Virus record (IMG/VR): IMGVR_UViG_3300018430_000021
Coordinates: 192,001-256,000 of that record
DNA from: a virus
Taxonomy: Duplodnaviria > Caudoviricetes
DNA length: 64,000 nt
Strand: one strand, 5' to 3'
Positions within the stretch are counted from its first letter, which is position 1; each line of letters opens with the position of its first letter. This document shows positions 1 through 64,000 of this stretch, one piece after another. Below the pieces are notes generated by a model, which saw nothing but the letters and a program-made list of their open reading frames with translations, was not told the DNA's origin and did no database searches. A program made the position numbers and the translations under genes.

Positions 1-984
1 ATGGCACCAGGCATACCTATTTCTACTGGCACTCATATGCAGTTTGAACTACAATCTGATATAACCGAATTTGAATTTGGTTGTGCAATGTCTGCTATGG
101 GTTGTATATCAAAATATGATAATTCTACTGGCTTAAGCCAATTAAAAGCTGTTAATGGTTCTTGGAAATATTGTAATAATATAGTAGATTTTGGTTATCC
201 TGGCGGTAATTCAAATAATTTATTTTATAATGCTAGTAGTCTTGAAACAATACCAAGTAGTTGGGAAGGTTTGGAAAGCGTAACATCATTTAATGCAAAT
301 AGCATGTTTTATAATTGTCAAAAACTTGTTTCTATCCCAAGTTCATTTAATCATCTTGGAAATAAATCATATACTGCTACTTGTAGCATGTTTTATAATT
401 GTTATGCACTAAAAAATGGACTTAAAACCTGGGAAAATCTGGATAATGTAACAACCGCAGATTCAATGTTTTATAATTGTGTTTCTCTGGAAAGTATACC
501 AGATAATTTTGAACATTTGGGTAATTTAATTGGTTGTCAATCAATGTTCTATAATTGTTATAAACTAAAAGAAGTTAAATCTTGGAATGGTATTAATGGT
601 ATATATAATGGATATAATATGTTTTATAATTGTTCTGGATTAAGCGCAATTCCTTCAACATTTAATGGCATTAATACTAAATTTAAAGCACCATCAATGT
701 TTCAAAATTGCTTTAATTTAAAATCTATACCAGCTGCATCAGAATGGGATAGTTTATTTCAAAGATTAACTGTTAGTAATTATCCTAATCCATGTAGTTC
801 AACTGATGTAGTATCTATATCAAACATTTTTAATGGATGTTCTGCTATTACTGGTACTGTAAAAGAAATATTAGATGTTTTTATTCGTTATAATATTTCA
901 AAAGCTGGACAATTTTATGGTTGTAGTGGTTTTAGTGATTATAATGAATGTCACGGTACATCAACATATAGTGGATATATTTAA
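1..984 (+). CDS. BspA/DUF285-like leucine-rich repeat protein (may be 5'-truncated at window edge)
   Basis: Repeated ~25-aa units with SMFYNC..L..IP motif; AT-rich; followed by a hairpin terminator. Confidence 0.75.
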   Translation: MAPGIPISTGTHMQFELQSDITEFEFGCAMSAMGCISKYDNSTGLSQLKAVNGSWKYCNNIVDFGYPGGNSNNLFYNASSLETIPSSWEGLESVTSFNANSMFYNCQKLVSIPSSFNHLGNKSYTATCSMFYNCYALKNGLKTWENLDNVTTADSMFYNCVSLESIPDNFEHLGNLIGCQSMFYNCYKLKEVKSWNGINGIYNGYNMFYNCSGLSAIPSTFNGINTKFKAPSMFQNCFNLKSIPAASEWDSLFQRLTVSNYPNPCSSTDVVSISNIFNGCSAITGTVKEILDVFIRYNISKAGQFYGCSGFSDYNECHGTSTYSGYI

Positions 985-985
985 T

Positions 986-1016
986 AAAAAGACCTCATTA
1001 CGAGGTCTTTCTTTTT
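986..1016. terminator. Bidirectional intrinsic terminator
   Basis: AAAGACCTC-ATTAC-GAGGTCTTT inverted repeat between convergent genes. Confidence 0.8.
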
Positions 1017-1311
1017 AACATTCTGTTTTCTTATCGTACCAGTAGAAACCTACATGGTTTTCGTTTTCGTAATAATTGAAACAGTATCTGGATTTTTCAA
1101 GAGATGAACCGTGATTCATGATTTGAGTAATCGTAGAAGCAAGTTCAGTCGAATTTCGTTTGTATTGCATAAAAGCAATATCCAAATCTTTTTGCATTCC
1201 AGGAAGAACCTGCTTTGTAAAGAGCTCTCGTTCTTTTTCGGTCATTTCTGGAATTTCAAGTAATGTCAAATGCGGACTTTCGTCCATATAGTTTAAAGAT
1301 ACTTTTACCAT
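1015..1311 (-). CDS. hypothetical protein
   Basis: Tiles with neighbours, SD upstream. Confidence 0.6.
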   Translation of the reverse strand: MVKVSLNYMDESPHLTLLEIPEMTEKERELFTKQVLPGMQKDLDIAFMQYKRNSTELASTITQIMNHGSSLEKSRYCFNYYENENHVGFYWYDKKTEC

Positions 1312-1322
1312 TTTATTTTCCT

Positions 1323-1931
1323 TTAAAGTTTTGGAAATCCTATTACATCTATAATACCGACTTTTCGAGCTTCTTCGGCAGACATGTAATAGTCCTTTTC
1401 AAGTTTTTTTGTAAACCAGGAAGCAGTTTTGGAAGAGTGTCTAGCAAGAATCTTAGAAAACGCTTCATTGGTTACAGTTAATTCTTTCTTACAAATATCA
1501 ATACTGTCAATATGACCGTCAATGTCGTCATAGTAACTGTTGTGAATCATGACTCTGGAATTCTTTGTACAGAACCTTGCACCTTCTGTACCGTTAGCAA
1601 GAATAATAGAAGCCATACTGGAACATTCGCCACAAGCAACGGTCCAGACTTCGATTCCACAATCTTTCAAACAGTCAATAGCATCAACAACAGCCATACC
1701 AGAAGTGGTATCGCCGCCTTCTGAATTGATAAAGATACATACACGTTTTCCAGAATTGTCATTCCAGTAAACGAGATATTTTAGAATATCAGAAACACTT
1801 TCCTCGTTAATCGGACCCTCAAGCCAGAGAATACGGTTTTCAAGGAAATATGTATCGCGGGAAAGCTCAATGTCATTATCCATTTTTTCTTCTCGTTTCT
1901 GTTGTTTATTCTTTTTAAATATTCCGCTCAT
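1323..1931 (-). CDS. clpP: ATP-dependent Clp protease proteolytic subunit
   Basis: RILWLEGPIN, INSEGG, CSSMAS (catalytic Ser), RVMIH, DYYMSAEEA..GIID motifs. Confidence 0.92.
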   Translation of the reverse strand: MSGIFKKNKQQKREEKMDNDIELSRDTYFLENRILWLEGPINEESVSDILKYLVYWNDNSGKRVCIFINSEGGDTTSGMAVVDAIDCLKDCGIEVWTVACGECSSMASIILANGTEGARFCTKNSRVMIHNSYYDDIDGHIDSIDICKKELTVTNEAFSKILARHSSKTASWFTKKLEKDYYMSAEEARKVGIIDVIGFPKL

Positions 1932-1932
1932 T

Positions 1933-2799
1933 TCAACCTCCGATTGTACCTAAATCTAACCTGCCGCTACACGGTGTAAACGTCATTTCACCGAAGTATG
2001 GTCTTCCGCCGACATAATAAAAATCTACTCTCACAAAGTCAAAAGGTTTCGCCATAATTTCTACATAAGGAATCATGGAATCAATCATTTCTTTTTGCTT
2101 CTTATTTAGATTATCCATGGCCGGTTTTACACCGATATACCAAGGATTCTGTTTTCCTTCCTTATCTACAAATGCGATATATTCTTCAAGATTCTTTCCG
2201 AGTTTCTTGGTCAAAGAAATTCCTTCGATATTGCCGTTGATGCACCAGAAACCGTAATCGGTTGGTGTATCGACAAGGATCTTTTGGAATAAAACACCAG
2301 CCGGCATTTTTTCATACTGGGCTTCATATCCGGCAATATAGGCGTATTTCAGATTACTCCATTCAGCTATTTTCTGAACTACATGTTCGATAACCTTGTC
2401 GTTTACAGTATTGACTTTAATATTCCAGCCGCTGCCGTGAGTCATCTTTACAATCATTCCGGGTTGTAAGTATTTCTTACATGTATCGAAATCAATAGGA
2501 CCACCCCAATGCATAAACGGCGTAGGAATCTTAAGTTCTGGTGCAATATGATTCTGGGCATAATATTTATCAGCCCATTTGGAACAAAGGTCACAATACT
2601 TTTCATCGGTAGCTATTCTGAGTTTTTGCTTACAGATAATATCGACGACATTGGAAGGATTATCGACATTGGCCCAAGGTACATTTTCCTTAAGCCAGTC
2701 CTTGCAATACTGTACCTTGTCTTCTGCGAATCTGCAGGAGTTATAGACACTTTGATGTTTTCCGGCGAGCCATTCTTGTTTGTATTCTTCTTCTGTCAT
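1933..2799 (-). CDS. TupA-like ATP-grasp protein
   Basis: ADKY, VKMTHGSGWN, FDFVRVDFY...YFGEMTFTPCSG motifs. Confidence 0.85.
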   Translation of the reverse strand: MTEEEYKQEWLAGKHQSVYNSCRFAEDKVQYCKDWLKENVPWANVDNPSNVVDIICKQKLRIATDEKYCDLCSKWADKYYAQNHIAPELKIPTPFMHWGGPIDFDTCKKYLQPGMIVKMTHGSGWNIKVNTVNDKVIEHVVQKIAEWSNLKYAYIAGYEAQYEKMPAGVLFQKILVDTPTDYGFWCINGNIEGISLTKKLGKNLEEYIAFVDKEGKQNPWYIGVKPAMDNLNKKQKEMIDSMIPYVEIMAKPFDFVRVDFYYVGGRPYFGEMTFTPCSGRLDLGTIGG

Positions 2800-2806
2800 T
2801 TTCTAC

Positions 2807-3961
2807 CTATAAGTTTGCAAGTGCTTCGTATTCTTTATATTCGTCACGGTAATGCGTAAGGATGTTATAGAACGTTTCTGGCGGGTGTCGTTTTTCATTC
2901 GGAGAATTGATAATCTTTCCTACATATGAATAGTAATAGTGCCACAAGATAAGGATGATTCTTGTACATGCATTACGCATATAGAATTCCGTCCAGATAG
3001 TTCCATAAATTGAAAGGTCATAAATGGATTCTTCGTAGTCCCTGTCGCGTTCGATATGACCGTCTTCGAAAGTAAACTGATAATCGCTCGGTTTATTTCC
3101 AGGAAGGCAATAATGGAGCATGTCAGTATTTGGAATATTAAACGGGTCATGGAATTCTTCGTTAGCCCAACTATAAACACGAACATTCAACGAAGAATGC
3201 TTTTCGACATGGAAATAGTCGGTATTCGCATAGAGATAAACGTAGAAAGACTCGTCGCTTCCGAAAATATTATGGTGTTCAAACCAGAAAGAATTCCTGT
3301 ATCTTTCAAATTCTTCTTCGAAATGGTTTTCTCGGAAATCCTTTGAATAATAGACTAGACCGCCATTTGGCCAAAGAATATTAAAATCTATTTCATTCTT
3401 GGAGATGTTACGGATTTCATTAAGAAGCGTATGGAAATTCATCTTATGTGCCTTGGCGACACAGAAAATAAACGACTTTAATGTACCGGAACAAATCGTA
3501 GTCCCATCATAAGATTCGAATAATTGAATTCCGGTATTTGTGATAATGTGCTTTTCCCAGTCTACCTTTTTAACAAAAAGCATATCGGTATCGCAGATAA
3601 TAATATCTTCGCCCTTTGCTATATTCTTAATGCAGTATACCTTAGCATTATAGATATTTTCCTGCGAGGTAAACGTATGTGCCGAAGTGGGAGTTTTCTT
3701 GTCGGCCAATCCTATATAATTATTCTGGTTAAATACTTCATATTTGTCGACAACCTGATAGGAAATCAGATTGCCACAATTTTCATAAAACAGGAATTCA
3801 TCCAATAACTTTTTTGTCGAAAGATGCGTAATAGCGACAATAATCGGAAGCGTATTTCCGTGCATAATGTAGCTTTTGAGAATTGTCAAAAGTAGCTTAT
3901 GGTCATTATCCGGAATTTCAGTATAGCCACAATTATAGAGGAACGGTATAACTAGTTTCAT
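2807..3961 (-). CDS. putative GT-A glycosyltransferase
   Basis: IIICDTDMLF (DxD), PNGGLVY, SDESF, MLHY motifs. Confidence 0.6.
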   Translation of the reverse strand: MKLVIPFLYNCGYTEIPDNDHKLLLTILKSYIMHGNTLPIIVAITHLSTKKLLDEFLFYENCGNLISYQVVDKYEVFNQNNYIGLADKKTPTSAHTFTSQENIYNAKVYCIKNIAKGEDIIICDTDMLFVKKVDWEKHIITNTGIQLFESYDGTTICSGTLKSFIFCVAKAHKMNFHTLLNEIRNISKNEIDFNILWPNGGLVYYSKDFRENHFEEEFERYRNSFWFEHHNIFGSDESFYVYLYANTDYFHVEKHSSLNVRVYSWANEEFHDPFNIPNTDMLHYCLPGNKPSDYQFTFEDGHIERDRDYEESIYDLSIYGTIWTEFYMRNACTRIILILWHYYYSYVGKIINSPNEKRHPPETFYNILTHYRDEYKEYEALANL

Positions 3962-4026
3962 ATCATGGTAAATATAGAAAAAACATGCTGGTTTGTAACC
4001 TGCATGAGCATGTTTTTCTAAAAATA

Positions 4027-4947
4027 TTAAAATAAAGAATTAATAAAATCCAGAACTTTTTGAAAAAATGATTTTGTCACTTTTTCTTCTTTTTTGACAA
4101 CTTTGCGAACTTCGGTAAACTTGATATTTTCTGTTTTTACTGGTTCTTGTTTGACTTCTACGACCGGTTCTTTGACAGGTTCTGGTTCTGGAATTACCTT
4201 CGGCTTCGTATCTTCAATCCATTGGTCTTCGACGAAACGGATCTGTTCATACGGGAAATCGAACTTGTCCTTGCGTACCTGTGTATGCGTGAAGATTCCG
4301 CAGAAGTTTTGAGCTTCTTTGTCGTTTTCAAACATACCGTCGAGCTTGTAGTTGTGTTGAATTCCGCAAGCTTCGCAAAGGTAGTTAACAAGGTCATAGA
4401 TAGCGTTCTTCTGGTCTACCGTAAGTCTGGAATAATAATCATATCCTCGGAAGCTTATGTTTTCGACATGTCTATCTTCGGTACAATACAACTGCTTGTA
4501 GGCATTGTAATAACCGTCTTCTTTCTTGGTCAAAGGACCATAGTTAGATACTTCGATTCCGATAGCGGACTTGCTCATTTTAGAATTAGTACCTACACAG
4601 CCAGAGCCGAGATGATATGACCAGTTTTTTCCAGAATCCAACGGAATAAGATTATAGATTCTACCATGTCTGTCGATAACATAATGTACGGACATATGGT
4701 TATTCGGTTTTGTCAGAGTAGCGACATCGCCAGAAATGGTTCCAACCGTAAAATGGAGGCATATTTGTGTCTTCTTTGCGGTTGTCGTGTAGTAGTAACT
4801 AGAATCGGCCATTTTAAGCACATAAATGCTTGTTCTAGGTGTTATTTTAATTTCCCTTTCTATCTGGTAGGTCTTACCGGATGAGTCCTTATGACGCGTG
4901 AAAAAGGTATTTTCTTTTGATTCTAAGGTATCTACTATTGCACTCAT
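4027..4947 (-). CDS. N-acetylmuramoyl-L-alanine amidase (Amidase_2), candidate endolysin
   Basis: ICLHFT, SVHYVID, WSYHLG, AIGIEV, IFTH...KFD motifs; late-promoter variant CATAAATA upstream. Confidence 0.85.
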   Translation of the reverse strand: MSAIVDTLESKENTFFTRHKDSSGKTYQIEREIKITPRTSIYVLKMADSSYYYTTTAKKTQICLHFTVGTISGDVATLTKPNNHMSVHYVIDRHGRIYNLIPLDSGKNWSYHLGSGCVGTNSKMSKSAIGIEVSNYGPLTKKEDGYYNAYKQLYCTEDRHVENISFRGYDYYSRLTVDQKNAIYDLVNYLCEACGIQHNYKLDGMFENDKEAQNFCGIFTHTQVRKDKFDFPYEQIRFVEDQWIEDTKPKVIPEPEPVKEPVVEVKQEPVKTENIKFTEVRKVVKKEEKVTKSFFQKVLDFINSLF

Positions 4948-4950
4948 GAA

Positions 4951-5712
4951 TTATTTATGAGTGTGACCTTTTATTACCTCTATCATTATGTTTATGGCTT
5001 TCTTTGCATGGTCTAAAACATCTTTCTTTTGAAGAGAACTGATAACATAAAGTTCCAGACCTCTGAAAAAAGATATAACGGCAAAACCTTCATTTTCCTT
5101 ATAACCGATAACCAGCTTCGAGTTATCTGCAAGGTCATTGAATGTATAGGTATGACTGAGCTCACCAACATCGTCGTTGACTATGGTATCAGCATCGAAG
5201 TTATTTTCGGTTCTTTTTTCGAATTTGAACTTACATGTTTCGGTCAGATAGCGTTCAATATCGTCGAATACGGTAAGATCCAGGCAATCGATAGCGAAAG
5301 CATTGCGTTCGTTGATTTTGATATTATAAAGCCTGTAAAGTTCCTTTTCGACTAAATCGCAATAATCTGCAATTTCTTCTATGGCTAACATGGGTTCATG
5401 GATAATCTTGGCAAGAAGGTTATCCTTGTCCTTAAAATGTTCTTCGAATGTGGTAATACCGCGAAGCTTGGTTGTGTTAGAATAGTCCATGATGGAATAA
5501 TTAACATCGTCAACCTTTACTATGGTAAATACAAAATCAGTATTTGTATATTTAGGGCCGTTATGGTAGAAATCTGCAAGTTTCTTATCTGCAAGGTGTC
5601 TGGAAAATGAAAATTCATCATCACGAATATAGATATACCATGAAACCGGATGGAGCGTACAGGCTCTTTCCAATTCTTTGAAGATTGGATCTATTACTTT
5701 GGTATTTGCCAT
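4951..5712 (-). CDS. hypothetical protein
   Basis: Long ORF tiling the operon. Confidence 0.7.
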   Translation of the reverse strand: MANTKVIDPIFKELERACTLHPVSWYIYIRDDEFSFSRHLADKKLADFYHNGPKYTNTDFVFTIVKVDDVNYSIMDYSNTTKLRGITTFEEHFKDKDNLLAKIIHEPMLAIEEIADYCDLVEKELYRLYNIKINERNAFAIDCLDLTVFDDIERYLTETCKFKFEKRTENNFDADTIVNDDVGELSHTYTFNDLADNSKLVIGYKENEGFAVISFFRGLELYVISSLQKKDVLDHAKKAINIMIEVIKGHTHK

Positions 5713-5715
5713 TAA

Positions 5716-6423
5716 TTACCGTTTGATAAAATATTTTTTGTTTCCAACGCTGAAACTCTTGAGCCAAGGCGCAGCATACTTGATAAGTGTCTTCCAGGAG
5801 AACTTCCAGTATTTCTTTGTACGTTTCATGGGAAGTTCATAGAGTGCGTCAATGCATTCCTTCAAATCATCCATTTCTGCCGTGGAAGTACAGATACGGT
5901 TTAAATAACCCCAGACATCTCCATGACGGATGAAATAGAAAACATTGTCGCTGTTGACGAGGATAACTCCGAGTTTTCCCTTCGTAGTTCCCCAACAGAT
6001 TTGGCCGTTCGGAAGAGAACAGTAACCTGTAAAGTAAGGCGAGATAACGCCATTGTCGAGAAGATAATCCAGACACTGTTTCGCTGTCATGGACTGCATC
6101 TTCTTTGAAATAATAATATTCTTTTTGGCCTTAAGGTCATCGGCCTTGGATTCGTACTTAAGGATAGAATCAATAACGGTCCTGGTAATAACTTCGGTAT
6201 CGTAACTGTCGATATAAAGGCGTTGGAAACCGCGGATTTCTACCATTGAGCCGACATTGATAACGTCGTAGTCATTGTAGGTATAAAGGTCCGGACTGAA
6301 TGTACCGACGATAATTCCGTCATATACCAGTCTGGTCATATCCGTTTCACGCTTCGTCGTGATGTGATAGCCCTTTTCCTTGAACAGGTTTAACAATTCC
6401 TCGATATTGATTTGTGTGTACAT
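5716..6423 (-). CDS. hypothetical protein
   Basis: Long ORF tiling the operon. Confidence 0.7.
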   Translation of the reverse strand: MYTQINIEELLNLFKEKGYHITTKRETDMTRLVYDGIIVGTFSPDLYTYNDYDVINVGSMVEIRGFQRLYIDSYDTEVITRTVIDSILKYESKADDLKAKKNIIISKKMQSMTAKQCLDYLLDNGVISPYFTGYCSLPNGQICWGTTKGKLGVILVNSDNVFYFIRHGDVWGYLNRICTSTAEMDDLKECIDALYELPMKRTKKYWKFSWKTLIKYAAPWLKSFSVGNKKYFIKR

Positions 6424-6431
6424 AGGTTTCC

Positions 6432-6728
6432 TTATTTAAGATCCAATGGAACAAAAGCGCTTGAGTGACAATTCTGCGGGTCTTCGAGTTCATAAACACC
6501 CATGTCACGTAAAACATTAGGAAGTTCCTTGAAGGAACATGTCCTGTCGTTAAAATCAATACATTCGGTCTTAATGGTAGCGTTCTGTGTAGCTACGTCA
6601 TAAGTGATAGTAAATTTCTTGGAACCGTTTATGTATTTAGTAACGAAGAATTCGCTAGCATAGAAATGCTTGAGCTTTCCTTCGATATTCTTGAATTTCC
6701 ATAATGCAAAAACGTCAATGCCCATCAT
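6432..6728 (-). CDS. hypothetical protein
   Basis: Tiling ORF. Confidence 0.6.
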   Translation of the reverse strand: MMGIDVFALWKFKNIEGKLKHFYASEFFVTKYINGSKKFTITYDVATQNATIKTECIDFNDRTCSFKELPNVLRDMGVYELEDPQNCHSSAFVPLDLK

Positions 6729-6729
6729 A

Positions 6730-6927
6730 TTAGAACCTTATAGTAAAAGTAAAGGACTGATAACCTTCTGCAATTTTAACCCAGTTAGGTGCGATTTCGA
6801 AATACTTATATTTTACTGTATTAGAATTCCAGAAGTCAATCTCCTGGCAGAACTGCGTTGTAAAGAACGGAGAGCAACAGCACCCGAATGAACAGAGAAA
6901 TAACAGTAACAATATAATCTTTCTCAT
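6730..6927 (-). CDS. small putative lipoprotein or secreted protein (start probably MRKIILLL)
   Basis: Signal-peptide-like N-terminus with Cys, just downstream of promoter at 6935-6966. Confidence 0.5.
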   Translation of the reverse strand: MRKIILLLLFLCSFGCCCSPFFTTQFCQEIDFWNSNTVKYKYFEIAPNWVKIAEGYQSFTFTIRF

Positions 6928-6949
6928 AGTATTAAATATAGCAAAAAAC

Positions 6950-7396
6950 TTACTTTTTGTCAACCTTCTTTTTGGTTTTCTTATTATTTATGGCCATGTT
7001 CTTTTGTACACGGACCGGCATAATCTGGTCAAGGTCGGCGTCACCTATTGCATTGACGAGAATTTTCAGCTTATGCATGATTTCGTTCTTATTCTTGGAA
7101 TATTCAATCATGGCCGTTAAGTCCTTAAGTCTTATGGCCCAACGGTATTCATTGTAGTATTTCAGACTGACTTTCTTTACGTTAAATCCGGACTGTAAAA
7201 GTTCTACATCCGGATAGGCCTTCGCGAGCAAGTGATGGGCGATAAGGTGTTCTTTTGGTGTAAGGTAAATCCAATTTGTTGGAACATCTGGACCGCCGAG
7301 GGACTGTGGAATAATATGATGCTTATCGTAGAGAATCGATGGTTCCCTACCTGCAGCTTTGGAAATAATCGCGAAGTAAATTTTCAAATAATTCAT
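6950..7396 (-). CDS. HNH endonuclease
   Basis: DKHHIIPQSLGG...N...LTPKEHLIAHHLL. Confidence 0.85.
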   Translation of the reverse strand: MNYLKIYFAIISKAAGREPSILYDKHHIIPQSLGGPDVPTNWIYLTPKEHLIAHHLLAKAYPDVELLQSGFNVKKVSLKYYNEYRWAIRLKDLTAMIEYSKNKNEIMHKLKILVNAIGDADLDQIMPVRVQKNMAINNKKTKKKVDKK

Positions 7397-7465
7397 TTAT
7401 AAACCGTAATACACGATAATACAATTACTACTGCAGTAATTAGTAATATCGTAATGATGTCTGCT

Positions 7466-7759
7466 TTAGACTTCATATTTATAACCACGTTCCTTGAGGA
7501 TTTTTTGAATTTCTTCTTTAAGAATTGTATATGTTCCTAAGTCCATTCGCTGGTCGAGAAGATAGAGTAAATCGTCGTCAATATTTGTATATTCATGAGA
7601 CGCATCGTCAAGCTCAGATTCTAGTCTTTCAACTTCTTCCTTATTAGAATCGTTTTCACGTTCGAGGTCGTCATACTTTTCCTGAAGGTCATCTGCATAA
7701 CTCTTGATACGTTCGACAATATCTTCAAAATCATTGCTGTCGTTAAAATAAAGTGACAT
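7466..7759 (-). CDS. hypothetical coiled-coil protein
   Basis: ORF with SD GGAG. Confidence 0.65.
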   Translation of the reverse strand: MSLYFNDSNDFEDIVERIKSYADDLQEKYDDLERENDSNKEEVERLESELDDASHEYTNIDDDLLYLLDQRMDLGTYTILKEEIQKILKERGYKYEV

Positions 7760-7835
7760 AATAAAAATCTCCTTGAAACAAATATAGTAATTATTCCAAG
7801 GAGATTAAACTTAATCGGTAAAATATTTGGGTATT

Positions 7836-8633
7836 TTATAAAATGTCGTTATCGTAAAGGAATTCGGCAGATTCTACTGTCATTGCGTCTTCGAAATTGA
7901 ATTCATCATCGGCGAACAGATAGTTTCTGCGTCCGTTGTCATACATGTACTGGACGAAATCAGCAGCGGTAACATTCTTAAGGAACGAATACTTAATGTC
8001 GGACTGAGAAGATTCAACTGGTTTGTTTTCGAATCCGCCCATTGCTACATGCTGTGTAAATACCGGGTTTTTGTAATAGTTAACCTTGAAACCACGTCTT
8101 CTGAGAGAATTGATTTCTGGTCCGTAAAGCATCTTTACAAAAACACCAATCGGGAAATAAACCTTTTCGCCAGTCTTGTCGTCGACATAGTATGTGTCCT
8201 TGTAGACAAAGAACATACCATTGCTCTGGCGTTCAAGGCTCTTAAGTTTATTACCAGAAGTATATCGCATTAACGGATATTTAAACTTGAACTTGCTGTT
8301 GAGTTCTGCACATTTCTTTACAAATGCGGGTCCATGACCGGCAAGATTCTTGAAGTCGTCATTAACATGCGGGTCATATTCATCTTGCCAGGCGTGAATC
8401 ATCTCATGCACGATAGTATTTCTCATGATTTCTTCAGAAACACTTTGCATGTTAATATTGAAAGTGATATAATGAACATCATCTACTGTTTTTTCATGAG
8501 CATTCGTATCACTTTTGGCATTGTAAAGTTGCTTAGACCATTTAACAACGATAGGTAACTTTATTTCATTATTGAAATAAATCCTATTATAGCTTTTTAC
8601 TTTTCGTTGAAGTATGTCTAGTGTCCATTCCAT
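7836..8633 (-). CDS. SprT-like zinc metalloprotease
   Basis: YN..YF, TIVHEMIHAW, GHGPAF motifs. Confidence 0.85.
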   Translation of the reverse strand: MEWTLDILQRKVKSYNRIYFNNEIKLPIVVKWSKQLYNAKSDTNAHEKTVDDVHYITFNINMQSVSEEIMRNTIVHEMIHAWQDEYDPHVNDDFKNLAGHGPAFVKKCAELNSKFKFKYPLMRYTSGNKLKSLERQSNGMFFVYKDTYYVDDKTGEKVYFPIGVFVKMLYGPEINSLRRRGFKVNYYKNPVFTQHVAMGGFENKPVESSQSDIKYSFLKNVTAADFVQYMYDNGRRNYLFADDEFNFEDAMTVESAEFLYDNDIL

Positions 8634-8636
8634 AAA

Positions 8637-9440
8637 TTATCCAAAAATACGCTTGATTACATCACTAGGAGGGTCATCCGGGTCATATCCGTAAACTTCT
8701 TCATATTCTACAGCGTTGCTGGGAATATCGAGGTCGGGATATTTCGATGAAGCGATACGATATGCGGCGTCATAAGCGGCATGCGGGCCGTAGCTTCTGG
8801 AATCGTCTGCATTCATGTTAGAAAGAATCGCTTTTTCAACTGCTGGATCTGGGTCGGGAAGATAGTCGCTGTAATCTTCATTCAGCAAGTAGTTTTCTGC
8901 GAGAAGTGAAGCGGCAGCATCAAAAGCTGGATTGCTGGATTCATTGATATAGCCATTTCCAAGGCAAGTAGAAACCCACTTTAATACGTCTTCTTCGTTT
9001 TCGGTAGAAACGTAGGCAACACCACGCAATTTTTCTTGTTTCTTCTTATCGATACCACCGATAACACAATCGAAGTTGATTCCATTTACGCCGTTATTGA
9101 CATGAATCTGTAAGAACGGACCACCAATGACACCATCATCAGTAGTTCTGATTTGAATAGTCCTGTAATCATAACGCTTTACGAAATAATCGTAGTCTTC
9201 GAAACGATTACAAACTTCGTCAACCTTCGCAATAAGTTGGTTTGTATACTTTGCTTCCTGTTCTTCGCTTTTTTCGCGTTCACGACTAAAATTTTCAGGG
9301 CCTTCCATGTTATTCCATGATTTTTCAGAATCACGATAATTGTCTTCCTTTGTTCTCTTGTCGAGCGGATTGCTTACATCGCGGAATTCACAGAGATAAC
9401 CGGCCTGTTTTAAAATTTCTTGAGCTTCATTTAATTCCAT
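8637..9440 (-). CDS. putative internal head protein
   Basis: TATAAATA upstream; N-terminal MELNEAQEILKQAGYLCE motif shared with two other late genes. Confidence 0.55.
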   Translation of the reverse strand: MELNEAQEILKQAGYLCEFRDVSNPLDKRTKEDNYRDSEKSWNNMEGPENFSREREKSEEQEAKYTNQLIAKVDEVCNRFEDYDYFVKRYDYRTIQIRTTDDGVIGGPFLQIHVNNGVNGINFDCVIGGIDKKKQEKLRGVAYVSTENEEDVLKWVSTCLGNGYINESSNPAFDAAASLLAENYLLNEDYSDYLPDPDPAVEKAILSNMNADDSRSYGPHAAYDAAYRIASSKYPDLDIPSNAVEYEEVYGYDPDDPPSDVIKRIFG

Positions 9441-9463
9441 GATTTCTCCTTAAACTTTTATAT

Positions 9464-9471
9464 TATTTATA
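9464..9471 (-). promoter_or_regulatory. T4-type late promoter TATAAATA
   Basis: Exact match upstream of SD AGGAG and ATG at 9440. Confidence 0.75.
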
Positions 9472-9521
9472 AAAACCCAGGCTGTTAACCCGGGCTTTAT
9501 ATGGAGATGATAAAATCGGAA

Positions 9522-12500
9522 TTACTTGTTTGTCGGTCTCTTGTAACCAAATACCTTCATGGTGTCGTCCTTCTTGACGGTTCTATCACCCTTCTTCTGG
9601 TCCTTATAGTCACAACGGTGTTTAGCGACGGACTTGCTGAAGAGTTTTGTGATATAGGCTCCGGTACCAAGAGAGTGATGGTTCTTAGCCTTTACGTTAC
9701 CGTCGCGGTCAGAGAGCCAATCTATGACCATCTGGACTGTACCTGCACTAGTAGTCTTGGCCTCGTCATTCAACGTAAATTCGATATTGAAATCGTTTAC
9801 GTAGTTCGCATTGTTGGTATAGACCCAGAGATGCAAGTTGTATGTAACGTCATAAAGCGGAATATTCAAACCATTCTTCTTGTATTCCTTCTGGAATTCT
9901 TCTGTACAATGTTCTTCAACATATTGATCGACAGGAATTCCCTTTGTGGAGGCACCAACGATATTACCCTTGTCGTCAACCGGAATCTGACCGTTCTTCA
10001 CGATGTCATCGAGCGTAGCAAGAGAACCAGTCGGAGAAACGGACGGAAGAACAATATCGACCTTGAAACCGACACCGATTACGTCCGGAATTGTATCATT
10101 CTTTGGATCCACAAACTTCACGTCATACGGTTTCTTGTCATTGTACTTGTGACCATTGGAATAGTATTCGTCAACCTTGTCCTGGTCAACCATAGTAACC
10201 GGATGTACAAGTTCAATGTCAATATCCTTAGCTTCCTTCATGATAACCATGACAGTATCGGCAGCTACGTTTCCAGCCTTATCGACGTAACGACGGATAA
10301 CATTGTTAACACCCTTTTCGAGACGCTGCAAGTTCAAGGTATCTTGGGTTTCACCGTTGACAGTCCATTTTACCGGAATAGCATTGGTGTTATATACCTG
10401 ACCGTGAACAGGGTCGAGAATTTCAAGCTTAGGCGGAATATCGTCGAAGACAATTTCTACGCTTGCAGAAGCCTTGTTTCCAAATTCATCTGTATAGTCA
10501 TAACTAATCGTATATGCGATATTTCCTTCCTTATTCTTGACAATCTTCTTCTTGTCGTCGAGGTTGTAAGAAACAGTAGTACAGGAATCGATGTTATACG
10601 ATACAGAATAATCTGTAATTCTCTGGCCAGTAAGATTGTCAACCTTATAAGAAACAGTTACGTCCTTGCCGTTGACTTTCTTCGTATAGGTAACAGTCTG
10701 AACTGTATCTAAACGATTTCCGTTTTTATCTACAAGCTGAGTAAGAGTAATCTTGGTTCCGTCAACTTCGATAACTTCCTTCATTTCGATAACACCCTTG
10801 CCGATAGTTGTAGATGTAGCGAGAGATTCATCGATGAGATAGTTGTATTCCTTAACCTTAATATCCTTGGTCGGGATAGTATCAAGTTTTACGGTAATAT
10901 CGAAGTGCTTTTCAGTCTTATGAACTGTGTCTTTGACAGTAACCATAATCTGATTTTCCTTCTTATTAACATAAATCTTGTCGTCTTTTTCTTCTTCGAT
11001 TGTGATGTAGTCAATCAAAGCGTCAGTAGACTTAGCATTTGTCAAAGTAACAACCGGAGGAGCATCGTTGAATATAACTACGATAGAATCACAGACAGTC
11101 TTCTTTTCGTTACAAACCTTGATAGTCGTATCTTTCTTGATATGCGGGAATTCCTTATTGGTTTCACAGCTATCACCTTCACAAAGTGTCCATTCAAACT
11201 TATGGTCCGGGTCATTTGTTTTAACCGTGTCCTTAGGCTTTTCGTCGTCCCAAGTAGTGATTTCAACCTTTTCAGGTTCATCCAAAACTCGGATAACTAC
11301 TGTAGCAGTATCATAGAAAGTACCGTCGGTAACAACAACCTTAACAGTGTCCTTGGTCTTCTTTTCGTAATCTATAGGATTCTTTATTACAAGAGTACCG
11401 GTAGAATCAATCTGATAATTAGTTGTATCGGTCAAGAAATACTTAGGAGTAGTCTTGTCTTCGTCCGTTGCCGGAATCTGACAAACCTTACCGGTATAAT
11501 TTTCCTTGACAGAACAAGTGGTGTCGTTTACGTGAACTGGCTCATTGACATTACCAACGGTAATCTTATATGTTGCCGTATCAGCTGCGCCGCTGGAATC
11601 CTTTGCGATAACAGTAATCTTGACTTCTGGAGTTTTTTCATAATCAAGCGGCTTTGTAACTGTCACCTTGCCGGTAGAATCAATCTTGAAACCAGGTTCC
11701 TTGATTTCGTAAATGACCTTATCTGTGTCTGGGTCAACGGCGACAATAATTCCTACGAAGCAGGTATCGCAATTTTCAGGAACAGTAAGGGAATCATTCG
11801 GCTGTAAAACCGGAGGTTCATTTACATTTGCAACATTAATGTAGATTATGGCAGTATCAGTATTGCCATTGACGTCAGTAACAACAACCTTGAGCGTATC
11901 GGCCTTTGTTGTCTCGTAATCGAAAGGATCTACCAGTCTAAGAACACCAGTATTACTATCGATGCTGTAATGCACAGTATCATCGCAAGAAAATTTAACA
12001 GGCTTTCCATCTTCATCTTCTCCTTTAACGGTTCCGATGATTCCCGTAACTCCCTCTTTAACAGTTAACGTGGTATCATAAGCATGTACAGGTTCATCGA
12101 CATCTATAATATTTACAATAAATGTCGTGTCCTTCTTAGAACCGTCAGTGGAGGTAACAGTAACAGTTACAGGATATTTGTCCTTAGTTTCGAAATCGAA
12201 GATAGTATTTGTAGTAATTACACCAAGAACCGGGTCAATCTTGAAATTAACCACGTCGTTAATGGAGTAAGTAACATCTGTACTATCTGCATCCTTACCG
12301 ATGATAGCACCGATAATAGTTCCTACATCTGCATTTTCTTCAACTTTTTCAATCTTTCCAGAAACAGTAATCGGTTCCTGAATGTTCGTAATCTTGATGG
12401 TATAGTTAGCACTGTCAGCAAATTCACCGTCTTCGACTTTGACCTTGACTACATAAACAGTATCTTCAGTTTCATAGTCGAATACGTGCTTAGTCTTGAT

Positions 12501-14003
12501 TACACCGTCTTCGATAGTGAACAATCCACTGGTATCTTCAATAGACCAGACGAGCGGAGCTAAACCGTCATCTGTATACTTAATTTCCCCGACTTTTCCA
12601 GTTCCTGGCGGAATACGTAATTCTTCCTGATAGGTCTTGATAGTATCAGACTTGTCGAGAACGATAGAAGTATTCTGCTTGAGTTGAGCATCTTCAATTT
12701 TAATTGGAAGTTCACCAGAAGTTTCACCATTAGGCAAAACTGCACCAGTGATACTATCAATTCTCATAATCAAGTAATCATTATCTTCAACTAGGCTATC
12801 AATTTTGACATTGACTTTGATTGTATCAAGCGGAGATTTTTGACCAATAGGAATTTTTGTTGTAACAGCAGATTCACCGCAAATCGGTAAATTTGGTCCA
12901 ATAGGTTCCATATTAAAGTCATCTACAGTGACACCATCTTTCAAATCGAAACAATATGTAAAATAGACATCAATAGTAGCTGTATCAGATAGACTAAGCG
13001 GAATAACAACAGTAGAATCGTTTTCTTTTAGACCTCCTTGCTTTTTTAATTCTGGAAAATCAAGCGTATCAGGGTCATATTTAACGAATCTGAAATTTTC
13101 ACCTTTAAAATCATTACCGATTTCAAGTTGATTTGCTAACAACTGACCAGAAAAATCAAGGTTACACTTTAAGAAAATCTTAGATGTGGTGATAAATGAA
13201 CCTTGAATTGGAACATTATCAGTATTATCAAATATAATGTTTTTATTAGAATAAATTAAAACATTACCTTTATACTTATTTTGTGGTAATATAGAATCAC
13301 CAAGAATAACACTAATTGTTGTATGGTTTCCAATATACAAAGAGTCAACAAAAATTCGAGTTAGACGGTTCTTTTCCATCTTAATATAAATTTTACATTT
13401 ATCATGACCACCCACACAAGTATGAATATTCTTAAAATATAAATCATATTGACCTTCGCCTTCTGGAACATAAATGGTATCAGATTGTTCATCTTTTGTC
13501 AAAATAATATCATTTTGATAACCTTCGGTAGGCCATGCAATGGTAGGTATCTGTAATGTAGCTGATGCATCAGGAACAGAATCACAACTGAAGTTTCCGG
13601 TTACATTAGAAGCATTTTTATCTATCAAACAAATATTTCCAGCATATTCGCCACGAACATCTGAATTAAAGGTATTAGCTCTAACTGGGCCAGTAGTAAA
13701 TTTGCTGTCCATACCTAAAGTTATATCGCCAGTTGTTAATACTGGACCGCCTAAAACAATCTGACCATTACCATCGGAATAAATGTTTCCTCTTGAACCA
13801 TTCCAACCAGATTTATCTGTGATTTTTATATTATGCCCCATTTTAATATAATCGGTACCCCATAACTTATATTGAAGCATATAATCAAACTGGTTCTGCT
13901 GTGTTGCAGAATCAACGGCAATGCCTGGGAATTCGAACGGCTTATAGTCCGCACCTACTGCGAACGCTATGAATAGAAGTAATAATGCAATAATTTTCTT
14001 CAT
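9522..14003 (-). CDS. Secreted cadherin-repeat surface protein, Fibrobacter-type
   Basis: Signal peptide; about five cadherin repeats (V.EN, FDYE, I.DVNEP); C-terminal LGTGAYITKL...VFGYKRP. Confidence 0.8.
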   Translation of the reverse strand: MKKIIALLLLFIAFAVGADYKPFEFPGIAVDSATQQNQFDYMLQYKLWGTDYIKMGHNIKITDKSGWNGSRGNIYSDGNGQIVLGGPVLTTGDITLGMDSKFTTGPVRANTFNSDVRGEYAGNICLIDKNASNVTGNFSCDSVPDASATLQIPTIAWPTEGYQNDIILTKDEQSDTIYVPEGEGQYDLYFKNIHTCVGGHDKCKIYIKMEKNRLTRIFVDSLYIGNHTTISVILGDSILPQNKYKGNVLIYSNKNIIFDNTDNVPIQGSFITTSKIFLKCNLDFSGQLLANQLEIGNDFKGENFRFVKYDPDTLDFPELKKQGGLKENDSTVVIPLSLSDTATIDVYFTYCFDLKDGVTVDDFNMEPIGPNLPICGESAVTTKIPIGQKSPLDTIKVNVKIDSLVEDNDYLIMRIDSITGAVLPNGETSGELPIKIEDAQLKQNTSIVLDKSDTIKTYQEELRIPPGTGKVGEIKYTDDGLAPLVWSIEDTSGLFTIEDGVIKTKHVFDYETEDTVYVVKVKVEDGEFADSANYTIKITNIQEPITVSGKIEKVEENADVGTIIGAIIGKDADSTDVTYSINDVVNFKIDPVLGVITTNTIFDFETKDKYPVTVTVTSTDGSKKDTTFIVNIIDVDEPVHAYDTTLTVKEGVTGIIGTVKGEDEDGKPVKFSCDDTVHYSIDSNTGVLRLVDPFDYETTKADTLKVVVTDVNGNTDTAIIYINVANVNEPPVLQPNDSLTVPENCDTCFVGIIVAVDPDTDKVIYEIKEPGFKIDSTGKVTVTKPLDYEKTPEVKITVIAKDSSGAADTATYKITVGNVNEPVHVNDTTCSVKENYTGKVCQIPATDEDKTTPKYFLTDTTNYQIDSTGTLVIKNPIDYEKKTKDTVKVVVTDGTFYDTATVVIRVLDEPEKVEITTWDDEKPKDTVKTNDPDHKFEWTLCEGDSCETNKEFPHIKKDTTIKVCNEKKTVCDSIVVIFNDAPPVVTLTNAKSTDALIDYITIEEEKDDKIYVNKKENQIMVTVKDTVHKTEKHFDITVKLDTIPTKDIKVKEYNYLIDESLATSTTIGKGVIEMKEVIEVDGTKITLTQLVDKNGNRLDTVQTVTYTKKVNGKDVTVSYKVDNLTGQRITDYSVSYNIDSCTTVSYNLDDKKKIVKNKEGNIAYTISYDYTDEFGNKASASVEIVFDDIPPKLEILDPVHGQVYNTNAIPVKWTVNGETQDTLNLQRLEKGVNNVIRRYVDKAGNVAADTVMVIMKEAKDIDIELVHPVTMVDQDKVDEYYSNGHKYNDKKPYDVKFVDPKNDTIPDVIGVGFKVDIVLPSVSPTGSLATLDDIVKNGQIPVDDKGNIVGASTKGIPVDQYVEEHCTEEFQKEYKKNGLNIPLYDVTYNLHLWVYTNNANYVNDFNIEFTLNDEAKTTSAGTVQMVIDWLSDRDGNVKAKNHHSLGTGAYITKLFSKSVAKHRCDYKDQKKGDRTVKKDDTMKVFGYKRPTNK

Positions 14004-14030
14004 GTTTAACTTCCTTTAACTTTCAATATA

Positions 14031-14079
14031 TATTTATAACAGCCACAAATATAGCAAATTTATTGCATCTTGTAAACCC
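14031..14079 (-). promoter_or_regulatory. Tandem early (14048-14079) and late (14031-14038) promoters for the cadherin gene
   Basis: GGGTTTACA-N17-TATATT and TATAAATA on the minus strand. Confidence 0.65.
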
Positions 14080-14089
14080 CATAAATATA

Positions 14090-15061
14090 ATGATGAATTT
14101 AATAGAAGCAAAATCGGTTTTAAAGTCCTCTGACTATATCCTCGAGTCCAAGGGTGACATAGTTATTCAGAATTTGTTGAATACTCTCGTTACGGCATGT
14201 GAACTTTACATTTCGCATGACTATGAAAGAATTCAGAAGGCTTACAGGTCTGCAAGGGCACAGACGTTTCTGTCAAGTGACCCGATAATTCTCCCGAAGA
14301 AAACGTATACCAAGGCCGGTATGACATTTACCGTTCCTCCCGTTATGTTCATGATGGACAAGGACTTCAAGCAGTTCAATCATGATAATTCATGGAATGT
14401 TAGCGGTGTCTATGAATCAAAGATTTCAGAAAATCCGAAAGTAAGTGCTCTTATGGACAAATTCGGTGTCAAGAAGACATGGGCCGGCGTCGTTATTATT
14501 ACCGAGCAGACAAAGTTCAGTAAGTTTAGCAAACCGGAATTCTTGGATGTATTTAGGACAAATATCCGAATGACTTTGAAACATGAGCTTCTTCATTATG
14601 TTCAAGGAATTGCGAAGAGAATCGCGGAAGACAGGATTACTCCTATTATCGAGGAACAGAACAGTTATATTCTGAATATTCTTAAAGATACGAGCATTGT
14701 ATATGATAACGAAGAAGTAGATTCCGAAGACGAATATACAAGATATATGCTCAAGAGTAAGGAAATCGATGCAAGATTCCATCAGGAAATCACGACATTC
14801 CTTGTTACCCGCAAGATAGATCCAAATAATCTGGAAGATGCGGCCAATAAGTTTATTTCCACATATATCTGGAAGCTTGAAGACTTACCGGAAAAAACAA
14901 AGACCGCAATTTATAATCGACTCATCTTTATTTTAGAGCAGTGCAAGGAACTTGGATTGTTTGAAAAAGTCACCGATGAAGACGGTGACGAAGAAGTAAA
15001 GATTAAGCAGATTTATAGAGAAAAGGGCGATGCCGCCCTTTGGAATCTTATTGGGAAATAG
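14090..15061 (+). CDS. HExxH metallopeptidase-like protein, putative head protein (start probably 14090 or 14093)
   Basis: TLKHELLHYVQ, EIDAR; N-terminus MNLIEAKSVLKSSDYILE; CATAAATA at 14080. Confidence 0.65.
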   Translation: MMNLIEAKSVLKSSDYILESKGDIVIQNLLNTLVTACELYISHDYERIQKAYRSARAQTFLSSDPIILPKKTYTKAGMTFTVPPVMFMMDKDFKQFNHDNSWNVSGVYESKISENPKVSALMDKFGVKKTWAGVVIITEQTKFSKFSKPEFLDVFRTNIRMTLKHELLHYVQGIAKRIAEDRITPIIEEQNSYILNILKDTSIVYDNEEVDSEDEYTRYMLKSKEIDARFHQEITTFLVTRKIDPNNLEDAANKFISTYIWKLEDLPEKTKTAIYNRLIFILEQCKELGLFEKVTDEDGDEEVKIKQIYREKGDAALWNLIGK

Positions 15062-16343
15062 TTTTCACGAAAGTCTTATTGAATGACTGGAAAGGAATTT
15101 CCTCTTCTATTTCGTAATCGTCGTCATAACATAGGATTACGTTATTGACGTCATCTACTTCGATTTCCGGATAACGCTTGTCGAACATGAGCTTACCGGT
15201 AGTTGTATTCAACAGGTTTTGACCTGCATGGAAATAACTTACGGTAAACAGGTTCATCATTGGCGTTTCGTTTAAACTCTGACATTTTTCATCGTCGACA
15301 AAACGTTTTCTCTTCAAGTCAAAAATCAAATAATCGTATTTACCTTCGCAAAGAACAAAATTTGATAAATCGGAACGATAAGACTTCATGACCAATCTGG
15401 TAAACTTCTTATCGGTAAGAAATTTTCCGTTTTTATCAATAAGGGTATACTGACCGAAACGACCGCTTTCATCTGCACAGATTGCCGCGAATACTTCATA
15501 ACCTATATGCTTATAGACACAGGCATAAATGTCGTTATCCCAAAGTTTTGTATTCATCTTGAAGAACAACTTGTTCGGCAAGAAATTATAGGTTAAAACT
15601 TTGACATTCTTCAGTGTCTTAAGGTTATTGATATTCAGTTCGTCTTCGGCGACAGTTCTATGACGACCAACGAGATATGCGGTAAAAGCCCAGTTGACAT
15701 CGTTGTTTTCTACTTCGGCGGACATGACGACATAAAAATGTTTATTGACGTCAAGATTTGTTTCATCATCGTCGTCATCTTCTATATTTCCACTATTCGT
15801 AGGAACATGTGCGAAGTCTAAAGCGATATGTTTCGAAACAGAGAAAGAATTAAATTCCTTTGTAGTGTTATCGAGCATAGGAATAATTCTTTCGGGATTA
15901 TAAAAGATTTTCTTGTCTTTCTTATATGCCGAGATAATATCAGTAAGCGAAAGAGTCAGACCGCGATAAACTGTTGTATAGCCTTTGCTCATGTACTTTT
16001 TAAGGAAATTCCATTCGCACTGAACAAGGTCGTTAGCTTCGCGGTTTTTCTTAAGATAATTCGCTACGTCTTCATTGGATTCGAGTTCTTTCAAAGTAAT
16101 ATCGTTAATTGCATTGACGTCAATCATGCCAGAAAGGACCGCAAGAGCGATAGTATAATAATCCTTCTGTTTTACATTCAACCATAAGGATCCGTCCTTA
16201 TCGTTGTAATGAGTTGAAGTATAATCTACTTTTCGTTTTTCGCGGCCCTGTTTGGCCAAATCTGCATACTTACCGTATTTTTTCTGGGTAAGAGCAGGAA
16301 GTTCAGACATTTCATTTAGATAATTTGAAAGACTCTTGTACAT
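15048..16343 (-). CDS. putative R-S-E class ADP-ribosyltransferase with C-terminal beta-repeat region
   Basis: TVYRGL, FNSFS, AEDEL motifs in order; CATAAATA at 16348-16355. Confidence 0.6.
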   Translation of the reverse strand: MYKSLSNYLNEMSELPALTQKKYGKYADLAKQGREKRKVDYTSTHYNDKDGSLWLNVKQKDYYTIALAVLSGMIDVNAINDITLKELESNEDVANYLKKNREANDLVQCEWNFLKKYMSKGYTTVYRGLTLSLTDIISAYKKDKKIFYNPERIIPMLDNTTKEFNSFSVSKHIALDFAHVPTNSGNIEDDDDDETNLDVNKHFYVVMSAEVENNDVNWAFTAYLVGRHRTVAEDELNINNLKTLKNVKVLTYNFLPNKLFFKMNTKLWDNDIYACVYKHIGYEVFAAICADESGRFGQYTLIDKNGKFLTDKKFTRLVMKSYRSDLSNFVLCEGKYDYLIFDLKRKRFVDDEKCQSLNETPMMNLFTVSYFHAGQNLLNTTTGKLMFDKRYPEIEVDDVNNVILCYDDDYEIEEEIPFQSFNKTFVKTISQ

Positions 16344-16359
16344 ACATTATTTATGACTA

Positions 16360-17172
16360 CTATATCTTTTCAAAATATTTCTTTATAGTCATATCTATTG
16401 TATCGTAACCGCCATAACCCGGATTGTTATGTATATTCTCGTCATACGGGTGTTTCTCGCATGCGGCACTTCCACGAGCCCATTTCTTTTTCCAGTCGTC
16501 GATAGACTTCAGATGATAGTGGTAAAGACGAATTCCAGCTTCATGGTCAGTAAGACCGTAAGTAGAATCCTTTGTAATGTCAGAACCGACTACCTTAGCC
16601 ATACGGAACCATTCCTTGCTTCCAGGATATTTGGTAAACGGAATATGACCGACTTCTCTGTTATTCTTGCTGAAACAGAACTTAATATTCGGACTGTATA
16701 AAATAATACACTTTCCTTGGCTGGAAACGTCGTTTCTTCTATAATAATTGGTAAACACGTAAGGAGCAGAACGCTGTTCATTAAGATGTTTGGAACTCAT
16801 ATAGATTTGCGGTACACAGATAACATCGAGGGGCGTTTCCAAGAATACGTCACCGATTCGTGCTTCCCATCTTCCGTCAAACCAGAAATATTCGTCATCG
16901 TCAGCAAATATAACATAGTCGTTTTCCGCAATATTATATGGATTTTCGGAAAGTATGGTATCAAACAGCTTCCACTGGTTTGGCCAGCCAGAAAGTTTTT
17001 CATAGGTATCTGGGTCCTTGACGACAGACTTGATGTCGACTGAGGAATCGTTGTCTATAACATGGATCTTGACGTTTCCGCCCAGGGAACGATAGTATTT
17101 GTACCAGGTTTCGAAATCGAGAATGTTATAGGATTTGGTGAGACAGATTATATGGAGGGTATTATTTGTCAT
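16360..17172 (-). CDS. GT92/GT2-like glycosyltransferase (start probably MTNNTLH)
   Basis: W.KYY..LG, HVIDNDS, VIFADDDEYF, LYHYHLKS; paralog of 37169-38017. Confidence 0.75.
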   Translation of the reverse strand: MTNNTLHIICLTKSYNILDFETWYKYYRSLGGNVKIHVIDNDSSVDIKSVVKDPDTYEKLSGWPNQWKLFDTILSENPYNIAENDYVIFADDDEYFWFDGRWEARIGDVFLETPLDVICVPQIYMSSKHLNEQRSAPYVFTNYYRRNDVSSQGKCIILYSPNIKFCFSKNNREVGHIPFTKYPGSKEWFRMAKVVGSDITKDSTYGLTDHEAGIRLYHYHLKSIDDWKKKWARGSAACEKHPYDENIHNNPGYGGYDTIDMTIKKYFEKI

Positions 17173-17320
17173 CTGGGTAATCTTGTCCAAGAACGGCTAA
17201 AAGTACGGCACCTACGATAGTTAAAATGCTTGAAGCGGCATAGGATTCGAAAATAACCCATATTGCCCAAGCTACAAAGATAAGTAATAGTGCTGAAATT
17301 AAAGTTATTTTGTGTTTCAT
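17162..17320 (-). CDS. 52-aa two-TM membrane protein (not in ORF track)
   Basis: MKHKITLISALLLIFVAWAIWVIFESYAASSILTIVGAVLLAVLGQDYPDDK translated by hand. Confidence 0.55.
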   Translation of the reverse strand: MKHKITLISALLLIFVAWAIWVIFESYAASSILTIVGAVLLAVLGQDYPDDK

Positions 17321-17353
17321 ATATTTAAATATAGCAAACTTTTAAAAAATGTT

Positions 17354-17361
17354 TATAAATA
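17354..17361 (+). promoter_or_regulatory. T4-type late promoter TATAAATA
   Basis: Exact match upstream of 17387. Confidence 0.75.
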
Positions 17362-17386
17362 AGATATATAAGAATTTGGAGTTTTT

Positions 17387-17836
17387 ATGCCTAATAACAA
17401 TTTTTTGACAGAAGCGAGCATGATTCTCGATTACGGCTACGGTGCAACGCCTAAGATGAACGAAAATGCCTATGACGACCGTGTAGCCCAGGATGCAAAC
17501 GAAGACGAACAGTTTATGAACCAGATTGAAGAACCTGAGGCAACAGCCGAACCTGACGAAACAGCAGACTTGCTTGCCAAGGCAGCAGAACTTTCAGAAG
17601 TTGCTCAGACTCTTATCGAAGTCAAACCTGAACAGGTAAAGGCCATGGGTGAAGAAGGTGCAAGGAAGATTTTTGCTCTTGCCTATCTCGGTTCTGAATG
17701 TAATGCCATTGAACAGGCTTATTCTGACTTCATGAACGCCGATGAGACTATTGAAGTTAAAGAATCCACTGACAATATGGATTATCTGGCCAGCCGAATG
17801 CTCCGCGAACCTGGTATGCTGGAAGACGAAGAATAA
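17387..17836 (+). CDS. acidic putative head or scaffold-like protein
   Basis: Late promoter, SD GGAG, several L/I-x-E sites, very acidic. Confidence 0.55.
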   Translation: MPNNNFLTEASMILDYGYGATPKMNENAYDDRVAQDANEDEQFMNQIEEPEATAEPDETADLLAKAAELSEVAQTLIEVKPEQVKAMGEEGARKIFALAYLGSECNAIEQAYSDFMNADETIEVKESTDNMDYLASRMLREPGMLEDEE

Positions 17837-17855
17837 TTTTACTCACCTGAAACAT

Positions 17856-17882
17856 AAAACCGACCTTATGGGTCGGTTTTTC
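17856..17882. terminator. Bidirectional intrinsic terminator
   Basis: AAAACCGACC-TTATG-GGTCGGTTTT between convergent genes. Confidence 0.85.
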
Positions 17883-17893
17883 TTTATAATTAC

Positions 17894-18490
17894 CTACTTG
17901 TGTTTGATAGGTTCTTTATAATGATGTACTTCAACAGTTTTCTTAACCGTATCTACGATGAGTAAATCCAGATTGGAAAACTTAAAACCCTTGGAGTTAA
18001 TAACGTCATAAGCACTAATTCCCGGATTTCCGGTCATATAGTGATAGATATAACGAATTAACATTCCATGAGAAATAGCAATTACAGCATTCGTGTTATT
18101 TTCGTGACGAATGTCGTTTCCCATATCATGCAAGACAATCTTGGCACGTTTTTCCATCGTAGAAGCTGGAAGGAAAACTAGCCGATTGAATTCTTCTTCT
18201 GTAATTTCCCAGAACTTTTTGTTTCCGAGAGCCTTGCATTCGAATTCTCCAAGACTCTTGGTCACTTCGCACGGAAAACGGTCAAAAAGAAGTTTTGCCG
18301 TGCTGATGCATCGTTTTGTAGGAGAACTGACAATAACCTTCCTGTCTTCTTCAGGAATAAACTTGCCAACACAATCTTCCCAATCGTCCGGCTTGTCATA
18401 AAGGTTAATATCCGAGTTTTCATATCCGGCAATCATCGAACCAGAGAGGTTTGCCGAAGTCGGTGCATGTCTGATGAAATAGAATTTCAA
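17894..18490 (-). CDS. histidine phosphatase (phosphoglycerate mutase family)
   Basis: YFIRHA, SSPTKRC..TA, LGE, AISHG motifs. Confidence 0.85.
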   Translation of the reverse strand: MKFYFIRHAPTSANLSGSMIAGYENSDINLYDKPDDWEDCVGKFIPEEDRKVIVSSPTKRCISTAKLLFDRFPCEVTKSLGEFECKALGNKKFWEITEEEFNRLVFLPASTMEKRAKIVLHDMGNDIRHENNTNAVIAISHGMLIRYIYHYMTGNPGISAYDVINSKGFKFSNLDLLIVDTVKKTVEVHHYKEPIKHK

Positions 18491-18687
18491 CGGTAACTAT
18501 CTCCAATAGTGAGTTCTTGTTCAACTAAAACGTTTTCGTCGTTAAAGATATTCTTAAGTTCAATAACCTTGAGGTTATATTCTTCTGCGACTTTATTAAA
18601 TGGATCAATGTTATTAAACAACATCTGGTCAACGAGTTCTTGCGGGATTGCCTTATCACTTAAATTCTTAACTTTTACTGTAACCAT
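18487..18687 (-). CDS. hypothetical protein
   Basis: Tiling ORF with SD GAGG. Confidence 0.55.
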   Translation of the reverse strand: MVTVKVKNLSDKAIPQELVDQMLFNNIDPFNKVAEEYNLKVIELKNIFNDENVLVEQELTIGDSYR

Positions 18688-18943
18688 AATATCCTCTAAA
18701 TATTTATTTTTCGGTAAAGTGATCGAATATACCGGCTAGAATCGAAATTCCGATAATCAATAAAACGACAAAACCTGCCGCATAGACTGCTGAGGCGAGT
18801 TCACTATAAATTCCGGCTGTTCCTGAACCTGCATTCTGGGCGGCGAGGAGGATTCTCATTGTTTCTACGTCAGTGTTCATATATTAAATATAGTTTTCGC
18901 CGTAATTTATTCGTAAAAAGCCAGTGATATAAATCACTATAAA

Positions 18944-19110
18944 GTATGTAAGCCGTGAATATGTCCGTGTCACCCTATCCTTAGTAGCCGAGTCCACGAA
19001 TCTCCGCCGGGGTGTAACTACCTCCCCAACTGCTTTATTAACCACGTGAATAATTGCGCTTTCGGCGCCAGCGCCCTATCGGACCACAGACATATTCACG
19101 ACTTACATAT
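18944..19110 (-). ncRNA. Structured ~165-nt ncRNA, Y-RNA-like
   Basis: ~25-bp terminal stem with UGGUCCGA/UGAC motif; internal hairpins; promoter directly upstream. Confidence 0.6.
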
Positions 19111-19112
19111 AC

Positions 19113-19144
19113 AATATAGTAATTTTTTATCCTCTTGTCAACCC
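19113..19144 (-). promoter_or_regulatory. Early promoter GGG-TTGACA-N17-TATATT
   Basis: Matches the repeated consensus. Confidence 0.8.
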
Positions 19145-19912
19145 TTAATCTTCGTCTTCGCCATCAACATTGAAATAATGTTCATAGGCTTCGTCGATGT
19201 TCTTAATGCCGAGATCCTTAAGACTTGGAATAGGAAGTTCATAAAATTCATCCTTCTTCGCGTCATATCCGGTAATCGAAATACCGTCAATCTTGAATCG
19301 GTTGCACGGTTCATAGAAGAAACCATGAAGATAAAATTCCAAAAAATCTTGAAGTGATCCAAGATTATACCATGCGCCATCATAATCAGAAAGGTCATCA
19401 TAGTGTTCAAGAATTGCCAGCTTGATTAGCTCTTCAACGCTTGGCTCGCCATCCTGTTGACTTGAAACCGTAATACAGTCAGCATCACGTTGGTCAATAT
19501 CGAATGTGACGACATAGTAAGATTTCTTCTTCTTGACAGTCTTCTTGAAAGAATCGATACCGGAAGGAATCTTTGATTCATCAAATTCGGGTCTACCCGC
19601 TACAAGCTTGATAGCTGCAATATTTTGAGAGCCGAATCTAAATTTTCTTGTATCATTGCCGTTTTTTACTTCGAACTTCGTACAGTATTCACCAAGACCG
19701 CTTACATATTCTTCATAAACTCTGGTAATTTCGCCGGTAAATGGTTCATTGAGATACTTTGTAATTCCATCACGATTGTAAGTATAAACGGAAACGGTGT
19801 CACCGCGTCTTACCTTTTTAACATCGGGCAAAGATTCGTCGATTTCCGGGGCGACAATTTCTGGTGTTTGTTTTGCAAGGATAGAGTTAAGCATTTCTTC
19901 TTTTGTAGGCAT
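19145..19912 (-). CDS. hypothetical protein
   Basis: Long ORF, SD AGGAG. Confidence 0.75.
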   Translation of the reverse strand: MPTKEEMLNSILAKQTPEIVAPEIDESLPDVKKVRRGDTVSVYTYNRDGITKYLNEPFTGEITRVYEEYVSGLGEYCTKFEVKNGNDTRKFRFGSQNIAAIKLVAGRPEFDESKIPSGIDSFKKTVKKKKSYYVVTFDIDQRDADCITVSSQQDGEPSVEELIKLAILEHYDDLSDYDGAWYNLGSLQDFLEFYLHGFFYEPCNRFKIDGISITGYDAKKDEFYELPIPSLKDLGIKNIDEAYEHYFNVDGEDED

Positions 19913-19926
19913 TATTTGTTCTCCTA

Positions 19927-20691
19927 TTAGCCAAATCTTTTACGGATTGCCGCTTTTTCTACTTTGGTCTGCTTGATACCAAGTTCTTCGCACTTTTCAG
20001 CATCGTTAATAATACGGTCGTAGATTTGACGAGGCGTAGCGTGCATATCCAAATCGTAATCCTTCGGGTGTGCTTCATAATACGGGATAACGAACTTTTC
20101 CACGAATTCTTTTTTATATAACTTATTAATTTCTTTTTTACGCTGATCAATGACCTTACATGCCTGTGCGCGGGTCATACGTTTTCCGTCGACCCACATT
20201 TCATCCATCGGGTCGTCGACATCCTGCATAAGATACTTTTGAACTTCTTTAAGAATCTTAGGACCGTAATTCAACAGATAGAAATAAGAAAAATAGAAAT
20301 GCTTGTCATAACCAAATTCTACGTTAGCACTCTGAGATTGTGCAACGTTTTCATAAGGAATACCAAGTGCAATAGGACATGATAAGGAAAAACGATAAGA
20401 CTTGTATTCATCGCTCGCCCATAGATGAATACAGGCATCACGCCATGAACCTGTATAACATTCGTTATAAAGAGAATTAGCCGTATGCCAGCCGTGTACT
20501 TTTTTAATTTTTGTTTCCGGTAAAAGCAGATAAGCTTCAGCGCCGATATTCTTGAAAGGACAGGCATCATCAAGATGACAATCGGCATATCGATAGTTGC
20601 TGAATTGCTCTTTATTACCATACCCATGTTTGAGAGGCATTATATCTTTAAAAGCTTCGTTGAGTCTTTCAAATGATTTAGTAAAATCCAT
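19927..20691 (-). CDS. hypothetical protein
   Basis: Long ORF downstream of promoter. Confidence 0.75.
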   Translation of the reverse strand: MDFTKSFERLNEAFKDIMPLKHGYGNKEQFSNYRYADCHLDDACPFKNIGAEAYLLLPETKIKKVHGWHTANSLYNECYTGSWRDACIHLWASDEYKSYRFSLSCPIALGIPYENVAQSQSANVEFGYDKHFYFSYFYLLNYGPKILKEVQKYLMQDVDDPMDEMWVDGKRMTRAQACKVIDQRKKEINKLYKKEFVEKFVIPYYEAHPKDYDLDMHATPRQIYDRIINDAEKCEELGIKQTKVEKAAIRKRFG

Positions 20692-20713
20692 TATGTTTTT
20701 CCTTTTTTATCAT

Positions 20714-20746
20714 AATATAAAAAAAAGAGTTGACTTTCGTCAACCC
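20714..20746 (-). promoter_or_regulatory. Early promoter overlapping a terminator hairpin
   Basis: GGGTTGAC-GAAA-GTCAACTC-T-tract-TATATT. Confidence 0.75.
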
Positions 20747-21699
20747 TATAATGTGTAAGTCTTTGCTGAGCCCTTGCCGGTAAAATATACCATACGGTGT
20801 CGCTTATAGGTATTACCGTCTTTACCTTTCCAGCTCGGAGGATAAATCAACTGTGCAAGAGAAATATCATTCTTACCCTTGTTTATACTATCCTTCATTA
20901 TCCACTTGTCCATAAAATATTCAGAAAAACGTCCTTTATTGAATTTGAGTTCGGCCAGGACTTCTTTCTTGTTTTTCTCGATAGCCTTGGCCAGATAGAA
21001 CAGACTTCCACCGGCCGCATATTCAAGATGCAACATTCCTTTGATAGTAGACTTGTCCATGTGTGAAAGAACTTCAGGATCTATCTGTTTCAGTTTCTTG
21101 ATATAATATCGCTTGATAGTTCGGTCAATGTCCTTAGCGGACGTCTCGTCAAGAATCCACTGCGACCAGACAGATTCCAAATCGGTACGCCCGATAGACC
21201 ACCTGATAATATCTTCGATAGTGCCTTTAAACCTTTCACCGCTGTTCTTGTTTACGATAACGATAGGCTTATCATACTTGATAACTTTCTGCATCATGAA
21301 AGCGGTATTGCCGCCGCCGAAATTAAGCCCGCTCGGATTACTTTTTCCGTCCATCTTGTTGTGATAGAAAGAATTGATATTTCCTTCCTTGATGCCGATG
21401 GAACCGTTATAGATTTCGCTTTCGAAGAAGTTATCGAAAACGTCCTGAGTAATCTTTGTCTGGCCGAGAAGACCTTCACGAGGACGTTCTTTCGTTTCCA
21501 TCATGATACTGTGTTTCTTTTCGGTTTCAGGTACGTAATGATACTTGTATTCGAGCATGCAGTAACAACCGAGGAACATTAGACCTGGTAAGATTTCCAT
21601 GACGAAAAACTTTACAACGGCCCAAGGCTTTCTCTTCAGCCAGTACCAAGTGTAAAGGATTGTACATACCAAAAATAATATTAAGAATGTTATAATCAT
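20746..21699 (-). CDS. membrane-anchored hypothetical protein
   Basis: Two N-terminal TM segments. Confidence 0.7.
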   Translation of the reverse strand: MIITFLILFLVCTILYTWYWLKRKPWAVVKFFVMEILPGLMFLGCYCMLEYKYHYVPETEKKHSIMMETKERPREGLLGQTKITQDVFDNFFESEIYNGSIGIKEGNINSFYHNKMDGKSNPSGLNFGGGNTAFMMQKVIKYDKPIVIVNKNSGERFKGTIEDIIRWSIGRTDLESVWSQWILDETSAKDIDRTIKRYYIKKLKQIDPEVLSHMDKSTIKGMLHLEYAAGGSLFYLAKAIEKNKKEVLAELKFNKGRFSEYFMDKWIMKDSINKGKNDISLAQLIYPPSWKGKDGNTYKRHRMVYFTGKGSAKTYTL

Positions 21700-21709
21700 T
21701 TCGGCCTAT

Positions 21710-21741
21710 AATATAGAAAAAGAGTTGACTTTTGTCAACCC
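21710..21741 (-). terminator. tRNA-array terminator doubling as early promoter
   Basis: GGGTTGAC-AAAA-GTCAACTC-TTTTT-C-TATATT immediately 3' of the last tRNA. Confidence 0.75.
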
Positions 21742-21747
21742 TTATAG

Positions 21748-21829
21748 CGGAAGATGAGTGACTCGAACACCCAAGCCATGACGGCGGCAACGTTCGAAAT
21801 TGCTGGCTTACCAATTAGCCTAATCTTCC
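21748..21829 (-). tRNA. tRNA-Ser(CGA)
   Basis: Cloverleaf GGAAGAT/ATCTTCC, loop TT-CGA-AC, long V-arm, G73. Confidence 0.93.
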
Positions 21830-21834
21830 ATTAG

Positions 21835-21926
21835 AAGAGGTGGTAGGATTCGAACCCACGGCCCGGGATGATTACCGGATCACTGGAGTTCAAATCCAGC
21901 GCCATAAACCGCTCGGCCACACCTCC
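21835..21926 (-). tRNA. tRNA-Ser(TGA)
   Basis: GGAGGTG/CACCTCT, loop TT-TGA-AC, long V-arm, U73. Confidence 0.92.
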
Positions 21927-21935
21927 GAAATTTAG

Positions 21936-22021
21936 CTGAGGATGAAAGACTCGAACTTTCAAGCAGATTACTCCACGGCGGCCTTCCAAGCCACTCCCTT
22001 ACCAATTAGGGTTAATCCTCA
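21936..22021 (-). tRNA. tRNA-Ser(GGA)
   Basis: TGAGGAT/ATCCTCA, loop TT-GGA-AG, long V-arm, G73. Confidence 0.92.
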
Positions 22022-22025
22022 AAAT

Positions 22026-22184
22026 GAATACATGCAATGTTTTATACTGACGAGACTCGAACTCGCTTCATACGAATTGTAATTGGCATTTGCAAGAGTA
22101 TCTACCAATAAACGTACCCTTTCCTGATACTTTCGGACGCACGTTCTCTCCTACCTTGATCCAATATAGAGCACGCACATATTC
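22026..22184 (-). ncRNA. tRNA-like structured RNA without a clear anticodon
   Basis: Outer stem GAATATGTGC/GCATGTATTC; acceptor-like TATATTG/CAGTATA stacked on T-arm GCGAG-TTCGAGT-CTCGT. Confidence 0.6.
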
Positions 22185-22188
22185 TTAG

Positions 22189-22265
22189 TCGGCAACATAG
22201 GACTTGAACCTACATGTAACCATTTACTCTTTCTACGCCTTATCAGAGCGAGGAGATAGATGCCG
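22189..22265 (-). tRNA. non-canonical tRNA-Ile(GAT), copy 1
   Basis: Acceptor CGGCATC/GTTGCCG, loop CT-GAT-AA, normal T-arm, no D-arm in the usual place. Confidence 0.75.
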
Positions 22266-22276
22266 ATAATATTTAG

Positions 22277-22353
22277 TCGGTATCATAGGAATTGAACCTA
22301 CATGCAACCAATTACCCTTTCGACGCCTTATCAGAGCGAGGGGATAGATACCG
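22277..22353 (-). tRNA. non-canonical tRNA-Ile(GAT), copy 2
   Basis: Acceptor CGGTATC/GATACCG, loop CT-GAT-AA, compensatory changes versus copy 1. Confidence 0.75.
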
Positions 22354-22420
22354 ATAGATATTGACATTTTTCAGTGATCCAGTTATTGGCTTAGATATGT
22401 CCAATGTCAATAATTTTTAG

Positions 22421-22494
22421 TCCCGGAGGTTGGGCTCGAACCAACGACCTTTTGATTATGATTCAAACGCTCTAACCAGCTGAGCTACTCCGGG
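22421..22494 (-). tRNA. tRNA-Met/Ile2(CAT)
   Basis: CCCGGAG/CTCCGGG, loop AT-CAT-AA, A73. Confidence 0.92.
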
Positions 22495-22498
22495 AAAA

Positions 22499-22558
22499 TA
22501 GCGAGAAGTATATATTACGGATTTAAAGTCCGTTTTTATATAGGAACTTCTTTTGCTA
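22499..22558 (-). ncRNA. mini-RNA carrying an anticodon-like arm with TTA (ochre)
   Basis: Rod ending in ACGGA-CTTTAAA-TCCGT; terminal helix shared with 22571-22655. Confidence 0.55.
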
Positions 22559-22570
22559 TTAAACTTTTTA

Positions 22571-22655
22571 TAGCGGGATGTAATCGCCATACGGCTTCGG
22601 ATTTGAACCGATAAGGCATGTGAGCCTATTACCAAAATAGGAACATCCTATGCTA
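22571..22655 (-). ncRNA. mini-RNA with D-like and T-like arms, no anticodon
   Basis: CCTATT-TTGGT-AATAGG and TCGG-TTCAAAT-CCGA hairpins inside the shared terminal helix. Confidence 0.55.
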
Positions 22656-22660
22656 TGTAG

Positions 22661-22750
22661 AGCTATCTGCAGGATTCGAACCTGCGACGGGGATTTTATC
22701 CACAGCGGAGTTGCAGTCCGCTACCTTCGACCGCTCGGTTACAAGACAGC
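22661..22750 (-). tRNA. tRNA-Cys(GCA) with long variable arm
   Basis: GCTGTCT/AGATAGC, loop CT-GCA-AC, U73. Confidence 0.88.
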
Positions 22751-22761
22751 TTAATTTTAAA

Positions 22762-22884
22762 TTCCACCGCGTGCTTTTACCGAAGAGCCCGCGAAAACTT
22801 CAGTGGCCTACCACCTTGTTGTTTCATACTAAACACGACCGCTGTTTTAAGGCCGCAGCCTTTTTCGCACAGCGTCACGGCGAA
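22762..22884 (-). ncRNA. GC-rich rod-like structured RNA
   Basis: Nested stems TTCGCCGTG/CGCGGTGGA, GCGAAAA/TTTTCGC, GGCCT/AGGCC, TGTTT/AAACA. Confidence 0.5.
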
Positions 22885-22893
22885 CTATTTTCG

Positions 22894-22980
22894 TGCTAGC
22901 TAAGGGAGTCGAACCCCTGTTGTTAACTCGTAAGAGACGTGATCTACAGTCACGCGCAATCGCCACTCTGCCAAACTAGC
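22894..22980 (-). tRNA. tRNA-Tyr(GTA)
   Basis: GCTAGTT/AGCTAGC, loop CT-GTA-GA, long V-arm, A73. Confidence 0.92.
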
Positions 22981-22987
22981 ATTTTAG

Positions 22988-23072
22988 TGACAGCGGTAGG
23001 ACTCGAACCTACGGAAGCTCGTTAGAGCGGGAGGGTTACAGCCTCCAGGAATTGCCGCTATCCGACACTGCC
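22988..23072 (-). tRNA. tRNA-Tyr(GTA)
   Basis: GGCAGTG/CGCTGTC, loop CT-GTA-AC, long V-arm, A73. Confidence 0.92.
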
Positions 23073-23151
23073 AAATATCGGGCTTTCACCGATTGCCCGA
23101 ACAAACGATCCTATACAACATACGTCTCAAGGGTCTGTTCGATCATATAAT

Positions 23152-23186
23152 AAAAAAATAAAAGCGTCACTTTTCGGTGACGCCTT
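23152..23186 (-). terminator. Attenuator terminator upstream of the tRNA array
   Basis: AAGGCGTCAC-CGAAAA-GTGACGCTTTTATTTTTTT. Confidence 0.88.
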
Positions 23187-23214
23187 GAAACTCTATAAAT
23201 GAGTATTCTTGGTG

Positions 23215-23310
23215 TCACCCACCAGTCTTAATAATATACATGCCATAGATTGAGGATGTGGAGCATCCGCAAATCGAAGAACATTAATATGTATATAACT
23301 GGTGAGTCAT
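23215..23310 (-). CDS. Leader peptide MTHQLYTY*CSSICGCSTSSIYGMYIIKTGG (in-frame TAA at codon 9)
   Basis: SD AAGGA; codons match the downstream tRNAs; final TGA lies inside the antiterminator strand. Confidence 0.75.
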
Positions 23311-23380
23311 TGCTTTTATCCTTTTAATATTATATATAAAAAATTTTTTGTGTTTTTTGCTTTTTGTTTTAACGTTGTTA

Positions 23381-23412
23381 AATATAGTAAATTGTGTTGT
23401 ACTTGTAAACCC
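23381..23412 (-). promoter_or_regulatory. Early promoter driving the leader and tRNA array
   Basis: GGG-TTTACA-N17-TATATT. Confidence 0.75.
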
Positions 23413-23415
23413 CTT

Positions 23416-23655
23416 TTAGAAAAAATTTTTTTCTTCCGAGTTTTTCCCTCTGATTCGGAACCACAAGAATACGACACTGCCAAGCATTATGACACCATGA
23501 ACCAGACATCCGGTGAAGTGTATTATCGACATGGAACCTTTGTGTGGACCTACAACTTCATAAAGATGTTGGTAGTTAAAAATAAACATACCGACATTGA
23601 ATATTATATAGGCCAATACGCCGAGCATCACATAAATCTTTTCTTCTTTCATCAC
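23416..23655 (-). CDS. small two-TM membrane protein
   Basis: Two hydrophobic segments. Confidence 0.6.
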   Translation of the reverse strand: MMKEEKIYVMLGVLAYIIFNVGMFIFNYQHLYEVVGPHKGSMSIIHFTGCLVHGVIMLGSVVFLWFRIRGKNSEEKNFF

Positions 23656-24461
23656 CAGCTCTCCTCATAGAGTAATACTTCGCACGGCATGCGATCTTCG
23701 TCTCGCCATTTCTTGAATCGTTCCAAGTATGTTTTGATACTGTCAAAATACCAGTAATCATAATGTAAATTACCGAAGAAAAATCCAGGACGTGACGGAA
23801 GATATTTCGCAGCTGCTTCGTTTTGATCTTGCGTAGCAGTCCAGTTGTTATGCCAGTCTACAGCTTCTGGAATATACCAACCTTCGTCGTTAGTTTCTGG
23901 TTTGTTGAATGTTTCTGCGAACGTCTTGAATTCGCCAGCGGCCATAATCTTTTCCATACGGTCGATAATGTCGTTGACATGCTGAAGAGTCAGAATCGCT
24001 AATCCGTCTTCAAGAATTTTGTTATCATAACCAGATTCAACATGCAGCCTTTCAGGAAACGAGTTATAGACATATTGAAGCATCCAGTTCTTTTTTCTCA
24101 TGTATAAAGGTTGATATTGACCTTCATAAGTAAAGCCAATTTCCTTTTTGAGAGACTCATAACGGTTTTCAACATATTCCCAGCCTGAAAGGTCAATGGG
24201 ATTCATGAAATCCTTAATGTCATAGTTAGGTTCGTTGGTACGGTCAAAGTCATAGTCGATACCTTGTTCATTTTTCTCTTCCATGATTTTACATTGTTCG
24301 TTATACCACTTGTTCCATTTCTTACTGGCTTTGTCAAGCGGCTCGCGATACTTTTCACCATAGGCGTTATAGGCAATATCATATTGCTTACTTGCATCGA
24401 GAAATTCTTCGGCTTTTTCTTTCGACGATACCCGATAAAAATAAATGTCTAAACCCATCAT
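23652..24461 (-). CDS. conserved phage protein (MGLDIY...GFFFG type)
   Basis: MGLDIYF N-terminus, LPSRPGFFFG...YDYWY, terminal YEESW. Confidence 0.7.
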   Translation of the reverse strand: MMGLDIYFYRVSSKEKAEEFLDASKQYDIAYNAYGEKYREPLDKASKKWNKWYNEQCKIMEEKNEQGIDYDFDRTNEPNYDIKDFMNPIDLSGWEYVENRYESLKKEIGFTYEGQYQPLYMRKKNWMLQYVYNSFPERLHVESGYDNKILEDGLAILTLQHVNDIIDRMEKIMAAGEFKTFAETFNKPETNDEGWYIPEAVDWHNNWTATQDQNEAAAKYLPSRPGFFFGNLHYDYWYFDSIKTYLERFKKWRDEDRMPCEVLLYEESW

Positions 24462-24582
24462 TCCTCCGATGGATATTCGTTTCTTATAGTTTCGAATTCG
24501 CGTTGTTGTTTTTCAACATCTACACGTTCGAACTTTACGCCTTCGCCTAATTCTTCTTTAGTTTCTTCGTCCATAAAACCTC

Positions 24583-25002
24583 CTAGAACATCTGGCCGAC
24601 AGCTTCGATATAGATTTCGAACCAGTATTTATCTTGTTCATCCTTTCTCAGCTTAACGATGAGTTTCGGAGAGATGATTTCCGGATTATCTTCCAATAAG
24701 TACATGTTGACTTCTTCGGTCAATATTCCTGCATCATCGTAATAGGTATTATTTTCCAGATGTTCTGTTTCGTCATATTGCCAGTTACTTTCGTATTTCT
24801 CGATAAGGTCTGTACAGACTTTATATATTACTTCGAGAAGCGAACCTGCGGAAACCGGATCCTCGTCTGTACCTGACCATTGCAGTTTAAGCCTACGGGC
24901 CAAATCAACCGCACTGTCAAGTTCAAAAGCTTCTACGGATTCAATCAATATGTTATGCCATTTATTCCAATCAATAGTCATGTTAACCTCGGTTTTCTCC
25001 AA
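24583..25002 (-). CDS. hypothetical protein
   Basis: Tiling ORF. Confidence 0.65.
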   Translation of the reverse strand: MEKTEVNMTIDWNKWHNILIESVEAFELDSAVDLARRLKLQWSGTDEDPVSAGSLLEVIYKVCTDLIEKYESNWQYDETEHLENNTYYDDAGILTEEVNMYLLEDNPEIISPKLIVKLRKDEQDKYWFEIYIEAVGQMF

Positions 25003-25382
25003 ACCATATGTCCGTCTTCTTCTTCGACGAACCTTCTTTTTTCATAAAATATTTTGCTTTCTGGTAATGTCGTAAGGTCGATATAATTATGGTCTTCCTT
25101 CAGTCGGTCAATCATTTTTCTTCCGATGGATTCACAACGGTTATTCGGATGTACTTCGAGAGAATATACATGTATATTTTCAGGAGTTCTTTCTTCGAAT
25201 ATCATAATGGCCAACGGATGTGTTACTTCCTGACTGATAAGGAACCTGATAACGATACCTTCTGTATCTATAAATTGTTTAGCACATTTAAAGGATAACG
25301 GAAAACTGTCCGGGTCTATAAGGCCCAGGCATTCCCTAGTAAACGGAAGGTCTTTCAAATATCGCATATTACGGTTTATCAA
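24978..25382 (-). CDS. GNAT N-acetyltransferase
   Basis: LEVHPNNRCESIGRKMI, FYEKRRF motifs. Confidence 0.75.
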   Translation of the reverse strand: MINRNMRYLKDLPFTRECLGLIDPDSFPLSFKCAKQFIDTEGIVIRFLISQEVTHPLAIMIFEERTPENIHVYSLEVHPNNRCESIGRKMIDRLKEDHNYIDLTTLPESKIFYEKRRFVEEEDGHMVWRKPRLT

Positions 25383-25489
25383 ACGGACGTGTAAAGAAGT
25401 CCATTATCCAGCTAAATATGATAAAAATAACTACCATGAGAAATCCGATAATAGCTACCGGAAACATGGCAACATCTACAAGAAATTCT

Positions 25490-25702
25490 TTAACTTTTGG
25501 CATTTAATTCTTCCCTACATTGCTTGAGTACCTTTTCGAATTCGCCGGACTGTATTGCTTCGTGGAGAATGTGGCTTACAAGGTCTTCAACGGTAATACC
25601 TTTTTCATCAGCTTCTTTTTGAAGCTTTTCATAAAGTTCATCAGGAAGGTCAAACGACAATACATCTGTGTTTTCATTATTCTGCATCTGGATTTTCCTC
25701 AT
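25490..25702 (-). CDS. ribbon-helix-helix DNA-binding protein
   Basis: LSFDLPDELYEKLQKEADEKGITVEDLVSHIL. Confidence 0.7.
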   Translation of the reverse strand: MRKIQMQNNENTDVLSFDLPDELYEKLQKEADEKGITVEDLVSHILHEAIQSGEFEKVLKQCREELNAKS

Positions 25703-26039
25703 CTATCGGCATTAGAACGCCGGTTCGCATGTTTTGATAAAATTTTTTACTGTAAGCTTTTCTTACTTTAGAATAATATTCTGAATCATGTTGTGCGTAT
25801 GGATTTGCCCAAACAAGTAAATACCGAACATTCTGTAGGTCTCTACGACATACAGGACATTCGGTAATAGGAGTTATACTTCCATTAACATCGAAATACC
25901 ATGGGTTTTCGTCTGTACCACGATAGAATAGGCATTTTTTAGCTTTGGTGTCATCGCGTTTGAACGTTTTAAACCAAAGCCTTGTAGTGGCATCCCATGG
26001 GCCAGACTTATATTGTATGGTTTCGCAATACTCACACAT
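25677..26039 (-). CDS. CxxC zinc-binding protein
   Basis: MCEYC...CPVC. Confidence 0.65.
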   Translation of the reverse strand: MCEYCETIQYKSGPWDATTRLWFKTFKRDDTKAKKCLFYRGTDENPWYFDVNGSITPITECPVCRRDLQNVRYLLVWANPYAQHDSEYYSKVRKAYSKKFYQNMRTGVLMPIDEENPDAE

Positions 26040-26040
26040 C

Positions 26041-26904
26041 TTATCCCCATTTTTCTACTTCTTTCCGAATATCTTCATTGGCTAAGGCATGACTTATATA
26101 AGTACGAACCTGCCTGAAGAACTCCTGCTCTGTAACAGGTCGTTCTTGTTTGTGACCATAAACTAAATCGTCAAGTTTTTCGGAAAACGCTTCCAGAGAC
26201 AATTTTTTCGGGTATTTGCGTTTTCTAAACCAGTCATCGATGTCTTTTCTGGTAACATCGGTCGGGATAGCGATTTTTTCACGTTTCATCCAGTCTTCGT
26301 GATGGTCGTTGAAATCCCAGTCGATAACACGGTCAAACCCGAAGTTGTTGAGCATTCCGTCCATGGTTTTCGGACCAAGGTTACGGAGAACTTCCATAAT
26401 TTCGGCAGCATGTTCAAGAGTAAGATACTGGTCGAAATATTTGAATTTATTCATCAAACGAATACGGTAGAGCTGGTCACGTTTTGCTTCCAGTTTATCG
26501 TAGTTTTCTGAACTAAAGTCATAAAGTTTTCCATACGGCTGTTCGTCGAAAATGATGTCGTTTACTCGAAGCAATACTTCTTCGACGTCCATATAACGAG
26601 CGAGAGCTTTAAGGAAAGCTTTGGTTTCACGTGCCGTTTCTTCAAATTCGCGGTCACGCAAAGAACCAATAACAGTAATCACACCGTTATCGTAACCGTC
26701 AGCGTTGTCTGAAGAATACGACGACGCATGCTGGGTCGCATAAACGGAAGTTTCGATTGGACCTTCAGAACCGGTAATATTAAATCCACGTTTTTCCATA
26801 TCACGAAGAGCCCAGTTGACATAATCAACAAGACGATCTTTGCGAACCGTTTCAAACGGAAGGCGAATTCTGACAATACCACTTATATACGTCCAATGAC
26901 TCAT
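26041..26904 (-). CDS. hypothetical phage protein
   Basis: Long ORF after promoter 26928-26959. Confidence 0.75.
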   Translation of the reverse strand: MSHWTYISGIVRIRLPFETVRKDRLVDYVNWALRDMEKRGFNITGSEGPIETSVYATQHASSYSSDNADGYDNGVITVIGSLRDREFEETARETKAFLKALARYMDVEEVLLRVNDIIFDEQPYGKLYDFSSENYDKLEAKRDQLYRIRLMNKFKYFDQYLTLEHAAEIMEVLRNLGPKTMDGMLNNFGFDRVIDWDFNDHHEDWMKREKIAIPTDVTRKDIDDWFRKRKYPKKLSLEAFSEKLDDLVYGHKQERPVTEQEFFRQVRTYISHALANEDIRKEVEKWG

Positions 26905-26960
26905 TATATTTCCTTTTGTTTTAGCAAAATATAATAAAAACTATTCGGTTTGTAAACCCT

Positions 26961-27287
26961 TTAGAATGTAGCGTTAGCAAATTCGTTAAATAATTTAAGT
27001 TTTTCAAATGTTACGAATACAATATCGCCATTATTATATTTGAACATTATATAAGAACAGATTTCATTATTATTCTGAGATAAAGCGACATACGGATCTG
27101 CTGCAACCGGAATAGCAGGACTTTCTGGAAATGCCTGAAATAAATTGAAGTTATCTACCTTAGCTATTAAATAATGCGAGCCAGAACTAAGGTCTTTTGG
27201 TTCACGAGACAATACACTAAATACAGTAAACAAATCCGGAGTCATATAAATGCACATGACTTTAGAATAGTCAATGTGACTATCCAC
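26961..27287 (-). CDS. hypothetical protein
   Basis: Tiling ORF. Confidence 0.55.
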   Translation of the reverse strand: MDSHIDYSKVMCIYMTPDLFTVFSVLSREPKDLSSGSHYLIAKVDNFNLFQAFPESPAIPVAADPYVALSQNNNEICSYIMFKYNNGDIVFVTFEKLKLFNEFANATF

Positions 27288-27404
27288 GAATTTAAGAATA
27301 CCGTTAAATCTTTCGCTACTTCACCGAGATTTCTTTTTCTTGAAAATCTTATTAAACCACGATTTTTCCGGATCTTTATACTTATATCGAATAATTTTCA
27401 TCAT

Positions 27405-27647
27405 TTACTCCTGTGAGCGGTGCTTAGGGTAGTCAAGATACGGCGGAAAATCTTTGCAAGAAGGATGAGAAGTATCAATCCACTCGCTGTTTTTATTCGG
27501 TTGTATAACCGGCTGTTTATCGTTAGAGTTATTTTTCTCATCAAATACCCCGAGGCGTTGAAGTTCTACAAATTCTGCAGGAGTGCAGGTAATTACTGTA
27601 TTATTTCCAATCATTACTGTCATATTAAATATCCCATTTTGTAACAA
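27405..27647 (-). CDS. hypothetical protein
   Basis: Tiling ORF. Confidence 0.55.
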   Translation of the reverse strand: MLQNGIFNMTVMIGNNTVITCTPAEFVELQRLGVFDEKNNSNDKQPVIQPNKNSEWIDTSHPSCKDFPPYLDYPKHRSQE

Positions 27648-28119
27648 TGTCGTTAAAATCGTTTTTAGCGGTTTCGATTAATTCCATTGCTTTTTCTTTT
27701 GTGATAATTTCATCGATTTGGTCTTCACGTATATCATATTGTTCATCTTCAAGATAACTTACGTAAACAGAACCCCAATCATTTGCTGTAAGGTGTGAGA
27801 ATTGCCGGTAGTCATCGTCAAACTTAATATGAACACCTTTGACTTTACATCTGAAAAAACCTCTACCGGCAAATACAATTTCTATGATATGGATAATCTC
27901 CATATCCTTTTTGTTTACTGTACTAAAAGCCTTGCGGACATTACGTCCATATTTGAGCAGATACGTATCTTTATACTTGTTTTCAAGCTTAGCCTTACAC
28001 TTGAATGCCTTTGACTCTTTAACTTGCTGGAGGCACTTATCTGCGTACTCACGGAGCTCTCTGAGGTCATCCTCGTTTGTAATAGCTTTAATCTTGGTTT
28101 TTAAATCGTTTACCGCCAT
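27625..28119 (-). CDS. hypothetical protein
   Basis: Tiling ORF, SD GAGG. Confidence 0.7.
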   Translation of the reverse strand: MAVNDLKTKIKAITNEDDLRELREYADKCLQQVKESKAFKCKAKLENKYKDTYLLKYGRNVRKAFSTVNKKDMEIIHIIEIVFAGRGFFRCKVKGVHIKFDDDYRQFSHLTANDWGSVYVSYLEDEQYDIREDQIDEIITKEKAMELIETAKNDFNDIVTKWDI

Positions 28120-28358
28120 AAATCCTCTAATTCAGATAAAAATAACTTACGGTCGCAGTTAATTTCGAGAATACAAGGTTCTGAGTCAACCTTATGTCCG
28201 TCATGATTATTCAACGGGGTAATACCGCTAACGGCTCGGCACTCCTTGCCCCAAGCGGTATTAATCCCGATAGCAATCTGTGGATTCCCTTTAATTTTCT
28301 GTAATTCAGCGATAAGTTCTTCTTTATTCATATTAAATCGTACTCCAATGCTGAACAA
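28110..28358 (-). CDS. hypothetical protein (start probably MNKEEL)
   Basis: Tiling ORF. Confidence 0.6.
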   Translation of the reverse strand: MFSIGVRFNMNKEELIAELQKIKGNPQIAIGINTAWGKECRAVSGITPLNNHDGHKVDSEPCILEINCDRKLFLSELEDLWR

Positions 28359-28656
28359 GACCGATAATCATGAGCACCAGCATCGGAGAACAATAGAAGA
28401 AATGAACTACGCCCTTAGCCGGATTGCCGGTAAGAATATTGATAAAGCTTCCGATAATGCCGAGTAACATACCAGTTGCCCAGATGACACCGATAACGAA
28501 CAGCGTCATTCCGCCGAAATAAAGCGCGGCGACCACGGAACCGATGGTGATGAGACTCGCGACAAATCCGGTAGCAGAACCTTTTTCACCGAAGAGCTCA
28601 CGGAGCATACCGAGAATTTGAACACCGAGAATGATATAGAGAAGAACTGTAATCAT
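28333..28656 (-). CDS. multi-TM membrane protein
   Basis: Highly hydrophobic; first gene after promoter 28684-28715. Confidence 0.7.
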   Translation of the reverse strand: MITVLLYIILGVQILGMLRELFGEKGSATGFVASLITIGSVVAALYFGGMTLFVIGVIWATGMLLGIIGSFINILTGNPAKGVVHFFYCSPMLVLMIIGLVQHWSTI

Positions 28657-28768
28657 GTTTTTTATTCCTTTTTGTTTGATTAAAATATAGTAAAAGTAAA
28701 CCAGGTTGTAAACCCTAAATTAGGTCTTTAACCTGGTAATTATTATTTAACGACCCAAAATAGGGACA

Positions 28769-29635
28769 TTAGACTGAACGGAACAGCCAATGTAGAATCT
28801 TCGGAATTCGATATAGATAACCGCGATTGACTGTCGGGCGGGTAAAGTATTCCACCTCGTTGCTTTTCAGAGTTGAATCAGTAGAATGCGTAACGTATTC
28901 GAAACCGTCGTTCTTGGCATACTTCTTCGTAAAAGAACTCTTGGTTTCAAACGTCGGAAATTGCGTAGACGTATGACATGCAATCTGATTACCCCGTGTA
29001 TCATATTCACGAGTAGTAATCATAAGGCAATGATGGAACGTATTATAATGAATTTCCTTGATTGCGTTGTTACCGGTATCTTCATAAACATATTCGTCAG
29101 TTGTATACCAGGTTCGGCCACGCTGCGTAGTTGTAGTCTTGTTATACAAATAACGACCGTATTCATCATATAATGTAATTGTATGGTCAACGAATTCGTT
29201 GTTATCACCATAACGCTGGGTTTTTTCTTCAACACGAGCGCCAGCATGACCTGCAAAATCGGTTTCTTTTTCGGTATAAGTACCGTCTTCATTAAAGTTA
29301 CGATACTTTACAACATTGCCTTCGTCATTGTAGAATGCAATAAAATGACAATCAAGACGACGCTTGCCATTGACATCGTACTTATAGCAGAATCGTTCAA
29401 CCGTATGAGTACCGTCTTCGGCATACGTAAGCTTATCAATATTGTCGATTTTACCGTTGGACGTATCGATAGTCATGATACGTCTGAATTTTTCATCATA
29501 AAGATTTCGTTCGACGCGAAGACGACCGACGAGATGATGCTTACGGCGAGTTACGAAATGTGAACCCGGAAGAAACCATTGGGTTTCAATGGGAGTCAGC
29601 TTAGATACACAGAGATTCTGGAGAAATTTAAACAT
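28769..29635 (-). CDS. YD-repeat-like protein
   Basis: Repeated YD..G segments (YDVNG, YNDEGN, YDEYGR, YDTRGN). Confidence 0.6.
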   Translation of the reverse strand: MFKFLQNLCVSKLTPIETQWFLPGSHFVTRRKHHLVGRLRVERNLYDEKFRRIMTIDTSNGKIDNIDKLTYAEDGTHTVERFCYKYDVNGKRRLDCHFIAFYNDEGNVVKYRNFNEDGTYTEKETDFAGHAGARVEEKTQRYGDNNEFVDHTITLYDEYGRYLYNKTTTTQRGRTWYTTDEYVYEDTGNNAIKEIHYNTFHHCLMITTREYDTRGNQIACHTSTQFPTFETKSSFTKKYAKNDGFEYVTHSTDSTLKSNEVEYFTRPTVNRGYLYRIPKILHWLFRSV

Positions 29636-29663
29636 TGTATTGTTCCTTTTGGTTTATGCGTAC

Positions 29664-29695
29664 AATATAGTAAAAGGATTGACTAGTGTCAACCC
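29664..29695 (-). promoter_or_regulatory. Early promoter/terminator composite
   Basis: GGGTTGAC-ACTA-GTCAATCC-TTTT-AC-TATATT. Confidence 0.75.
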
Positions 29696-29698
29696 TTT

Positions 29699-30028
29699 TT
29701 ATTCAAGAACAGATAGAATCTCGGTCATTTCTTCATCATGCATCTTTTTAAGGTTTACTTCCCATTCTTTTAATATCATGTCTTCTGCTAATGAACGGGC
29801 TGTATATTTCTTAAACATTTCGCAATTATATTTGGTTGGATTGACGTCCATTCGTATAATGCTATAAATGACACCGCCTTTACATTCAAAATATGCAGGA
29901 ATATCCATATTTAGAATGTTATTATGAAGCCATAACTTTTTAGGTTTTGGACCCATGAAGCTATGTATCATTTCTTCAAGCGTATCTATTTCATCGGAAT
30001 GCTTTACTTTCCATTCATGTGTCGTCAT
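29699..30028 (-). CDS. hypothetical protein
   Basis: Tiling ORF. Confidence 0.6.
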   Translation of the reverse strand: MTTHEWKVKHSDEIDTLEEMIHSFMGPKPKKLWLHNNILNMDIPAYFECKGGVIYSIIRMDVNPTKYNCEMFKKYTARSLAEDMILKEWEVNLKKMHDEEMTEILSVLE

Positions 30029-30546
30029 GAGTTAATCAATGTCTCCACATCTTTAATGACACTTTTGAGGTCATGCTTTTTCTTTTTAGGTTCTTTTTCG
30101 GTATTGTCGAGTAACCAGTACGGAAGCTTGTAGAAGAAAAAGACAAAGATATTTCCAATCATAAACACGACATTAGTAACTAACCATCCGGTAAGCCTTA
30201 TAGTCATGTCAATAATAAGTGTCGGGTACATAAGTTGAGACGCTAAGAAATAAATCTTTCCAAGTCGTTTCTTTACTGGATTTTTTGATGTTTCCATACT
30301 TGTACCCAAGAAAAAGAATACAATATGTGCAGCAAAGTATACTACGGCAATAATACTTAAAATTCCCGGATGTGCAGGCCAGATGCGTTCTGGAACAGTA
30401 AGAATATATGGGGCATTATACCTAGCAATAGTATTTGCTAGCAATACGAGACCCAAATATACTGCCGTAATACCCCAGATAAAAGGTGGGCTGATAAAAT
30501 TACGGCTAAACGCCTCATTGATGTCTTTGAGTTTCATGTAGTACAT
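30025..30546 (-). CDS. membrane protein
   Basis: 3-4 hydrophobic segments. Confidence 0.65.
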   Translation of the reverse strand: MYYMKLKDINEAFSRNFISPPFIWGITAVYLGLVLLANTIARYNAPYILTVPERIWPAHPGILSIIAVVYFAAHIVFFFLGTSMETSKNPVKKRLGKIYFLASQLMYPTLIIDMTIRLTGWLVTNVVFMIGNIFVFFFYKLPYWLLDNTEKEPKKKKHDLKSVIKDVETLINS

Positions 30547-30562
30547 TTAGCCGTTCCTTTTA

Positions 30563-30769
30563 TTAGTCCTGGCAATCGCGGTTGATGATATACTTTTCCT
30601 TAATCTCGTCGGGTGCGTCGACGAGTTCAACCTTGATCTTGGTCTTATCGATTCCCTTGTCGGCCAGACCCAAAAGGGCAACAGCCTTGAGTTCGTCGTA
30701 CTCTTCATCCGTCGCGTTATCCGGAACGGTGAATTCGCCAACATTGTAAGTAATCTTGAATTTCTTCAT
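30563..30769 (-). CDS. hypothetical protein
   Basis: First ORF after promoter 30798-30829, SD GGAG. Confidence 0.65.
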   Translation of the reverse strand: MKKFKITYNVGEFTVPDNATDEEYDELKAVALLGLADKGIDKTKIKVELVDAPDEIKEKYIINRDCQD

Positions 30770-30859
30770 ATTATTATCTCCTATTTTTTATGCTTTTAAT
30801 ATAGCAAAAAATATCGTCGATGTAAACCCTAAAAATAAAAGAGAACTTTTTAAGTTCTC

Positions 30860-31297
30860 TTACATATTTTCATCGACAAGTTTTTGTTTAAGCTCTTCCA
30901 TCTCGTTATCCAGGTTATTGACCATGTTTACCAGATGTTGCTTATGTTCAAGAATACCATTAATCTGCTCATTGTACTTGTCAATTTGCGCTTGATTTCG
31001 GGTCTTGTCGATTTTCTTTTTCAACTTATTGACTTCAATATCGGCCTGACGGATAGACTTGTCATAGTCCTGATGCCAATGTGTATTTGCGCCGTTAAAA
31101 TATGCGAACGTACCTTTAGAATTATGACCTGAAACACCTGGAGCTTGCCAGAGATAATCGAAAAGGTCTTCAACCTGTACAATTTCTACTTTTGTATTAA
31201 AATCATAGATAATATCCTTTTCGGTATCGAAAGTTTCCTTAAGAGTACCGTAAGAACATCTTCCCAAATCTCTAAAGCTCTTTAGCGTAAAAATCAT
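30860..31297 (-). CDS. hypothetical coiled-coil protein
   Basis: Tiling ORF. Confidence 0.65.
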   Translation of the reverse strand: MIFTLKSFRDLGRCSYGTLKETFDTEKDIIYDFNTKVEIVQVEDLFDYLWQAPGVSGHNSKGTFAYFNGANTHWHQDYDKSIRQADIEVNKLKKKIDKTRNQAQIDKYNEQINGILEHKQHLVNMVNNLDNEMEELKQKLVDENM

Positions 31298-31566
31298 TAT
31301 TCTTCCCCATAAGTATAGATATATTCGCCGCGTAAGTTAACGGCAATATCAAGGAACTTCAAGCCTACCATTTTAACCGGCATACGCTTGTTTTCCTTAC
31401 ATGCCACCTTTGCGTAATGCTTCCACTTGACACCAGATACATAGTCGTTTTCAATCCACTGTGTAACTTCACAGCCGCTGCGACGTGCCGAAATCAGGAA
31501 GTCAAGCTTTACGTCAGCGAATGCCGACGCAAATGCAAGCAACGCAATCAATATTACTTTTTTCAT
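31297..31566 (-). CDS. small secreted protein
   Basis: Signal peptide MKKVILIALLAFASAFA. Confidence 0.7.
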   Translation of the reverse strand: MKKVILIALLAFASAFADVKLDFLISARRSGCEVTQWIENDYVSGVKWKHYAKVACKENKRMPVKMVGLKFLDIAVNLRGEYIYTYGEE

Positions 31567-32279
31567 TTTTTGTCCTTCTTATCTTTCTTTTCTTTGTTTT
31601 CTAAAGTGTCACGATATGCTTTAATTTCATCGATAAATCCCTGACACATCATTGTTCGACCCTTTGCTTCGAGGTTTGGCAAGAAATCTTTAAAATGCCA
31701 TGTAATAAATGACCATGCATCAATCGCCGGATAATCGCCAGTAATTAAGTCTTTGTATTCTCTAGCAAATAACCCCTTAATATAGTTACGATATTCTATA
31801 AGAATATTCTGCTCCCAATCACTATGATGTTTTTCAACATCTGCAAGATAATTCATTGCAGTAAATGGAGTTAAGTGGACATAAGCAGAATGTTTGTCAT
31901 CATAATTACTAATACGTAATATATAATCCTTAAGATACGGTTCATCTACTAAGGCTTCACGGATTTTACAATATTTATTAATCGCACCTTTTATACCAGT
32001 AATAAGGTCATTAGTATGTGAATAAACCGAATAGTCTTTGATTTTACTGGTACGATATATCGGGTAATCAAGATTAATAATCTTAAAAATTGCTTTATCC
32101 TGTTCACTCATGTTTTTACGATTTCGCCAATAGACGCAAAGCCGTTCGTTAAAAGCTACGTCATCCCTAAATTCAAACCAGTCACTGAACTTGAATACGT
32201 CAACACCTTTTACAGAAAAATCAGCCTGTTCGACGATTTCCTTAACCTTTTTAATTTTACGATTTAAAAGCCAGCCCAT
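31563..32279 (-). CDS. hypothetical protein
   Basis: Long tiling ORF. Confidence 0.7.
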   Translation of the reverse strand: MGWLLNRKIKKVKEIVEQADFSVKGVDVFKFSDWFEFRDDVAFNERLCVYWRNRKNMSEQDKAIFKIINLDYPIYRTSKIKDYSVYSHTNDLITGIKGAINKYCKIREALVDEPYLKDYILRISNYDDKHSAYVHLTPFTAMNYLADVEKHHSDWEQNILIEYRNYIKGLFAREYKDLITGDYPAIDAWSFITWHFKDFLPNLEAKGRTMMCQGFIDEIKAYRDTLENKEKKDKKDKK

Positions 32280-32288
32280 ATTTACTCC

Positions 32289-32837
32289 TTACCGGGAGAA
32301 TCCTTGAATACTTCTAAATTCCGTTTTTGTAATCGGCTTTCCAGTTTCCTTAATCTTTTCGAGGATTTCGTCGAGGAATGCATCCTTATAGACACCATAA
32401 CAGATAACTCCGACCAGCACACCAAACGTTCTGTGGCTTTCGGTTTCAATCTTCTGATAATTATGACCGGCATAGCAAAAACCATCGCTTTCGTCTACGA
32501 GAACGTTTCCTTCGTCTTCACGAGAACAGTCCTTTCGAATATCCCAACTGAACAGCGGACGAACGGCCTGGTCCAACTTGCGGAGTGCTTCGACGAACTT
32601 ACGCATGTCGTCGTCCAACGGCATAGGCATGAAACAATGTTCGTCCGTACGATAGTTATCGCGTTCTACATAGTAAGAACCCTGTGTAAAGAACGGGAAA
32701 CAATACTTTCCACGATAATGGTTTTCAGACTCACTGATCCTGTGGTAATCATTTAGGACAACCTTAGCGGTCTGGCGAAGTTCTTCGTATGCGGTTTCAA
32801 CAGTGGCAATAGCCGAGGTCATATCAATCTTTTTCAT
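32289..32837 (-). CDS. hypothetical protein
   Basis: First ORF after promoter 32845-32876, probably leaderless. Confidence 0.7.
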   Translation of the reverse strand: MKKIDMTSAIATVETAYEELRQTAKVVLNDYHRISESENHYRGKYCFPFFTQGSYYVERDNYRTDEHCFMPMPLDDDMRKFVEALRKLDQAVRPLFSWDIRKDCSREDEGNVLVDESDGFCYAGHNYQKIETESHRTFGVLVGVICYGVYKDAFLDEILEKIKETGKPITKTEFRSIQGFSR

Positions 32838-32844
32838 ATATTAT

Positions 32845-32876
32845 AATATAGAAAAAGAGCTGACTTGTGTCAACCC
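32845..32876 (-). promoter_or_regulatory. Early promoter/terminator composite
   Basis: GGGTTGAC-ACAA-GTCAGCTC-TTTTT-C-TATATT. Confidence 0.75.
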
Positions 32877-32881
32877 TATTT

Positions 32882-33421
32882 TTAAAGGTTATGGTCAATC
32901 GTATATAGCGTATCGCCGTGATTAATACATGATTCTATACACGACTTAGTAGTTACCAAGTCCATCATATCACAGGGCATAGTTCGGCCCTGATATATAA
33001 GCTCTGCTGATGTATAGTAATGTTTTTTCTTCGGATGCCTTGCCATCGCGTTAGGCGACATCAAATCAAATTCGTTGTTATATGTACCATGTTTTCGCGC
33101 ATATTGACCGTTAGGTAATTGTATAACTTGGACTCCTTGGACGGTAAGAATACTTGGTACAATGTCGCCCGCCTCGATAATGAGACACTGATTAGTTACG
33201 GCGATACATATTTCATCGCTTCCATGTAATTTTAAAATTGGCGTGCAATCTGAAATAATTTTACATCTATGCCCGTCTATTTTCACAGAACCGTTATATG
33301 CAACAAATATTTCATCGGCATAATCATTAATGTGGGTATTTAAATAATTGGTTATATTATAACCTTGCGCATTAATGACTGGTCCGTTAATCTTTGGAAG
33401 TTTTTTCTGTCTTATGGGCAT
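32882..33421 (-). CDS. hypothetical protein
   Basis: ORF after promoter 33429-33460. Confidence 0.65.
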   Translation of the reverse strand: MPIRQKKLPKINGPVINAQGYNITNYLNTHINDYADEIFVAYNGSVKIDGHRCKIISDCTPILKLHGSDEICIAVTNQCLIIEAGDIVPSILTVQGVQVIQLPNGQYARKHGTYNNEFDLMSPNAMARHPKKKHYYTSAELIYQGRTMPCDMMDLVTTKSCIESCINHGDTLYTIDHNL

Positions 33422-33475
33422 ATATACAAATATAATAAAAATAAGGGCTATCGTAAGCCCTTTATTTTAATCTAA

Positions 33476-34000
33476 TTACATTCTGCCGGCTTTAATTTCA
33501 TCAAAAATATATGAACTCGTATCAACGACTAAGGCATACATTTCAGGATTTGGTCTACCGATACGCCACAATAAGAACTTGCCGACACGGGTAATAGTAC
33601 GTACAACATCATAATCAATACTACATCCGAATTTAAAAGTCAAAACTCCGTTTTTAATCAGGTTCTTGACTTCATCTGTTCCTTTAACCAACATATCATA
33701 AATTGCTTCTGCACCGTCTTTTTCCTTTCTTAGCGCCTTGTCTGCTAAAACGGTTCCGTCATTTCCAGTAATCGTAACATGATCCCAGCTAAGGTTAGTA
33801 ATATGCTGTATACCGTCATAATGTCTTTTAAAATCTTCATATGCCGGGTTATTCTGTCCGATTCGTATACAAAATCCGGCATCACGTCCGGTATTCTGAT
33901 GGTCTATATTATAACATTCGATAGTATCGCCATATTCGGTATCAAATGTATATGTTATTGATTGATTGCACGGATATTTCTTTTTTGCGATAAGCTTCAT
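33476..34000 (-). CDS. hypothetical protein
   Basis: SD AGGAG. Confidence 0.7.
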   Translation of the reverse strand: MKLIAKKKYPCNQSITYTFDTEYGDTIECYNIDHQNTGRDAGFCIRIGQNNPAYEDFKRHYDGIQHITNLSWDHVTITGNDGTVLADKALRKEKDGAEAIYDMLVKGTDEVKNLIKNGVLTFKFGCSIDYDVVRTITRVGKFLLWRIGRPNPEMYALVVDTSSYIFDEIKAGRM

Positions 34001-34016
34001 GTGTTCTCCTAATTAT

Positions 34017-34559
34017 TCATATATCAGATTTCGTGTTAGGTTCAATTTCCGTTACATCCAGCTTATACCACTTACTGTTCTCTTTCTTTACTACCTTAAT
34101 CTTCAGCGTCTTGTCGGTATCGGCAGAAATGTCATACTGACGTTCGTCAAGGATTTCGGCAGATTCGCCCTTATCGTAACAATGAAAAAGCTTTACATAT
34201 ACGTATTTCTTTTCACGGGCACATTCGAACAGGATAAAGTTATTCTTGTCGGTATGTTCGTTATTCCAGGTATAACAAAGTCCGTTAATGTTTTTGAAAT
34301 CTGAAAGCGAGAACTGACATTCAATATCAGTAGGCGTTTTGGCTTTGATAGTACGAAGGTTATAGTCCGTATTTACTACGTCATTTAGCTTTTTAAGTTC
34401 AGTATTAATTTGACTGGGAACAATTGTCCTATTAAAACATACCGTAGCGGAATTATCACGGACTTCAATAACTCCCTTAGGCATGACAACGAACTTGACA
34501 TCGTATTTATCCTGAAGTTTTTTCAGTTCCTTGAGAAATGTTTTAAGATTTTCGGTCAT
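34017..34559 (-). CDS. hypothetical protein
   Basis: Tiling ORF. Confidence 0.7.
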   Translation of the reverse strand: MTENLKTFLKELKKLQDKYDVKFVVMPKGVIEVRDNSATVCFNRTIVPSQINTELKKLNDVVNTDYNLRTIKAKTPTDIECQFSLSDFKNINGLCYTWNNEHTDKNNFILFECAREKKYVYVKLFHCYDKGESAEILDERQYDISADTDKTLKIKVVKKENSKWYKLDVTEIEPNTKSDI

Positions 34560-34577
34560 TTTCGTTCTTCCTTTTTA

Positions 34578-34787
34578 TTAGGAATTAAAAATTCTTTCAA
34601 TTTCTGCATCATGTATGATGTGGTCTTCGTAAGTACAAACCCTATTATATACTCTTTCAGCAGCCTTATAAGAATCAAATTTTACTGCGTCAAACGGATT
34701 ATATGTCCAGGCATCGTCACCAGCGCATTGCCAGTAAAAAACCAAATTGCCTCTTTCATTTCGTTTAACGATACGCCACTTATACAT
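34578..34787 (-). CDS. hypothetical protein
   Basis: SD AGGAG after promoter 34815-34846. Confidence 0.65.
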   Translation of the reverse strand: MYKWRIVKRNERGNLVFYWQCAGDDAWTYNPFDAVKFDSYKAAERVYNRVCTYEDHIIHDAEIERIFNS

Positions 34788-34862
34788 TTTAAACTCCTTA
34801 TTGGTTATGTCTTAAATATAATAAAAATAAGGACCGTTGTAAACCCAAAATGTTGTTGCTTA

Positions 34863-35276
34863 TTATAGAACATTCAGAATTTCTTTGAGTTCCTGTTTCT
34901 TGGCTTTCTTGAACTGTCGTTTTACGAACGCTTGTCTTTTTTCTTCCATTTTATCCAGGAGCTTATCTACCGTAGAGAAATATGCGGGTTTTCTTTTATG
35001 GTTGGTTTTCGGTAACGTCTTGTCGAATACGATTAACATTTCATGCGGTTCTTTGTCTCCGTCGTAGAAAGTCAGACGTGCTTCCCAAAGGACATTGTAC
35101 ATTTTATCGCGAGTCGTTACCCATGCGGTCGTGTGGTCATAATTGGACCAGTGTTCAAGCGTAAAAGTATAGTCATCGAACTCACACCAACGGGAACACT
35201 TCTCCATGCGAGCTTTCATCTTCTTGTTGACTGACGCGTAGTGTGTATTATTCATGTCCGGAAATCTATAATACAA
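34863..35276 (-). CDS. hypothetical protein
   Basis: ORF after promoter 35279-35310. Confidence 0.65.
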   Translation of the reverse strand: MYYRFPDMNNTHYASVNKKMKARMEKCSRWCEFDDYTFTLEHWSNYDHTTAWVTTRDKMYNVLWEARLTFYDGDKEPHEMLIVFDKTLPKTNHKRKPAYFSTVDKLLDKMEEKRQAFVKRQFKKAKKQELKEILNVL

Positions 35277-35338
35277 TAAATATAATAAAAATAAGGACCG
35301 TTGTCAGCCCTTATTTTTAAATGTTTCTTTAAGATAAC

Positions 35339-35716
35339 TTACTTAACGCCGAAAACCTGGTCCAAATCCGCCTTAAAGTCTTCTATGTTGTCACCGTCAT
35401 AGCTTGTATTGTTTGCGACAATCGTATAGACCGAACCGTCCGAACTGATACCGGAGAAAAGAATATTGACCATGATTTCATCGTCATATTCTCCCTTTTC
35501 GGAAATTTCAAACATTGTAACATTCATATCGTAAGTATATAGATATGTCATTGGTTCCGGGTCAGTATTCTTTTCCCTTTTATGGAAACCATAATTATCA
35601 AGTAACTTTTTAAGATAATTAATAAAATGTTCAGATTTTAACGGATGCCTGTTAACCTGCTCTTCAAGATAGTAGCCCGCATTATTCAAAACCTGCTTCG
35701 CCTCAATTAAATCCAT
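35339..35716 (-). CDS. putative internal head protein (start MDLIEAKQVL)
   Basis: Late promoter, SD GAGG, shared N-terminal motif. Confidence 0.6.
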   Translation of the reverse strand: MDLIEAKQVLNNAGYYLEEQVNRHPLKSEHFINYLKKLLDNYGFHKREKNTDPEPMTYLYTYDMNVTMFEISEKGEYDDEIMVNILFSGISSDGSVYTIVANNTSYDGDNIEDFKADLDQVFGVK

Positions 35717-35734
35717 TTGAAACCTCATTTTTAT

Positions 35735-35746
35735 TATTTATAAATA
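35735..35746. promoter_or_regulatory. Palindromic divergent late promoter TATTTATAAATA
   Basis: Reads TATAAATA on both strands between divergent genes. Confidence 0.75.
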
Positions 35747-35760
35747 AGTAAAGGTTAAAT

Positions 35761-36447
35761 ATGAGTGAAGTGAGAGAAGAATACACTGCAGAAAATTATC
35801 CAAGTTTTGGCAAGAAGTATAATAACGAGAAGGCAATCATCTCGCTGACTTCTTGGCGTGCAAGAATCAACACGGTATCAAAGACGCTGTTCAGTCTATT
35901 GAAGCAGTGTCCTGGTTTTCATATCGTCTTGGTATTGAGCGAAGAAGAATTTCCGAAAATGATGGATGAATTGCCTGAGAACTTGAAAGTATTTGCTGAC
36001 AATGAACTTATTGAAATCTTGTGGGTGTATAAGAACTATAAGTCATTTAAGAAGGTACTTTTTACGATGGATAAGTACCGTGATGTTCCTATCATTTCAG
36101 CGGATGATGATTGTAATTATGTATGTAATTATGCTGAAGAATTATATCAAACTTATTTACATTATCCTAATAAATGTATTGCTTATAGAAAATCAAAATT
36201 TTCATTTTGTTTATGTGGCCCAGCTTCACTATATACGCCGTTTTTATTTGAAAAATTTATTTTAGAATTCAAAAAATTAAAATTAACAAATTATCAAGAT
36301 GACGGTTTTTTTGCAAATATATTAAAAGAATTAAATGAAAAACCTATTGCATTACACAATAAGTTTCCTTGTAATTTTCATGATGAAATTAAACCTTTAA
36401 ATGGGTCTTTATATAATAAAGAGTGGAAAAATTCACAAATGTATTAA
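35761..36447 (+). CDS. GT-A glycosyltransferase-like protein
   Basis: IISLTSW..RI, PIISADDD, DDGFF; paralog of 38658-39332. Confidence 0.75.
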   Translation: MSEVREEYTAENYPSFGKKYNNEKAIISLTSWRARINTVSKTLFSLLKQCPGFHIVLVLSEEEFPKMMDELPENLKVFADNELIEILWVYKNYKSFKKVLFTMDKYRDVPIISADDDCNYVCNYAEELYQTYLHYPNKCIAYRKSKFSFCLCGPASLYTPFLFEKFILEFKKLKLTNYQDDGFFANILKELNEKPIALHNKFPCNFHDEIKPLNGSLYNKEWKNSQMY

Positions 36448-37178
36448 ATACCAAATAATTCAGTAATTTGTGATTTATTTAATTTACTTTTTAAATTACT
36501 CCACTGTGTTTTATTAGAATATGTTAAATGGTCATTTGTTCCTGTTTGATTATATATAAACATTCTATTAAATGAATTAATTATTATATTTTCATTTTGT
36601 AAATTAAATTCTTCTTTTAATAATTGTACTATTTTTGTATGATTGTATTTATATGGATTTATTTGTAATTTATTCCAATTTATAAATAAACTAATCATAA
36701 TTGATGTAGAACCTATCTTTCCGTAGGATGCATTAAATTCATATAGTTCATATTTTTTATTTATATCTTGTGTAAAACCTTTTTCAAAACCAATATAAAA
36801 TAAATCTGTATTATAATTAATATTTTGTTTAATAATAGATACACAATCATTTCTTATACAATCATCATGGTCTATTCGACTTAATATTATTTTTTCTTTA
36901 TTTAATTTTGATATATATTTTTCTAAATCTATAAAATTTATTATTTCTACATCAAATTTACATAATTTTTTTAACTCTAATATTTTATTTAATAAAAAAT
37001 TAGAATTTTCATGTTTTAATAAAACTAACGTAAAATTTTTATCTGTTTGATTATTTAATGAAGGTATTAAAAAATTAATCATATTTTTATAACCGTCATT
37101 TAATAAATTTTCATCAAAAATGTTTTTACTCAATTTTATACAATAAAACCTAACTAAAATTAAATGTTTTATTTCCAT
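36444..37178 (-). CDS. putative rhamnosyltransferase-like glycosyltransferase
   Basis: LIPSLNNQTDKNF, ILSRIDHDD; very AT-rich. Confidence 0.65.
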   Translation of the reverse strand: MEIKHLILVRFYCIKLSKNIFDENLLNDGYKNMINFLIPSLNNQTDKNFTLVLLKHENSNFLLNKILELKKLCKFDVEIINFIDLEKYISKLNKEKIILSRIDHDDCIRNDCVSIIKQNINYNTDLFYIGFEKGFTQDINKKYELYEFNASYGKIGSTSIMISLFINWNKLQINPYKYNHTKIVQLLKEEFNLQNENIIINSFNRMFIYNQTGTNDHLTYSNKTQWSNLKSKLNKSQITELFGI

Positions 37179-38017
37179 AATTTTAATAATCCCTCAAATG
37201 TTTTAAAAAATCTACTATATTTGTAAATTGTTTTATATATTTTTGGTTTATTTTTATTAAATGTTTTATTTGCGGCAGATTTTCTTTCACGACATTTCAT
37301 AATCCATTCAATATTTGATTTATATTGAAAATGTGCAATAAATAAATCATCACATGCACATGGTGGATTTATCCAATCATCATATATTTTTTTACCATTT
37401 ATTAAATAACTTCCCACATTATTATTTGTACAATTATATGTTGGATTATGCCCGCCATTATGCGGCATTCCCCAATACCACGTTGCCGTTGTTTTTACAA
37501 ATGTTTTTACCCAACTATTATCTTGCCGCCATATAGGATATAATTGCTTACATACATAATCTGACCATCCTGTAGCATTTTCAATAAGTGATTTTGTTCG
37601 TTTCTCTGTATATTCTAATGGAAACATGTTTCGCCAGCCAATACTAAATTTTTTAATATCTGGCCATTTATCTTGTAATGTCAAAATCATTTCATTAACA
37701 TTATTATGAAATTTATCACCAATATATAAAAACTCGTCATCATCAATAGGTAAAACCCACCATGCGGAACTTTTATTGTTGATATACTTATTATATAATG
37801 TATATTGGTTCGGCCAACCAGTTATAAGTTCATATGTAACTCTATCACCATAAGAGTCACAAACACTTTTAATATCTACCCAACTTTCATTATCAAAAAT
37901 ATGACAACAATCAAAACCAATAATGTCTAAATGCCAATGTAACCAATCTTTAAAATCTTGAAGATTATAAGATTTAGTTAATAAAACTACTTCTGATAAT
38001 TTATTTTTGTTCACCAT
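37169..38017 (-). CDS. GT92/GT2-like glycosyltransferase
   Basis: WLHWH..IGFD..HIFDNES, WVLPIDDDEFL, IAHFQYKS. Confidence 0.75.
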   Translation of the reverse strand: MVNKNKLSEVVLLTKSYNLQDFKDWLHWHLDIIGFDCCHIFDNESWVDIKSVCDSYGDRVTYELITGWPNQYTLYNKYINNKSSAWWVLPIDDDEFLYIGDKFHNNVNEMILTLQDKWPDIKKFSIGWRNMFPLEYTEKRTKSLIENATGWSDYVCKQLYPIWRQDNSWVKTFVKTTATWYWGMPHNGGHNPTYNCTNNNVGSYLINGKKIYDDWINPPCACDDLFIAHFQYKSNIEWIMKCRERKSAANKTFNKNKPKIYKTIYKYSRFFKTFEGLLKLWK

Positions 38018-38633
38018 TTTTAATAAATCCCATTATCTGTGTAAAATATTTATCTGCATACCATTCCGGAAATCGATTTCCTGCGCCCCTATAGCCTCCA
38101 CCACGACCATGTGGATCATAAATTACAAATATATTTTTATTATTTGTTTTTAAATTTTTATTATAAGTAATTACAACAAGTTTATATTTTAAATCTTCTT
38201 TTTCAATTTTCCAAAACGCCGCTTCATCATAATCCATATGTTCCCATTCAGTAATAAAAACCGGAGATTCTTTTTGGTCAAGCATACGTTTTAATCGTTC
38301 TTCATATTTTTGAACTATATATTCCCAAATTTTACAATATCTAACATCATGTCCAACAATATTTGGGATTTTATAGTTTTTATCAAATAAAAAATGAACA
38401 TATTCAAGCTTAATATTATTATCAATAGTTATAATAAATTGTTCTTGTCCTTTATTATATCTATGCGGTTCTTTTGAAAGTTCATAATTATTCCAATTAA
38501 TAGTTTCCCAGTTTGTCATTAAATAATATAGGGAATTAAAATCTAAATTTATCCAGGTAAATGGATTTGCCCTACCTTGACCAGCTTTTTGTTCTATATA
38601 ATTAGATATGCAGCAATTACCGATTAAATTCAT
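38001..38633 (-). CDS. DUF1919-like polysaccharide-associated protein
   Basis: LIGNCC...NPF, I..VH, KYEERLKRM; late promoter at 38638-38645. Confidence 0.5.
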   Translation of the reverse strand: MNLIGNCCISNYIEQKAGQGRANPFTWINLDFNSLYYLMTNWETINWNNYELSKEPHRYNKGQEQFIITIDNNIKLEYVHFLFDKNYKIPNIVGHDVRYCKIWEYIVQKYEERLKRMLDQKESPVFITEWEHMDYDEAAFWKIEKEDLKYKLVVITYNKNLKTNNKNIFVIYDPHGRGGGYRGAGNRFPEWYADKYFTQIMGFIKNGEQK

Positions 38634-38657
38634 ACTATATTTATATAAAAAGTGTTA

Positions 38658-39332
38658 CTAATAAGCAACTCTTTTCCAATATTCTTTATATATGCTGTCT
38701 TTAAATTTTCTATTCCTACAAAGACCGTTTCGTTCATCAACTTCTTTCATAGTTCCAGGCTGTGCATGAAGTCTAGTAAGAAAGATATATGGAATATTTC
38801 TTTTCTTAGCCAGTACACCGTAGAAAGCGTCGTCATGATTACATTCGATGATTTTAGGATCTTCCAAGTATTGTAATGCACCGTTGAAACAGTTTGGCGG
38901 AAACAGAGTTCCGTGTCCTCCACCACCCCATGGAATTCCACCAACAACCTGATGATATTCGCTTATGATACAGTTCTTATTTTCAAGCCATTTATCGTAG
39001 AGTTCTTGTGCATAATTTCGGATATAGATACAACCGTCATCTGCAGAAATAATCGGAACATCTTTATACTTATGCATAGTGAAAAGAATTTTCTTGAATG
39101 CTCGATAATTCTTAGTGACCCAAAGAACTTCGATTATGTTTCTTTCAATCAAAATTTTAAGGTCATCAGGCAAACATGATTCATTTGGAAATTCTTCTGT
39201 ACTGAGAACAAGAACAATATGAAAACCAGGGCACTGTTGTAAAAGACTGAAAACGGTCCTTGCAACAGTTCCGATTCTATTTTTCCATGAAGTTAGACTT
39301 ATAATCGCTTTTTCGCCCTGATATTGTTTCAT
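38658..39332 (-). CDS. GT-A glycosyltransferase-like protein
   Basis: IISLTSW, PIISADDG, GGHGTLFPP, HDDAFY. Confidence 0.75.
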   Translation of the reverse strand: MKQYQGEKAIISLTSWKNRIGTVARTVFSLLQQCPGFHIVLVLSTEEFPNESCLPDDLKILIERNIIEVLWVTKNYRAFKKILFTMHKYKDVPIISADDGCIYIRNYAQELYDKWLENKNCIISEYHQVVGGIPWGGGGHGTLFPPNCFNGALQYLEDPKIIECNHDDAFYGVLAKKRNIPYIFLTRLHAQPGTMKEVDERNGLCRNRKFKDSIYKEYWKRVAY

Positions 39333-39333
39333 A

Positions 39334-40347
39334 TTAGTCCATTAAGCTCTTTGCGGCATTTTCCCAAGTAAATCTACGATGGTTAAACGTGGTGAAATAG
39401 TTATCGTTCAATGCCTTTATACACATATTGGCCAGATAGTCGCTATACAGGTACATATCTTCAATCATTTCAGAATCATCGTAAAAATCAGAAGAAAGGA
39501 AGTTTACACCCTTACAGGTAGTACCCATACCGCCGAGACTGGTAGTAAGAATACAATTACCGGCTGCAGCATTTTCTACCGCACTGATACAGAATGTTTC
39601 CTTGAAAGCCAAACCATAAGCAGAAATACCGAGATTCGGATAACACCATATTTTAGCCTTCTTTTGTTCTTCGGCCAGTTCCGGCTTTGTAAGCCTACCA
39701 AGATTTATGATACCTGGAGCGTCAATGTCATACTTATTATAACTGCAGATTTTCAATTCAAAATCAGTAACACTGTTTTTAATTTTAGGATAAACAAGCT
39801 TTATGAAAAAATCAAGTCCACGTTCAAAGCGGCTACTCCAAACCATGGAATTCGTCTTCTTGGACATGTCAACATCCTTATAAAGATCCATATCGATTCC
39901 GTTAAGCGTTACCTTAACGAAATTACTAGCCTTGGGAATGTTATATTGCATTTCCATAAAGGTCTTATGCCAGTTGGACAATACGAAGATATGCTTTAAC
40001 TTCCTAAAATCTACGGCTTCACCAGGATAATGGAACAAGCCCATATCATGCATCATTAAAGAAATATTCTTACTCTTTACCTTATTCATTCCCTTGATAC
40101 CACGGGAATAATAGAAGTAATCGAATTCCGTAGTCGCACAAATCTTATCGAAACTTTCTTTCTTCAAATAGTGAACATTTTTATAGTCATGTTCAGCAGG
40201 AGTATTCACAAACAGGAATACTTCATGACCTAAATCCGAGAATGCTTCTGAGATTTTATTAAGCCAAGTTTCAGAACCACCCAAGAATTTGGTATTTTCG
40301 TCTACACTAATATCGAGAACACAACCGTCAAAAATACCAATTTTCAT
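39334..40347 (-). CDS. GT-B (GT4-like) glycosyltransferase
   Basis: GGSE, LSNWH, NGID, SSRFERGL, ETFCISAVE..AAG. Confidence 0.85.
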   Translation of the reverse strand: MKIGIFDGCVLDISVDENTKFLGGSETWLNKISEAFSDLGHEVFLFVNTPAEHDYKNVHYLKKESFDKICATTEFDYFYYSRGIKGMNKVKSKNISLMMHDMGLFHYPGEAVDFRKLKHIFVLSNWHKTFMEMQYNIPKASNFVKVTLNGIDMDLYKDVDMSKKTNSMVWSSRFERGLDFFIKLVYPKIKNSVTDFELKICSYNKYDIDAPGIINLGRLTKPELAEEQKKAKIWCYPNLGISAYGLAFKETFCISAVENAAAGNCILTTSLGGMGTTCKGVNFLSSDFYDDSEMIEDMYLYSDYLANMCIKALNDNYFTTFNHRRFTWENAAKSLMD

Positions 40348-41193
40348 TTATACCTCTAAACCCAATCTTTCCTTTACGTAAGCGACTTTTTCTGGCGTCT
40401 TTTCATTAAGGTTGAAATACCATTCAATTCGTTTCAAAACCGGAGTTACATAATGAGCGGCGTCGGTTGGTTCCATACAGCGGCGGTCAATATATTCTTC
40501 GAGAGACTTTGTAATATAGTGACGAACATAGTTATTATCCGTACTTACCGGTTCTGCGGACCAACGACAGTCAGAAGGCATACCATTGCTTCTACGGCAG
40601 ATTCCGTTTTCGACATAGCATGTATGAACGTCAATCATAAGACGCTTGTCAGATACACGTAAAATGGACTTGACAAACATATTTTCAGAAATACCCTTTT
40701 CGATTTCGTCACCGTTGTATTTGGCGAGCAATGGTGCTTGTTCCGGGAACCTTTCGAGTACGGGCTTGTCGTTGTAGAGCATGTTTTCGTTATCGCCATA
40801 GACACGCCAATTAAGATGAATAACGTCGGTATCTGCGAATATATCCTGGGAAAGGTATTCGTCTACTTTCTTTCCGTCAAACCAGAGAAATTCGTCGAGA
40901 TCGATAAAAGTAACCCAGTCAAAACCCACAGGCTTGATAACGTTATTATAAATGTTGTTATAGACACCTTTCTGCATTCCAGCGATCTTCAGTGCGTCAT
41001 AACCGCGAAGATTCCAGATTTTTACAGGATATTTTTTCATGAGCTCACCGGCCTTAGAGGCGAGCGAGTCATCATCCATATTGTCGTTATTTACCAAGAA
41101 AATTTTTGTGAATCCGAGTTTGGTATGATAGTCAAGCCATTCCTCGACATATCTGGATTCCTTTTTAGCAAGAGCTACGATAGCTGTCTTCAT
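40348..41193 (-). CDS. GT92/GT2-like glycosyltransferase
   Basis: EEWLDYH..LGF..IFL.NND, WVTFIDLDEF, HYITKSLEEY; TATAAATA at 41219-41226. Confidence 0.8.
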   Translation of the reverse strand: MKTAIVALAKKESRYVEEWLDYHTKLGFTKIFLVNNDNMDDDSLASKAGELMKKYPVKIWNLRGYDALKIAGMQKGVYNNIYNNVIKPVGFDWVTFIDLDEFLWFDGKKVDEYLSQDIFADTDVIHLNWRVYGDNENMLYNDKPVLERFPEQAPLLAKYNGDEIEKGISENMFVKSILRVSDKRLMIDVHTCYVENGICRRSNGMPSDCRWSAEPVSTDNNYVRHYITKSLEEYIDRRCMEPTDAAHYVTPVLKRIEWYFNLNEKTPEKVAYVKERLGLEV

Positions 41194-41229
41194 TCAATCA
41201 CCTTTTTAATTAACAATTTATTTATAAAA

Positions 41230-41598
41230 TTATAAGTCAGGAAATCCAATAAAATAGATAGCTGTATTACGAAGTTCTTCAACATCCGACGTTTTTCTCA
41301 TATCATAGGTTTTCCCTTGATATGTTAACCTTGCGATACCGTCATGGAACCTGTCAGAAAAATTGTTCATGAGCTCACCGATTAGCTTAAAATTATGAAT
41401 CAACCTATTAAAGCTATTTGTTGATTGCATACTTACTCTATTATAATCGGCAGGCTTATAAGTTACCGGTTCTTTCATTCCTTCAATAAGAGTACACGAA
41501 AGTTCTATAGTAACTTCCTTATCGGGCTTATCGTCAAGCTCAGAATATATCGGACGTCTAAAAATGTTCGTTTCTTCAGACATAATTAGAAACCCCAA
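41230..41598 (-). CDS. hypothetical protein
   Basis: Tiling ORF. Confidence 0.6.
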   Translation of the reverse strand: MGFLIMSEETNIFRRPIYSELDDKPDKEVTIELSCTLIEGMKEPVTYKPADYNRVSMQSTNSFNRLIHNFKLIGELMNNFSDRFHDGIARLTYQGKTYDMRKTSDVEELRNTAIYFIGFPDL

Positions 41599-41873
41599 GC
41601 CGAACGTTCTTCTTCATCTCGTACTTTTTGACATTTTGGACACAAGTCACCGCCCCAGTCTTCCATAATCTTGTCGTAAACATAATTCACATGTTGTTTT
41701 TCTTCGTCTGTAAGATTATGATACCAATCATCACTTGTAATCGGTTCATGGATAACGGAAACGACTTGTTCTCCACAATATGTATTAAAATCACGGCAAT
41801 CTCGTCTACCTGCAGCTTGAGTTGTCCAATGAATTTTACCGTCCGCCGTTCTGCATAACAATGGTTCTGTCAT
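41586..41873 (-). CDS. hypothetical zinc-binding protein
   Basis: H..., YCG, CPKC. Confidence 0.6.
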   Translation of the reverse strand: MTEPLLCRTADGKIHWTTQAAGRRDCRDFNTYCGEQVVSVIHEPITSDDWYHNLTDEEKQHVNYVYDKIMEDWGGDLCPKCQKVRDEEERSAWGF

Positions 41874-41875
41874 AA

Positions 41876-42334
41876 TTAAACCTCCGTGATATTGAGTTCA
41901 AAACCGCCTTCTTCACCGTCAGCATTGTCATCCCAAATACTATCATCACGAGAACTGTATTTAATATCCTTTTTATTCTGGATAGCGTCATTAATCCAAT
42001 CCATGAAGAACTTCTTGATGTCAAGTCCTGTAAATTTCTTATTTTCGTTTTCAATATAGCCTTCATCGTCAAAAGGATAATTATAATCCTTTCGAGTATC
42101 AGAAACTATATTCTGGAAATATTCATAGCATTTATTGAACGCCTTTTCAGGATCCGAACCATTATAGACGAGACGGTGTTCAATATCGAAATCATGCTGG
42201 TAGACATGATGAACTGAATATACAGTTCGTTTCTTATGTTTCTTTGCTTCCAGTTCTTCAATATAGTTCATGACTACGGTTGGAAGTTCAATCTTTGCTT
42301 TCTTTAAAATTTCTCTAAATTCTTCTGGTTTCAT
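41876..42334 (-). CDS. hypothetical protein
   Basis: Tiling ORF. Confidence 0.65.
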   Translation of the reverse strand: MKPEEFREILKKAKIELPTVVMNYIEELEAKKHKKRTVYSVHHVYQHDFDIEHRLVYNGSDPEKAFNKCYEYFQNIVSDTRKDYNYPFDDEGYIENENKKFTGLDIKKFFMDWINDAIQNKKDIKYSSRDDSIWDDNADGEEGGFELNITEV

Positions 42335-42335
42335 A

Positions 42336-42842
42336 TTAAATCTCCGGATTATAGCTTTTTTCTATTTCATAATGTTCTGCGGCTTCTCTAAAAACACTCT
42401 TAAGAGCACATTTACAAAATAATAATATTGCATCAGTTTCAGCAGGTGATACTACCTTATAAACATTACCTCTTAACCAGCCAGATTGAACAATACCTTT
42501 TGTCTTATATTCTCCAGAATTGAGAACATGGTCCAATATCCATTTATCTGATTGAAAACCATGCTCGACATGAATTGCGTCTTTCATGGGTCTGCCATTT
42601 GGGTCAATGGTAGAAATCGTATAAAGCGACTTTTCTTTTGGATTTACCTCATACTTATTACCTTTTTCATTAACTACTGTCATGTTATGTTCAACTATAA
42701 AATTGCATTCCATGACGTCATAATTATAGATAATCGTATGTCGAAATCCTGCACCCAAAGTTATCAATTTAGCATTATACTTATTTGCAGTTTTGACAAT
42801 AAATTCTGCCATTTCTTCTGGGCTATGTATCATTTCGTTCAT
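42336..42842 (-). CDS. hypothetical protein
   Basis: Tiling ORF. Confidence 0.65.
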   Translation of the reverse strand: MNEMIHSPEEMAEFIVKTANKYNAKLITLGAGFRHTIIYNYDVMECNFIVEHNMTVVNEKGNKYEVNPKEKSLYTISTIDPNGRPMKDAIHVEHGFQSDKWILDHVLNSGEYKTKGIVQSGWLRGNVYKVVSPAETDAILLFCKCALKSVFREAAEHYEIEKSYNPEI

Positions 42843-43057
42843 ATCATCATGCCTTATTATCCTTGTTTTTTATCGACTTTCATTATTTAGTCTTCCTCAT
42901 CTTCAGTCTTATTTTTCTTGAAAATTCCGGCAATAGAATCAATAATCAGGTATACGAAAATCATACCGATAATTGTTAATCCCGGATTATTCTGACAGAA
43001 ATTTAAAAATACTTCCATTATTTAGTCTCCCGTGGGTCTTTCCACTTTTCGATTTCT

Positions 43058-43306
43058 TTAGTTTTCTTGTACTTTACCGTTTTTCCATACGACTTTCTTT
43101 GTTTTCTTTTCTGTCGGTGCCCATCTTATTTTAAGGCTTTCAATGGCGTCAGACATGTTAACATAGGAATCCGGCATTGCGAATTCCGATATATCATTCC
43201 AACAGTAGTGCCACCACAAAAGCCATACCTGAGGGAAAAATTCTTTGTTGTCATAAGTTATGACTCGCTTAGTCATTTTTCTCATTAACCATTTCCACAT
43301 ATTCAT
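43058..43306 (-). CDS. hypothetical protein
   Basis: Tiling ORF. Confidence 0.55.
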   Translation of the reverse strand: MNMWKWLMRKMTKRVITYDNKEFFPQVWLLWWHYCWNDISEFAMPDSYVNMSDAIESLKIRWAPTEKKTKKVVWKNGKVQEN

Positions 43307-43310
43307 TTCC

Positions 43311-44003
43311 TTAAAAACCTGGTTCTTCAGCCGGGCAACGGAAAACCCTCAAGAAGCCGGCTACATGACCATTGGACCAATCTGGATAGTTAATAATAAG
43401 GTCATGATCTGTTGCCAGTTTATCAAGCAGGTCATTTACAAGTTCATCCCAATTTTCATAAAGAGCCTTAAAAGGACTATTCGTGTTATATAAATGTAAA
43501 ACAAACTTGCCTTCTGTATTTCTTACCTTGAATCGAGTAAGAATGCTTCTGACGTAATTTTCAACCTTATCGTAATTTATACCGGCATATTTCAAAACCG
43601 GTAAGTCAGTCGGTCTATAACCGTCGTTTTCTTCCCCAGTACCGATAATTGTATAAATATACTTTCCAGAATTTCTAACAGCTCTGCATTCGGGTTCAAT
43701 CATGTGCCATGCAACTTCTGTAAATAACTGTTCAACAGAACTGATACAAGGCATAGTACGTTGAACTTCTGCAATATTGCATACTACGTCACGGTCCTTA
43801 ATATCCAAATTTTCAAGTGGCGGATTTTCAAGATTGACCGTAATTACTTCGACTTCATCCTTGATAAGCGGAGTTACAGGAATACAGTCTTCAGGAACTG
43901 CCTGACCCCAACAAGGTTTATAGGTTGTAATACCGAGGAACTGAATCATCGGTGCACCAGTTTCTAATGTAAATCTTTTAAAAGTTACGTATCTAGTAGC
44001 CAT
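43311..44003 (-). CDS. hypothetical protein
   Basis: Long tiling ORF. Confidence 0.7.
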   Translation of the reverse strand: MATRYVTFKRFTLETGAPMIQFLGITTYKPCWGQAVPEDCIPVTPLIKDEVEVITVNLENPPLENLDIKDRDVVCNIAEVQRTMPCISSVEQLFTEVAWHMIEPECRAVRNSGKYIYTIIGTGEENDGYRPTDLPVLKYAGINYDKVENYVRSILTRFKVRNTEGKFVLHLYNTNSPFKALYENWDELVNDLLDKLATDHDLIINYPDWSNGHVAGFLRVFRCPAEEPGF

Positions 44004-44013
44004 AAAGTTTCCT

Positions 44014-44247
44014 TTATTTAATAAGTTCTATACTTTTATCATAACACCAAAGCCATTTCTTGCATCTCGAAACATAGCGAAACCATTTCATATCATGGGC
44101 ATATATCATTTTCTTATCGTCAGTTATAAAAGCCCACTGAGCATCTTTTATAGTTTCTCTAGGAGAACGAACCAAAATACATTCATGTGATTTTGGCATT
44201 TCTTCGTCAAACGTTTTCCAAGTAAATTTGTATTCTTCTACTATCAT
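44014..44247 (-). CDS. DUF551-like small phage protein
   Basis: W....EEMP.....LV...W pattern. Confidence 0.5.
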   Translation of the reverse strand: MIVEEYKFTWKTFDEEMPKSHECILVRSPRETIKDAQWAFITDDKKMIYAHDMKWFRYVSRCKKWLWCYDKSIELIK

Positions 44248-44259
44248 TCTTCTAGCCTT

Positions 44260-44541
44260 TTACCACCCACTACCACAATATGTGCTTTTCAGAGCATTAA
44301 TTCTATTATTATAATCTTCAGTGCTTTCACGCATATCATCGATTGCTTTTGTCACTTTATCCTTATCACCAGAATAAGTGTTGTGATACTCGTGACGTTT
44401 GCTGAACCAGCCAAGTGTGATAACTTCTCTGTCTATCTTGCAATCAATTTGATACTTATCAGCAACTTCGTACGCTGCTCGTGATAGACCATTAATTTCG
44501 TGTCCACTTGCTATTGTAAATGTTTCTCTGTAATCACTCAT
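44260..44541 (-). CDS. hypothetical protein
   Basis: Tiling ORF, SD GAGG. Confidence 0.6.
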   Translation of the reverse strand: MSDYRETFTIASGHEINGLSRAAYEVADKYQIDCKIDREVITLGWFSKRHEYHNTYSGDKDKVTKAIDDMRESTEDYNNRINALKSTYCGSGW

Positions 44542-44551
44542 ATTATACCTC

Positions 44552-45076
44552 TTAATCTAAAACGTTAAGACAGTTCTGAACATATCCATTTTCAAGAATA
44601 GCATTAAAACGGTCTATATTCTTTTTCAGCATATCCCGGTCATATTCCTTATTGTTGATAACAAGAGTATACAACGGATATTTTTCTTCGCCTTTAAGCA
44701 TATCATGGGTAAGCTCTTTAAAGCTGGCAATTTCCATATTTCTTGACCAGGCTTCTGACGGTATTAACGAATGTTCTCCTCTTAACATAATACAGTCTGC
44801 AGTCCATGAAAAATGTTCTACGCATTCTTGATATTCATAAGATAGAAAATTTTTATTAAATGGATTAAAGAACCCGGGTTTTCTTCTGCGTAATCTTTTG
44901 CACTTTTTATATCCACTATGAAGTGCATCTTTTTCAAAATGTAATTCACATTTACCCGGATAGAAATTCTTGGTATGACCATATTTCTTTTCATTTCTGA
45001 AATAATAATATACCTTGACATAATAGGTCATATTATGTGTATTTTCCGGTAACATTAAATATTCAGAACAGCTCAC
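44552..45076 (-). CDS. hypothetical protein
   Basis: Tiling ORF. Confidence 0.6.
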   Translation of the reverse strand: MSCSEYLMLPENTHNMTYYVKVYYYFRNEKKYGHTKNFYPGKCELHFEKDALHSGYKKCKRLRRRKPGFFNPFNKNFLSYEYQECVEHFSWTADCIMLRGEHSLIPSEAWSRNMEIASFKELTHDMLKGEEKYPLYTLVINNKEYDRDMLKKNIDRFNAILENGYVQNCLNVLD

Positions 45077-45258
45077 CAGGATTCTCCATCTGTTGTTACT
45101 TGTGGGTAAAGTGTAACAATATTCGCTATATCATAATCTTTATATGACTTCTTAATTTTTTCGATGCCTTCTTCAATAGAATTACAGTCTACATGAACAT
45201 GTACTTCCTCATATACACCATTATCTACATCGAGGTTAACTATATAATTTTGAATCAT
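45073..45258 (-). CDS. hypothetical protein
   Basis: Tiling ORF. Confidence 0.55.
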   Translation of the reverse strand: MIQNYIVNLDVDNGVYEEVHVHVDCNSIEEGIEKIKKSYKDYDIANIVTLYPQVTTDGESW

Positions 45259-45584
45259 TAGAAATTCCTTTCAAGGCATCTTTCCGCTGTTGCTTCTTCC
45301 GTTGTATAGAGATGAAGATCCTGAAGTAATGCTTCCGTAATTTCACTGAACTCATATTCATGTAAATGCTTAAGATTAGACCCAAGGCAATCAGGCTTAT
45401 CAAGCTTTTCGAAAGTTACAAGACGTTTATTATAAGAATCCATGGTAGCGATATGTTCGCCATTCTTTTCAATATAATGCTGCTTGCATACAATACCACC
45501 GCGGCTGTTACAATAAGTCTGCGGGATTTCGTTAAATGTAAAACCATTGGCTTTCAATACTCTTTTAATCTTTGCAAACTGCAT
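45258..45584 (-). CDS. hypothetical protein
   Basis: Tiling ORF. Confidence 0.6.
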   Translation of the reverse strand: MQFAKIKRVLKANGFTFNEIPQTYCNSRGGIVCKQHYIEKNGEHIATMDSYNKRLVTFEKLDKPDCLGSNLKHLHEYEFSEITEALLQDLHLYTTEEATAERCLERNF

Positions 45585-45585
45585 A

Positions 45586-45876
45586 TTATACTCCTTTTAA
45601 ATCGTCTAATGCGTTATCCATATCATCCAAAGCTGCTTCAGCCGTAATAGCAGCCTCAAAAGTTTCTACTACTTTTTCAGCAATACAATCATAAGGAAAC
45701 ACAGCACATAAGCTTTCCAGATGAATACCCCTATTTAACTTCTTACTGAAGACAATCGGTGAACGGTCGTTTTCGTCTTCACGAATTTCAATATCACCTT
45801 TGCCTTCCTTAACAATTGCTTCCATGAGTCTGGCTTCACAGTAAGGATCCAAAAAATTTGCTACATGTCGCATCAT
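45586..45876 (-). CDS. hypothetical protein
   Basis: Tiling ORF. Confidence 0.6.
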   Translation of the reverse strand: MMRHVANFLDPYCEARLMEAIVKEGKGDIEIREDENDRSPIVFSKKLNRGIHLESLCAVFPYDCIAEKVVETFEAAITAEAALDDMDNALDDLKGV

Positions 45877-46352
45877 ATAACCTCAATCTTAAAATTCAAC
45901 AAGTTTGTAAATCTCTTACCGGTGGGCAAATTCAAGCATAATCCGTCGGCTTCAATATCAAGGTTATATAAGTCACAACCTTTTACGAGATTCCAAATAG
46001 TATTACCGGATGGAGTATCTAACAGAGTAATTTCAACATCGTATGTATTATCGGCACATGGAACAATCTTAGTCACCTTACCGTAAATCTTATTAACGTC
46101 AAGTTCAAAATCGGGACCCAACGCAAATACAACAACAGACTGGCCACAATCCATCCGTTTTTCACGATATTCTTCAATAGCAAACAATACCGAGTCTTTT
46201 CTATACTCTTGAAGGTTAGTAACATTACCGGATATGATGACTTTCTTGAATCCGCCGTTATCTTCGACATCCCAGATTTCGCGTTCACTCATTTGTGAAC
46301 GACCCATAGAATACTGGTCTTCTACTGTAGGTTCTTCTCTATATTCAATCAT
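45873..46352 (-). CDS. protein resembling the core of T4 gp21 prohead protease
   Basis: LDVNKIYGKVTKI...EITLLDTPSGNTIWNLV. Confidence 0.45.
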   Translation of the reverse strand: MIEYREEPTVEDQYSMGRSQMSEREIWDVEDNGGFKKVIISGNVTNLQEYRKDSVLFAIEEYREKRMDCGQSVVVFALGPDFELDVNKIYGKVTKIVPCADNTYDVEITLLDTPSGNTIWNLVKGCDLYNLDIEADGLCLNLPTGKRFTNLLNFKIEVI

Positions 46353-46354
46353 AA

Positions 46355-46666
46355 TTACAACCCCGGAACTTCTATATCTTCAATTTCAAAATGAGTCGAA
46401 ATACGTTCCATGATACACCAACTGCCTATTGTCGAATACGAATCTAACCAGTGACAACCATGTTCGTATCTTGTAAAATCATAATGATACATGGGTTCAG
46501 TTTCACACATCTTCGCGACTTCATCCAGCTTATCCTGAATACATTTTTCGGCTTCTTCTACTGTCTTAAAACCGCCTTGAATATGTGTACCTTTACGTTC
46601 GGCTTCATCTCGTGGACCATCACAACGTATATAGCTAACTTCTGCAGTTACGATGTATAGTTTCAT
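46355..46666 (-). CDS. hypothetical protein
   Basis: Tiling ORF. Confidence 0.6.
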   Translation of the reverse strand: MKLYIVTAEVSYIRCDGPRDEAERKGTHIQGGFKTVEEAEKCIQDKLDEVAKMCETEPMYHYDFTRYEHGCHWLDSYSTIGSWCIMERISTHFEIEDIEVPGL

Positions 46667-47066
46667 GTACTAATTCCTTCAGTTCTTCTTTTTTCTTAGT
46701 TTCCATTTTTTCTCTATATCTGGGGCGTGTCATAAACGAATAAATCTTATCTATACCGGCCAGTTCGCCCCAGTAGCTACCTTTAAATCGTCGTTCGATA
46801 ATCTGGTAAAAAACACGCCCATCAAAACAGTTCAGTAAATCAATATGGTCTGTAAATTTTTGACGTTCTATACATTTTAAACCGTCATCCAGAAATTCCA
46901 GCTGGTAATATTTGCAATCGTTGTCAAATGTTATACGATACCGGTCAAATTCCAAGACTACGCCGAATATTGACCTGTAAACCTTATAGTCGATATAATA
47001 TTCGACAAGGCGCTCGGCCATATGCATAATTAAACCGTTTATTTTATCACGATAATAGGCGTTCAT
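46635..47066 (-). CDS. hypothetical protein
   Basis: Tiling ORF. Confidence 0.6.
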   Translation of the reverse strand: MNAYYRDKINGLIMHMAERLVEYYIDYKVYRSIFGVVLEFDRYRITFDNDCKYYQLEFLDDGLKCIERQKFTDHIDLLNCFDGRVFYQIIERRFKGSYWGELAGIDKIYSFMTRPRYREKMETKKKEELKELVHETIHRNCRS

Positions 47067-47067
47067 A

Positions 47068-47352
47068 TTATCCTTGTTTGTGTTTAAGCCAATTCTTCAT
47101 ATAGTCTATATCTTTCGTAATCGTAATGTCTCGCCACTGGTCATAAACAGCATAACGACCATCTGGAAGTAAGGCTACAACGATAGAATGAATATCGTCG
47201 CCATGGTTATAACAACAGATACCACAAGTACCGTTATCCTTGAAATGACATTCCGGTAAATAGCTCTTGCAAAGTTCTTTAAATTCATCAATCGACATAT
47301 TCGATTTCCTCCAGTAAATATTGGTCAACAGCACTGCCACATCCGAATACAT
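47068..47352 (-). CDS. hypothetical protein (start probably MSIDEF)
   Basis: Tiling ORF. Confidence 0.55.
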   Translation of the reverse strand: MYSDVAVLLTNIYWRKSNMSIDEFKELCKSYLPECHFKDNGTCGICCYNHGDDIHSIVVALLPDGRYAVYDQWRDITITKDIDYMKNWLKHKQG

Positions 47353-47623
47353 TATAACAAACAGTGGCTATTTTGCCGTTATTTAAAATTTCTTTCTTTG
47401 TTACTTCATATCCGCCACATTCAAAATAACCAGCCTTTGGCCAAGAATCATACCAATCTTTAATTATTTTTTTAGCCTTGTCAATATCTTTAAATACTTT
47501 GATATTTTCTGTATTTTTTATAGATACATCGCTTCCACCATTTGGGTTTCTCTTTGTGGCAGATGTATGATTCGTAACTAAATATAATTTTTTCATTATG
47601 CAACCGTCGGCATGAAGGCCCAA
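47288..47623 (-). CDS. hypothetical protein (start probably MKKLYL)
   Basis: Tiling ORF. Confidence 0.55.
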   Translation of the reverse strand: MGLHADGCIMKKLYLVTNHTSATKRNPNGGSDVSIKNTENIKVFKDIDKAKKIIKDWYDSWPKAGYFECGGYEVTKKEILNNGKIATVCYNVFGCGSAVDQYLLEEIEYVD

Positions 47624-47820
47624 AGTGCAATTTCTTTCATAGAATAATTGAAACTACCGCTATTAAAGAATACAGTACCGATATGGTTCTTAATCAAGGA
47701 ACCTATAAAGTATTCGCCATCGGTCGTCTTTACGAGAATCTTCTTATACAATCCGATAGTTTCTACATCTTCTGGAAGGAAATCACGGAATATCATTTCT
47801 TTCTTAATTTCTTTTCTCAT
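47596..47820 (-). CDS. hypothetical protein
   Basis: Tiling ORF. Confidence 0.55.
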   Translation of the reverse strand: MRKEIKKEMIFRDFLPEDVETIGLYKKILVKTTDGEYFIGSLIKNHIGTVFFNSGSFNYSMKEIALWAFMPTVA

Positions 47821-48056
47821 AATTCAATTCCTTTAATTTTCTTGATGAGGTCTTCGCACTCGTCAATAATAGTTCTGTTCTTATTCTTAATGGCCAGGTT
47901 GTAAATACTCATAATATCATACGGATATTTTGGCGTCGGATAAATCTTGATAAAATTATCGTATTTATCCAGATAACAATAAAACGACGCACCTTTATGA
48001 GATACTTCGATTTTATAAGTACCGTCTGCTTCTTCTGTTGAGTATAAGTATTTCAT
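47817..48056 (-). CDS. hypothetical protein
   Basis: Tiling ORF. Confidence 0.55.
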   Translation of the reverse strand: MKYLYSTEEADGTYKIEVSHKGASFYCYLDKYDNFIKIYPTPKYPYDIMSIYNLAIKNKNRTIIDECEDLIKKIKGIEL

Positions 48057-48119
48057 AGTTAATAATATAGTAAAAATAATAAAGGCTATTAGTCATTGAG
48101 ATGAATAATAGCCGATTTT

Positions 48120-48353
48120 TTAAGTATTTGTCAAATTATGATACACATTTAGGATTTCTTTCAAAAACTCTTCATCTGTATCATACGGACCGCAATCAGT
48201 CGCAAGATTAAGGCCTAATTCTGGAATAGTCAACTGTATCTTGTTGTCACGAATGAGGTCCAAGAACTGTTTGACAAACTCGTTCGTCGCGCTCAGCTTA
48301 TCGTAAAGTTCTTGATTCTCGTAATACAATTTCCAATATTCTCGTTCAATCAT
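48120..48353 (-). CDS. hypothetical protein
   Basis: Tiling ORF. Confidence 0.55.
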   Translation of the reverse strand: MIEREYWKLYYENQELYDKLSATNEFVKQFLDLIRDNKIQLTIPELGLNLATDCGPYDTDEEFLKEILNVYHNLTNT

Positions 48354-48355
48354 AA

Positions 48356-48625
48356 TCAGTAGTCCATGCTTGAAAATATTTCTTCGTTGACAAAACCCTG
48401 AATCTGGTCTGTCAATGCATCGAGAGCATCTTTTTCGGTCTTGTTTGGATCATACGATATATAATGCTTCAAAATATCAGGAAGGTCATCAAGCTTATCC
48501 ACATCATTGGAATTCAACATGAATATGGAAGCTACAACATTCGGTTTCTTATAAGCATCCAAATCTTTTGTAGCCAACATATGCACGAAATTCAAATTAT
48601 TTTTAAAAGATACCCTACGTTTCAT
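48356..48625 (-). CDS. hypothetical protein
   Basis: Tiling ORF. Confidence 0.55.
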   Translation of the reverse strand: MKRRVSFKNNLNFVHMLATKDLDAYKKPNVVASIFMLNSNDVDKLDDLPDILKHYISYDPNKTEKDALDALTDQIQGFVNEEIFSSMDY

Positions 48626-49205
48626 TTTTCAAGACCTTCATTGCTTCGTCATGATTATAGCCGGAATACATTTCCTTACCCATGTTGTCATAAATGAAAA
48701 GCTGACCAATCATGTTAATATCAACAGTATAATCGCCACACTGGAAACTATTGACATCAGTTTCACTGTCAATCGGTTCGCAAGTAATTTTTTTATGTTC
48801 TGCCTTTTGTAAAAAGAACTCCGTTGTCTTCTTCAGAATATAATCGTCAGCCAGAACTTCTGGATTAACAGTCTTTTGAGCAATCGACATGAGCTTATTC
48901 TTGGCCCAATCCAACGGTGCCGAACATTCAGGACAATAGTTGAGTTTAACGGCGCATTCTTCCCAGTCATTTCCAAAAAGCATTAACTGGTTATTTTCAA
49001 TAACGAGCTCACCACCCATGAAAATAGTATCAGGACCAATGTTCTTGCGATAATCAATACTATAACCAGAACAAAAGGCTCGATTATTCTTTCGTTCCGG
49101 ATCAAGAACCTTCAAATTTTCTCTATCTACAATACTGTGTAGCCATTCACAAAATTGACACATATAAATTTCTCCTTTAATAGTCTGTATCAAAAAGGAC
49201 ATCAC
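48615..49205 (-). CDS. CxxC zinc-binding protein (start probably MCQFCE)
   Basis: MCQFC...NYCPEC. Confidence 0.65.
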   Translation of the reverse strand: MMSFLIQTIKGEIYMCQFCEWLHSIVDRENLKVLDPERKNNRAFCSGYSIDYRKNIGPDTIFMGGELVIENNQLMLFGNDWEECAVKLNYCPECSAPLDWAKNKLMSIAQKTVNPEVLADDYILKKTTEFFLQKAEHKKITCEPIDSETDVNSFQCGDYTVDINMIGQLFIYDNMGKEMYSGYNHDEAMKVLKNET

Positions 49206-49491
49206 ATCCGCAAATATCCTTCAATTTCTGTTTAATTAAATGATGTGCCTCAATTAGACCGCCTTCGGACGAAAATACATTCAATTCCTTGGCGGCAAGT
49301 TTCATATCGGCATTCACCTTATCGCAAATAGAAAAATCACAAGAAAATACACTGGCTACGGCACTGGTTTCACACCAGGGCTTAGTAGTGAACCGTGACC
49401 ATAGTTCCTTATCCTTGCAAATACTGATAATGACATGGAACACGGCATAGTTAGTCATTTGGATTCGATAATTTATTGTATCATTCTCCAT
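49177..49491 (-). CDS. hypothetical protein
   Basis: Tiling ORF. Confidence 0.55.
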   Translation of the reverse strand: MENDTINYRIQMTNYAVFHVIISICKDKELWSRFTTKPWCETSAVASVFSCDFSICDKVNADMKLAAKELNVFSSEGGLIEAHHLIKQKLKDICGCDVLFDTDY

Positions 49492-49497
49492 CGCTTA

Positions 49498-49890
49498 TTA
49501 TACCTTAGTGAGTTTAACTGTACGGCGGAGCTTTACACTAGCTTCTTGGTCTAACTCGGCAATAGGTTGGATTTCAAGGTCGGCCGTAAATTCTTTAGTA
49601 TGCTTACATTCTTGTAACTTATCATCAAAGAGGTCAATAAAAATCTTATACCTTAATGGCTCCTTTTGTCCGTCGAACAACTTGGAGACATAGAAATCTT
49701 CAAATTCATCAAAGGTAATATAAGATTCATTAAAAATTCGCTTTGCCCTTAACATCAATTCATGGTCGTACTTTTCATCCTTATATGACCAGAAACGAAT
49801 TCTGAAAAGATAATTCTTCGCAATATTCGGCATATTAGCCAACTGACCAAAAACATTCATAGATTCATTCATATTTTTCCCTTTTAACAA
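49498..49890 (-). CDS. protein weakly resembling T4 gp19-type tail tube fold
   Basis: NIAKNYLFRIRF...LMLRAK...ITFDEFEDF. Confidence 0.35.
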   Translation of the reverse strand: MLKGKNMNESMNVFGQLANMPNIAKNYLFRIRFWSYKDEKYDHELMLRAKRIFNESYITFDEFEDFYVSKLFDGQKEPLRYKIFIDLFDDKLQECKHTKEFTADLEIQPIAELDQEASVKLRRTVKLTKV

Positions 49891-50291
49891 ATTTTAATAT
49901 CAACTTCCCAGTATGGACCTATATAGGACTTAAGAGCTTCCGTACTATCATAAGAAGTCCAGCTCATCGGACAAACAATTTTATCGCTAAAAATATTCGC
50001 CAAGAAACAATAGATAGCATCCATTTCATTCTTTACATGTCCGATATAATTAGCAGCCATAACAGCTGCAATTTCCAAAGCTATCTGATGTATAGTACCG
50101 ACTGTTACCAAATCGCCAGCATGTGCATTTACTACTTCAGTCATGAATTGCTTACGCAAATCCCAAACGCCCTTCATAATTTCAACTTCCATGTCACGCT
50201 CTATCTGGGCCATCTGTACTGGCGTAAGATGCGACATGTCGTCCGGGCTTTCTAAAGTAAACTTAGCTTGTACCCTAGGTGTTAGAATCAC
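49884..50291 (-). CDS. hypothetical protein
   Basis: Tiling ORF. Confidence 0.6.
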   Translation of the reverse strand: MILTPRVQAKFTLESPDDMSHLTPVQMAQIERDMEVEIMKGVWDLRKQFMTEVVNAHAGDLVTVGTIHQIALEIAAVMAANYIGHVKNEMDAIYCFLANIFSDKIVCPMSWTSYDSTEALKSYIGPYWEVDIKIC

Positions 50292-50559
50292 AGGATAATT
50301 CTCCTTTTTGTACAGTAACTTTAAGGTCTACATGGTCGACCGAATTCGATAATATTACATGAATATACGGAGCAAACACAATGCCAGAATTACGATACAT
50401 GTCATGGGTGGCAATAGCAACCATGTATAGCGGATTACTCATGTCATCCGTAATATCGGGTACCTTGATACGATACTTCTGACCTTTACCGATAAATGTT
50501 GATACAAACAAAGTTGGCAAATTTTTAGTTTCTTCGTATGTGTAATACTGTCCAAACAT
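50275..50559 (-). CDS. small protein with gp23 C-terminal-like motif
   Basis: NSGIVFAPYI. Confidence 0.4.
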   Translation of the reverse strand: MFGQYYTYEETKNLPTLFVSTFIGKGQKYRIKVPDITDDMSNPLYMVAIATHDMYRNSGIVFAPYIHVILSNSVDHVDLKVTVQKGELSCDSNT

Positions 50560-50577
50560 AACTACAATATAAAAATT

Positions 50578-51264
50578 TTAACTCTTGCTATATGCACTTC
50601 CAGGAACTATTTTCCAGCTTTTTAATTCAAGATAAGCATAATCGCCGTTATAACCACAATTAGTTTCTAATCGGATTAAGTTATTTTGATTAACTTTATA
50701 TTTTTTACAAAACTTGGATTCTAGCACATCGTAATCAATATACTCACCGTAAGAATCTTTACGTTTTAACGGACGGAAATAATGGAATGTTATTTTCGGA
50801 TTATCCGTTTTAATTGCTAGATGATAAGCAAAATCATCTTTTTCCATATTCAAAGATTCCTTTTTCTTAAGCAACAAAATATAACCAGTTTCCGGAGCAT
50901 AATCACGATAAGCCATTCCGTATATCCAAGATTCTGCATTATATTCTTTTGCTGCGATATTTACGAGTTCTTCAAAATCTCTGGAAAATAATTCATGTTT
51001 ACCGCAGCAATATCTTAACGGATCTCCATCTGTAGTAAAGAATATCAAAGTACCATTTACTGATGGACAATTAAATACAGAATGTACCATATTGAAACGT
51101 GGCAAGAATGTCTTGACGGTATCAGTAGTTTGCATTAACTTAACATCGTCTTTTATTGAACGATGGGTTACTTTAACCTTTGGCTGTTTTTTAACGACGA
51201 CATAAGTATCGCCTTCCAACATTAATTCTACAAAATTATCATGATATAATCGTTTTCTATCCAT
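50578..51264 (-). CDS. hypothetical protein
   Basis: Long tiling ORF. Confidence 0.65.
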   Translation of the reverse strand: MDRKRLYHDNFVELMLEGDTYVVVKKQPKVKVTHRSIKDDVKLMQTTDTVKTFLPRFNMVHSVFNCPSVNGTLIFFTTDGDPLRYCCGKHELFSRDFEELVNIAAKEYNAESWIYGMAYRDYAPETGYILLLKKKESLNMEKDDFAYHLAIKTDNPKITFHYFRPLKRKDSYGEYIDYDVLESKFCKKYKVNQNNLIRLETNCGYNGDYAYLELKSWKIVPGSAYSKS

Positions 51265-51266
51265 AA

Positions 51267-51488
51267 TTACCTATCAATTACTAACATATCCTTTTTACCG
51301 CCAGCTATATCATAATGACAACCGTCTTCAGCCAGATAAAAAACTTTATCATTATAAAAATTTTCTTTATTGAGCGGACACTTTATAAAACCCTGATCAT
51401 CATCGATATAATTATAACACCAAACTTCGATGTCGCCGTGTTGGTCTTTTTGTTCATTCAAAAACTCAATAAGTTCGGAAATTTTCAT
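51267..51488 (-). CDS. small phage protein (MKISELIE..HGDIEV type)
   Basis: Common phage N-terminal pattern. Confidence 0.6.
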   Translation of the reverse strand: MKISELIEFLNEQKDQHGDIEVWCYNYIDDDQGFIKCPLNKENFYNDKVFYLAEDGCHYDIAGGKKDMLVIDR

Positions 51489-51500
51489 ATCAGGCCTTAT

Positions 51501-51800
51501 TTAAACCTGTTCGTATGGAATACCATAAGGACTACGAATCGTTACGCCCTTAACTTCTTCCGTTTTATAGTTAATACAGTCTTTCGGATATTCATAGGCC
51601 GTTGCGGTTACAATATAAGAAGCCTTGCATTTCGGACATTCTCCAGTTCTACCGATAACATGTTCATATTCATTACCCATGGAACGCGTTTCGCATACCC
51701 ATGCGTCATGAATAAAACTGCCTGCCAATAATGTAAACGCATGATTACATTTATCGCATGTTACCTGAACATCTGCAATTACTTTAAATTTCATATTCAC
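51501..51800 (-). CDS. zinc-ribbon protein
   Basis: CDKC...RSMGNEYEH...CPKC. Confidence 0.6.
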   Translation of the reverse strand: MNMKFKVIADVQVTCDKCNHAFTLLAGSFIHDAWVCETRSMGNEYEHVIGRTGECPKCKASYIVTATAYEYPKDCINYKTEEVKGVTIRSPYGIPYEQV

Positions 51801-52102
51801 CTCTTATCAACCGAATGTTCTTTTATATAATCTTCCAATTCTTTCCAGCCAGATTCGTCAAGTTCTTCCAGTTTATTCTTAAAGCATTCTATGAATCTCA
51901 TCGTGTACGACTCACTACACCAGGCATTATGCTTGAGTTTCCAATATCTTTCCTCTGACTTCTTTTTATAATCGTTCAAAAGAAACTTCAGACGTTTAAT
52001 CCTGCGTTGATATACATCAATAAGAAGTCGAACATCCTCAATGTCGACTTCCTTTTTATCTCTATACTTAGTTGCAATATAATTCTTACTTATTTTCTTC
52101 AT
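51797..52102 (-). CDS. hypothetical protein
   Basis: Tiling ORF. Confidence 0.55.
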   Translation of the reverse strand: MKKISKNYIATKYRDKKEVDIEDVRLLIDVYQRRIKRLKFLLNDYKKKSEERYWKLKHNAWCSESYTMRFIECFKNKLEELDESGWKELEDYIKEHSVDKR

Positions 52103-52466
52103 CTATCTTATATGGACAATAAACCACACCAATATTGGACTGATTTATCTTAGCCTTGTATGAAAGTGTTACTGATGATAAAGATAGATTTTTATCGTCA
52201 TATAGTTTGACCGGACCAAGAGTTTCTGCTGGAATTTCTTCAGGTTTGACTTGATGTCCTTTATCACATTCAAGACATTCATATTGTGCCGGATATGAAA
52301 GTAATACGACTGGTGAAAACTCTTTTGCGGGTTTCCACTTATTACAGCGCCAGCAACGCTTATAAGGATTATCCATACTGTCTAATCCTTCATTTCCATA
52401 CAGATTTTTCTTGTAAATACGTAAACCCTTATCTGCGAGTTCTTCATAGGGAAACGACGCCTTCAT
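52086..52466 (-). CDS. zinc-finger protein with C-terminal GVVYCPY motif
   Basis: CWRC..KP..EF...CLEC. Confidence 0.55.
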   Translation of the reverse strand: MKASFPYEELADKGLRIYKKNLYGNEGLDSMDNPYKRCWRCNKWKPAKEFSPVVLLSYPAQYECLECDKGHQVKPEEIPAETLGPVKLYDDKNLSLSSVTLSYKAKINQSNIGVVYCPYKIDEENK

Positions 52467-52917
52467 ATCCTAGCTCCTTAAGTTTTTGAATGTCTTCATC
52501 TGTAAGTACAATCGGTTTTCCCGGATATTCTTCTACCTTGCCTATTATACAATAGGATAAAAACATAGAATATTCAGTTATCCAGTCTGCGACCAAATGC
52601 CTATGACAAAAATCTTCTGGTTTTTCATAACACAGAAGTATAATCTTATCCGGCGATACCTTTGTCAATTCCAACAAATCACTTACAACAGTAGTAATAC
52701 AACGTTTGGCAAGAATCTGTTTCTGAAACTGCTCCTTGTAATATTCTACGTCGCCTTTGTGCTCGCCGTTCTTCCAATTGTTCAGAATATCCCAGTTAGG
52801 TGCAAGATCCTTATATTCAAGGCCCTTATACCAGTCTGGCGTCTTTAAAGCAATAGAAACCGGAACTAGTCCGGCTTTTTCATAGGTTTTTAACTTTGCA
52901 AAATATCCAGTATACAT
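52444..52917 (-). CDS. DUF488-family protein
   Basis: YTGYFA, PDWY.G..Y..LAP, LLCYEKPEDFCHRHLVADW. Confidence 0.8.
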   Translation of the reverse strand: MYTGYFAKLKTYEKAGLVPVSIALKTPDWYKGLEYKDLAPNWDILNNWKNGEHKGDVEYYKEQFQKQILAKRCITTVVSDLLELTKVSPDKIILLCYEKPEDFCHRHLVADWITEYSMFLSYCIIGKVEEYPGKPIVLTDEDIQKLKELGYEGVVSL

Positions 52918-53603
52918 TAGACCTTCTTCATTAGGTCTTTTAACAAGACCGATTTTCCATTAAACGTATAATAAGAATCGTCAAAGCCTATCTTGTTCCA
53001 TTCCATATATTCCTTCATGGGGAACTTCAGCCAGACGAAATCTTTATCTTCCTTATGAATATAACTTCGATATGCCTTACCGGAATTCAAAACATATTCC
53101 TGCGGAAACTTATAGGTGAAATACTGGTCTCTGAACTTTACGCCAGCCAGGAACTGGTTGACGCTTGACATGATAATATCCACGGCTGTCGGAACCTTCC
53201 AATTCTTTATGTCTTCCTTGGTCTGCTGAATACGTCTCAGTTCGCGGGCTTCGTGTTCACGAATGTCAGAAATACGTTCCGGCCATCCAGATCTTTTATA
53301 GTCAATTTTACCATCTTTTGTTAGGTATACTTCTTCTCGTTTGAAGAATTTATTATGCCAGAAGTCATAGTCAAATGCTTCAAAGTCATAATCGTGTTCG
53401 TCTGGTCCTGTATAGACACAACCAGATAAAGGCCGAGAATACCTATGTCTCAACAGATAATCTTTGGCCTTATTGTAATCGCAATCATTATTGATAAATA
53501 CCTGTTTACAGACCATCATTCCATGACCTGTATCTTGGTGCAACTGTCTGACAATTTCGTGTTTAATTTCCATTAGATTCTTCTGGTTTACGTTCTTCAA
53601 CAA
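52917..53603 (-). CDS. protein with EF-Ts N-terminal (UBA-like) domain
   Basis: IVRQLHQDTGHGMMVCKQVF...DYNKAKDYL. Confidence 0.65.
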   Translation of the reverse strand: MLKNVNQKNLMEIKHEIVRQLHQDTGHGMMVCKQVFINNDCDYNKAKDYLLRHRYSRPLSGCVYTGPDEHDYDFEAFDYDFWHNKFFKREEVYLTKDGKIDYKRSGWPERISDIREHEARELRRIQQTKEDIKNWKVPTAVDIIMSSVNQFLAGVKFRDQYFTYKFPQEYVLNSGKAYRSYIHKEDKDFVWLKFPMKEYMEWNKIGFDDSYYTFNGKSVLLKDLMKKV

Positions 53604-53904
53604 ACAATTTCATGATGTCTTCGGAAATACCAAACAAAGGCTTGCCGTTTTCGTCAAAACGAACCAGGATAGAAATATTCTGGCCGTTAGGAAGCTTGAG
53701 CATGGTCATAGCTGTAAACTTCATTTTAATAACTTCACTGCCATCAGAACCGGGTTTTTTATATTCACGGATTATCGGTTCTGGAAGCGCGAATATCGCC
53801 ATCTTATCTTCATTACCCTTGGCTTCTTCCGTGAGACGTTTCCAAGTTACGATGTTTTTACAAAAATTGTTTACTGCGAAATCGTTTTTACTGAAATCAA
53901 TCAT
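53563..53904 (-). CDS. hypothetical protein
   Basis: Tiling ORF. Confidence 0.6.
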   Translation of the reverse strand: MIDFSKNDFAVNNFCKNIVTWKRLTEEAKGNEDKMAIFALPEPIIREYKKPGSDGSEVIKMKFTAMTMLKLPNGQNISILVRFDENGKPLFGISEDIMKLFVEERKPEESNGN

Positions 53905-53907
53905 AGT

Positions 53908-54195
53908 TTATTCCCAATCATTTAAATAGCGCCATTTTTTGACGCCTTTTGTATCACACGGCCATTTGTAATTCTCATCCTGTAAATCATAGGATTTCCA
54001 CCAATCATCGTCGGTGTATTCTTCCCATGGAACCATATAAGCCTTACTTGTATGACCGTCTTCATGTTCAAATTCTATTTCAACGTCGCCCCAGTTACTA
54101 CCTGGAACTTCATGATAGATTGTATCATAAATGTCATCCTGACTCCAATCCAGCCATTCTGACCATGTAGGTTCTTTATTGCCAGTCGAAGACAT
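53908..54195 (-). CDS. hypothetical protein
   Basis: Tiling ORF. Confidence 0.6.
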   Translation of the reverse strand: MSSTGNKEPTWSEWLDWSQDDIYDTIYHEVPGSNWGDVEIEFEHEDGHTSKAYMVPWEEYTDDDWWKSYDLQDENYKWPCDTKGVKKWRYLNDWE

Positions 54196-54574
54196 CTAAA
54201 ATCCAATCCTGTTCAGCCTTATCAAAGGCTTCTAAAGTTTCATCTGAATATTGGGCACGCGAACCGTTGCGTTCTGCGCGGTCGTAGGCCTTTTGTTTTT
54301 GCTCACCCTTATAGAACTGCGTATCATGCCAATAATGCCTGTCAGAGTGATGTCTGTGCAAAGAATAAGCACGCTGGCGGTCAGCCTCGGTCATACCGTA
54401 CTGTTTTTCTAAATCATCCGAAAGTTGTCGCCATTTTTCCATATTGATAATACCATTAGAATCTTTAGATTTTTCCCAAAGGTTATCATGCTCTTTCATA
54501 AAACGGAGGAGCTTCTTTTCATATCTGTCTTTTTGTCTGTTCTTCATAGTTCTTCCTCTACGAACCTCCACCAA
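54176..54574 (-). CDS. hypothetical protein
   Basis: Tiling ORF. Confidence 0.6.
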   Translation of the reverse strand: MVEVRRGRTMKNRQKDRYEKKLLRFMKEHDNLWEKSKDSNGIINMEKWRQLSDDLEKQYGMTEADRQRAYSLHRHHSDRHYWHDTQFYKGEQKQKAYDRAERNGSRAQYSDETLEAFDKAEQDWILDVFDWQ

Positions 54575-54819
54575 CCTGCATCATATACATGATGGTCACA
54601 ATCTACGTCGAAATCGTTGTCTTTTACTGGCTTCGCCCAATCCCAACAATTATGTTCCTTATCAAAGACAATTTTTGCGTTGACTATCTCATAAGGATCA
54701 TCTTTATTCCAAGGATATAATTTAATATTGACCAGAATACACCAAGACTTATCCCATTGGTCTTGATTATCCCATGGGCTAGAATCTTTGAATGTATGCC
54801 AGTCAGTATCAAATTTCAT
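54544..54819 (-). CDS. hypothetical protein
   Basis: Tiling ORF. Confidence 0.6.
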   Translation of the reverse strand: MKFDTDWHTFKDSSPWDNQDQWDKSWCILVNIKLYPWNKDDPYEIVNAKIVFDKEHNCWDWAKPVKDNDFDVDCDHHVYDAGWWRFVEEEL

Positions 54820-54820
54820 G

Positions 54821-55582
54821 TTATTTATTTATAGCGTCGAGAAGCTTTTTATACTGCTTGTTCTTCTCTTCTAGTTCTTTCTTTTCTTTTGCACGTTCAT
54901 CACGAATAACAAGCCACTGTTCATAAGTAATTACCCAGCAGCCCGTGTCATGATTAACGGTAACGCCTTCATCCGTGAAGTTTTCCTTGAAAGTTTCGAT
55001 AATGAACTTCTTGTAATCGTCCTTTTCTGCATCTGCCGGAAGCATGCCGAGATACTTGTCGACTTCATTTACATACAAGTAAACCTCAGCATTACCGTCA
55101 CGCTTAGGGTCAAGAATATCATTAAACATGAAGCCAGCATCCATATACTTAATGTACTTTTCAGCATTTGCTTCATACATCGAAATTCGTTCGTCAAAAT
55201 TCTGCTTGGTCTTTACAACTGCATCGAAAAGTTCCTGAAGGGAATTATACATTGTACTCTGAAAATCCTTATCCAAGAAATAATCTTCGAAGTCACAATA
55301 TGTAGAAAATCGCTGAATCTTGTATTCATCAACTTGTGAAATAAACTTAAACTTCTGCTTATTGTAGCAGATTTTAACCATAAATCCAAGCTTCTTATAA
55401 TTCTCCGGCCAGATATTAGCAGTTTCAAAATGAAGATTATACTTTTCTTTCAGCTGTGCGTAGATTACTGGGTCAATAGCCTTGAATTCCTGTTCGAATC
55501 GTTCAAGCGAATGATTTATTGCAGACTTATGGTCCCAAAAAACCCACAAAAATTTTTCTTTTCCGGTAAGAAGATTTTTCAT
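54821..55582 (-). CDS. hypothetical protein
   Basis: Long tiling ORF. Confidence 0.7.
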   Translation of the reverse strand: MKNLLTGKEKFLWVFWDHKSAINHSLERFEQEFKAIDPVIYAQLKEKYNLHFETANIWPENYKKLGFMVKICYNKQKFKFISQVDEYKIQRFSTYCDFEDYFLDKDFQSTMYNSLQELFDAVVKTKQNFDERISMYEANAEKYIKYMDAGFMFNDILDPKRDGNAEVYLYVNEVDKYLGMLPADAEKDDYKKFIIETFKENFTDEGVTVNHDTGCWVITYEQWLVIRDERAKEKKELEEKNKQYKKLLDAINK

Positions 55583-56037
55583 TACTTGTCTCCGTATTTT
55601 GCTTTTAATCTTTCGTATTCGGCACGTTCTTCCGCTTCTTTCTTTTCTTTCGCGAGTTGACGTTCTTTTTCCTTACGTTCACGTTGACGACGCGCTTGTT
55701 CTTTATATTTTTCGTCTTCTTCCTTAATATACTTGGTCAAGGCTTCGTCATCATAAAGGAATTCCTTTTTAAATTCAGTATAACCAATATAGTCACCATC
55801 TCTATCGGTATCGGAAGTACCAAAATCTACATAATCCGGCTTGCATTCGGTTTGACGAACATGCATATCATAGTTATCACGACCCCTGAAAAGCTGACCG
55901 CAAGACCAATCACAAAATCCCGGAACATTATGCTTTTTATAAAGTTCAGTATAAAGACGATTAAACACATGTTGTGCACGGTCTACGAGCTTATCGTAGT
56001 CTTCAAGTGTCTTATCAACATCATTTCTGTTTAGCAT
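55582..56037 (-). CDS. hypothetical protein
   Basis: Tiling ORF, C-terminal ERAEYERLKAKY pattern. Confidence 0.65.
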   Translation of the reverse strand: MLNRNDVDKTLEDYDKLVDRAQHVFNRLYTELYKKHNVPGFCDWSCGQLFRGRDNYDMHVRQTECKPDYVDFGTSDTDRDGDYIGYTEFKKEFLYDDEALTKYIKEEDEKYKEQARRQRERKEKERQLAKEKKEAEERAEYERLKAKYGDK

Positions 56038-56632
56038 TTTTGGACTCCTTTTCCTGTTTTTCTTTAATTACATCATAAATGTCATGGGCTAATTCCATGA
56101 AATCCCAATCAGCCATCGGAATCAATTCAAAATTAAACCCGTTTTCAGACGGAATACCAGACTTTTCAAAAAGTCCTTCCCAAAATTCTTCGCGTTCAGG
56201 ATAATCCGGAATATCCTCGCACCCGTCAGTACACTGGTTGGTGTACCAATATTCCGGCCAGTTAATCGGCTTAGTCCTTAAAAACTGGTTGGCATGCAAT
56301 CCAGGAAAGAACTGAACGACAATAAAGTTTACGTCGTTTACCTGTCGGCAATAAATTATAGCATTAAAGCTCAAATCAAAACCAACTGCACGTTCTGCTG
56401 TTTCAGAACGTTTCTTTAACATCTTGCCGAATGAACGAATACGATTCCAGTCAGTCTTATAATCGCCTGTAGGACAAATATCCTTATTCATGTAATCATG
56501 TTCAGCAAATTCCTTAAGCAACCATTCATGGTATTTCTTCTTAAGGTCTACAAGTTCTGCAATACACTTGTTAAGGTCGTTAAAATCAGCATTCTTCTTA
56601 AAAAGATATGCATTAGGAATAACCATTGACAT
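56021..56632 (-). CDS. hypothetical protein
   Basis: Tiling ORF. Confidence 0.7.
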   Translation of the reverse strand: MSMVIPNAYLFKKNADFNDLNKCIAELVDLKKKYHEWLLKEFAEHDYMNKDICPTGDYKTDWNRIRSFGKMLKKRSETAERAVGFDLSFNAIIYCRQVNDVNFIVVQFFPGLHANQFLRTKPINWPEYWYTNQCTDGCEDIPDYPEREEFWEGLFEKSGIPSENGFNFELIPMADWDFMELAHDIYDVIKEKQEKESKNAKQK

Positions 56633-56634
56633 AA

Positions 56635-57009
56635 TTACTCATCATCCTCTTCCAGAATTTCCTGTCTGGACTTTACCGGGTCAAAAATTGCCCAACGTTT
56701 CACATTGAAGTACATGTAATCTTTCTTGACCTTAATCGGTGTTACAGCAAACGTAATTGAAATGGGATTTCCTTTTTCGTTTTTCATCTGCATGTTGAAC
56801 AGTGTAATCCAGTTATCCGGCTTTATGTGATTGATAACGTCCGACCAATCGCTACGAAGCTTTACAGAAGTATCTTCGTATTTAATTCTGAACATATCAC
56901 ACATAAATATATTTTCAAACCAGGGTCCTTCGATACGGGGAACAAGACGAAGATTCTCGATTTCTACGTCATATTCCTGATCGGTCAAGTGATTCATTCG
57001 TACAATCAT
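56635..57009 (-). CDS. hypothetical protein
   Basis: Tiling ORF. Confidence 0.6.
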   Translation of the reverse strand: MIVRMNHLTDQEYDVEIENLRLVPRIEGPWFENIFMCDMFRIKYEDTSVKLRSDWSDVINHIKPDNWITLFNMQMKNEKGNPISITFAVTPIKVKKDYMYFNVKRWAIFDPVKSRQEILEEDDE

Positions 57010-57174
57010 TTAAACTTCTTTTCCTTTAAGAATATATCGATACACTTGTTGATACGCTTTCCGCCATCCTTATTCCAAATCATAGCGATTGTATTCTCCC
57101 AATCGCCCTTCGGACGTTTACACTTTATGCGGAGCCATTCAACAAACTGGCCGTATTCATTTTCTTCAAGTCTA

Positions 57175-57429
57175 TCAAACATTTTCTTTCTTCTTTGCGA
57201 GAACTAAAACTGCCTTAGTAGCCAAAACGATTCCTGTCGGATTAGCGGAATAAACCTTTTCACCGTTTTTCATCAACGTACAACGCCACGGAGTAGTAGA
57301 TTTATCGATTTCTATCCTATATTCCTTATCGATTTCGATAATATTATCTCCGTTACAGTTATGCGGAATCTTAGCTCTGTCCATGAGGTCACAGATATTG
57401 CTAAGGATTGTCTCATCAGAATATTTCAT
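57175..57429 (-). CDS. hypothetical protein
   Basis: First ORF after promoter 57438-57469. Confidence 0.6.
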   Translation of the reverse strand: MKYSDETILSNICDLMDRAKIPHNCNGDNIIEIDKEYRIEIDKSTTPWRCTLMKNGEKVYSANPTGIVLATKAVLVLAKKKENV

Positions 57430-57489
57430 ATAAGTACAATATAATAAAAAATAGGGGTTTTGTCAACCCCTTCATTTAATCTACTGATT

Positions 57490-57810
57490 TTACCTTTCCG
57501 GCCAGTAGCACACGATTTTCAGATTTGACAGCCAAGTCAACATAGCTTCGTAGAACTTCTCGGTAACGTCACCGTTTTCCATCAGAAATCCTTCACAGAA
57601 TGACGTAGCGGATTCGTAATAGTCATGTTCCGTATCATAGTATATGATATAGTCTTTAAGTCTCTTCGGACAGCCTTTCCAGTAATCCTTAAAAAGCGTG
57701 TCGTTATCAAAGCACATCATCTGCTGAAGCTTTGTTTCCTGAACTCGTTTTTCGACCGCCTGGTAACGTGGATCCACTACCAAATCGTCAATACCTTTCT
57801 TTGTACTCAT
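57490..57810 (-). CDS. hypothetical protein
   Basis: Tiling ORF. Confidence 0.6.
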   Translation of the reverse strand: MSTKKGIDDLVVDPRYQAVEKRVQETKLQQMMCFDNDTLFKDYWKGCPKRLKDYIIYYDTEHDYYESATSFCEGFLMENGDVTEKFYEAMLTWLSNLKIVCYWPER

Positions 57811-57811
57811 A

Positions 57812-58264
57812 TTAATATCCTCTTGTATAAGATTGAATGATTCTATCGTGGCAGTCGACTACTGCCGCCTGGTCGATACTTGTGTCACTATCGATAAGCT
57901 TATGCATTCCGGCTACTGCTGAAGCTTCGTCGTCGAAATACTTAACGGCATAGAACGGAGCACCGCCGTTATTTTTATTTTTCCCGCTATACTTCACATA
58001 GTATTCGGAACGATTGATTTCCTTAGACTGAATCTTCTTCATTTCATCAAAAATCACCTGATAGATTGCCATCAGTGCGTTCTTATTCTGATATTCGTTA
58101 GAATATTCAATCTTCTTCAGAATTTCTTCTTCACGGCGGGTATCTTCGACCATTGTCTTCAATGTTCTGACTTTTTCAGCTAATGAAAACCTGAAATCAA
58201 GCCAATGACAAAGATCCTTATCGATTGCGTTAATTAACTTTCGTGTTTCTTCAAGCTCTGTCAC
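57812..58264 (-). CDS. chorismate mutase (AroQ-type) domain protein
   Basis: LEETRKLINAIDKDL..WL..RF.LAEKV..LK..VEDTRREEEIL. Confidence 0.75.
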   Translation of the reverse strand: MTELEETRKLINAIDKDLCHWLDFRFSLAEKVRTLKTMVEDTRREEEILKKIEYSNEYQNKNALMAIYQVIFDEMKKIQSKEINRSEYYVKYSGKNKNNGGAPFYAVKYFDDEASAVAGMHKLIDSDTSIDQAAVVDCHDRIIQSYTRGY

Positions 58265-58266
58265 GA

Positions 58267-58659
58267 TTACACCTCATAATAAACATCTGCAAGTTCTTTA
58301 CATTCATCTTTATGTTCTAAATGATATTTTGACATTAAAGCCTTCATATACTTTACAGTTACATCCTTAGTCAAACCTTCACTGGCAAGTCTTTGTGTAG
58401 CCAGACAACGTTTAATCCGTTGTCTACTACAAGTATCAAGGTTATACATGGTCCGAACTTTACAAGCACGTTTATTTTGTTGACCGTTCGGATTAAAATA
58501 TACCGTATATTCCGGCAACCGTATCTTGACGCCTTCCAATGCAAGATTTACAAGTCGTTCTTTTGTTTCCTTGTAAAACTTTTCTGCCATATGCTTGGGC
58601 GTTTTACTTGTCCAATGCATTTCTTTCATACATTCGATAACGTCAGATATTGTAGCCAT
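58267..58659 (-). CDS. hypothetical protein
   Basis: Tiling ORF. Confidence 0.6.
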   Translation of the reverse strand: MATISDVIECMKEMHWTSKTPKHMAEKFYKETKERLVNLALEGVKIRLPEYTVYFNPNGQQNKRACKVRTMYNLDTCSRQRIKRCLATQRLASEGLTKDVTVKYMKALMSKYHLEHKDECKELADVYYEV

Positions 58660-58660
58660 A

Positions 58661-59293
58661 TTACTTTCCCTTAAACATAGAAGTTAAATCAAGTTCAAAA
58701 CAATAACCGCCACGTTCATAGTTTCTATCATAGTTTTTAATTTCGCCAGTTTTAAAACCAGATTCAGTAAGAGCTTCCTTAGCTAATTCTGCCGTATGTC
58801 GAATATCCCAGACCCCTTCTTTAGCTCTCCATCCGCCAGAATACAGATAGATTTTTATATCGCCACCTTCACGCCTAATTGTATTATGACAATCCTCTCT
58901 TCCGATCTGTTCAAATACGACGTCAAAATTCCTATTGCCGACACATGCATGAATCCAATCAGCCAATTCTTTACTATTGACAACCAAGTTTGCCGAAACA
59001 AGTTCTTCCGCTATAGCTTTAGCTTTACGCCGATCACCTTCTTCTTCATAAGCATGAGGATTTTTGGCTATTTCATCAACATGTTCCTGCCCTAAAGTCT
59101 TGAAATTATCAAAACTTAAATCAGACCAAGCATGAGTCTTTTTATATTCATCAATATTTTGTTCCATGTTAGAAAGGAAAACCTTTCGCCATGGATTTAA
59201 CTTTTTCTTATTTTTCTCTTCAAGCTCAGGCGGTTTTTTTACAATATCTTTTTCTGGTGTAAGCCAGTTAATTGTGAATTCATCTTTCATCAT
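58661..59293 (-). CDS. hypothetical protein, tandem paralog
   Basis: Shares LYSGGW...LTSMFK with the upstream gene. Confidence 0.7.
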   Translation of the reverse strand: MMKDEFTINWLTPEKDIVKKPPELEEKNKKKLNPWRKVFLSNMEQNIDEYKKTHAWSDLSFDNFKTLGQEHVDEIAKNPHAYEEEGDRRKAKAIAEELVSANLVVNSKELADWIHACVGNRNFDVVFEQIGREDCHNTIRREGGDIKIYLYSGGWRAKEGVWDIRHTAELAKEALTESGFKTGEIKNYDRNYERGGYCFELDLTSMFKGK

Positions 59294-59954
59294 TACTTCG
59301 CCTTAAACATAGAAGTTAAATCGATTTTAAAAGAATACGAAGTTTTAGAATAGCAGTTGCCACTATGAGTTTCTACAGCAGATACCTTAAATCCGGCATT
59401 AATCAAAGATTCCCTTGCATATTCTGCTACTCGCGGAATACTCCAAACACCATAATCAGAATTCCAACCACCAGAATACAAATGCATATCTACACCAAAA
59501 GTATGTTGTTCGATATAATTATGATCACCTGTCCTGTCGGCTGCCATCAGTTTAACGTCGACATTGTATTTACCGATTTGTTCTTCAATAACGGCTTTAA
59601 GTTTTTCGCTATTGACTAACAGCCCAGCAGAAACAGATTCTTCTGCGATTGCCTTAGCCTTACGGCGTTCGCCTTCGTCATGTGCTTCACGGTCCTTACG
59701 TGCTTTTTCATCAACACGTTCCTGACCAATACTTTTAACATTGGCGAAGCTAAGACCAGAAACTGGCGTGTTCTTGGCGAGCCGTTCCTTTTCTTTCGCT
59801 TTGATTTCAGCATCACGCTTTTTCTGTTCTTCCTCTTCTTTTAATTTCTTCTTAATTTTTTCAGAAACCTTCTTTTCAACTGCTTCAGGTTCCTTGACGA
59901 CATCTTTTCTGGATTATTCATCCAATTGATTGCGAATTCGTCTTTTTTATTCAT
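59293..59954 (-). pseudogene. frameshifted paralog of 58661-59293
   Basis: MNKKDEFAINWMNNPE.. from 59954 then a 1-nt frame change near 59905 into DVVKEPEAVEK...RRKAKAIAEE...LYSGGW. Confidence 0.65.
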
Positions 59955-60859
59955 CGGTCACTTCTCGTAATGTAAAATTCCTTGGATTCCTTTTGAGCCT
60001 GATTATATTCGTCAGCCCAAGCGTCAATATATTCATGCCATTTCTTTTCAGGAGAATTTGCCTTCTTCTGTTCGGCAATGAACTTTTCGTTTAGTTTCTT
60101 GTAATCCCTGTCGATATTCTTACACGGGAACGGACAATTATTACAACCACCGCAGTTAAAGAAACTATAACACCAAGCATTGTCATGGCAATAGGTCGGT
60201 GATTCCTTCAGATAACGAATATACGTTGCAAGCTTTTCATTGTGGGTAATATCGAGATTCTGGAGGGCGGTGATAACTGAAGTATTCAACTCTTCCAAAG
60301 TTCCATTATTTTCCAAATGATAAACTCGATGTGTCGGAACATTGATTCCTGAAGTGGTAGAATTCAAATTTTCAAACGACTGACGGGCTTCAAGATTCTG
60401 CATGTACATATCTGCATAGCCCGTTCTCTTGATAAGACGGTTATGACGAATATCAGCAGAAGCATGAATGATAACCATATCGAAGATATTGAGTCTTGCC
60501 CTTACTTTCTGAATATCCGTTGTAAGTGCGGCTTCGATGAAGATAACTTCCTTACTGTTCAAATACTTGTCGTCGACATTTTTTGTAAATTTGACAAGCA
60601 AACGATTCATAAGTTCTTCGGAAAACAACGTAGGACTAGCAAAGACCATACGCATTTTCTTCAGGTCAATCTTATTGTATTCGTCAAGATAATCCTTGCC
60701 GAGACGAGAAACTATGAACTGATAGATTTCAGGATCTTCGTAAAGCTTCTTAACCTCGCTATCGCTGTCGATAACGATATAATGTTTCTTACGCAAAAGT
60801 TCAGAAACGGCAGACTTGCCTGAACCCATCATTCCTGTAATAAGAATAAATCTGGCCAT
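59951..60859 (-). CDS. coaE: dephospho-CoA kinase with C-terminal Cys-rich extension
   Basis: ILITGMMGSGKS, VIDSD..VK.LY, FIEAAL, RHNRLIKR, LENNGTLEEL. Confidence 0.8.
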   Translation of the reverse strand: MARFILITGMMGSGKSAVSELLRKKHYIVIDSDSEVKKLYEDPEIYQFIVSRLGKDYLDEYNKIDLKKMRMVFASPTLFSEELMNRLLVKFTKNVDDKYLNSKEVIFIEAALTTDIQKVRARLNIFDMVIIHASADIRHNRLIKRTGYADMYMQNLEARQSFENLNSTTSGINVPTHRVYHLENNGTLEELNTSVITALQNLDITHNEKLATYIRYLKESPTYCHDNAWCYSFFNCGGCNNCPFPCKNIDRDYKKLNEKFIAEQKKANSPEKKWHEYIDAWADEYNQAQKESKEFYITRSDR

Positions 60860-61393
60860 CTAAACTCCTTTGTATCTGTCGTAAATTTCCTTTACCGTAT
60901 CAGGGAAAGTTCCCCAGCCGCTGAGAAAATAAAGATTAATGAGCTTTCCAGCAGTTCCGTACTTGACAAACTGTCTTACGCCACTAGAAGACATATGTTC
61001 AGAATGTGCCGGTGTCGTAAAGAATACGTACTGAAGCGATGCAGGACTTTCAGAAAGGCAATAGTTATATTCCATCTGAGTCTTTTCGAATTCAAGATCC
61101 GTTCCATTACGGAGTCCGCGAACAATATAACCAATATTGTTTTCAAAGCAAAAATCGACAAGAGCTTCTGGAGTATACTGAACAGAAACCTTGTCGGACC
61201 AATCATAACCTGTAGTCATTTCCCTAATCCACTTCATACGGAGAATCGGATTAATAGGATATGACTTTTCAGGATTTTCTGCAATAAGAACAATAACTCT
61301 GTCAAATACCTGTGCGGCTTGACGAATTACATGAAGATGTCCCGGGTGAACGGGATTGAAAGAACCTGGATAAACAGCAATTTTTTCACTCAT
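60860..61393 (-). CDS. coaD: phosphopantetheine adenylyltransferase
   Basis: AVYPGSFNPVHPGH, IVRGLRNGTDLEFE, SSSGVR. Confidence 0.9.
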   Translation of the reverse strand: MSEKIAVYPGSFNPVHPGHLHVIRQAAQVFDRVIVLIAENPEKSYPINPILRMKWIREMTTGYDWSDKVSVQYTPEALVDFCFENNIGYIVRGLRNGTDLEFEKTQMEYNYCLSESPASLQYVFFTTPAHSEHMSSSGVRQFVKYGTAGKLINLYFLSGWGTFPDTVKEIYDRYKGV

Positions 61394-61432
61394 GTTACAT
61401 AATATAACAAAAAATTTCTTTTTTGTAAATAC

Positions 61433-61951
61433 TTATTGTAACACTTCACGGTCAATCTCTCCAAGGCCACTATATGTCGCATTTATCATATCAACTAATG
61501 CGCTGTTTCGAGAATAACCCAATAATGAATCTTCGTTTATATAATCTAGTTGAGGAGATACAACAGCTGTCGGAGATATATAACCGGTATGCGGATAATC
61601 CGGATAATTAGGTTGTGAACCACACCCACACCAGCCTTCGAACTTAGGAACATTTTTCCATGCTTCTTCGACTATGCTCGCCGAAGTACAATCGGAAAGA
61701 TTACTGAAGAACTCACATACTTCGTCACGTTTTTCTGGAACATAACTGGTTCCGAGTACATGATAACAGACCGGACAGACTTGAATTTTTGTAGTCTTAA
61801 TCTTTTCACCGGTAAGGTCATTAACGAGCTGAAGATAATAATCTTCGCCTTCATTGACAATGAATAATTTAGTAGTTAAACCACGACCTTCGAAAAGATC
61901 GCGGTCACTATCTAATTCAAATTCTGAAGAATTTTCGCAATATTTACACAT
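61433..61951 (-). CDS. CxxC zinc-binding protein
   Basis: MCKYC...CPVC. Confidence 0.65.
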   Translation of the reverse strand: MCKYCENSSEFELDSDRDLFEGRGLTTKLFIVNEGEDYYLQLVNDLTGEKIKTTKIQVCPVCYHVLGTSYVPEKRDEVCEFFSNLSDCTSASIVEEAWKNVPKFEGWCGCGSQPNYPDYPHTGYISPTAVVSPQLDYINEDSLLGYSRNSALVDMINATYSGLGEIDREVLQ

Positions 61952-62025
61952 AATTTTTCCCTTATGCGTAAAATATAAAAAATTACAAATGATGTAAATT
62001 TTATTTAGCGAAAAATATCCGACAA

Positions 62026-62496
62026 TTATCGACGTTTCTTACCAATCAAGCTGTCATATTCGGCCATGATTTCATTCGGCGATTTTACACTTTGCAAGTC
62101 TTCCGGTTTCTTACGACCTTCATAATACACAACCTTATCGGAAGGTTTCTTGGTATCGTCGTTATAATGAATTTTCTTCTTGAATGCCGCAAGTAATTGC
62201 ATGGCTGTTTCATAACTAGGTAAAATCGTACCGAGATGTGGGTACAAATTTGGATATTTGTACGGTCTAAGCGCAATACCTACGTTATTACAAGTAGCGT
62301 ATTCTTCTGCATTGTACTTAATATCAGTCCAGTCAGTTGCTAAAAGCCAGCTTAAAAGCCAACAGCTAGTCTTTCTATATTGTGCGATATAAGACTTACG
62401 GCTTGCTTTATAATCCATCCGATGATATTTCATTTCACTCAAATAAGCTGGAGCCATGATTGTTTCGATAATTCTGAATTCGTATGCCATAATCAT
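62026..62496 (-). CDS. hypothetical protein
   Basis: ORF after promoter 62497-62528. Confidence 0.6.
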   Translation of the reverse strand: MIMAYEFRIIETIMAPAYLSEMKYHRMDYKASRKSYIAQYRKTSCWLLSWLLATDWTDIKYNAEEYATCNNVGIALRPYKYPNLYPHLGTILPSYETAMQLLAAFKKKIHYNDDTKKPSDKVVYYEGRKKPEDLQSVKSPNEIMAEYDSLIGKKRR

Positions 62497-62528
62497 AATA
62501 TAGAAAAAGAGTTGACTTGTGTCAACCC
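62497..62528 (-). promoter_or_regulatory. Early promoter/terminator composite
   Basis: GGGTTGAC-ACAA-GTCAACTC-TTTTT-C-TATATT. Confidence 0.75.
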
Positions 62529-62541
62529 TTTTTAGACATCA

Positions 62542-62859
62542 TTAACCTAATACGTCAAAAACACTTTCTACGTTTCGTTTCTGTATTTCCAGATAGAGTT
62601 TTTTAAAGTCATCTTCGGTTTCGTATTTTGTGTTATTCCAAATAACATAACTACCCTTACATCCGATAGCGAGACAACCGTCAGTATTGTGCCCGCCATA
62701 ATTTACGGAAAACGATAACCAGAACTTATTACCGCCCTTTTTGTTTGGTTCATCGTCATCTCTAATAGGCCGCATCTTCAAAATGTCAATATAATGAATA
62801 TGACTGAACGGTTCATTACCGAGATAACTGTAATGTAAAGCGTTTTCCTTTTCGAACAT
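62542..62859 (-). CDS. hypothetical protein
   Basis: Tiling ORF. Confidence 0.6.
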   Translation of the reverse strand: MFEKENALHYSYLGNEPFSHIHYIDILKMRPIRDDDEPNKKGGNKFWLSFSVNYGGHNTDGCLAIGCKGSYVIWNNTKYETEDDFKKLYLEIQKRNVESVFDVLG

Positions 62860-63068
62860 TAGATATGTGGTTCTCCGCAGTTAAGTTCTTCATTGAACCA
62901 GTTATTTTGTTGATACCTTGTAGAACGAATACGCTGGATTTCCTTTTCGGTTTCATCCAGTTCTTTCCTCTGTTTACGAATCTTGTCAAGTTCCTGACAT
63001 AGTTCAGTATCTGACATTTTTTCGTATTTAGACAGTTTATATTCGGCAAAGTATTTTTCTATGTCCAT
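62859..63068 (-). CDS. hypothetical protein
   Basis: ORF after promoter 63076-63107. Confidence 0.6.
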   Translation of the reverse strand: MDIEKYFAEYKLSKYEKMSDTELCQELDKIRKQRKELDETEKEIQRIRSTRYQQNNWFNEELNCGEPHI

Positions 63069-63115
63069 AACTTATAATATAGTAAAAAGCAATCTTTTTG
63101 TAAGCCCAAAAAGTA

Positions 63116-63144
63116 TTGACAACATATAGGAAATTTTCTATATT
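63116..63144 (+). promoter_or_regulatory. sigma70-like promoter TTGACA-N17-TATATT
   Basis: Upstream of ORF 63154. Confidence 0.7.
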
Positions 63145-63153
63145 AGTATTACT

Positions 63154-63516
63154 ATGATTAACAAGAATGTTCTAATTGATGGAATTCATATTCCAAATAC
63201 AAACAAGACCGCTACGGCGAATCTTGAATTTTTGGTAAATACCGTCAAGAAGTTGACGGATGTAAACAGTAAAAGCACTATCAGCGTCGGTCAATATAAG
63301 AGCGACAGATATTACGCCAAAGCTCTTGTAAATGAACGTTTCATGTTTACGTGCGGACTTGAACTCAAGGATTCTGATTATGGCTGTCAAATTACCAGAA
63401 TCGGAAAAATCGGTTGGACTAAGGAAGACATCGTTCGAAAGCCTGTGTTCGGAATGCTTACGGACTATCTCGATACCTATATTTCCGTAGCTACACGAAT
63501 CAAGTCGTACTTGTAG
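63154..63516 (+). CDS. hypothetical protein
   Basis: Plus-strand ORF with its own promoter. Confidence 0.65.
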   Translation: MINKNVLIDGIHIPNTNKTATANLEFLVNTVKKLTDVNSKSTISVGQYKSDRYYAKALVNERFMFTCGLELKDSDYGCQITRIGKIGWTKEDIVRKPVFGMLTDYLDTYISVATRIKSYL

Positions 63517-63534
63517 CTTTAAAATTAATCATAG

Positions 63535-63619
63535 TGGCCAAGGTGGGATTCGAACCCACACGCCCTTTCGGACCGATGCTTCTAAGGCACCGTTGTCTCG
63601 CCAGTTCCATCACTCGGCC
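63535..63619 (-). tRNA. tRNA-Leu(TAG)
   Basis: GGCCGAG/CTTGGCC, loop CT-TAG-AA, V-arm, A73. Confidence 0.92.
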
Positions 63620-63625
63620 ATTTAG

Positions 63626-63714
63626 TCTGCTGGGTGGGAATCGAACCCACAAGCCATTAAGGCGGAAGCATCTGAGTCTTCTGTGTCTACCATAAACTAT
63701 TCCACCACCAGCGG
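63626..63714 (-). tRNA. tRNA-Leu(CAG)
   Basis: Loop CT-CAG-AT, enlarged D-loop, one acceptor mismatch. Confidence 0.85.
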
Positions 63715-63724
63715 ATAATTGTAG

Positions 63725-63809
63725 CGGAAGCGGAAGGGCTCGAACCTTCAAGCAGATTTCTCCACGGCACTTTAGCAAAGTGCTGGCTTACCTATTAGCC
63801 TACGCTTCC
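63725..63809 (-). tRNA. tRNA-Ser(GCT)
   Basis: GGAAGCG/CGCTTCC, loop TT-GCT-AA, G73. Confidence 0.93.
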
Positions 63810-63818
63810 AAAATTTTA

Positions 63819-63900
63819 TCCTTAGGGTGGGACTCGAACCCACATGCCTTTCGGCCGCGGCTTTTGAGACCGCTGCGTATACCAATTCCGCCACCTAAGG
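63819..63900 (-). tRNA. tRNA-Leu(CAA)
   Basis: CCTTAGG/CCTAAGG, loop CT-CAA-AA. Confidence 0.93.
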
Positions 63901-63903
63901 TTA

Positions 63904-63986
63904 TCGTCAGAGCGGGACTCGAACCCGTACGTCCTGAGGACACTGGCCTCTCATGCCAGCGCGTCTACCAATTCCGCCACCTGACG
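63904..63986 (-). tRNA. tRNA-Leu(GAG)
   Basis: CGTCAGG/TCTGACG, loop AT-GAG-AG. Confidence 0.92.
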
Positions 63987-64000
63987 TTAGTTTATCGGTA

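Follow-up and report, generated by a model that had tools for sequence, protein, structure and literature searches.

According to a 2024 paper, cytosolic tRNAs are diverse in the sizes of their arms only, and natural tRNAs that are arm-less or do not form a cloverleaf are restricted to mitochondria (PMC11551756). In the D-arm-less tRNAs, the contacts between the D-loop and the T-loop at the elbow are lost and the molecule adopts a Y-shaped fold (PMC11551756). Another group of non-standard tRNAs, the allo-tRNAs or 8/4 and 9/3 tRNAs (Mukai et al., PMC5389517), was mined from metagenomes and includes some from phages and some with UAU. In these, the split between the acceptor and T-stems is altered, and the D hairpin and a long variable arm are kept.

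The genes described here, which we call rewired, resemble the allo-tRNAs in being non-standard, metagenome-mined and found in phages, with UAU in part of the family, but they retain the standard 7/5 acceptor/T split, and their re-threaded part is the D region. With the D-arm-less tRNAs of mitochondria, for example mt-tRNA-Ser(AGY), and with the engineered 'mini HisT' (PMC11551756), they appear to share a three-way junction. Unlike D-arm-less tRNAs, however, they keep a D-stem (100% paired and covarying), a D-loop strand with GG and a canonical T-loop, and unlike the mitochondrial ones they occur in phages of bacteria and have a normal length of 77 nt.

Much of a canonical tRNA-Ile(GAU) (RF00005) is found again in the rewired genes, namely the 7-bp acceptor, A73, the 5-bp T-stem with its UUCRA loop, the loop C-U-GAU-A-A, U8, A14, G18 and G19, U20 and U20a, as well as the same operons and the same trailers. 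In contrast to the canonical tRNA, the anticodon arm of the rewired genes lies between the two strands of the D-stem, the D-loop follows the 3' strand of that stem, the hinge at position 26 is missing, the variable loop has 3 nt and the predicted junction is three-way. The D-stem letters of one of our two genes (copy B), C11-U12-C13 / G22-A23-G24, presumably match those of E. coli tRNA-Ile. The covariance model R1, built for the rewired family, gave only 22.5 bits on canonical tRNA-Ile(GAU). The preliminary description of the locus had allowed for an Rfam or published family that already covers this fold; none was found in Rfam 15 or in the full-text literature, where our coverage was mainly outside subscription journals.

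Two rewired genes in a phage tRNA operon

The window, by which we mean the whole stretch of 64,000 nt that was analysed, comprises bases 192001-256000 of a 291-kb IMG/VR record with an estimated completeness of 70%. Two genes of 77 nt, 88% identical to each other and spaced by 11 nt, are located on the minus strand of the window within a tRNA operon of the same strand (Table 1). The preliminary description had placed two isoleucine-type tRNA genes with a rearranged, non-cloverleaf layout here; the genes are present on the minus strand and, apart from two small points, the layout was accurately described.

Table 1. Coordinates of the rewired genes, their parts and the surrounding operon in the window
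Feature	Position	Strand	Remarks
Copy A, rewired tRNA-Ile(GAU) gene, 77 nt	22277..22353	-	model R1 90.1 bits, E 1e-22; row 1 of alignment A1
Copy B, rewired tRNA-Ile(GAU) gene, 77 nt	22189..22265	-	R1 89.0 bits; row 2 of A1
Copy A acceptor 5' strand	22347..22353	-	pairs with 22278-22284; A73 at 22277
Copy A D-stem 5' strand equivalent (11-13, CCC)	22341..22343	-	pairs with GGG 22315-22317 across the anticodon arm
Copy A anticodon arm	22323..22339	-	anticodon GAU 22330-22332; loop CUGAUAA with U33, A37, A38
Copy A linker C-GAAA, anticodon arm to D-stem 3' strand	22318..22322	-	GAAA invariant in A1
Copy A U25-equivalent, D-loop-like strand A-A-U-U-G-G-U-U-G and C-A-U	22302..22314	-	final U is the 48-equivalent
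Copy A T-arm GUAGG-UUCAAUU-CCUAU	22285..22301	-	G53:C61-equivalent invariant; four pairs covary
Copy B anticodon GAU	22242..22244	-	from sequence and A1
tRNA operon	21720..23072	-	Tyr, Tyr, Cys, Met(CAU), two rewired Ile, Ser, Ser, Ser (ARAGORN, Rfam, terminator scan)

Both copies begin with an acceptor strand of 7 nt, U8 A9 and then U-CCC-C (copy A) or U-CUC-C (copy B). The middle part consists of the anticodon arm UCGCU-CUGAUAA-GGCGU, the linker N-GAAA and GGG-U or GAG-U, and is followed by AAUUGGUUG or AAAUGGUUA (A-A-N-U-G-G-U-U-R), CAU, the T-arm GUAGG-UUCAAKU-CCUAU, the acceptor 3' strand and A73. The T-arm of both copies has a 5-bp stem, a 7-nt UUCRAnn loop and G53:C61. There is no D hairpin between position 9 and the anticodon arm, with only 6 nt between A9 and the first base of the anticodon stem that is paired; the strands of the D-stem flank the anticodon arm in both copies.

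A 7-bp acceptor had been ascribed to both copies. This is true for copy A (7/7), but copy B has six pairs and a U6.U67 mismatch, U.U being the mismatch type at pair 6:67 in 21 of the 138 family members. The anticodon arm is as had been described apart from its outermost pair (27:43), which is U.U in both copies and throughout the family; a U.U at 10:25 is likewise fixed across the family. The two copies differ at nine positions. Four of these make up two compensatory pairs (4:69, U:A to C:G; 12:23-equivalent, C:G to U:A), one creates the U.U mismatch, four are at family-variable positions and none falls in an invariant column.

Standard scanners miss the genes, as had been expected. ARAGORN reported neither copy in the window, and Rfam RF00005 gave no match at the two genes on the minus strand even at E<=10. 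None of the Rfam 15 models matched them, the sole overlap being an opposite-strand one of 17 bits (E=3.2) to an unrelated plastid leader family. When ARAGORN was run on one family member with a relaxed score and in mitochondrial and intron modes, nothing was reported. The R1 scores of the two copies (Table 1) compare with at most 22 bits for every canonical tRNA of the window, and the match of both copies to the family is not due to chance. A blastn search of GenBank phages with copy B returned no match. In single-sequence folding, the copies were only modestly better than their shuffles (z -1.25 and -1.69) and the 7-nt anticodon loop was not reproduced.

As annotated by ARAGORN and Rfam, the operon contains a 398-nt 'empty' gap between Met(CAU) and the first Ser gene, and both rewired genes are inside this gap. 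The tRNA part of the operon runs from about 23072 to 21747, and the operon ends in a terminator-like hairpin (21743-21720). ARAGORN found 42 tRNAs in this genome, none of them for Ile, and AUU and AUC together make up 6.0% of the codons in its long ORFs. The trailer C-TAA follows the discriminator in both copies and in 24 of the 42 canonical tRNAs of the same genome. Positions 22181-22356 of the window, copy B included, are 93% identical to part of a complete relative (100% complete, 415,750 bp, terminal repeats present). Its 47 ARAGORN tRNAs cover 19 amino acids with Ile alone missing, and two rewired GAU genes are its sole genes with an Ile anticodon. Four Ile codons of a leader had been put forward as further support for an isoleucine function. 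This argument is weak, because the frame reads MTHQLYTY and then TAA at codon 9, before all four of them.

A search for an IleRS gene in this genome, four complete huge phages and the phage EGole gave none, and a co-evolved, phage-encoded IleRS was rejected on these grounds. Eight neighbouring ORFs of the window had no match among the PHROG families.

Covariation and the path of the D-stem

Alignment A1 holds 138 distinct members of the Ile family. Because the members were gathered by sequence patterns, the invariance of pattern-fixed columns (e.g. GAAAG) is partly a product of the search; the columns that covary were left free in every search pattern. The linker GAAA was fixed in both wide patterns and free in the first pattern only, in which every match still had GAAA.

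Covariation among homologues had been set beforehand as a test of the rearranged fold, and it was strong. The covariation score of A1 was 0.71, compared to 0.18 for shuffles (0 of 500 as high) and 0.11-0.13 when the partners were slid by one to three columns. Double changes occurred in all 7 acceptor pairs, where 96% of the cells were paired, and in four pairs each of the anticodon stem and the T-stem. The three pairs of the D-stem equivalent, 11-13 with 22-24 (columns 11-13 with 37-39), were formed in 138 of 138 sequences. The pair types were CG 108, AU 25 and UA 5 at columns 11:39, and CG 77, UA 51, AU 5, GC 3 and UG 2 at columns 12:38. With five pair types at one D-stem pair, three at another and 0/138 unpaired, the earlier proposal that the layout is under selection was borne out. 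RNAalifold, with no structure supplied, returned the same four helices and nothing more.

All elements of the family are present in both copies. These are the two acceptor strands of 7 nt, U8 A9 U10, the 3-bp D-stem, the spacer, the anticodon arm with an NAU anticodon, N-GAAA, U25, A-R-N-N-G-G-U-N-R, C-A-Y, the T-arm and A73. U8, the A14-equivalent, G18, G19, the UUCRA motif of the T-loop and the G53:C61-equivalent are invariant in the 138 sequences, and the 15:48-equivalent (columns 42 and 53) covaries, with A:U in 89, G:C in 35 and 10 exceptions. Because U8 and the A14-equivalent are invariant and the 15:48-equivalent covaries, as is typical of U8:A14 and of the 15:48 Levitt pair in ordinary tRNA, A-R-N-N-G-G-U-N-R is best read as the D-loop (14-21), placed after the 3' strand of the D-stem. 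C-A-Y is best read as what would be a remnant of the variable loop. The G of the linker GAAA could pair with the invariant spacer C14. Taken from the alignment, the supported picture is that the D-stem has been kept but closes around the anticodon arm, which would result in a three-way junction. A cloverleaf in another register, including one with a giant loop on the D-arm, was rejected; only 12 nt lie between the 3' strand of the D-stem and the T-arm, so that a second anticodon arm cannot fit there.

Isoleucine and arginine branches of the family

The first exact pattern, which was built on the anticodon arm, added nine viral loci that share the layout and show compensatory changes. A wide 3' pattern, in which the anticodon and the 5' half were left free, matched at least 116 viral loci, and a wide 5' pattern, with the GG segment and the T-arm left free, at least 119. 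Both wide patterns combined gave at least 163 distinct sequences from at least 206 viral loci. The length was 76-78 nt in 162 of the 163 sequences. Anticodons, counted on 162 sequences, were UAU in 108, GAU in 50 and CAU in 4, all of which read isoleucine codons. The discriminator was A73 in 151 of 162; C74 followed it in 162 of 163, and CCA was encoded in 21. One clearly degenerate copy was noted (L002:5159-5231).

The family is found almost only in viruses. Among prokaryotes (one genome per species, 185,579 species), the 3' pattern had 12 matches, all on contigs of metagenome-assembled genomes and most within dense mixed tRNA arrays. Cultured carriers include 77 records of Streptomyces phages of the cluster BE group, in nearly all of which the gene is unannotated. 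In the RefSeq genome of the phage EGole, the family member is annotated as 'tRNA-Leu'; we guess that this label came from reading the loop with a shift, which yields UAA. In the crAss-like Kehishuvirus tikkala, a member is located in the unannotated gap from tRNA-Trp to tRNA-Met. Model R1 gave 95.4 and 89.6 bits on the two cultured-phage examples (a Streptomyces phage and Kehishuvirus tikkala), and a UAU member used as blastn query matched 80 GenBank phage records.

Where a canonical tRNA was within 500 nt of a rewired gene, the two shared a strand in 161 cases and were on opposite strands in none, with a median gap of 34 nt. Rewired UAU genes were beside a canonical GAU gene in 16 cases, compared to 3 with a canonical UAU gene, and rewired GAU genes were beside a canonical UAU gene in 13-14 cases, compared to 4 with a canonical GAU gene. 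EGole also carries canonical tRNA-Ile(GAU) and tRNA-Ile(UAU), so a phage can have sources of tRNA-Ile other than the rewired gene. Among the ORFs within 3 kb of a rewired gene, the only large cluster was a family of HNH endonucleases, present at 90 of 258 loci; since this sampling of neighbours was biased, we claim no specific linkage. The HNH endonucleases could help the genes to spread. A dedicated partner protein was rejected, the HNH endonuclease being the only large neighbour cluster.

A generic structure descriptor, applied to the fetched loci, led to two members with the anticodon ACG and then to a pattern for an AGAA linker, which is one nucleotide shorter. In this way, a sister family was collected from 55 viral loci, with 39 aligned sequences (alignment A2). 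Its anticodons are UCU in 17, ACG in 12, UCG in 8 and CCG in 1, all for Arg, and UAU in one; a further member with CCU, again for Arg, came from a looser descriptor scan. The covariation score of the Arg family was 0.76, compared to 0.23 for shuffles, with the same topology as in the Ile family, and CCA was encoded in 19 of 39 sequences. Both families have U8 A9 U10, a 3-bp D-stem equivalent around the anticodon arm, a purine-rich linker, an A-A-Y-U-G-G D-loop strand, a C-A-U tail and C74 or CCA. The Arg family differs in its AGAA linker, C:G at 27:43, a spacer G instead of C, A after GG and its Arg anticodons. The Arg model gave 54-55 bits on the Ile copies of the window and at most 29.5 bits on canonical tRNAs, from which it follows that the Ile and Arg branches share the architecture. 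Only these two identities passed when the descriptor was run over about 3.1 Mb of tRNA-rich phage loci and this genome; the other descriptor matches were canonical tRNAs or junk.

Probable charging and function of the rewired tRNAs

The identity set of bacterial tRNA-Ile consists of A73, C4-G69, U12-A23, G16, U20, U21, C29-G41, G34, A35, U36, A37 and A38 (PMC9976931, Table 1). The major determinants G34, A35, U36, A37, A38 and A73 are present in both copies. Of the minor ones, C4:G69 and U12:A23 are present in copy B, and copy A has U:A and C:G at these places. In both copies, 29:41 is G:C and not C:G, the 16-equivalent is U or A and not G, and UU follows GG. A20 is the main bacterial determinant for ArgRS, and U20/U21 are determinants for IleRS (PMC9976931). 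Directly behind GG, the Arg members carry A and the Ile members carry U; within the AGAA group, the one member with a UAU anticodon carries U at this position. That a D-loop nucleotide tracks the anticodon class in this way is hard to explain unless the tRNAs are charged by the cognate enzymes.

We consider it highly probable, as judged from the sequences, that both genes encode working elongator tRNA-Ile(GAU) that read AUU and AUC and are charged by the host IleRS. They would be transcribed within the phage tRNA operon and processed like their neighbours. The acceptor/T-arm half of the molecule is canonical and the other half re-threaded, such that the 5' strand of the D-stem (11-13) leads directly into the anticodon arm and the 3' strand (22-24) returns after the arm and the GAAA linker. 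In this manner the D-stem may form a coaxial extension of the anticodon stem, with a three-way instead of a four-way junction. The D-loop nucleotides A14, R15, G18, G19, U20, U20a and R21 would come after the 3' strand of the D-stem, followed by a 3-nt variable-loop remnant that ends in Y48.

From this arrangement, and not by computation, we infer that the usual core layers (U8:A14, 15:48 and G18/G19 with the T-loop) form; if they do, the L-shape and the distance from the anticodon to the elbow would be kept. The stack would be about ten layers high, like that of a canonical anticodon branch, and consist of five anticodon-stem pairs, C14:G, three D-stem pairs and U10.U25. It is presumed that RNase P, the CCA enzyme, IleRS, EF-Tu and the ribosome accept this molecule. 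Because no phage IleRS was found and the carriers include phages of Streptomyces and Bacteroides, hosts of different phyla would need to accept the rewired tRNA. The absent minor IleRS determinants, the U.U mismatches, the modest folding energy and the canonical Ile tRNAs of EGole were counted against a working tRNA-Ile.

It is improbable, in our opinion, that the genes encode a tRNA-like decoy or regulator, one that folds as described and binds a host factor recognising tRNA-Ile or tRNA-Arg (an anticodon nuclease, another defence tRNase, a T-box leader or a modification enzyme) but does not deliver isoleucine. Such a role would be in line with a fold that is unknown among cytosolic tRNAs (PMC11551756) and with the canonical tRNA of the same anticodon that some of the carriers also have. 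However, a decoy has no need for the combination of A73, C74 or CCA, A37 and the 12-bp acceptor/T branch that EF-Tu reads. The switch of the synthetase determinant at position 20 with the anticodon class also argues against it, as does the complete relative, in which the rewired genes are the sole ones with an Ile anticodon beside an otherwise full tRNA set. The same applies to the way in which rewired anticodons complement the canonical Ile genes alongside.

The preliminary description had interpreted the GG-bearing segment as a D-like arm in its own right. The genes would then also be tRNA-Ile, but the segment would form its own hairpin on the 3' side of the anticodon arm, with U-A-R closing an N-N-G-G loop. 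This hairpin can be drawn in both copies, is part of the minimum-energy fold of copy B and can pair in 90% of cells. Its three pairs do not covary, though, and 145 of 500 shuffles were as good; the middle A:U pair is broken in 32 of 132 sequences when the 3' half is left free, and RNAalifold placed no helix there. In addition, the 15-equivalent covaries with the 48-equivalent, and it cannot pair with both. We therefore abandoned the hairpin for the D-stem around the anticodon arm, and we see very little chance that it is the true structure.

Decaying pseudogenes, or canonical genes that need an RNA rearrangement of an unknown kind (e.g. splicing) to regain a cloverleaf, are strongly disfavoured: standard finders do reject the genes and the degenerate copy does exist, but at least 163 distinct intact sequences with invariant functional positions, compensatory changes in every helix and a nearly constant length stand against this, and no register gives a cloverleaf.

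Returning to working tRNAs, a plausible reason for the fold may be evasion of host nucleases directed at tRNA, or of tRNA decay. No support was found for nuclease targeting as the reason why Ile and Arg were chosen; the paper that was checked uses tRNA-Ile merely as a model substrate. A wider reading, which we put forward tentatively and with some doubt, is that bacterial translation routinely uses natural non-cloverleaf tRNAs. A single re-threading event may have produced a three-way-junction scaffold that keeps the L-shape, and this scaffold may have spread among unrelated phages (actinophages, crAss-like, marine and huge phages), perhaps with homing endonucleases, and switched its identity between Ile and Arg. 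It might persist because its altered D region hides or protects it from host factors that recognise the canonical D-arm (defence tRNases or decay pathways, for example), and it is accepted by synthetases, EF-Tu and the ribosome.

If the rewired genes are working tRNAs, a conserved family of re-threaded tRNAs for Ile and Arg would be in use in bacteria of several phyla, which would overturn the view that natural non-cloverleaf tRNAs are mitochondrial only (PMC11551756). The tRNA counts of phages would then be systematically too low and some genes misnamed, like the RefSeq member called 'tRNA-Leu'. The cultured carriers, the Streptomyces cluster BE phages and the Bacteroides crAss-like phage, make the fold directly testable. 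It would offer a natural test of which tRNA features are needed by RNase P, the CCA enzyme, class Ia synthetases, EF-Tu and the ribosome, and also a new scaffold for tRNA engineering. If the rewiring evades host defences that target tRNA, it would represent a new principle of counter-defence in phages.

Rewired, probably rewired and other unusual tRNA genes beyond the window

In the Streptomyces phage EGole, a gene labelled tRNA-Leu in RefSeq is a rewired tRNA-Ile(GAU) according to R1, our covariance model of the rewired tRNA-Ile family. A 'nucleotidyltransferase' gene immediately precedes it. Among the cluster BE phage records listed, those other than EGole leave this gene without annotation. 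At another viral locus, L002, a degenerate copy of the rewired gene has kept an intact 5' half; its GG segment is truncated and the 3' strand of the acceptor is missing. This copy is probably a pseudogene.

The genome to which the window belongs (G000) also contains an 80-nt tRNA-like gene, with a 7-bp acceptor stem, a normal T-arm and the anticodon loop CUACGAA (Arg ACG). A segment reading A-A-C-U-G-G-A lies 3' of its anticodon arm. The gene scored 42.6 bits with R2, the model of the rewired tRNA-Arg sister family, and its counterpart in a complete relative (G001:C1:304297-304376) scored 45.5 bits; no tRNA-Arg was found in the G000 genome by ARAGORN. We consider that this gene is probably a divergent rewired tRNA-Arg. 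ARAGORN reported two further genes in this genome as 'tRNA-???'. Because it assigned them two-base anticodons (ca and ga), their anticodon loops appear to be of 6 nt, and this feature recurs in relatives (L005 and L008).

Location of the features discussed
Feature	Position	Strand	Context
Rewired tRNA-Ile(GAU), EGole	L270:15266-15342 (NC_055791.1 75265-75341)		R1 95.4 bits
Degenerate rewired Ile gene copy	L002:5159-5231		Adjoins two intact members
tRNA-like gene, 80 nt	G000:C1:271356-271435	minus	Outside window, in another tRNA array
Two 'tRNA-???' genes	G000:C1:272656-272729 and 277468-277540		Outside window
Eight ORFs, 139-431 aa	window 15051-26904		Flanking tRNA operon
tRNA-like element	window 22026-22184	minus	Acceptor-like helix TATATTG/CAGTATA, canonical T-arm
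Unannotated stretch	window 22499-22655	minus	Between tRNA-Cys and tRNA-Met
tRNA-Cys(GCA), 91 nt	window 22660-22750	minus	Long variable arm
Short ORF, proposed codon-sensing leader	window 23209-23310	minus	Upstream of tRNA array
tRNA-like gene	window 63626-63714	minus	89-nt gap, tRNA-Leu(UAG) to tRNA-Ser(GCU)
HNH endonuclease ORF, example	L149:9286-10329	minus

Unusual tRNAs and tRNA-like elements in the window

The tRNA-Cys(GCA) of the operon aligned to RF00005 at 36.5 bits, with mismatched positions at its acceptor stem's base, and it might be a tRNA-Cys of the 8/4 type or a SelC-like one, such as those in PMC5389517. In the unannotated stretch next to it, one hairpin has a UUGGU loop, accompanied by a T-arm-like UCGG-UUCAAAU-CCGA, and there is a second hairpin whose loop would read UAA; neither was called by the tRNA finders.

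In the tRNA-like element, about 90 nt of further hairpins separate the acceptor-like helix from the T-arm (GCGAG-UUCGAGU-CUCGU), and no obvious anticodon arm was seen on inspection. Its sole database match was a weak one to YrlA (19.3 bits, E 0.6). The tRNA-like gene between tRNA-Leu and tRNA-Ser, which ARAGORN did not report, scored 17.3 bits with R1; its variable arm is long, and its anticodon loop, around CAG, is apparently oversized.

Protein-coding neighbours

The proposed leader reads MTHQLYTY up to an in-frame TAA at codon 9, after which Cys, Ser, Ile and Tyr are abundant; the ORF is followed by a terminator-like hairpin at 23186-23161. None of the eight ORFs flanking the operon matched a PHROG family at E<=0.001.

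In 90 of 258 viral loci, a sample selected around the rewired genes, members of one cluster of HNH endonuclease-domain ORFs were located no more than 3 kb from a rewired tRNA. Of 127 cases, 126 had the ORF and the tRNA on the same strand, and in a quarter the two were separated by 51 nt or less. This ORF cluster could be a homing-endonuclease vehicle.

What the first reader, a model, noticed from the sequence alone, without database searches (positions are those of the whole stretch)
22499..23286. In-frame UAA in the leader is matched by a UUA-anticodon mini-RNA in the array
Seen: leader codon 9 is TAA (23286-23284), yet the cognate-codon enrichment continues in the same frame after it. The array holds a 60-nt rod (22558-22499) capped by a well-formed anticodon arm, ACGGA-CT-TTA-AA-TCCGT (22533-22517), with C32/U33/A37/A38 and an anticodon complementary to UAA. 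The arm resembles tRNA-Tyr and tRNA-Pyl arms. Most phage genes here end in TAA, so there is no global recoding. Inference: the leader may also monitor UAA termination or read-through, or the RNA may be a decoy for anticodon nucleases. Alternatively the TAA is a recent nonsense change or sequencing error of TAC, TAT or TCA. A TAATG overlap also permits re-initiation (MFFDLRMLHILNLWHVYY).
Basis: partly seen in the sequence, partly recalled or inferred. Interest (0 to 1): 0.75.

Follow-up and report, generated by a model that had tools for sequence, protein, structure and literature searches.

The report
Matched stop codon and hairpin anticodon
In one strain of a giant gut phage, a stop codon arose inside the tiny sensor gene that controls a tRNA operon, and the anticodon-like loop of a small hairpin RNA in the same operon carries the exactly complementary change, which suggests that this non-tRNA hairpin reads that codon.

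Summary
Codon 9 of the leader ORF (23310-23215, minus strand) is TAA. Codons cognate to the operon's tRNAs continue in the same frame after it (15 of 22, P=5.5e-7). A 62-nt hairpin (22559-22498) is capped by a 5-bp stem and a CU-UUA-AA loop.

Relatives settle three points:
- All other leaders of this type are uninterrupted and have TCA at that codon, so TAA is a recent C-to-A change. It is not an assembly error, because the haplotype recurs in independent assemblies.
- The hairpin belongs to a large family of "clamped" tRNA-part RNAs in these phages' tRNA arrays. At this site relatives carry UGA or GCA loops.
- The two nearest strains, from two other studies, have TCA with UGA. In about 795 nt the window differs from both at only three positions: the codon's middle base, the loop's middle base, and a stem base that closes an A·C mismatch.

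This complementary double change on a near-zero branch argues that loop and codon interact, most simply in the ribosomal A site. Whether the hairpin causes a pause or true suppression is unknown. Coincidence remains possible, because this is one evolutionary event. Leader attenuators before tRNA arrays were noted earlier in this scan on other DNA. The matched stop/hairpin pair was not.

The parts
23381..23409 (-). Sigma-70-like promoter of the operon (TTTACA, 17 nt, TATATT). The same box, preceded by GGGG, stands before the other tRNA arrays of the genome.
   Evidence: 104+ matches to the extended box in related IMG/VR contigs
23311..23350 (-). Conserved A/T-rich box and AAAGG ribosome-binding site, shared by all array leaders
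   Evidence: repeated at four other places in the genome
23215..23310 (-). Leader ORF of 31 codons plus TGA. Its codons mirror the operon's tRNAs. It is interrupted at codon 9 in this strain only.
23284..23286 (-). In-frame TAA (codon 9). TCA in every relative. The middle base 23285 is the derived change.
23228..23284 (-). +1-frame ORF that starts at the ATG of TAATG, with 18 codons ending Tyr-Tyr-TAA. A possible termination-reinitiation path. It is also open in relatives.
   Evidence: (no cognate enrichment: 4/22)
23298..23307 (-). Attenuator region 1 (codons 2-5). It pairs with region 2 in the ribosome-free fold.
23211..23226 (-). Attenuator region 2 (last leader codons and the TGA). Its 5' part pairs with region 1. 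Its 3' part (23220-23211) pairs with the terminator's 5' arm and forms the antiterminator.
23152..23186 (-). Intrinsic terminator of the attenuator (10-pair stem, 6-nt loop, T-tract)
22987..23072 (-). tRNA-Tyr(GUA), first gene of the array
22893..22980 (-). tRNA-Tyr(GUA), second copy
22660..22750 (-). tRNA-Cys(GCA) with a long variable arm
22570..22656 (-). Clamped tRNA-like RNA 'X': a D-like hairpin and a T-arm-like hairpin with no anticodon arm. Its clamp stem covaries with that of the mini-RNA.
22498..22559 (-). The mini-RNA. The clamp has 5 bp, a 3x1 internal loop and 6 bp, followed by the conserved UCCUAU. It holds a bare anticodon-arm hairpin.
22517..22533 (-). Anticodon-arm mimic: 5-bp stem and loop CU-UUA-AA. 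Derived bases are 22525 (loop middle, G to U) and 22531 (stem, A to G, closing an A·C mismatch).
22420..22494 (-). tRNA-Met(CAU), 3 nt downstream of the mini-RNA
22189..22354 (-). Two tandem aberrant tRNA-Ile(GAU)-like genes, not called by ARAGORN or Rfam. Relatives have canonical tRNA-Ile(GAU) here. The leader has four Ile codons.
   Evidence: scan notes
21747..22021 (-). tRNA-Ser(GGA), tRNA-Ser(UGA) and tRNA-Ser(CGA). The canonical UGA tRNA is unchanged in this strain.
21720..21743 (-). Terminator at the end of the operon

Best explanation
Shown. The window comes from a roughly 415-kb phage of ruminant gut samples. Each of its tRNA arrays is preceded by a trpL-like leader-peptide attenuator whose codons match the array's tRNAs. 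In one widely sampled strain, leader codon 9 changed from TCA to TAA. On the same very short branch, a clamp-flanked anticodon-arm hairpin RNA gene 760 nt downstream in the operon changed its loop triplet from UGA to UUA and gained a G-C pair in its 5-bp stem.

Inferred. The hairpin's loop triplet pairs with leader codon 9 as anticodon with codon. The only setting that gives three-base specificity is the ribosomal A site. The codon and the hairpin are therefore a matched pair inside the attenuator, and this strain has switched the pair from UCA:UGA to UAA:UUA.

Favoured mode (inferred, about two to one over true suppression). The hairpin has no acceptor end, D arm or T arm, so it acts as a codon-specific A-site ligand, not as an amino-acid donor.
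- By competing with Ser-tRNA (ancestral state) or with release factor (this strain), it lengthens the ribosome's dwell at codon 9.
- Codon 9 is the last position at which the ribosome still covers attenuator region 1.
- A longer dwell there favours the antiterminator and read-through into the array.
- The switch to UAA:UUA frees the hairpin from competition with the co-transcribed canonical tRNA-Ser(UGA).
For: 1. The leader frame is real. 15 of 22 codons after the TAA are cognate (P=5.5e-7), and the other frames are not enriched. More than 12 distinct orthologous leaders are uninterrupted and covary with array content.

2. TAA is derived from TCA. Every relative has TCA before the Cys codon.

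3. Haplotypes.
- TAA with UUA: the window, X1, L157 and L158, which are 100% identical over 1961 nt in two further JGI samples.
- TCA with UGA: X10, X15 and L156.
- TCA with GCA: L154 and L159.
- No mixed haplotype was seen.

4. Timing. X10 and X15 come from two other studies. Over about 795 nt the window differs from both at only 23285, 22525 and 22531. If three changes fell at random, the chance that all three hit codon 9 plus the 17-nt arm is 1.6e-5.

5. The stem change stabilises the hairpin from -8.5 to -14.7 kcal/mol. That fits selection on a weak all-A/U triplet.

6. The arm is a conserved structure. Three of five stem pairs change on both sides among eight homologues. U33 and A36-A38 are invariant, and only positions 34 and 35 vary.

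7. Attenuator folds. The free RNA forms 1:2 plus the terminator (-47.8 against -44.9 kcal/mol). A ribosome between codons 6 and 27 lets the antiterminator form. A ribosome at codon 28 or later masks it.

8. From established knowledge: isolated anticodon stem-loops bind the 30S A site in a codon-dependent way.
Against: - This is one evolutionary event. The strains are known from contigs only, which hide minority variants.
- The loop triplet changes often at this site. UGA, GCA and UUA occur among lineages about 7% apart. A change in the hairpin alone is therefore not rare.
- In Asp arrays, the presence of a GCA hairpin does not correlate with a Cys codon in that array's leader: the four combinations occur 2/2/2/2. 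A general rule that a leader senses its own hairpin is not supported.
- Arrays without such a hairpin still have TCA at codon 8 or 9 (L155, L037).
- No discrete RNA, ribosome binding or read-through has been shown.
- UAA followed by U is a strong termination context in E. coli (knowledge), so release factor would be a strong competitor.
- A UUA ligand would also meet the 72% of genes that end in TAA.
Confidence: 0.5

Rival explanations
1. Coincidence. TAA is an unrelated young nonsense change that simply alters the attenuator. The outcome could be early release giving super-attenuation, or termination-reinitiation at TAATG into the +1 ORF, whose stop leaves the antiterminator free. Independently, the hairpin's positions 34 and 35 diversify for another function, for example as a decoy or sponge for anticodon-loop-binding enzymes such as host anticodon nucleases or MiaA. 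All variants keep A36-A37-A38.
For: - The hairpin triplet differs among close lineages while the leader stays the same (UGA in L156, GCA in L154 and L159).
- GCA hairpins occur in arrays whose leader has no Cys codon.
- The clamp family also holds cargo that cannot decode at all, such as tetraloop-sealed tRNA bodies.
- Young deleterious changes are expected on terminal branches.
- The first match was found by looking for one.
Against: - The three positions that separate this strain from both nearest strains are exactly the codon, its complementary loop base and a stem-closing base (P about 1e-5 for placement alone).
- No nonsense codon occurs in any of about 25 other leaders examined.
- The haplotype is common, not a rare defective variant: 24 contigs read in 69 index blocks carry the identical flanking protein, and nine runs hold 99% of the words.
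- No natural tRNA has a UUA anticodon that a decoy could imitate.
Confidence: 0.25
2. The hairpin is a true, aminoacylated minimal suppressor tRNA. The clamp would serve as the acceptor helix after processing and CCA addition. The hairpin would insert an amino acid, probably Ser, at UAA, so the full leader is still translated and still senses Tyr, Cys, Ser, Ile and Met.
For: - The change is the classic compensatory pattern: a Ser codon becomes ochre together with UGA becoming UUA, in a system where SerRS ignores the anticodon (knowledge: supD, T4 psu1).
- The downstream regulatory codons are intact.
- Sister modules in the family look like T-armless tRNAs, with a D arm, an anticodon arm and a short loop. 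Their anticodons (GGU, GUU, GAU, GCU) match the amino acids of their arrays.
- U33, A37 and A38 are conserved.
Against: - There is no single-stranded 3' end, no encoded CCA and no T arm.
- No EF-Tu homologue is present in the window's genome or in two complete relatives, and no CCA-adding enzyme is present in the window's genome. Armless mitochondrial tRNAs need an adapted EF-Tu (PMC12221289).
- Hairpin length varies from 54 to 63 nt among homologues. That fits poorly with a fixed distance from anticodon to acceptor end.
- An efficient ochre suppressor would extend most proteins.
- No excess of in-frame TAA was found in coding regions.
- The lineage is too young for decay of the downstream codons to be informative.
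Confidence: 0.15
3. Ribosome-free RNA-RNA recognition. The hairpin loop would pair directly with the leader RNA around codon 9, like the specifier-anticodon contact of a T-box, and bias the terminator/antiterminator choice.
For: Codon-anticodon contact without a ribosome exists in T-box leaders (knowledge). Loop and leader can form 4 bp, the triplet plus A37 with the preceding U, in both haplotypes.
Against: - Rfam finds no T-box or other known leader RNA here.
- Only 4 bp are available.
- In the predicted free fold the codon is not displayed in a loop.
- The leader is clearly a translated ORF.
Confidence: 0.05

Closest known systems
Nonsense suppressor tRNAs made by an anticodon change in tRNA-Ser(UGA) or other tRNAs (E. 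coli supD/supC; phage T4 psu1) - from general knowledge
   Same: A stop codon is paired with a complementary one-base anticodon change in an RNA encoded by the same genome. The ancestral pair is a Ser codon with UGA.
   Different: Here the changed RNA is not a tRNA. It has no acceptor end, D arm or T arm, and it is not found by ARAGORN or Rfam. The canonical tRNA-Ser(UGA) of the operon is unchanged. The pair occurs in nature and in a regulatory leader, not in a protein gene.
Suppressor tRNAs of stop-codon-recoded phages (TAG or TGA reassigned) - from general knowledge
   Same: A phage-encoded RNA with an anticodon complementary to a stop codon.
   Different: There is no genome-wide recoding: TAA ends 72% of long ORFs. 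One single in-frame stop was seen. No canonical suppressor was found among the 42 tRNAs of the 291-kb record.
Armless, hairpin-like mitochondrial tRNAs of Romanomermis culicivorax (PMC6158502, PMC12221289)
   Same: A rod-shaped RNA with a normal anticodon arm and no D or T arm.
   Different: Those have a free acceptor end with CCA and work with a co-evolved EF-Tu. Here the ends are locked in a conserved clamp that also holds non-decoding cargo, and no EF-Tu gene is present.
Leader-peptide transcription attenuators (trpL, hisL, pheL; PMC1183508, PMC3082878) and the tRNA-array versions noted earlier in this scan
   Same: A short ORF of regulatory codons, 1:2 / 2:3 / 3:4 alternative pairings and an intrinsic terminator.
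   Different: The operon encodes tRNAs, not enzymes. No described attenuator contains an in-frame stop matched to an RNA of its own operon.
In-frame or terminal stop codons used as sensors: prfB +1 frameshift at UGA (PMC5009743) and TnaC stalling at its stop codon (knowledge)
   Same: Ribosome behaviour at a stop codon inside or at the end of a short regulatory ORF sets downstream expression.
   Different: Those sense release factor 2 or tryptophan. No RNA ligand complementary to the stop codon is involved.
Isolated anticodon stem-loops and tRNA fragments that bind the small ribosomal subunit (in vitro ASL analogues; Haloferax Val-tRF) - from general knowledge
   Same: A short RNA with an anticodon arm that can occupy a ribosomal site without carrying an amino acid.
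   Different: None is known to be genetically encoded as such in an operon, or to covary with a specific codon.

Membership tests
Canonical tRNA / nonsense-suppressor tRNA | Cloverleaf with D arm and T arm, recognised by tRNA models | tested here: not met
   ARAGORN and Rfam RF00005 at E up to 10 find nothing at 22498-22559. The fold is a single rod.
Canonical tRNA / nonsense-suppressor tRNA | 5-bp anticodon stem and 7-nt loop with U33 and purine 37 | tested here: met
   The arm lies at 22533-22517 with loop C-U-UUA-A-A. U33 and A36-A38 are invariant in eight homologues, and the stem covaries.
Canonical tRNA / nonsense-suppressor tRNA | Acceptor stem with free 3' NCCA end; aminoacylation | tested here: inconclusive
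   No CCA is encoded. The 5' and 3' ends pair in the clamp, and 4 nt separate it from tRNA-Met. Processing and charging cannot be tested with these tools.
Armless mitochondrial-type tRNA | Dedicated EF-Tu able to bind arm-less tRNAs | tested here: not met
   PF00009 is absent from the window's genome and from two complete relatives of 416 and 424 kb. Controls were positive in 14 of 14 genomes.
Armless mitochondrial-type tRNA | Acceptor and anticodon stems joined by two short bulges, fixed small size | tested here: inconclusive
   The rod has an extra helix, and its length varies from 54 to 63 nt among homologues. ARAGORN in mitochondrial mode gave inconsistent calls, some on the wrong strand.
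Leader-peptide transcription attenuator (the leader that contains the TAA) | Short translated ORF enriched in regulatory codons cognate to the operon's products | tested here: met
   Leader composition tracks array content across relatives. Examples: Gln codons occur with tRNA-Gln, and Cys codons move with tRNA-Cys.
Leader-peptide transcription attenuator (the leader that contains the TAA) | Intrinsic terminator plus mutually exclusive antiterminator and anti-antiterminator pairings | tested here: met
   Terminator. Constrained folds, in silico only.
Leader-peptide transcription attenuator (the leader that contains the TAA) | Uninterrupted reading frame up to the region-2 stop | tested here: not met
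   TAA stands at codon 9 in this strain. The feature is met in every relative.
T-box riboswitch | Stem I specifier loop and conserved T-box antiterminator sequence | tested here: not met
   No T-box hit in the Rfam E-value search of 20500-24500.
Y RNA / YrlA (tRNA-like module on a protein-binding stem) | Match to RF02553 and a Ro/TROVE partner protein | tested here: not met
   The only YrlA hit scores 19.3 bits against a threshold of 69, and it lies elsewhere, at 21996-22089. PF05731 is absent from three genomes.

The most novel reading that the evidence does not exclude
The clamp-flanked hairpin is a working, rod-shaped minimal decoder on a bacterial ribosome. It would be a natural ochre suppressor with neither D arm nor T arm, created in the wild from a UCA-reading form by one anticodon change, and co-selected with a UCA-to-UAA change in the leader that gauges it. 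By extension, the phage's T-armless clamped modules would also be functional miniature tRNAs.
Probability: 0.15. Interest if true: 0.95.

Novelty: categorically new. Interest (0 to 1): 0.8.

Why it matters
If the link is functional, a genetically encoded bare anticodon arm recognises a specific codon in a regulatory leader. That would be a new class of trans-acting, codon-specific regulator, or at the extreme a new minimal adaptor. It would also show that phage tRNA operons gauge more than charged tRNA.

The natural pair of haplotypes, UCA:UGA and UAA:UUA, is a ready-made 2x2 experiment. It makes the question directly testable with synthetic RNAs in a purified translation system.

The work also exposes a large, undescribed family of clamped tRNA-part RNAs in giant gut phages. 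The family includes bare anticodon arms, T-armless forms and anticodon-sealed bodies. Its purpose is unknown, and standard tRNA finders miss it.

Tried and rejected
- An exact scan of IMG/VR for the 17-nt arm gave six hits, all chance matches in coding DNA with no tRNAs nearby.
- The 269-aa flanking protein found one 33%-identical relative, which has no array.
- A degenerate scan of IMG/VR for the simple-type hairpin found nothing.
- Rfam found no family for the hairpin, for X or for the leader.
- ARAGORN in mitochondrial mode gave inconsistent calls and called neither bare-arm hairpin in the sense orientation.
- No EF-Tu, CCA-adding enzyme or TROVE gene was found.
- I looked for an excess of coding-like sequence continuing in frame after TAA stops. 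TAA gave 18 of 197, TAG 3 of 37 and TGA 2 of 38, so there is no excess.
- I tested the rule 'a GCA hairpin implies a Cys codon in its own leader' in nine Asp arrays. There was no correlation.
- Run X14 shows TAA, but no contig covers the hairpin loop, so it says nothing about the loop.
- The RNA-library run X15 holds a contig across leader, terminator and array. DNA carry-over cannot be excluded, so I do not count it as proof of transcription.
- Searching tRNAs in the 411-kb record of the TAA strain was not possible because the record is not held. A canonical UUA tRNA in the missing 30% of the genome is therefore not excluded.
- Four literature searches found no paper on leader-controlled phage tRNA operons, encoded anticodon-arm RNAs or armless tRNAs in phages.
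- I considered and dropped several readings of the clamp:
  - Intrinsic terminator: no conserved T-tract.
  - Kink-turn: no tandem G·A.
  - Retron, attC-like site or MITE: the stem covaries between paralogues, and the clamp lies inside tRNA transcripts.
Full report
**Context**

The window is bases 192001-256000 of a 291-kb IMG/VR virus record estimated 70% complete. Complete relatives are 416 and 424 kb with terminal repeats. Runs that hold the sequence are gut, feces and rumen samples of ruminants.

The genome carries at least 42 tRNA genes in several minus-strand arrays. At least three arrays share one layout:
- a common promoter box
- a conserved A/T-rich box with AAAGG
- a short ORF
- a hairpin with a T-tract
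- then the tRNAs

Each ORF is built from the codons that its own array reads. The Ser codons are all UCN before the Ser(UCN) array and all AGY before the array with Ser(GCU). Across relatives the leaders change with the arrays. Gln codons appear with tRNA-Gln, and Cys codons leave this leader and enter the Leu-array leader when tRNA-Cys moves there. Other notes of this scan describe such attenuators on this genome and on other DNA. They form the frame of the present finding and are not repeated here.

**The observation**

The leader ORF runs 23310-23215 on the minus strand. Codon 9 (23286-23284) is TAA. The 22 codons after it include 15 that are cognate to the array (Tyr, Cys, Met, Ile, Ser-UCN), against a background of 18.8% (P=5.5e-7). 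The other frames have 3 and 4 of 22.

The hairpin spans 22559-22498 and folds as one rod. Its tip (22533-22517) is a 5-bp stem with loop C-U-UUA-A-A. No tRNA finder or Rfam model calls it. TAA is the usual stop in this genome, ending 197 of 272 long ORFs. The description is therefore correct.

**What the hairpin is**

Scans of IMG/VR and of metagenomes were seeded with the promoter box and with a conserved part of the first tRNA-Tyr. They brought in dozens of related arrays. The hairpin is one member of a large family that I call clamped modules. The clamp has these parts:
- an outer helix ending in G-C/C-G
- a 3x1 internal loop (A-N-A opposite C)
- a 6-bp helix always ending G-U/A-C
- the invariant single strand UCCUAU

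The cargo lies inside the clamp. The clamp helices differ between paralogues by complementary changes.

Cargo classes:
- (a) bare anticodon arms with loops CU-GCA-AA, CU-UGA-AA and, only here, CU-UUA-AA
- (b) a D arm plus an anticodon arm plus a short loop, which is a T-armless tRNA shape, with anticodons GGU, GUU, GAU, GCU or UGA that mostly fit the array they sit in
- (c) complete tRNA bodies with encoded CCA whose anticodon loop is replaced by a GCAA tetraloop
- (d) a T-arm plus a UUCG-type hairpin
- (e) others

Among eight bare-arm homologues the apical stem keeps pairing, with changes on both sides at three of five pairs. U33 and A36-A38 never vary. Only positions 34 and 35 vary. The element 22656-22570 just upstream ('X') is another member.

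**What relatives have at the two sites**

Every other leader of this array type is an open frame with TCA where this strain has TAA. The closest leader type begins with the same four residues. For that type the haplotypes are:

| Leader codon 9 | Hairpin loop | Where seen |
|---|---|---|
| TCA | UGA | L156 (ENA contig); runs X10 and X15 |
| TCA | GCA | L154; L159 (a 422-kb ENA scaffold) |
| TAA | UUA | the window; run X1; two further JGI assemblies |
| TAA | not covered | run X14 |

The two JGI assemblies with TAA and UUA are 100% identical over 1961 nt. The identical flanking protein is on 24 contigs read, in 69 index blocks. TAA is therefore neither an assembly error nor a rare defective variant.

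**The key result**

X10 (a 2024 gut metagenome) and X15 (a 2019 RNA library) come from studies other than the source. Over the roughly 795 nt that both cover, the window differs from both at exactly three positions:
- 23285, the middle base of codon 9 (C to A on the coding strand)
- 22525, the middle base of the loop triplet (G to U)
- 22531, a stem base (A to G) that turns an A·C mismatch into G-C

All other differences are private to X10 or to X15. L156 agrees with X10 and X15 at the three sites, so the three changes are derived in this strain. The two triplet changes are exact complements. The stem change lowers the hairpin's free energy from -8.5 to -14.7 kcal/mol.

If three substitutions fell at random in 795 nt, the chance that all land in codon 9 plus the 17-nt arm is 1.6e-5. 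A more cautious estimate allows that the hairpin triplet changes often and that nonsense changes are expected to be young. Even then the joint timing is unlikely at roughly the 0.003-0.05 level. This estimate is my own reasoning, not a tool result.

**How the attenuator would respond**

Constrained folding gives a trpL-like scheme:
- In free RNA, codons 2-5 (23307-23298) pair with the last leader codons (23226-23217) and the terminator forms (-47.8 against -44.9 kcal/mol for the antiterminator form).
- With a ribosome anywhere between codons 6 and 27, the stretch 23220-23211 is free to pair with the terminator's 5' arm before the 3' arm is made.
- With a ribosome at codon 28 or at the TGA, that stretch is covered and the terminator forms.

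Codon 9 is about the last A-site position at which the ribosome still covers region 1. From this I infer three consequences:
- Rapid release at a TAA there should give termination of transcription.
- A long dwell there should give read-through.
- Re-initiation at the overlapping ATG would carry a ribosome in the +1 frame to a TAA at 23230-23228, where the antiterminator strand is left free.

**Interpretation**

The simplest cause of a complementary codon/loop change is that the loop reads the codon. Three-base specificity is what the ribosomal decoding site provides. I therefore take the hairpin to be a codon-specific A-site ligand tied to leader codon 9.

A productive suppressor is the more dramatic reading. 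Points in its favour:
- the classic ochre-from-Ser genetics
- the T-armless sister modules

Points against it:
- the lack of any free acceptor end
- the variable rod length (54-63 nt)
- the fact that the same clamp holds cargo that cannot decode
- the absence of an EF-Tu gene in three genomes
- the cost of suppressing the main stop codon

Points against any functional link:
- this is a single event
- the hairpin triplet is labile among close lineages while the leader is constant
- GCA hairpins in Asp arrays show no association with a Cys codon in their own leader, although a diffusible RNA could act on another leader

I put a functional codon-anticodon link read on the ribosome (pause or suppression) at about 0.5-0.65. 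I put coincidence at about 0.25.

**Comparison with what is known**

The leader meets the tested features of a leader-peptide attenuator except for the open frame. The hairpin fails the tests for a tRNA, an armless mitochondrial-type tRNA system, a T-box and a Y RNA (see the membership table).

Four literature searches found no description of leader-controlled phage tRNA operons, of encoded bare anticodon arms or of arm-less tRNAs in phages. The closest analogies are laboratory suppressor genetics (supD, T4 psu1), stop-codon sensors (prfB, TnaC) and in-vitro anticodon stem-loop analogues. None of these combines an encoded non-tRNA anticodon arm with a matched codon in its own operon's leader.

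Noticed in passing
window 22570-22656 and 22498-22559; own genome 272741, 278731, 278486, 286884, 289143 (outside the window); many loci (L035, L039, L042, L051, L068, L073, L085, L098 ...): A large, apparently undescribed family of 'clamped' RNAs in the tRNA arrays. The clamp has two covarying helices around an A-N-A/C internal loop and an invariant GUUCCUAU. It holds very different cargo: bare anticodon arms, T-armless tRNA shapes, tetraloop-sealed tRNA bodies with CCA, and T-arm-only pieces. No Rfam family matches.
   Followed up: partly
window 22189-22354 (-): Two tandem tRNA-Ile(GAU)-like genes with a normal acceptor and T arm but no D arm in the usual place. A D-loop-like motif lies 3' of the anticodon arm. 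ARAGORN and Rfam miss them. Relatives L156 and L107 have canonical tRNA-Ile(GAU) at the same site. Other readers of this scan also noted this.
   Followed up: partly
window 22660-22750 (-): tRNA-Cys(GCA) of 91 nt with a long variable arm, a type-II shape that is unusual for Cys. It is conserved in relatives at 88-91 nt. G004 has a 74-nt form instead.
   Followed up: no
window 23073-23150 and 22751-22892 (-): Two further conserved non-tRNA stretches inside the operon. One lies between the attenuator terminator and the first tRNA-Tyr, the other between the second tRNA-Tyr and tRNA-Cys. Both are recognisably conserved in G002, G003, L107, L154 and L156. Their function is unknown.
   Followed up: no
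window 22022-22188 (-): A stretch of about 165 nt between the Ile-like genes and tRNA-Ser(GGA) has a T-arm-like hairpin near 22050-22070. Rfam gives only a weak hit to the 3' end of tmRNA. It may be another tRNA-like RNA.
   Followed up: no
L133:830-1360 and L156 (about 260-730 nt downstream of the second tRNA-Tyr): Relatives carry small AT-rich ORFs inserted between tRNA genes of this array. One has a CxxC...HH...CxxC motif typical of HNH homing endonucleases. The window's own genome has such an ORF between its two tRNA-Asp genes (about 271520-272340).
   Followed up: no
own genome 272656-272729 (outside the window); L098, L067, L135:265-380: A tRNA-shaped gene with encoded CCA whose anticodon loop is a GCAA tetraloop. 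It is enclosed in a clamp and placed between the promoter and the leader of the Asp/Lys/Gly array.
   Followed up: no
own genome 277468-277540; L085, L110, L155: ARAGORN reports tRNA-like genes with 2-base or 4-base 'anticodons' (ga, ca, aa, aaaa) inside the Glu/Ala/Phe arrays. This suggests 6- or 8-nt anticodon loops.
   Followed up: no
window 23311-23350 and the equivalent place before every leader: The box of A-run, T-run and TATATATAATA directly before the leader RBS is as conserved as the sigma-70-like promoter 60 nt upstream. It could be a second, phage-specific promoter.
   Followed up: no
L037, L064 (Leu-array leaders) compared with L035, L044 (Tyr-array leaders): Where tRNA-Cys sits in the Trp/Leu array instead of the Tyr array, the Leu leader gains two Cys codons and the Tyr leader has none. 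This is a clean example of leader and array covarying.
   Followed up: partly

What the first reader, a model, noticed from the sequence alone, without database searches (positions are those of the whole stretch)
22499..22655. Adjacent sibling mini-RNAs sharing a terminal helix, one with an anticodon arm and one with D- and T-like arms
Seen: RNA A is TAGCAA-AAGAAGT-TCCTAT...T-ACTTCTC-GCTA and RNA B is TAGCAT-AGGATGT-TCCTAT...T-ACATCCC-GCTA. The 7-bp helix shows two compensatory swaps (A:T to G:C, A:T to T:A), a conserved A-C end mismatch, a discriminator-like G and the CTA trailer used by the tRNAs. A carries only an anticodon arm; B carries a TTGGT-loop hairpin and a TTCAAAT T-loop. Inference: a family of tRNA-part mimics on a common protein-binding scaffold (decoys for tRNA-cutting or tRNA-sensing defence proteins), or a two-piece tRNA-like complex.
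Basis: partly seen in the sequence, partly recalled or inferred. Interest (0 to 1): 0.7.

Follow-up and report, generated by a model that had tools for sequence, protein, structure and literature searches.

The report
Phage handle RNAs displaying tRNA parts
The two small RNAs are real members of a widespread, uncatalogued family in which one conserved folded "handle" carries different pieces of tRNA. In other phages and bacteria the handle sits beside an unstudied protein gene, often next to the RNA-repair ligase RtcB, which points to an undescribed RNA-protein particle resembling Ro60 with its Y RNAs.

Summary
RNA A (window 22497-22560, minus strand) and RNA B (22570-22656, minus strand) share a two-helix scaffold around an invariant GUUCCUAU. 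They are 2 of 11 copies in this 291-kb giant-phage record.

- **Family:** a covariance model built without B finds B at 36.6 bits. The same handle occurs in many phages and bacteria, and both helices covary strongly.
- **Partner gene:** handles lie in tandem directly upstream of one conserved gene of 576-671 aa. This held in 10 of 11 phage loci, 42 of 44 bacterial loci and the cultured cyanophage S-CRM01. The protein has a helical N-terminal part and a TerD-like C-terminal domain, and no Pfam, NCBIfam or PADLOC family.
- **RNA-repair link:** in Flavobacteriales chromosomes RtcB lies immediately upstream of the handle array.
- **This phage:** its incomplete record lacks the gene, but two complete close relatives carry both it and RtcB.
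- **Cargo:** A displays an anticodon-arm look-alike. B displays D-like and T-like arms without an anticodon loop. Relatives carry the same cargo types.

The "G discriminator plus CUA trailer" is the 3' strand of a covarying outer helix. I found no support for an A-B two-piece complex. The decoy role is untested. This scan had already flagged the same module elsewhere in this genome and in other genomes.

The parts
22497..22560 (-). RNA A: complete handle-cargo module. Outer helix 22560-22555 with 22502-22497; AAA bulge 22554-22552; inner helix 22551-22546 with 22509-22504; UCCUAU 22545-22540; bulged C 22503.
   Evidence: R1 hit of 58.8 bits; parse; MFE fold with z -4.2.
22517..22533 (-). Cargo of A: anticodon-arm look-alike with stem ACGGA/UCCGU and 7-nt loop CUUUAAA (pattern Y-U-NNN-A-A).
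   Evidence: Related modules carry the same design with loops CUGCAAA, CUUGAAA and UUGGUAA.
22570..22656 (-). RNA B: complete handle-cargo module. Outer helix 22656-22652 with 22574-22570; AUA bulge 22651-22649; inner helix 22648-22643 with 22581-22576; UCCUAU 22642-22637; bulged C 22575.
   Evidence: R1 hit of 36.6 bits, E 7e-8; B was not in the training alignment; parse.
22625..22641 (-). Cargo of B: D-arm-like hairpin (CCUAUU / AAUAGG, loop UUGGU) that uses five bases of the handle's UCCUAU.
   Evidence: Read. This pairing is not kept in B-like relatives.
22597..22611 (-). Cargo of B: T-arm-like hairpin (UCGG / CCGA) with the canonical T-loop UUCAAAU.
   Evidence: B-like modules of relatives keep a T-arm with the same loop.
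21747..23072 (-). The surrounding tRNA operon: Tyr, Tyr, unknown RNA, Cys, B, A, Met, two aberrant tRNA-like genes, unknown segment, Ser x3. A and B lie inside this transcription unit.
   Evidence: ARAGORN and Rfam. Promoter-like and terminator-like sites occur only at the flanks.

Best explanation
A and B are two small non-coding RNAs of a modular 'handle plus cargo' family. The handle is: an outer helix, a 3-nt A-rich bulge opposite a single C, a 6-bp helix, then single-stranded UCCUAU. It is probably the docking site for a conserved protein of about 580-670 aa with a helical N-terminal part and a TerD-like C-terminal domain. The variable cargo between the two handle strands displays tRNA parts. 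A displays an anticodon stem-loop. B displays the D/T 'elbow' of a tRNA body without an anticodon loop. The particle would work like Ro60 with its tRNA-mimicking Y RNA YrlA: the protein holds the RNA, and the tRNA-shaped cargo engages factors that recognise tRNA. In a phage that carries about 46 tRNA genes, the likeliest targets are enzymes that damage, inspect or repair tRNA: host anticodon nucleases (bait or decoy) and/or the RtcB ligase. Shown: the family, its covarying structure, the cargo types and the gene association. Inferred: protein binding, excision as discrete RNAs, and the tRNA-damage role.
For: (1) Family and structure. There are 11 copies in this genome. In alignment A2, 99.7% of cells are paired and 10 of 11 pairs show double-sided changes; covariation is 0.77 against 0.26 for shuffles and at most 0.18 for slid partners. 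An independent bacterial set, A4, gives 98.6% paired and covariation 0.73. B is found by a model trained without it.
(2) Gene association. Two to five handles lie within 420 nt upstream of the same gene in 10 of 11 IMG/VR phage loci. R1 gives 79 hits, all on the gene's strand; nearly all lie directly upstream of the gene, covering 42 of 44 bacterial loci, and four lie just downstream of it in Fibrobacter MAG loci. In cultured phage S-CRM01, 5-6 handles lie upstream and one downstream of g174, inside its tRNA cluster.
(3) This lineage has the gene. Two complete relatives (415,750 and 424,163 bp; capsid protein 91-92% identical) encode it at E 1e-102. One has a clear handle just upstream, 52.5 bits; the other has a weak match there, 20.2 bits, E 0.016. 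Both also encode RtcB.
(4) RNA-repair context. In Flavobacteriales the order is WYL regulator, RtcB, handle array, partner gene, with RlaP nearby. RtcB is present in 21 of 78 loci and RlaP in 15. This matches the position of rsr-yrlBA next to rtcBA in Salmonella (PMC4201824, PMC7790460).
(5) Cargo is built as tRNA mimics, not as tRNAs. Whole tRNA bodies carry a GCAA tetraloop in place of the anticodon loop, and their stems covary between relatives. One permuted body has its acceptor end closed by a loop. Anticodon-arm cargos in relatives keep a 7-nt YU-NNN-AA loop while the stem varies.
(6) As in Y RNAs, the 5' strand of the handle is far more conserved than the 3' strand (bioRxiv 10.1101/312249).
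Against: The window's own 291-kb record has no homologue of the partner gene or of RtcB. Their presence in the missing ~30% is inferred from relatives. No binding, transcript ends or stability were measured. The partner has no recognisable RNA-binding domain. Its only clear structural match is TerD (Z 9.1); Ro60 aligns only at Z 5.1, within the noise for helical proteins. The RtcB link is confined to one bacterial order and may reflect shared ancestry. The handles upstream of the gene could be a cis-acting leader, not separate RNAs. A's 'anticodon' UUA matches no standard tRNA. Cargo arms resemble real tRNA arms at 14-15 of 17 positions against a background mean of 12.9, so mimicry of a specific tRNA is only suggestive.
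Confidence: 0.6

Rival explanations
1. The handle is an RNA-processing signal, not a docking site. A nuclease (the partner protein or one it recruits) cuts at the handle, and RtcB joins the ends. That would splice handles out of the three handle-interrupted tRNAs. It would release or circularise the cargo of linear modules, as happens with permuted tRNA genes of Cyanidioschyzon (own knowledge). A and B would then be precursors whose cargo is excised.
For: RtcB adjoins the handle arrays in Flavobacteriales and is encoded by both complete relatives. The handle occurs circularly permuted inside the anticodon region of three tRNAs here and of tRNAs next to the partner gene elsewhere. Permuted tRNA bodies occur as cargo.
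Against: The geometry is not bulge-helix-bulge: a 3-nt/1-nt internal loop and a 6-bp helix, not two 3-nt bulges 4 bp apart. The partner shows no nuclease fold or family. Whole-tRNA cargos have a conserved GCAA tetraloop in place of an anticodon loop, or a capped acceptor end, so no processing could yield decoding tRNAs. Most cargos near the gene are short, AU-rich and unstructured.
Confidence: 0.18
2. A and B are miniature tRNAs, as the first reader drew them. RNase P and a 3' nuclease trim the 7-position helix into an acceptor stem with an A/C first pair and G73, and CCA is added. A would be an armless tRNA with anticodon UUA, an ochre reader.
For: The 3' side reads G-CUA, like the N73-CUA ends of the array's tRNA genes. 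A's loop has U33 and purine-37. Seven modules of this phage lineage share the AUAGC/GCUAU outer helix.
Against: The outer helix covaries across the family with many other sequences, so CUA is not a conserved feature. Neither ARAGORN nor the tRNA model sees A or B, even at E up to 10. Long ORFs read normally under table 11, so no ochre reader is needed. Orthologous positions in relatives carry other 'anticodons' (GCA, UGA) on the same handle. Most family members have no tRNA-like cargo at all.
Confidence: 0.05
3. The handles are cis-acting regulatory or structural elements with no role in trans. Examples would be an autoregulatory leader of the partner gene, or spacers that help fold and process polycistronic tRNA transcripts. 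In that case the tRNA-like cargos are leftovers of tRNA gene decay and recombination.
For: Handles lie in the 5' leader of the partner gene in nearly all loci. A and B lie inside a tRNA operon. A's orthologous slot in relatives holds a different cargo.
Against: Handles also occur far from the gene in several separate tRNA arrays. Cargo designs recur in distant hosts: T-arm, D-loop-like UUGGAAA, and GNRA- or UUCG-capped stems. Cargo stems covary while key loops are kept. None of this is expected from decay.
Confidence: 0.1

Closest known systems
Ro60 (Rsr) with Y RNAs, especially the tRNA-mimicking YrlA (Rfam RF02553; Chen et al. 2014, PMC4201824; bioRxiv 10.1101/312249)
   Same: The RNA is modular: a stem formed by its two ends carries a conserved, mostly 5'-strand motif, and the far end is a tRNA-like domain. 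Several different RNAs accompany each protein gene. The genes lie next to the RtcB RNA-repair genes. The system is present in both bacteria and large phages.
   Different: There is no sequence or model match: no RF02553 hit at A or B at E up to 10. The handle motif is different. The partner has no TROVE or vWA domain; it has a TerD-like domain instead. The cargo range is wider: an anticodon arm alone, an elbow alone, permuted bodies, or almost nothing.
Stable RNAs 'species 1' and 'species 2' (rnaC, rnaD) of the phage T4 tRNA gene cluster (own knowledge, not checked here)
   Same: They are small stable non-tRNA RNAs encoded among phage tRNA genes and co-transcribed with them. Their function is unknown.
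'Enigmatic' introns of Lak megaphage tRNAs (Devoto et al. 2019, PMC6784885)
   Same: Conserved short insertions occur in the tRNA genes of huge gut phages. In this genome three tRNAs carry the same handle, permuted, in the anticodon region.
   Different: A and B are free-standing modules, not insertions. Whether the Lak insertions contain this handle was not tested.
Armless mitochondrial tRNAs of nematodes (own knowledge)
   Same: A resembles them: one closing helix plus an anticodon arm, with no D or T arm.
   Different: In A the closing helix continues into a conserved outer helix and carries the UCCUAU motif. There is no evidence of CCA addition or aminoacylation.

Membership tests
   A and B both carry it. 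GUUCC is invariant and the next three bases nearly so (18 U 52/52, 19 A 51/52, 20 U 51/52) in 52 bacterial copies.
   A has AAA/C and a 6-bp outer helix. B has AUA/C and a 5-bp outer helix.
   A scores 58.8 bits (it was in the training set). B scores 36.6 bits, E 7e-8 (it was not in the training set).
   It is absent from the 291-kb record, which is about 70% complete. It is present in both complete close relatives.
YrlA / Y RNA (RF02553) | Match to the Rfam covariance model | tested here: not met
   No hit at A or B at E up to 10. The only weak hits (E 0.6 and 9.1) lie elsewhere in the array.
YrlA / Y RNA (RF02553) | Encoded beside a Ro60/TROVE gene | tested here: not met
   There is no TROVE match in the record at E up to 1. 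The associated protein family has no TROVE domain. Structural alignment to Ro60 1yvp gives only Z 5.1.
YrlA / Y RNA (RF02553) | Modular build: terminal stem with a protein site plus a tRNA-like effector domain | tested here: met
   By architecture only; this is analogy, not kinship.
tRNA (RF00005) | Cloverleaf recognised by ARAGORN or the Rfam tRNA model | tested here: not met
   Neither tool reports A or B (at E up to 10).
Bulge-helix-bulge splicing substrates (archaeal-type introns, permuted or split tRNA genes) | Two 3-nt bulges on opposite strands separated by a 4-bp helix | tested here: not met
   The handle has a 3-nt/1-nt internal loop and a 6-bp helix.

The most novel reading that the evidence does not exclude
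The handle RNAs and the helical/TerD-like protein form an undescribed ribonucleoprotein that arose independently of Ro60/Y RNA and works with RtcB in surveillance of tRNA damage. The giant phage spreads a panel of such RNAs through its tRNA operons, each showing a different tRNA surface (anticodon arm in A, elbow in B, whole bodies elsewhere). They would bait or titrate host tRNA-cleaving defence nucleases and hand damaged tRNAs to repair.
Probability: 0.35. Interest if true: 0.85.

Novelty: new variant of a known kind. Interest (0 to 1): 0.72.

Why it matters
The handle is not in Rfam 15. Its partner protein has at least 1,880 relatives but no Pfam, NCBIfam or PADLOC family and no informative name (two of the 120 listed relatives are labelled only 'hypothetical protein').

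If the two form a particle, bacteria and phages would have a second, independently built system of the Y-RNA type next to RNA-repair genes. That would give a concrete way to study how giant phages protect or police their own large tRNA sets against tRNA-cutting host defences. It would also explain many unannotated 'gaps' and oversized 'tRNAs with introns' in phage tRNA clusters.

Cultured systems exist for testing: Synechococcus phage S-CRM01 and isolates of Chryseobacterium, Flavobacterium and Tenacibaculum.

Tried and rejected
- **Neighbour gene as a route to relatives:** the 317-aa ORF downstream of the array gave no relatives in viral contigs.
Only L026, L028 and L035 were true modules.
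- **Exact 19-mer scan of A's 5' strand:** besides true modules it also hit about a dozen IMG/VR loci with near-identical downstream sequence and no 3' handle partner, apparently a conserved coding region. Motif-only matches are therefore unreliable.
- **Protein families:** TROVE and TerD Pfam models found nothing in the record. PHROGs and Pfam were uninformative for most neighbouring ORFs.
- **Partner protein structure:** Foldseek whole-chain matches to clostridial neurotoxin entries had TM about 0.08 and are spurious. The Ro60 alignment at Z 5.1 is too weak to use.
- **A-B trans complex:** there is no energetic gain from cofolding.
- **Cargo arms as copies of particular tRNAs:** identity of 14-15 of 17 is barely above the background of 12.9, so I dropped this as a claim.
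- **A's hairpin as a terminator:** it matches the consensus only on the plus strand, where no gene runs into it.
- **Literature:** Burroughs and Aravind 2016 (RNA repair systems) could not be read because it is not held. I cannot exclude that the protein family is mentioned there.

Full report
**What is there**

The window is part of a 291,102-bp IMG/VR virus record, about 70% complete, with 42-46 tRNA genes in several minus-strand arrays. The finding lies inside one array: Tyr, Tyr, an unknown 142-nt RNA, Cys, B, A, Met, two aberrant tRNA-like genes, an unknown segment, then three Ser. Promoter-like and terminator-like sites occur only at the flanks. A and B are therefore internal to a tRNA operon.

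A folds into a long rod ending in a 5-bp hairpin with loop CUUUAAA (z -4.2). B contains a UUGGU-loop hairpin and a T-arm-like hairpin with loop UUCAAAU. Neither ARAGORN nor any Rfam family, tRNA and YrlA included, matches A or B even at E up to 10.

**A and B are members of a larger family**

Printing the gaps of all arrays showed GTTCCTAT recurring. It occurs 12 times on the minus strand of the genome, 10 of them in tRNA arrays. A structure-aware scan found 7 linear and 4 circularly permuted copies of one scaffold, all in tRNA arrays.

The scaffold is:
- an outer helix ending in GC;
- a 3-nt bulge (AAA, AUA or ACA);
- a 6-bp helix ending in G-U;
- single-stranded UCCUAU;
- the cargo;
- the 3' strand of the 6-bp helix;
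- a single C;
- the 3' strand of the outer helix.

In three oversized tRNAs the same scaffold is inserted, permuted, in the anticodon region, with the outer helix capped by a small loop. One linear copy encloses a whole tRNA body whose anticodon loop is a GCAA tetraloop.

I saw this before consulting earlier notes. The notes then showed that the scan had already flagged the module in this genome and in others.

**Structure is under selection**

On 27 short-cargo copies from this and 12 other phages (A2), 99.7% of cells pair and 10 of 11 pairs show double-sided changes. The covariation score is 0.77, against 0.26 for shuffles and at most 0.18 for slid partners. These copies were picked by a script that required pairing. 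As a check, model R1 was run on bacterial loci fetched by protein similarity. The 52 hits (A4) give 98.6% pairing and covariation 0.73. A model-fitted alignment also leans towards its structure.

GUUCCUAU, the A-rich bulge and the lone C are nearly invariant, while the 3' strand varies. R1 was trained without B and finds B at 36.6 bits.

Its sequence differs freely among copies, although seven modules of this phage lineage share AUAGC/GCUAU.

**A conserved gene travels with the handle**

In contig L028, three handles stand directly before a 576-aa ORF. The same holds in L035.

| Set searched | Result |
|---|---|
| 11 IMG/VR phage loci with upstream sequence | 10 have 2-5 handles within 420 nt upstream, some with T-arm, permuted-tRNA or tRNA-insertion cargo |
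| Bacterial genomes | 304 relatives of the protein |
| 44 bacterial loci searched with R1 | 79 hits, all on the gene's strand; nearly all directly upstream of the gene (42 of 44 loci), four just downstream of it in Fibrobacter MAG loci |
| Cultured Synechococcus phage S-CRM01 | the homologue g174 lies inside the tRNA cluster, with 5-6 unannotated handles upstream and one downstream |

The protein has at least 1,880 relatives, none with an informative name, and no Pfam, NCBIfam or PADLOC family. A confident model (pLDDT 84) shows a helical N-terminal part and a C-terminal TerD-like sandwich (Z 9.1 and 8.4). Ro60 appears only at Z 5.1, which is uninformative.

**Link to RNA repair**

In Chryseobacterium and Flavobacterium chromosomes the order is: a divergent WYL regulator, RtcB, the handle array, the partner gene, then RlaP nearby. 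RtcB adjoins the handles in 21 of 78 bacterial loci, all Flavobacteriales, and RlaP is nearby in 15. This mirrors the rsr-yrlBA-rtcBA arrangement of Salmonella (PMC4201824, PMC7790460). Ro60-type proteins with a tRNA-like partner are regarded as an RNA-repair platform in jumbo phages (PMC7824862).

**This phage's lineage**

The record itself lacks the partner gene and RtcB. Two complete relatives (415,750 and 424,163 bp, terminal repeats, capsid protein 91-92% identical) encode both. One has a clear handle just upstream of the partner gene; the other has only a weak match there, 20.2 bits. In one of them RtcB lies about 1 kb beyond the syntenic array. The genes are therefore probably in the missing part of this genome. 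This is an inference.

**Cargo of A and B compared with relatives**

The syntenic slot in both relatives holds one module. Its cargo is a mini D-like hairpin plus an arm with loop CUUGAAA. Other modules with the same handle helix carry:
- arms with loop CUGCAAA on two different stems;
- an arm with loop UUGGUAA;
- GNRA-capped hairpins;
- B-like cargos with a D-loop-like stretch, a UUCG- or UUUG-capped stem in the anticodon-arm position, and a T-arm with loop UUCAAAU.

So A-type cargo (anticodon arm, 7-nt Y-U-NNN-A-A loop) and B-type cargo (tRNA body without an anticodon loop) both recur. The three 'anticodon' bases differ between copies, and A's UUA matches no standard tRNA. Likeness of these arms to particular tRNAs is 14-15 of 17 against a background of 12.9, which is only suggestive.

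A and B gain nothing by pairing with each other.

**Reading**

The best-supported model is a Y-RNA-like particle: the handle docks the partner protein and the cargo presents tRNA surfaces. Three designs argue for mimicry over tRNA precursors: tetraloop-capped anticodon stems, capped acceptor ends and isolated arms.

What the particle does is open. The RtcB context and the phage's investment in tRNAs make tRNA damage the most likely theme, through bait for anticodon nucleases or delivery to repair. The main rival is that the handle is a cleavage and ligation signal used with RtcB. It is disfavoured by the non-BHB geometry, the absence of a nuclease fold in the partner, and cargos that could never become decoding tRNAs. 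It is not excluded.

Noticed in passing
window 22751-22892 (-): A multi-hairpin RNA of about 125-140 nt lies between the second tRNA-Tyr and tRNA-Cys. It is conserved in both complete relatives, with 6 pairs changed on both sides. It matches no Rfam family.
   Followed up: partly
window 22190-22268 and 22275-22357 (-): Two sibling tRNA-like genes have good acceptor stems and T-arms but aberrant D and anticodon regions. Both contain the shared core CUCGCUCUGAUAAGGCGU. One scores 25 bits on the tRNA model, below the cut-off.
   Followed up: no
window 22040-22185 (-): An unassigned segment ends in a T-arm-like hairpin. A weak YrlA (RF02553) match at E 0.6 covers 21996-22089.
   Followed up: no
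window 21747-23072 and other arrays of the genome: Most tRNA genes of this phage are followed by N73-CUA(A) instead of CCA. This may be a shared 3' processing signal.
   Followed up: no
window 22660-22750 (-): tRNA-Cys(GCA) is 91 nt long with a long variable arm, which is unusual for tRNA-Cys. It scores only 36.5 bits with acceptor-stem mismatches. A 91%-identical copy sits in a different array in relative G001.
   Followed up: no
G000:C1 272636-272755 (-), outside the window; L212:686-801 and L225:1854-1973 in relatives: A handle encloses a complete tRNA body whose anticodon loop is a GCAA tetraloop. The tetraloop is kept in both relatives while its stem covaries.
   Followed up: partly
L348 3788-3934 (Synechococcus phage S-CRM01, gene g173c): An annotated 48-aa minus-strand ORF lies on top of the handle RNAs found by R1 and is probably a mis-call.
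   Followed up: partly
L327 4687-4796 (Chryseobacterium sp. MMS23-Vi53 chromosome): A 110-nt match to the tRNA model (49.8 bits) lies between RtcB and the handle array, so bacteria too have an oversized tRNA-like gene in this operon.
   Followed up: no
window 21720-21743 (-) and after other arrays: A recurrent hairpin, GGGTTGAC-loop-GTCAACCC, has its 5' arm containing the -35 hexamer of the next promoter. It doubles as a terminator-like stem.
   Followed up: no
window 36001-38000: A 2-kb island has 23% G+C against about 37% in the surrounding sequence.
   Followed up: no
L268, L269, L286, L290 (Fibrobacter MAG contigs): The closest cellular-bin copies of the partner gene (50% identity) are in Fibrobacter MAGs, with handles both upstream and downstream. 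They may be phage contigs binned with the host, which would hint at Fibrobacter as host.
   Followed up: no
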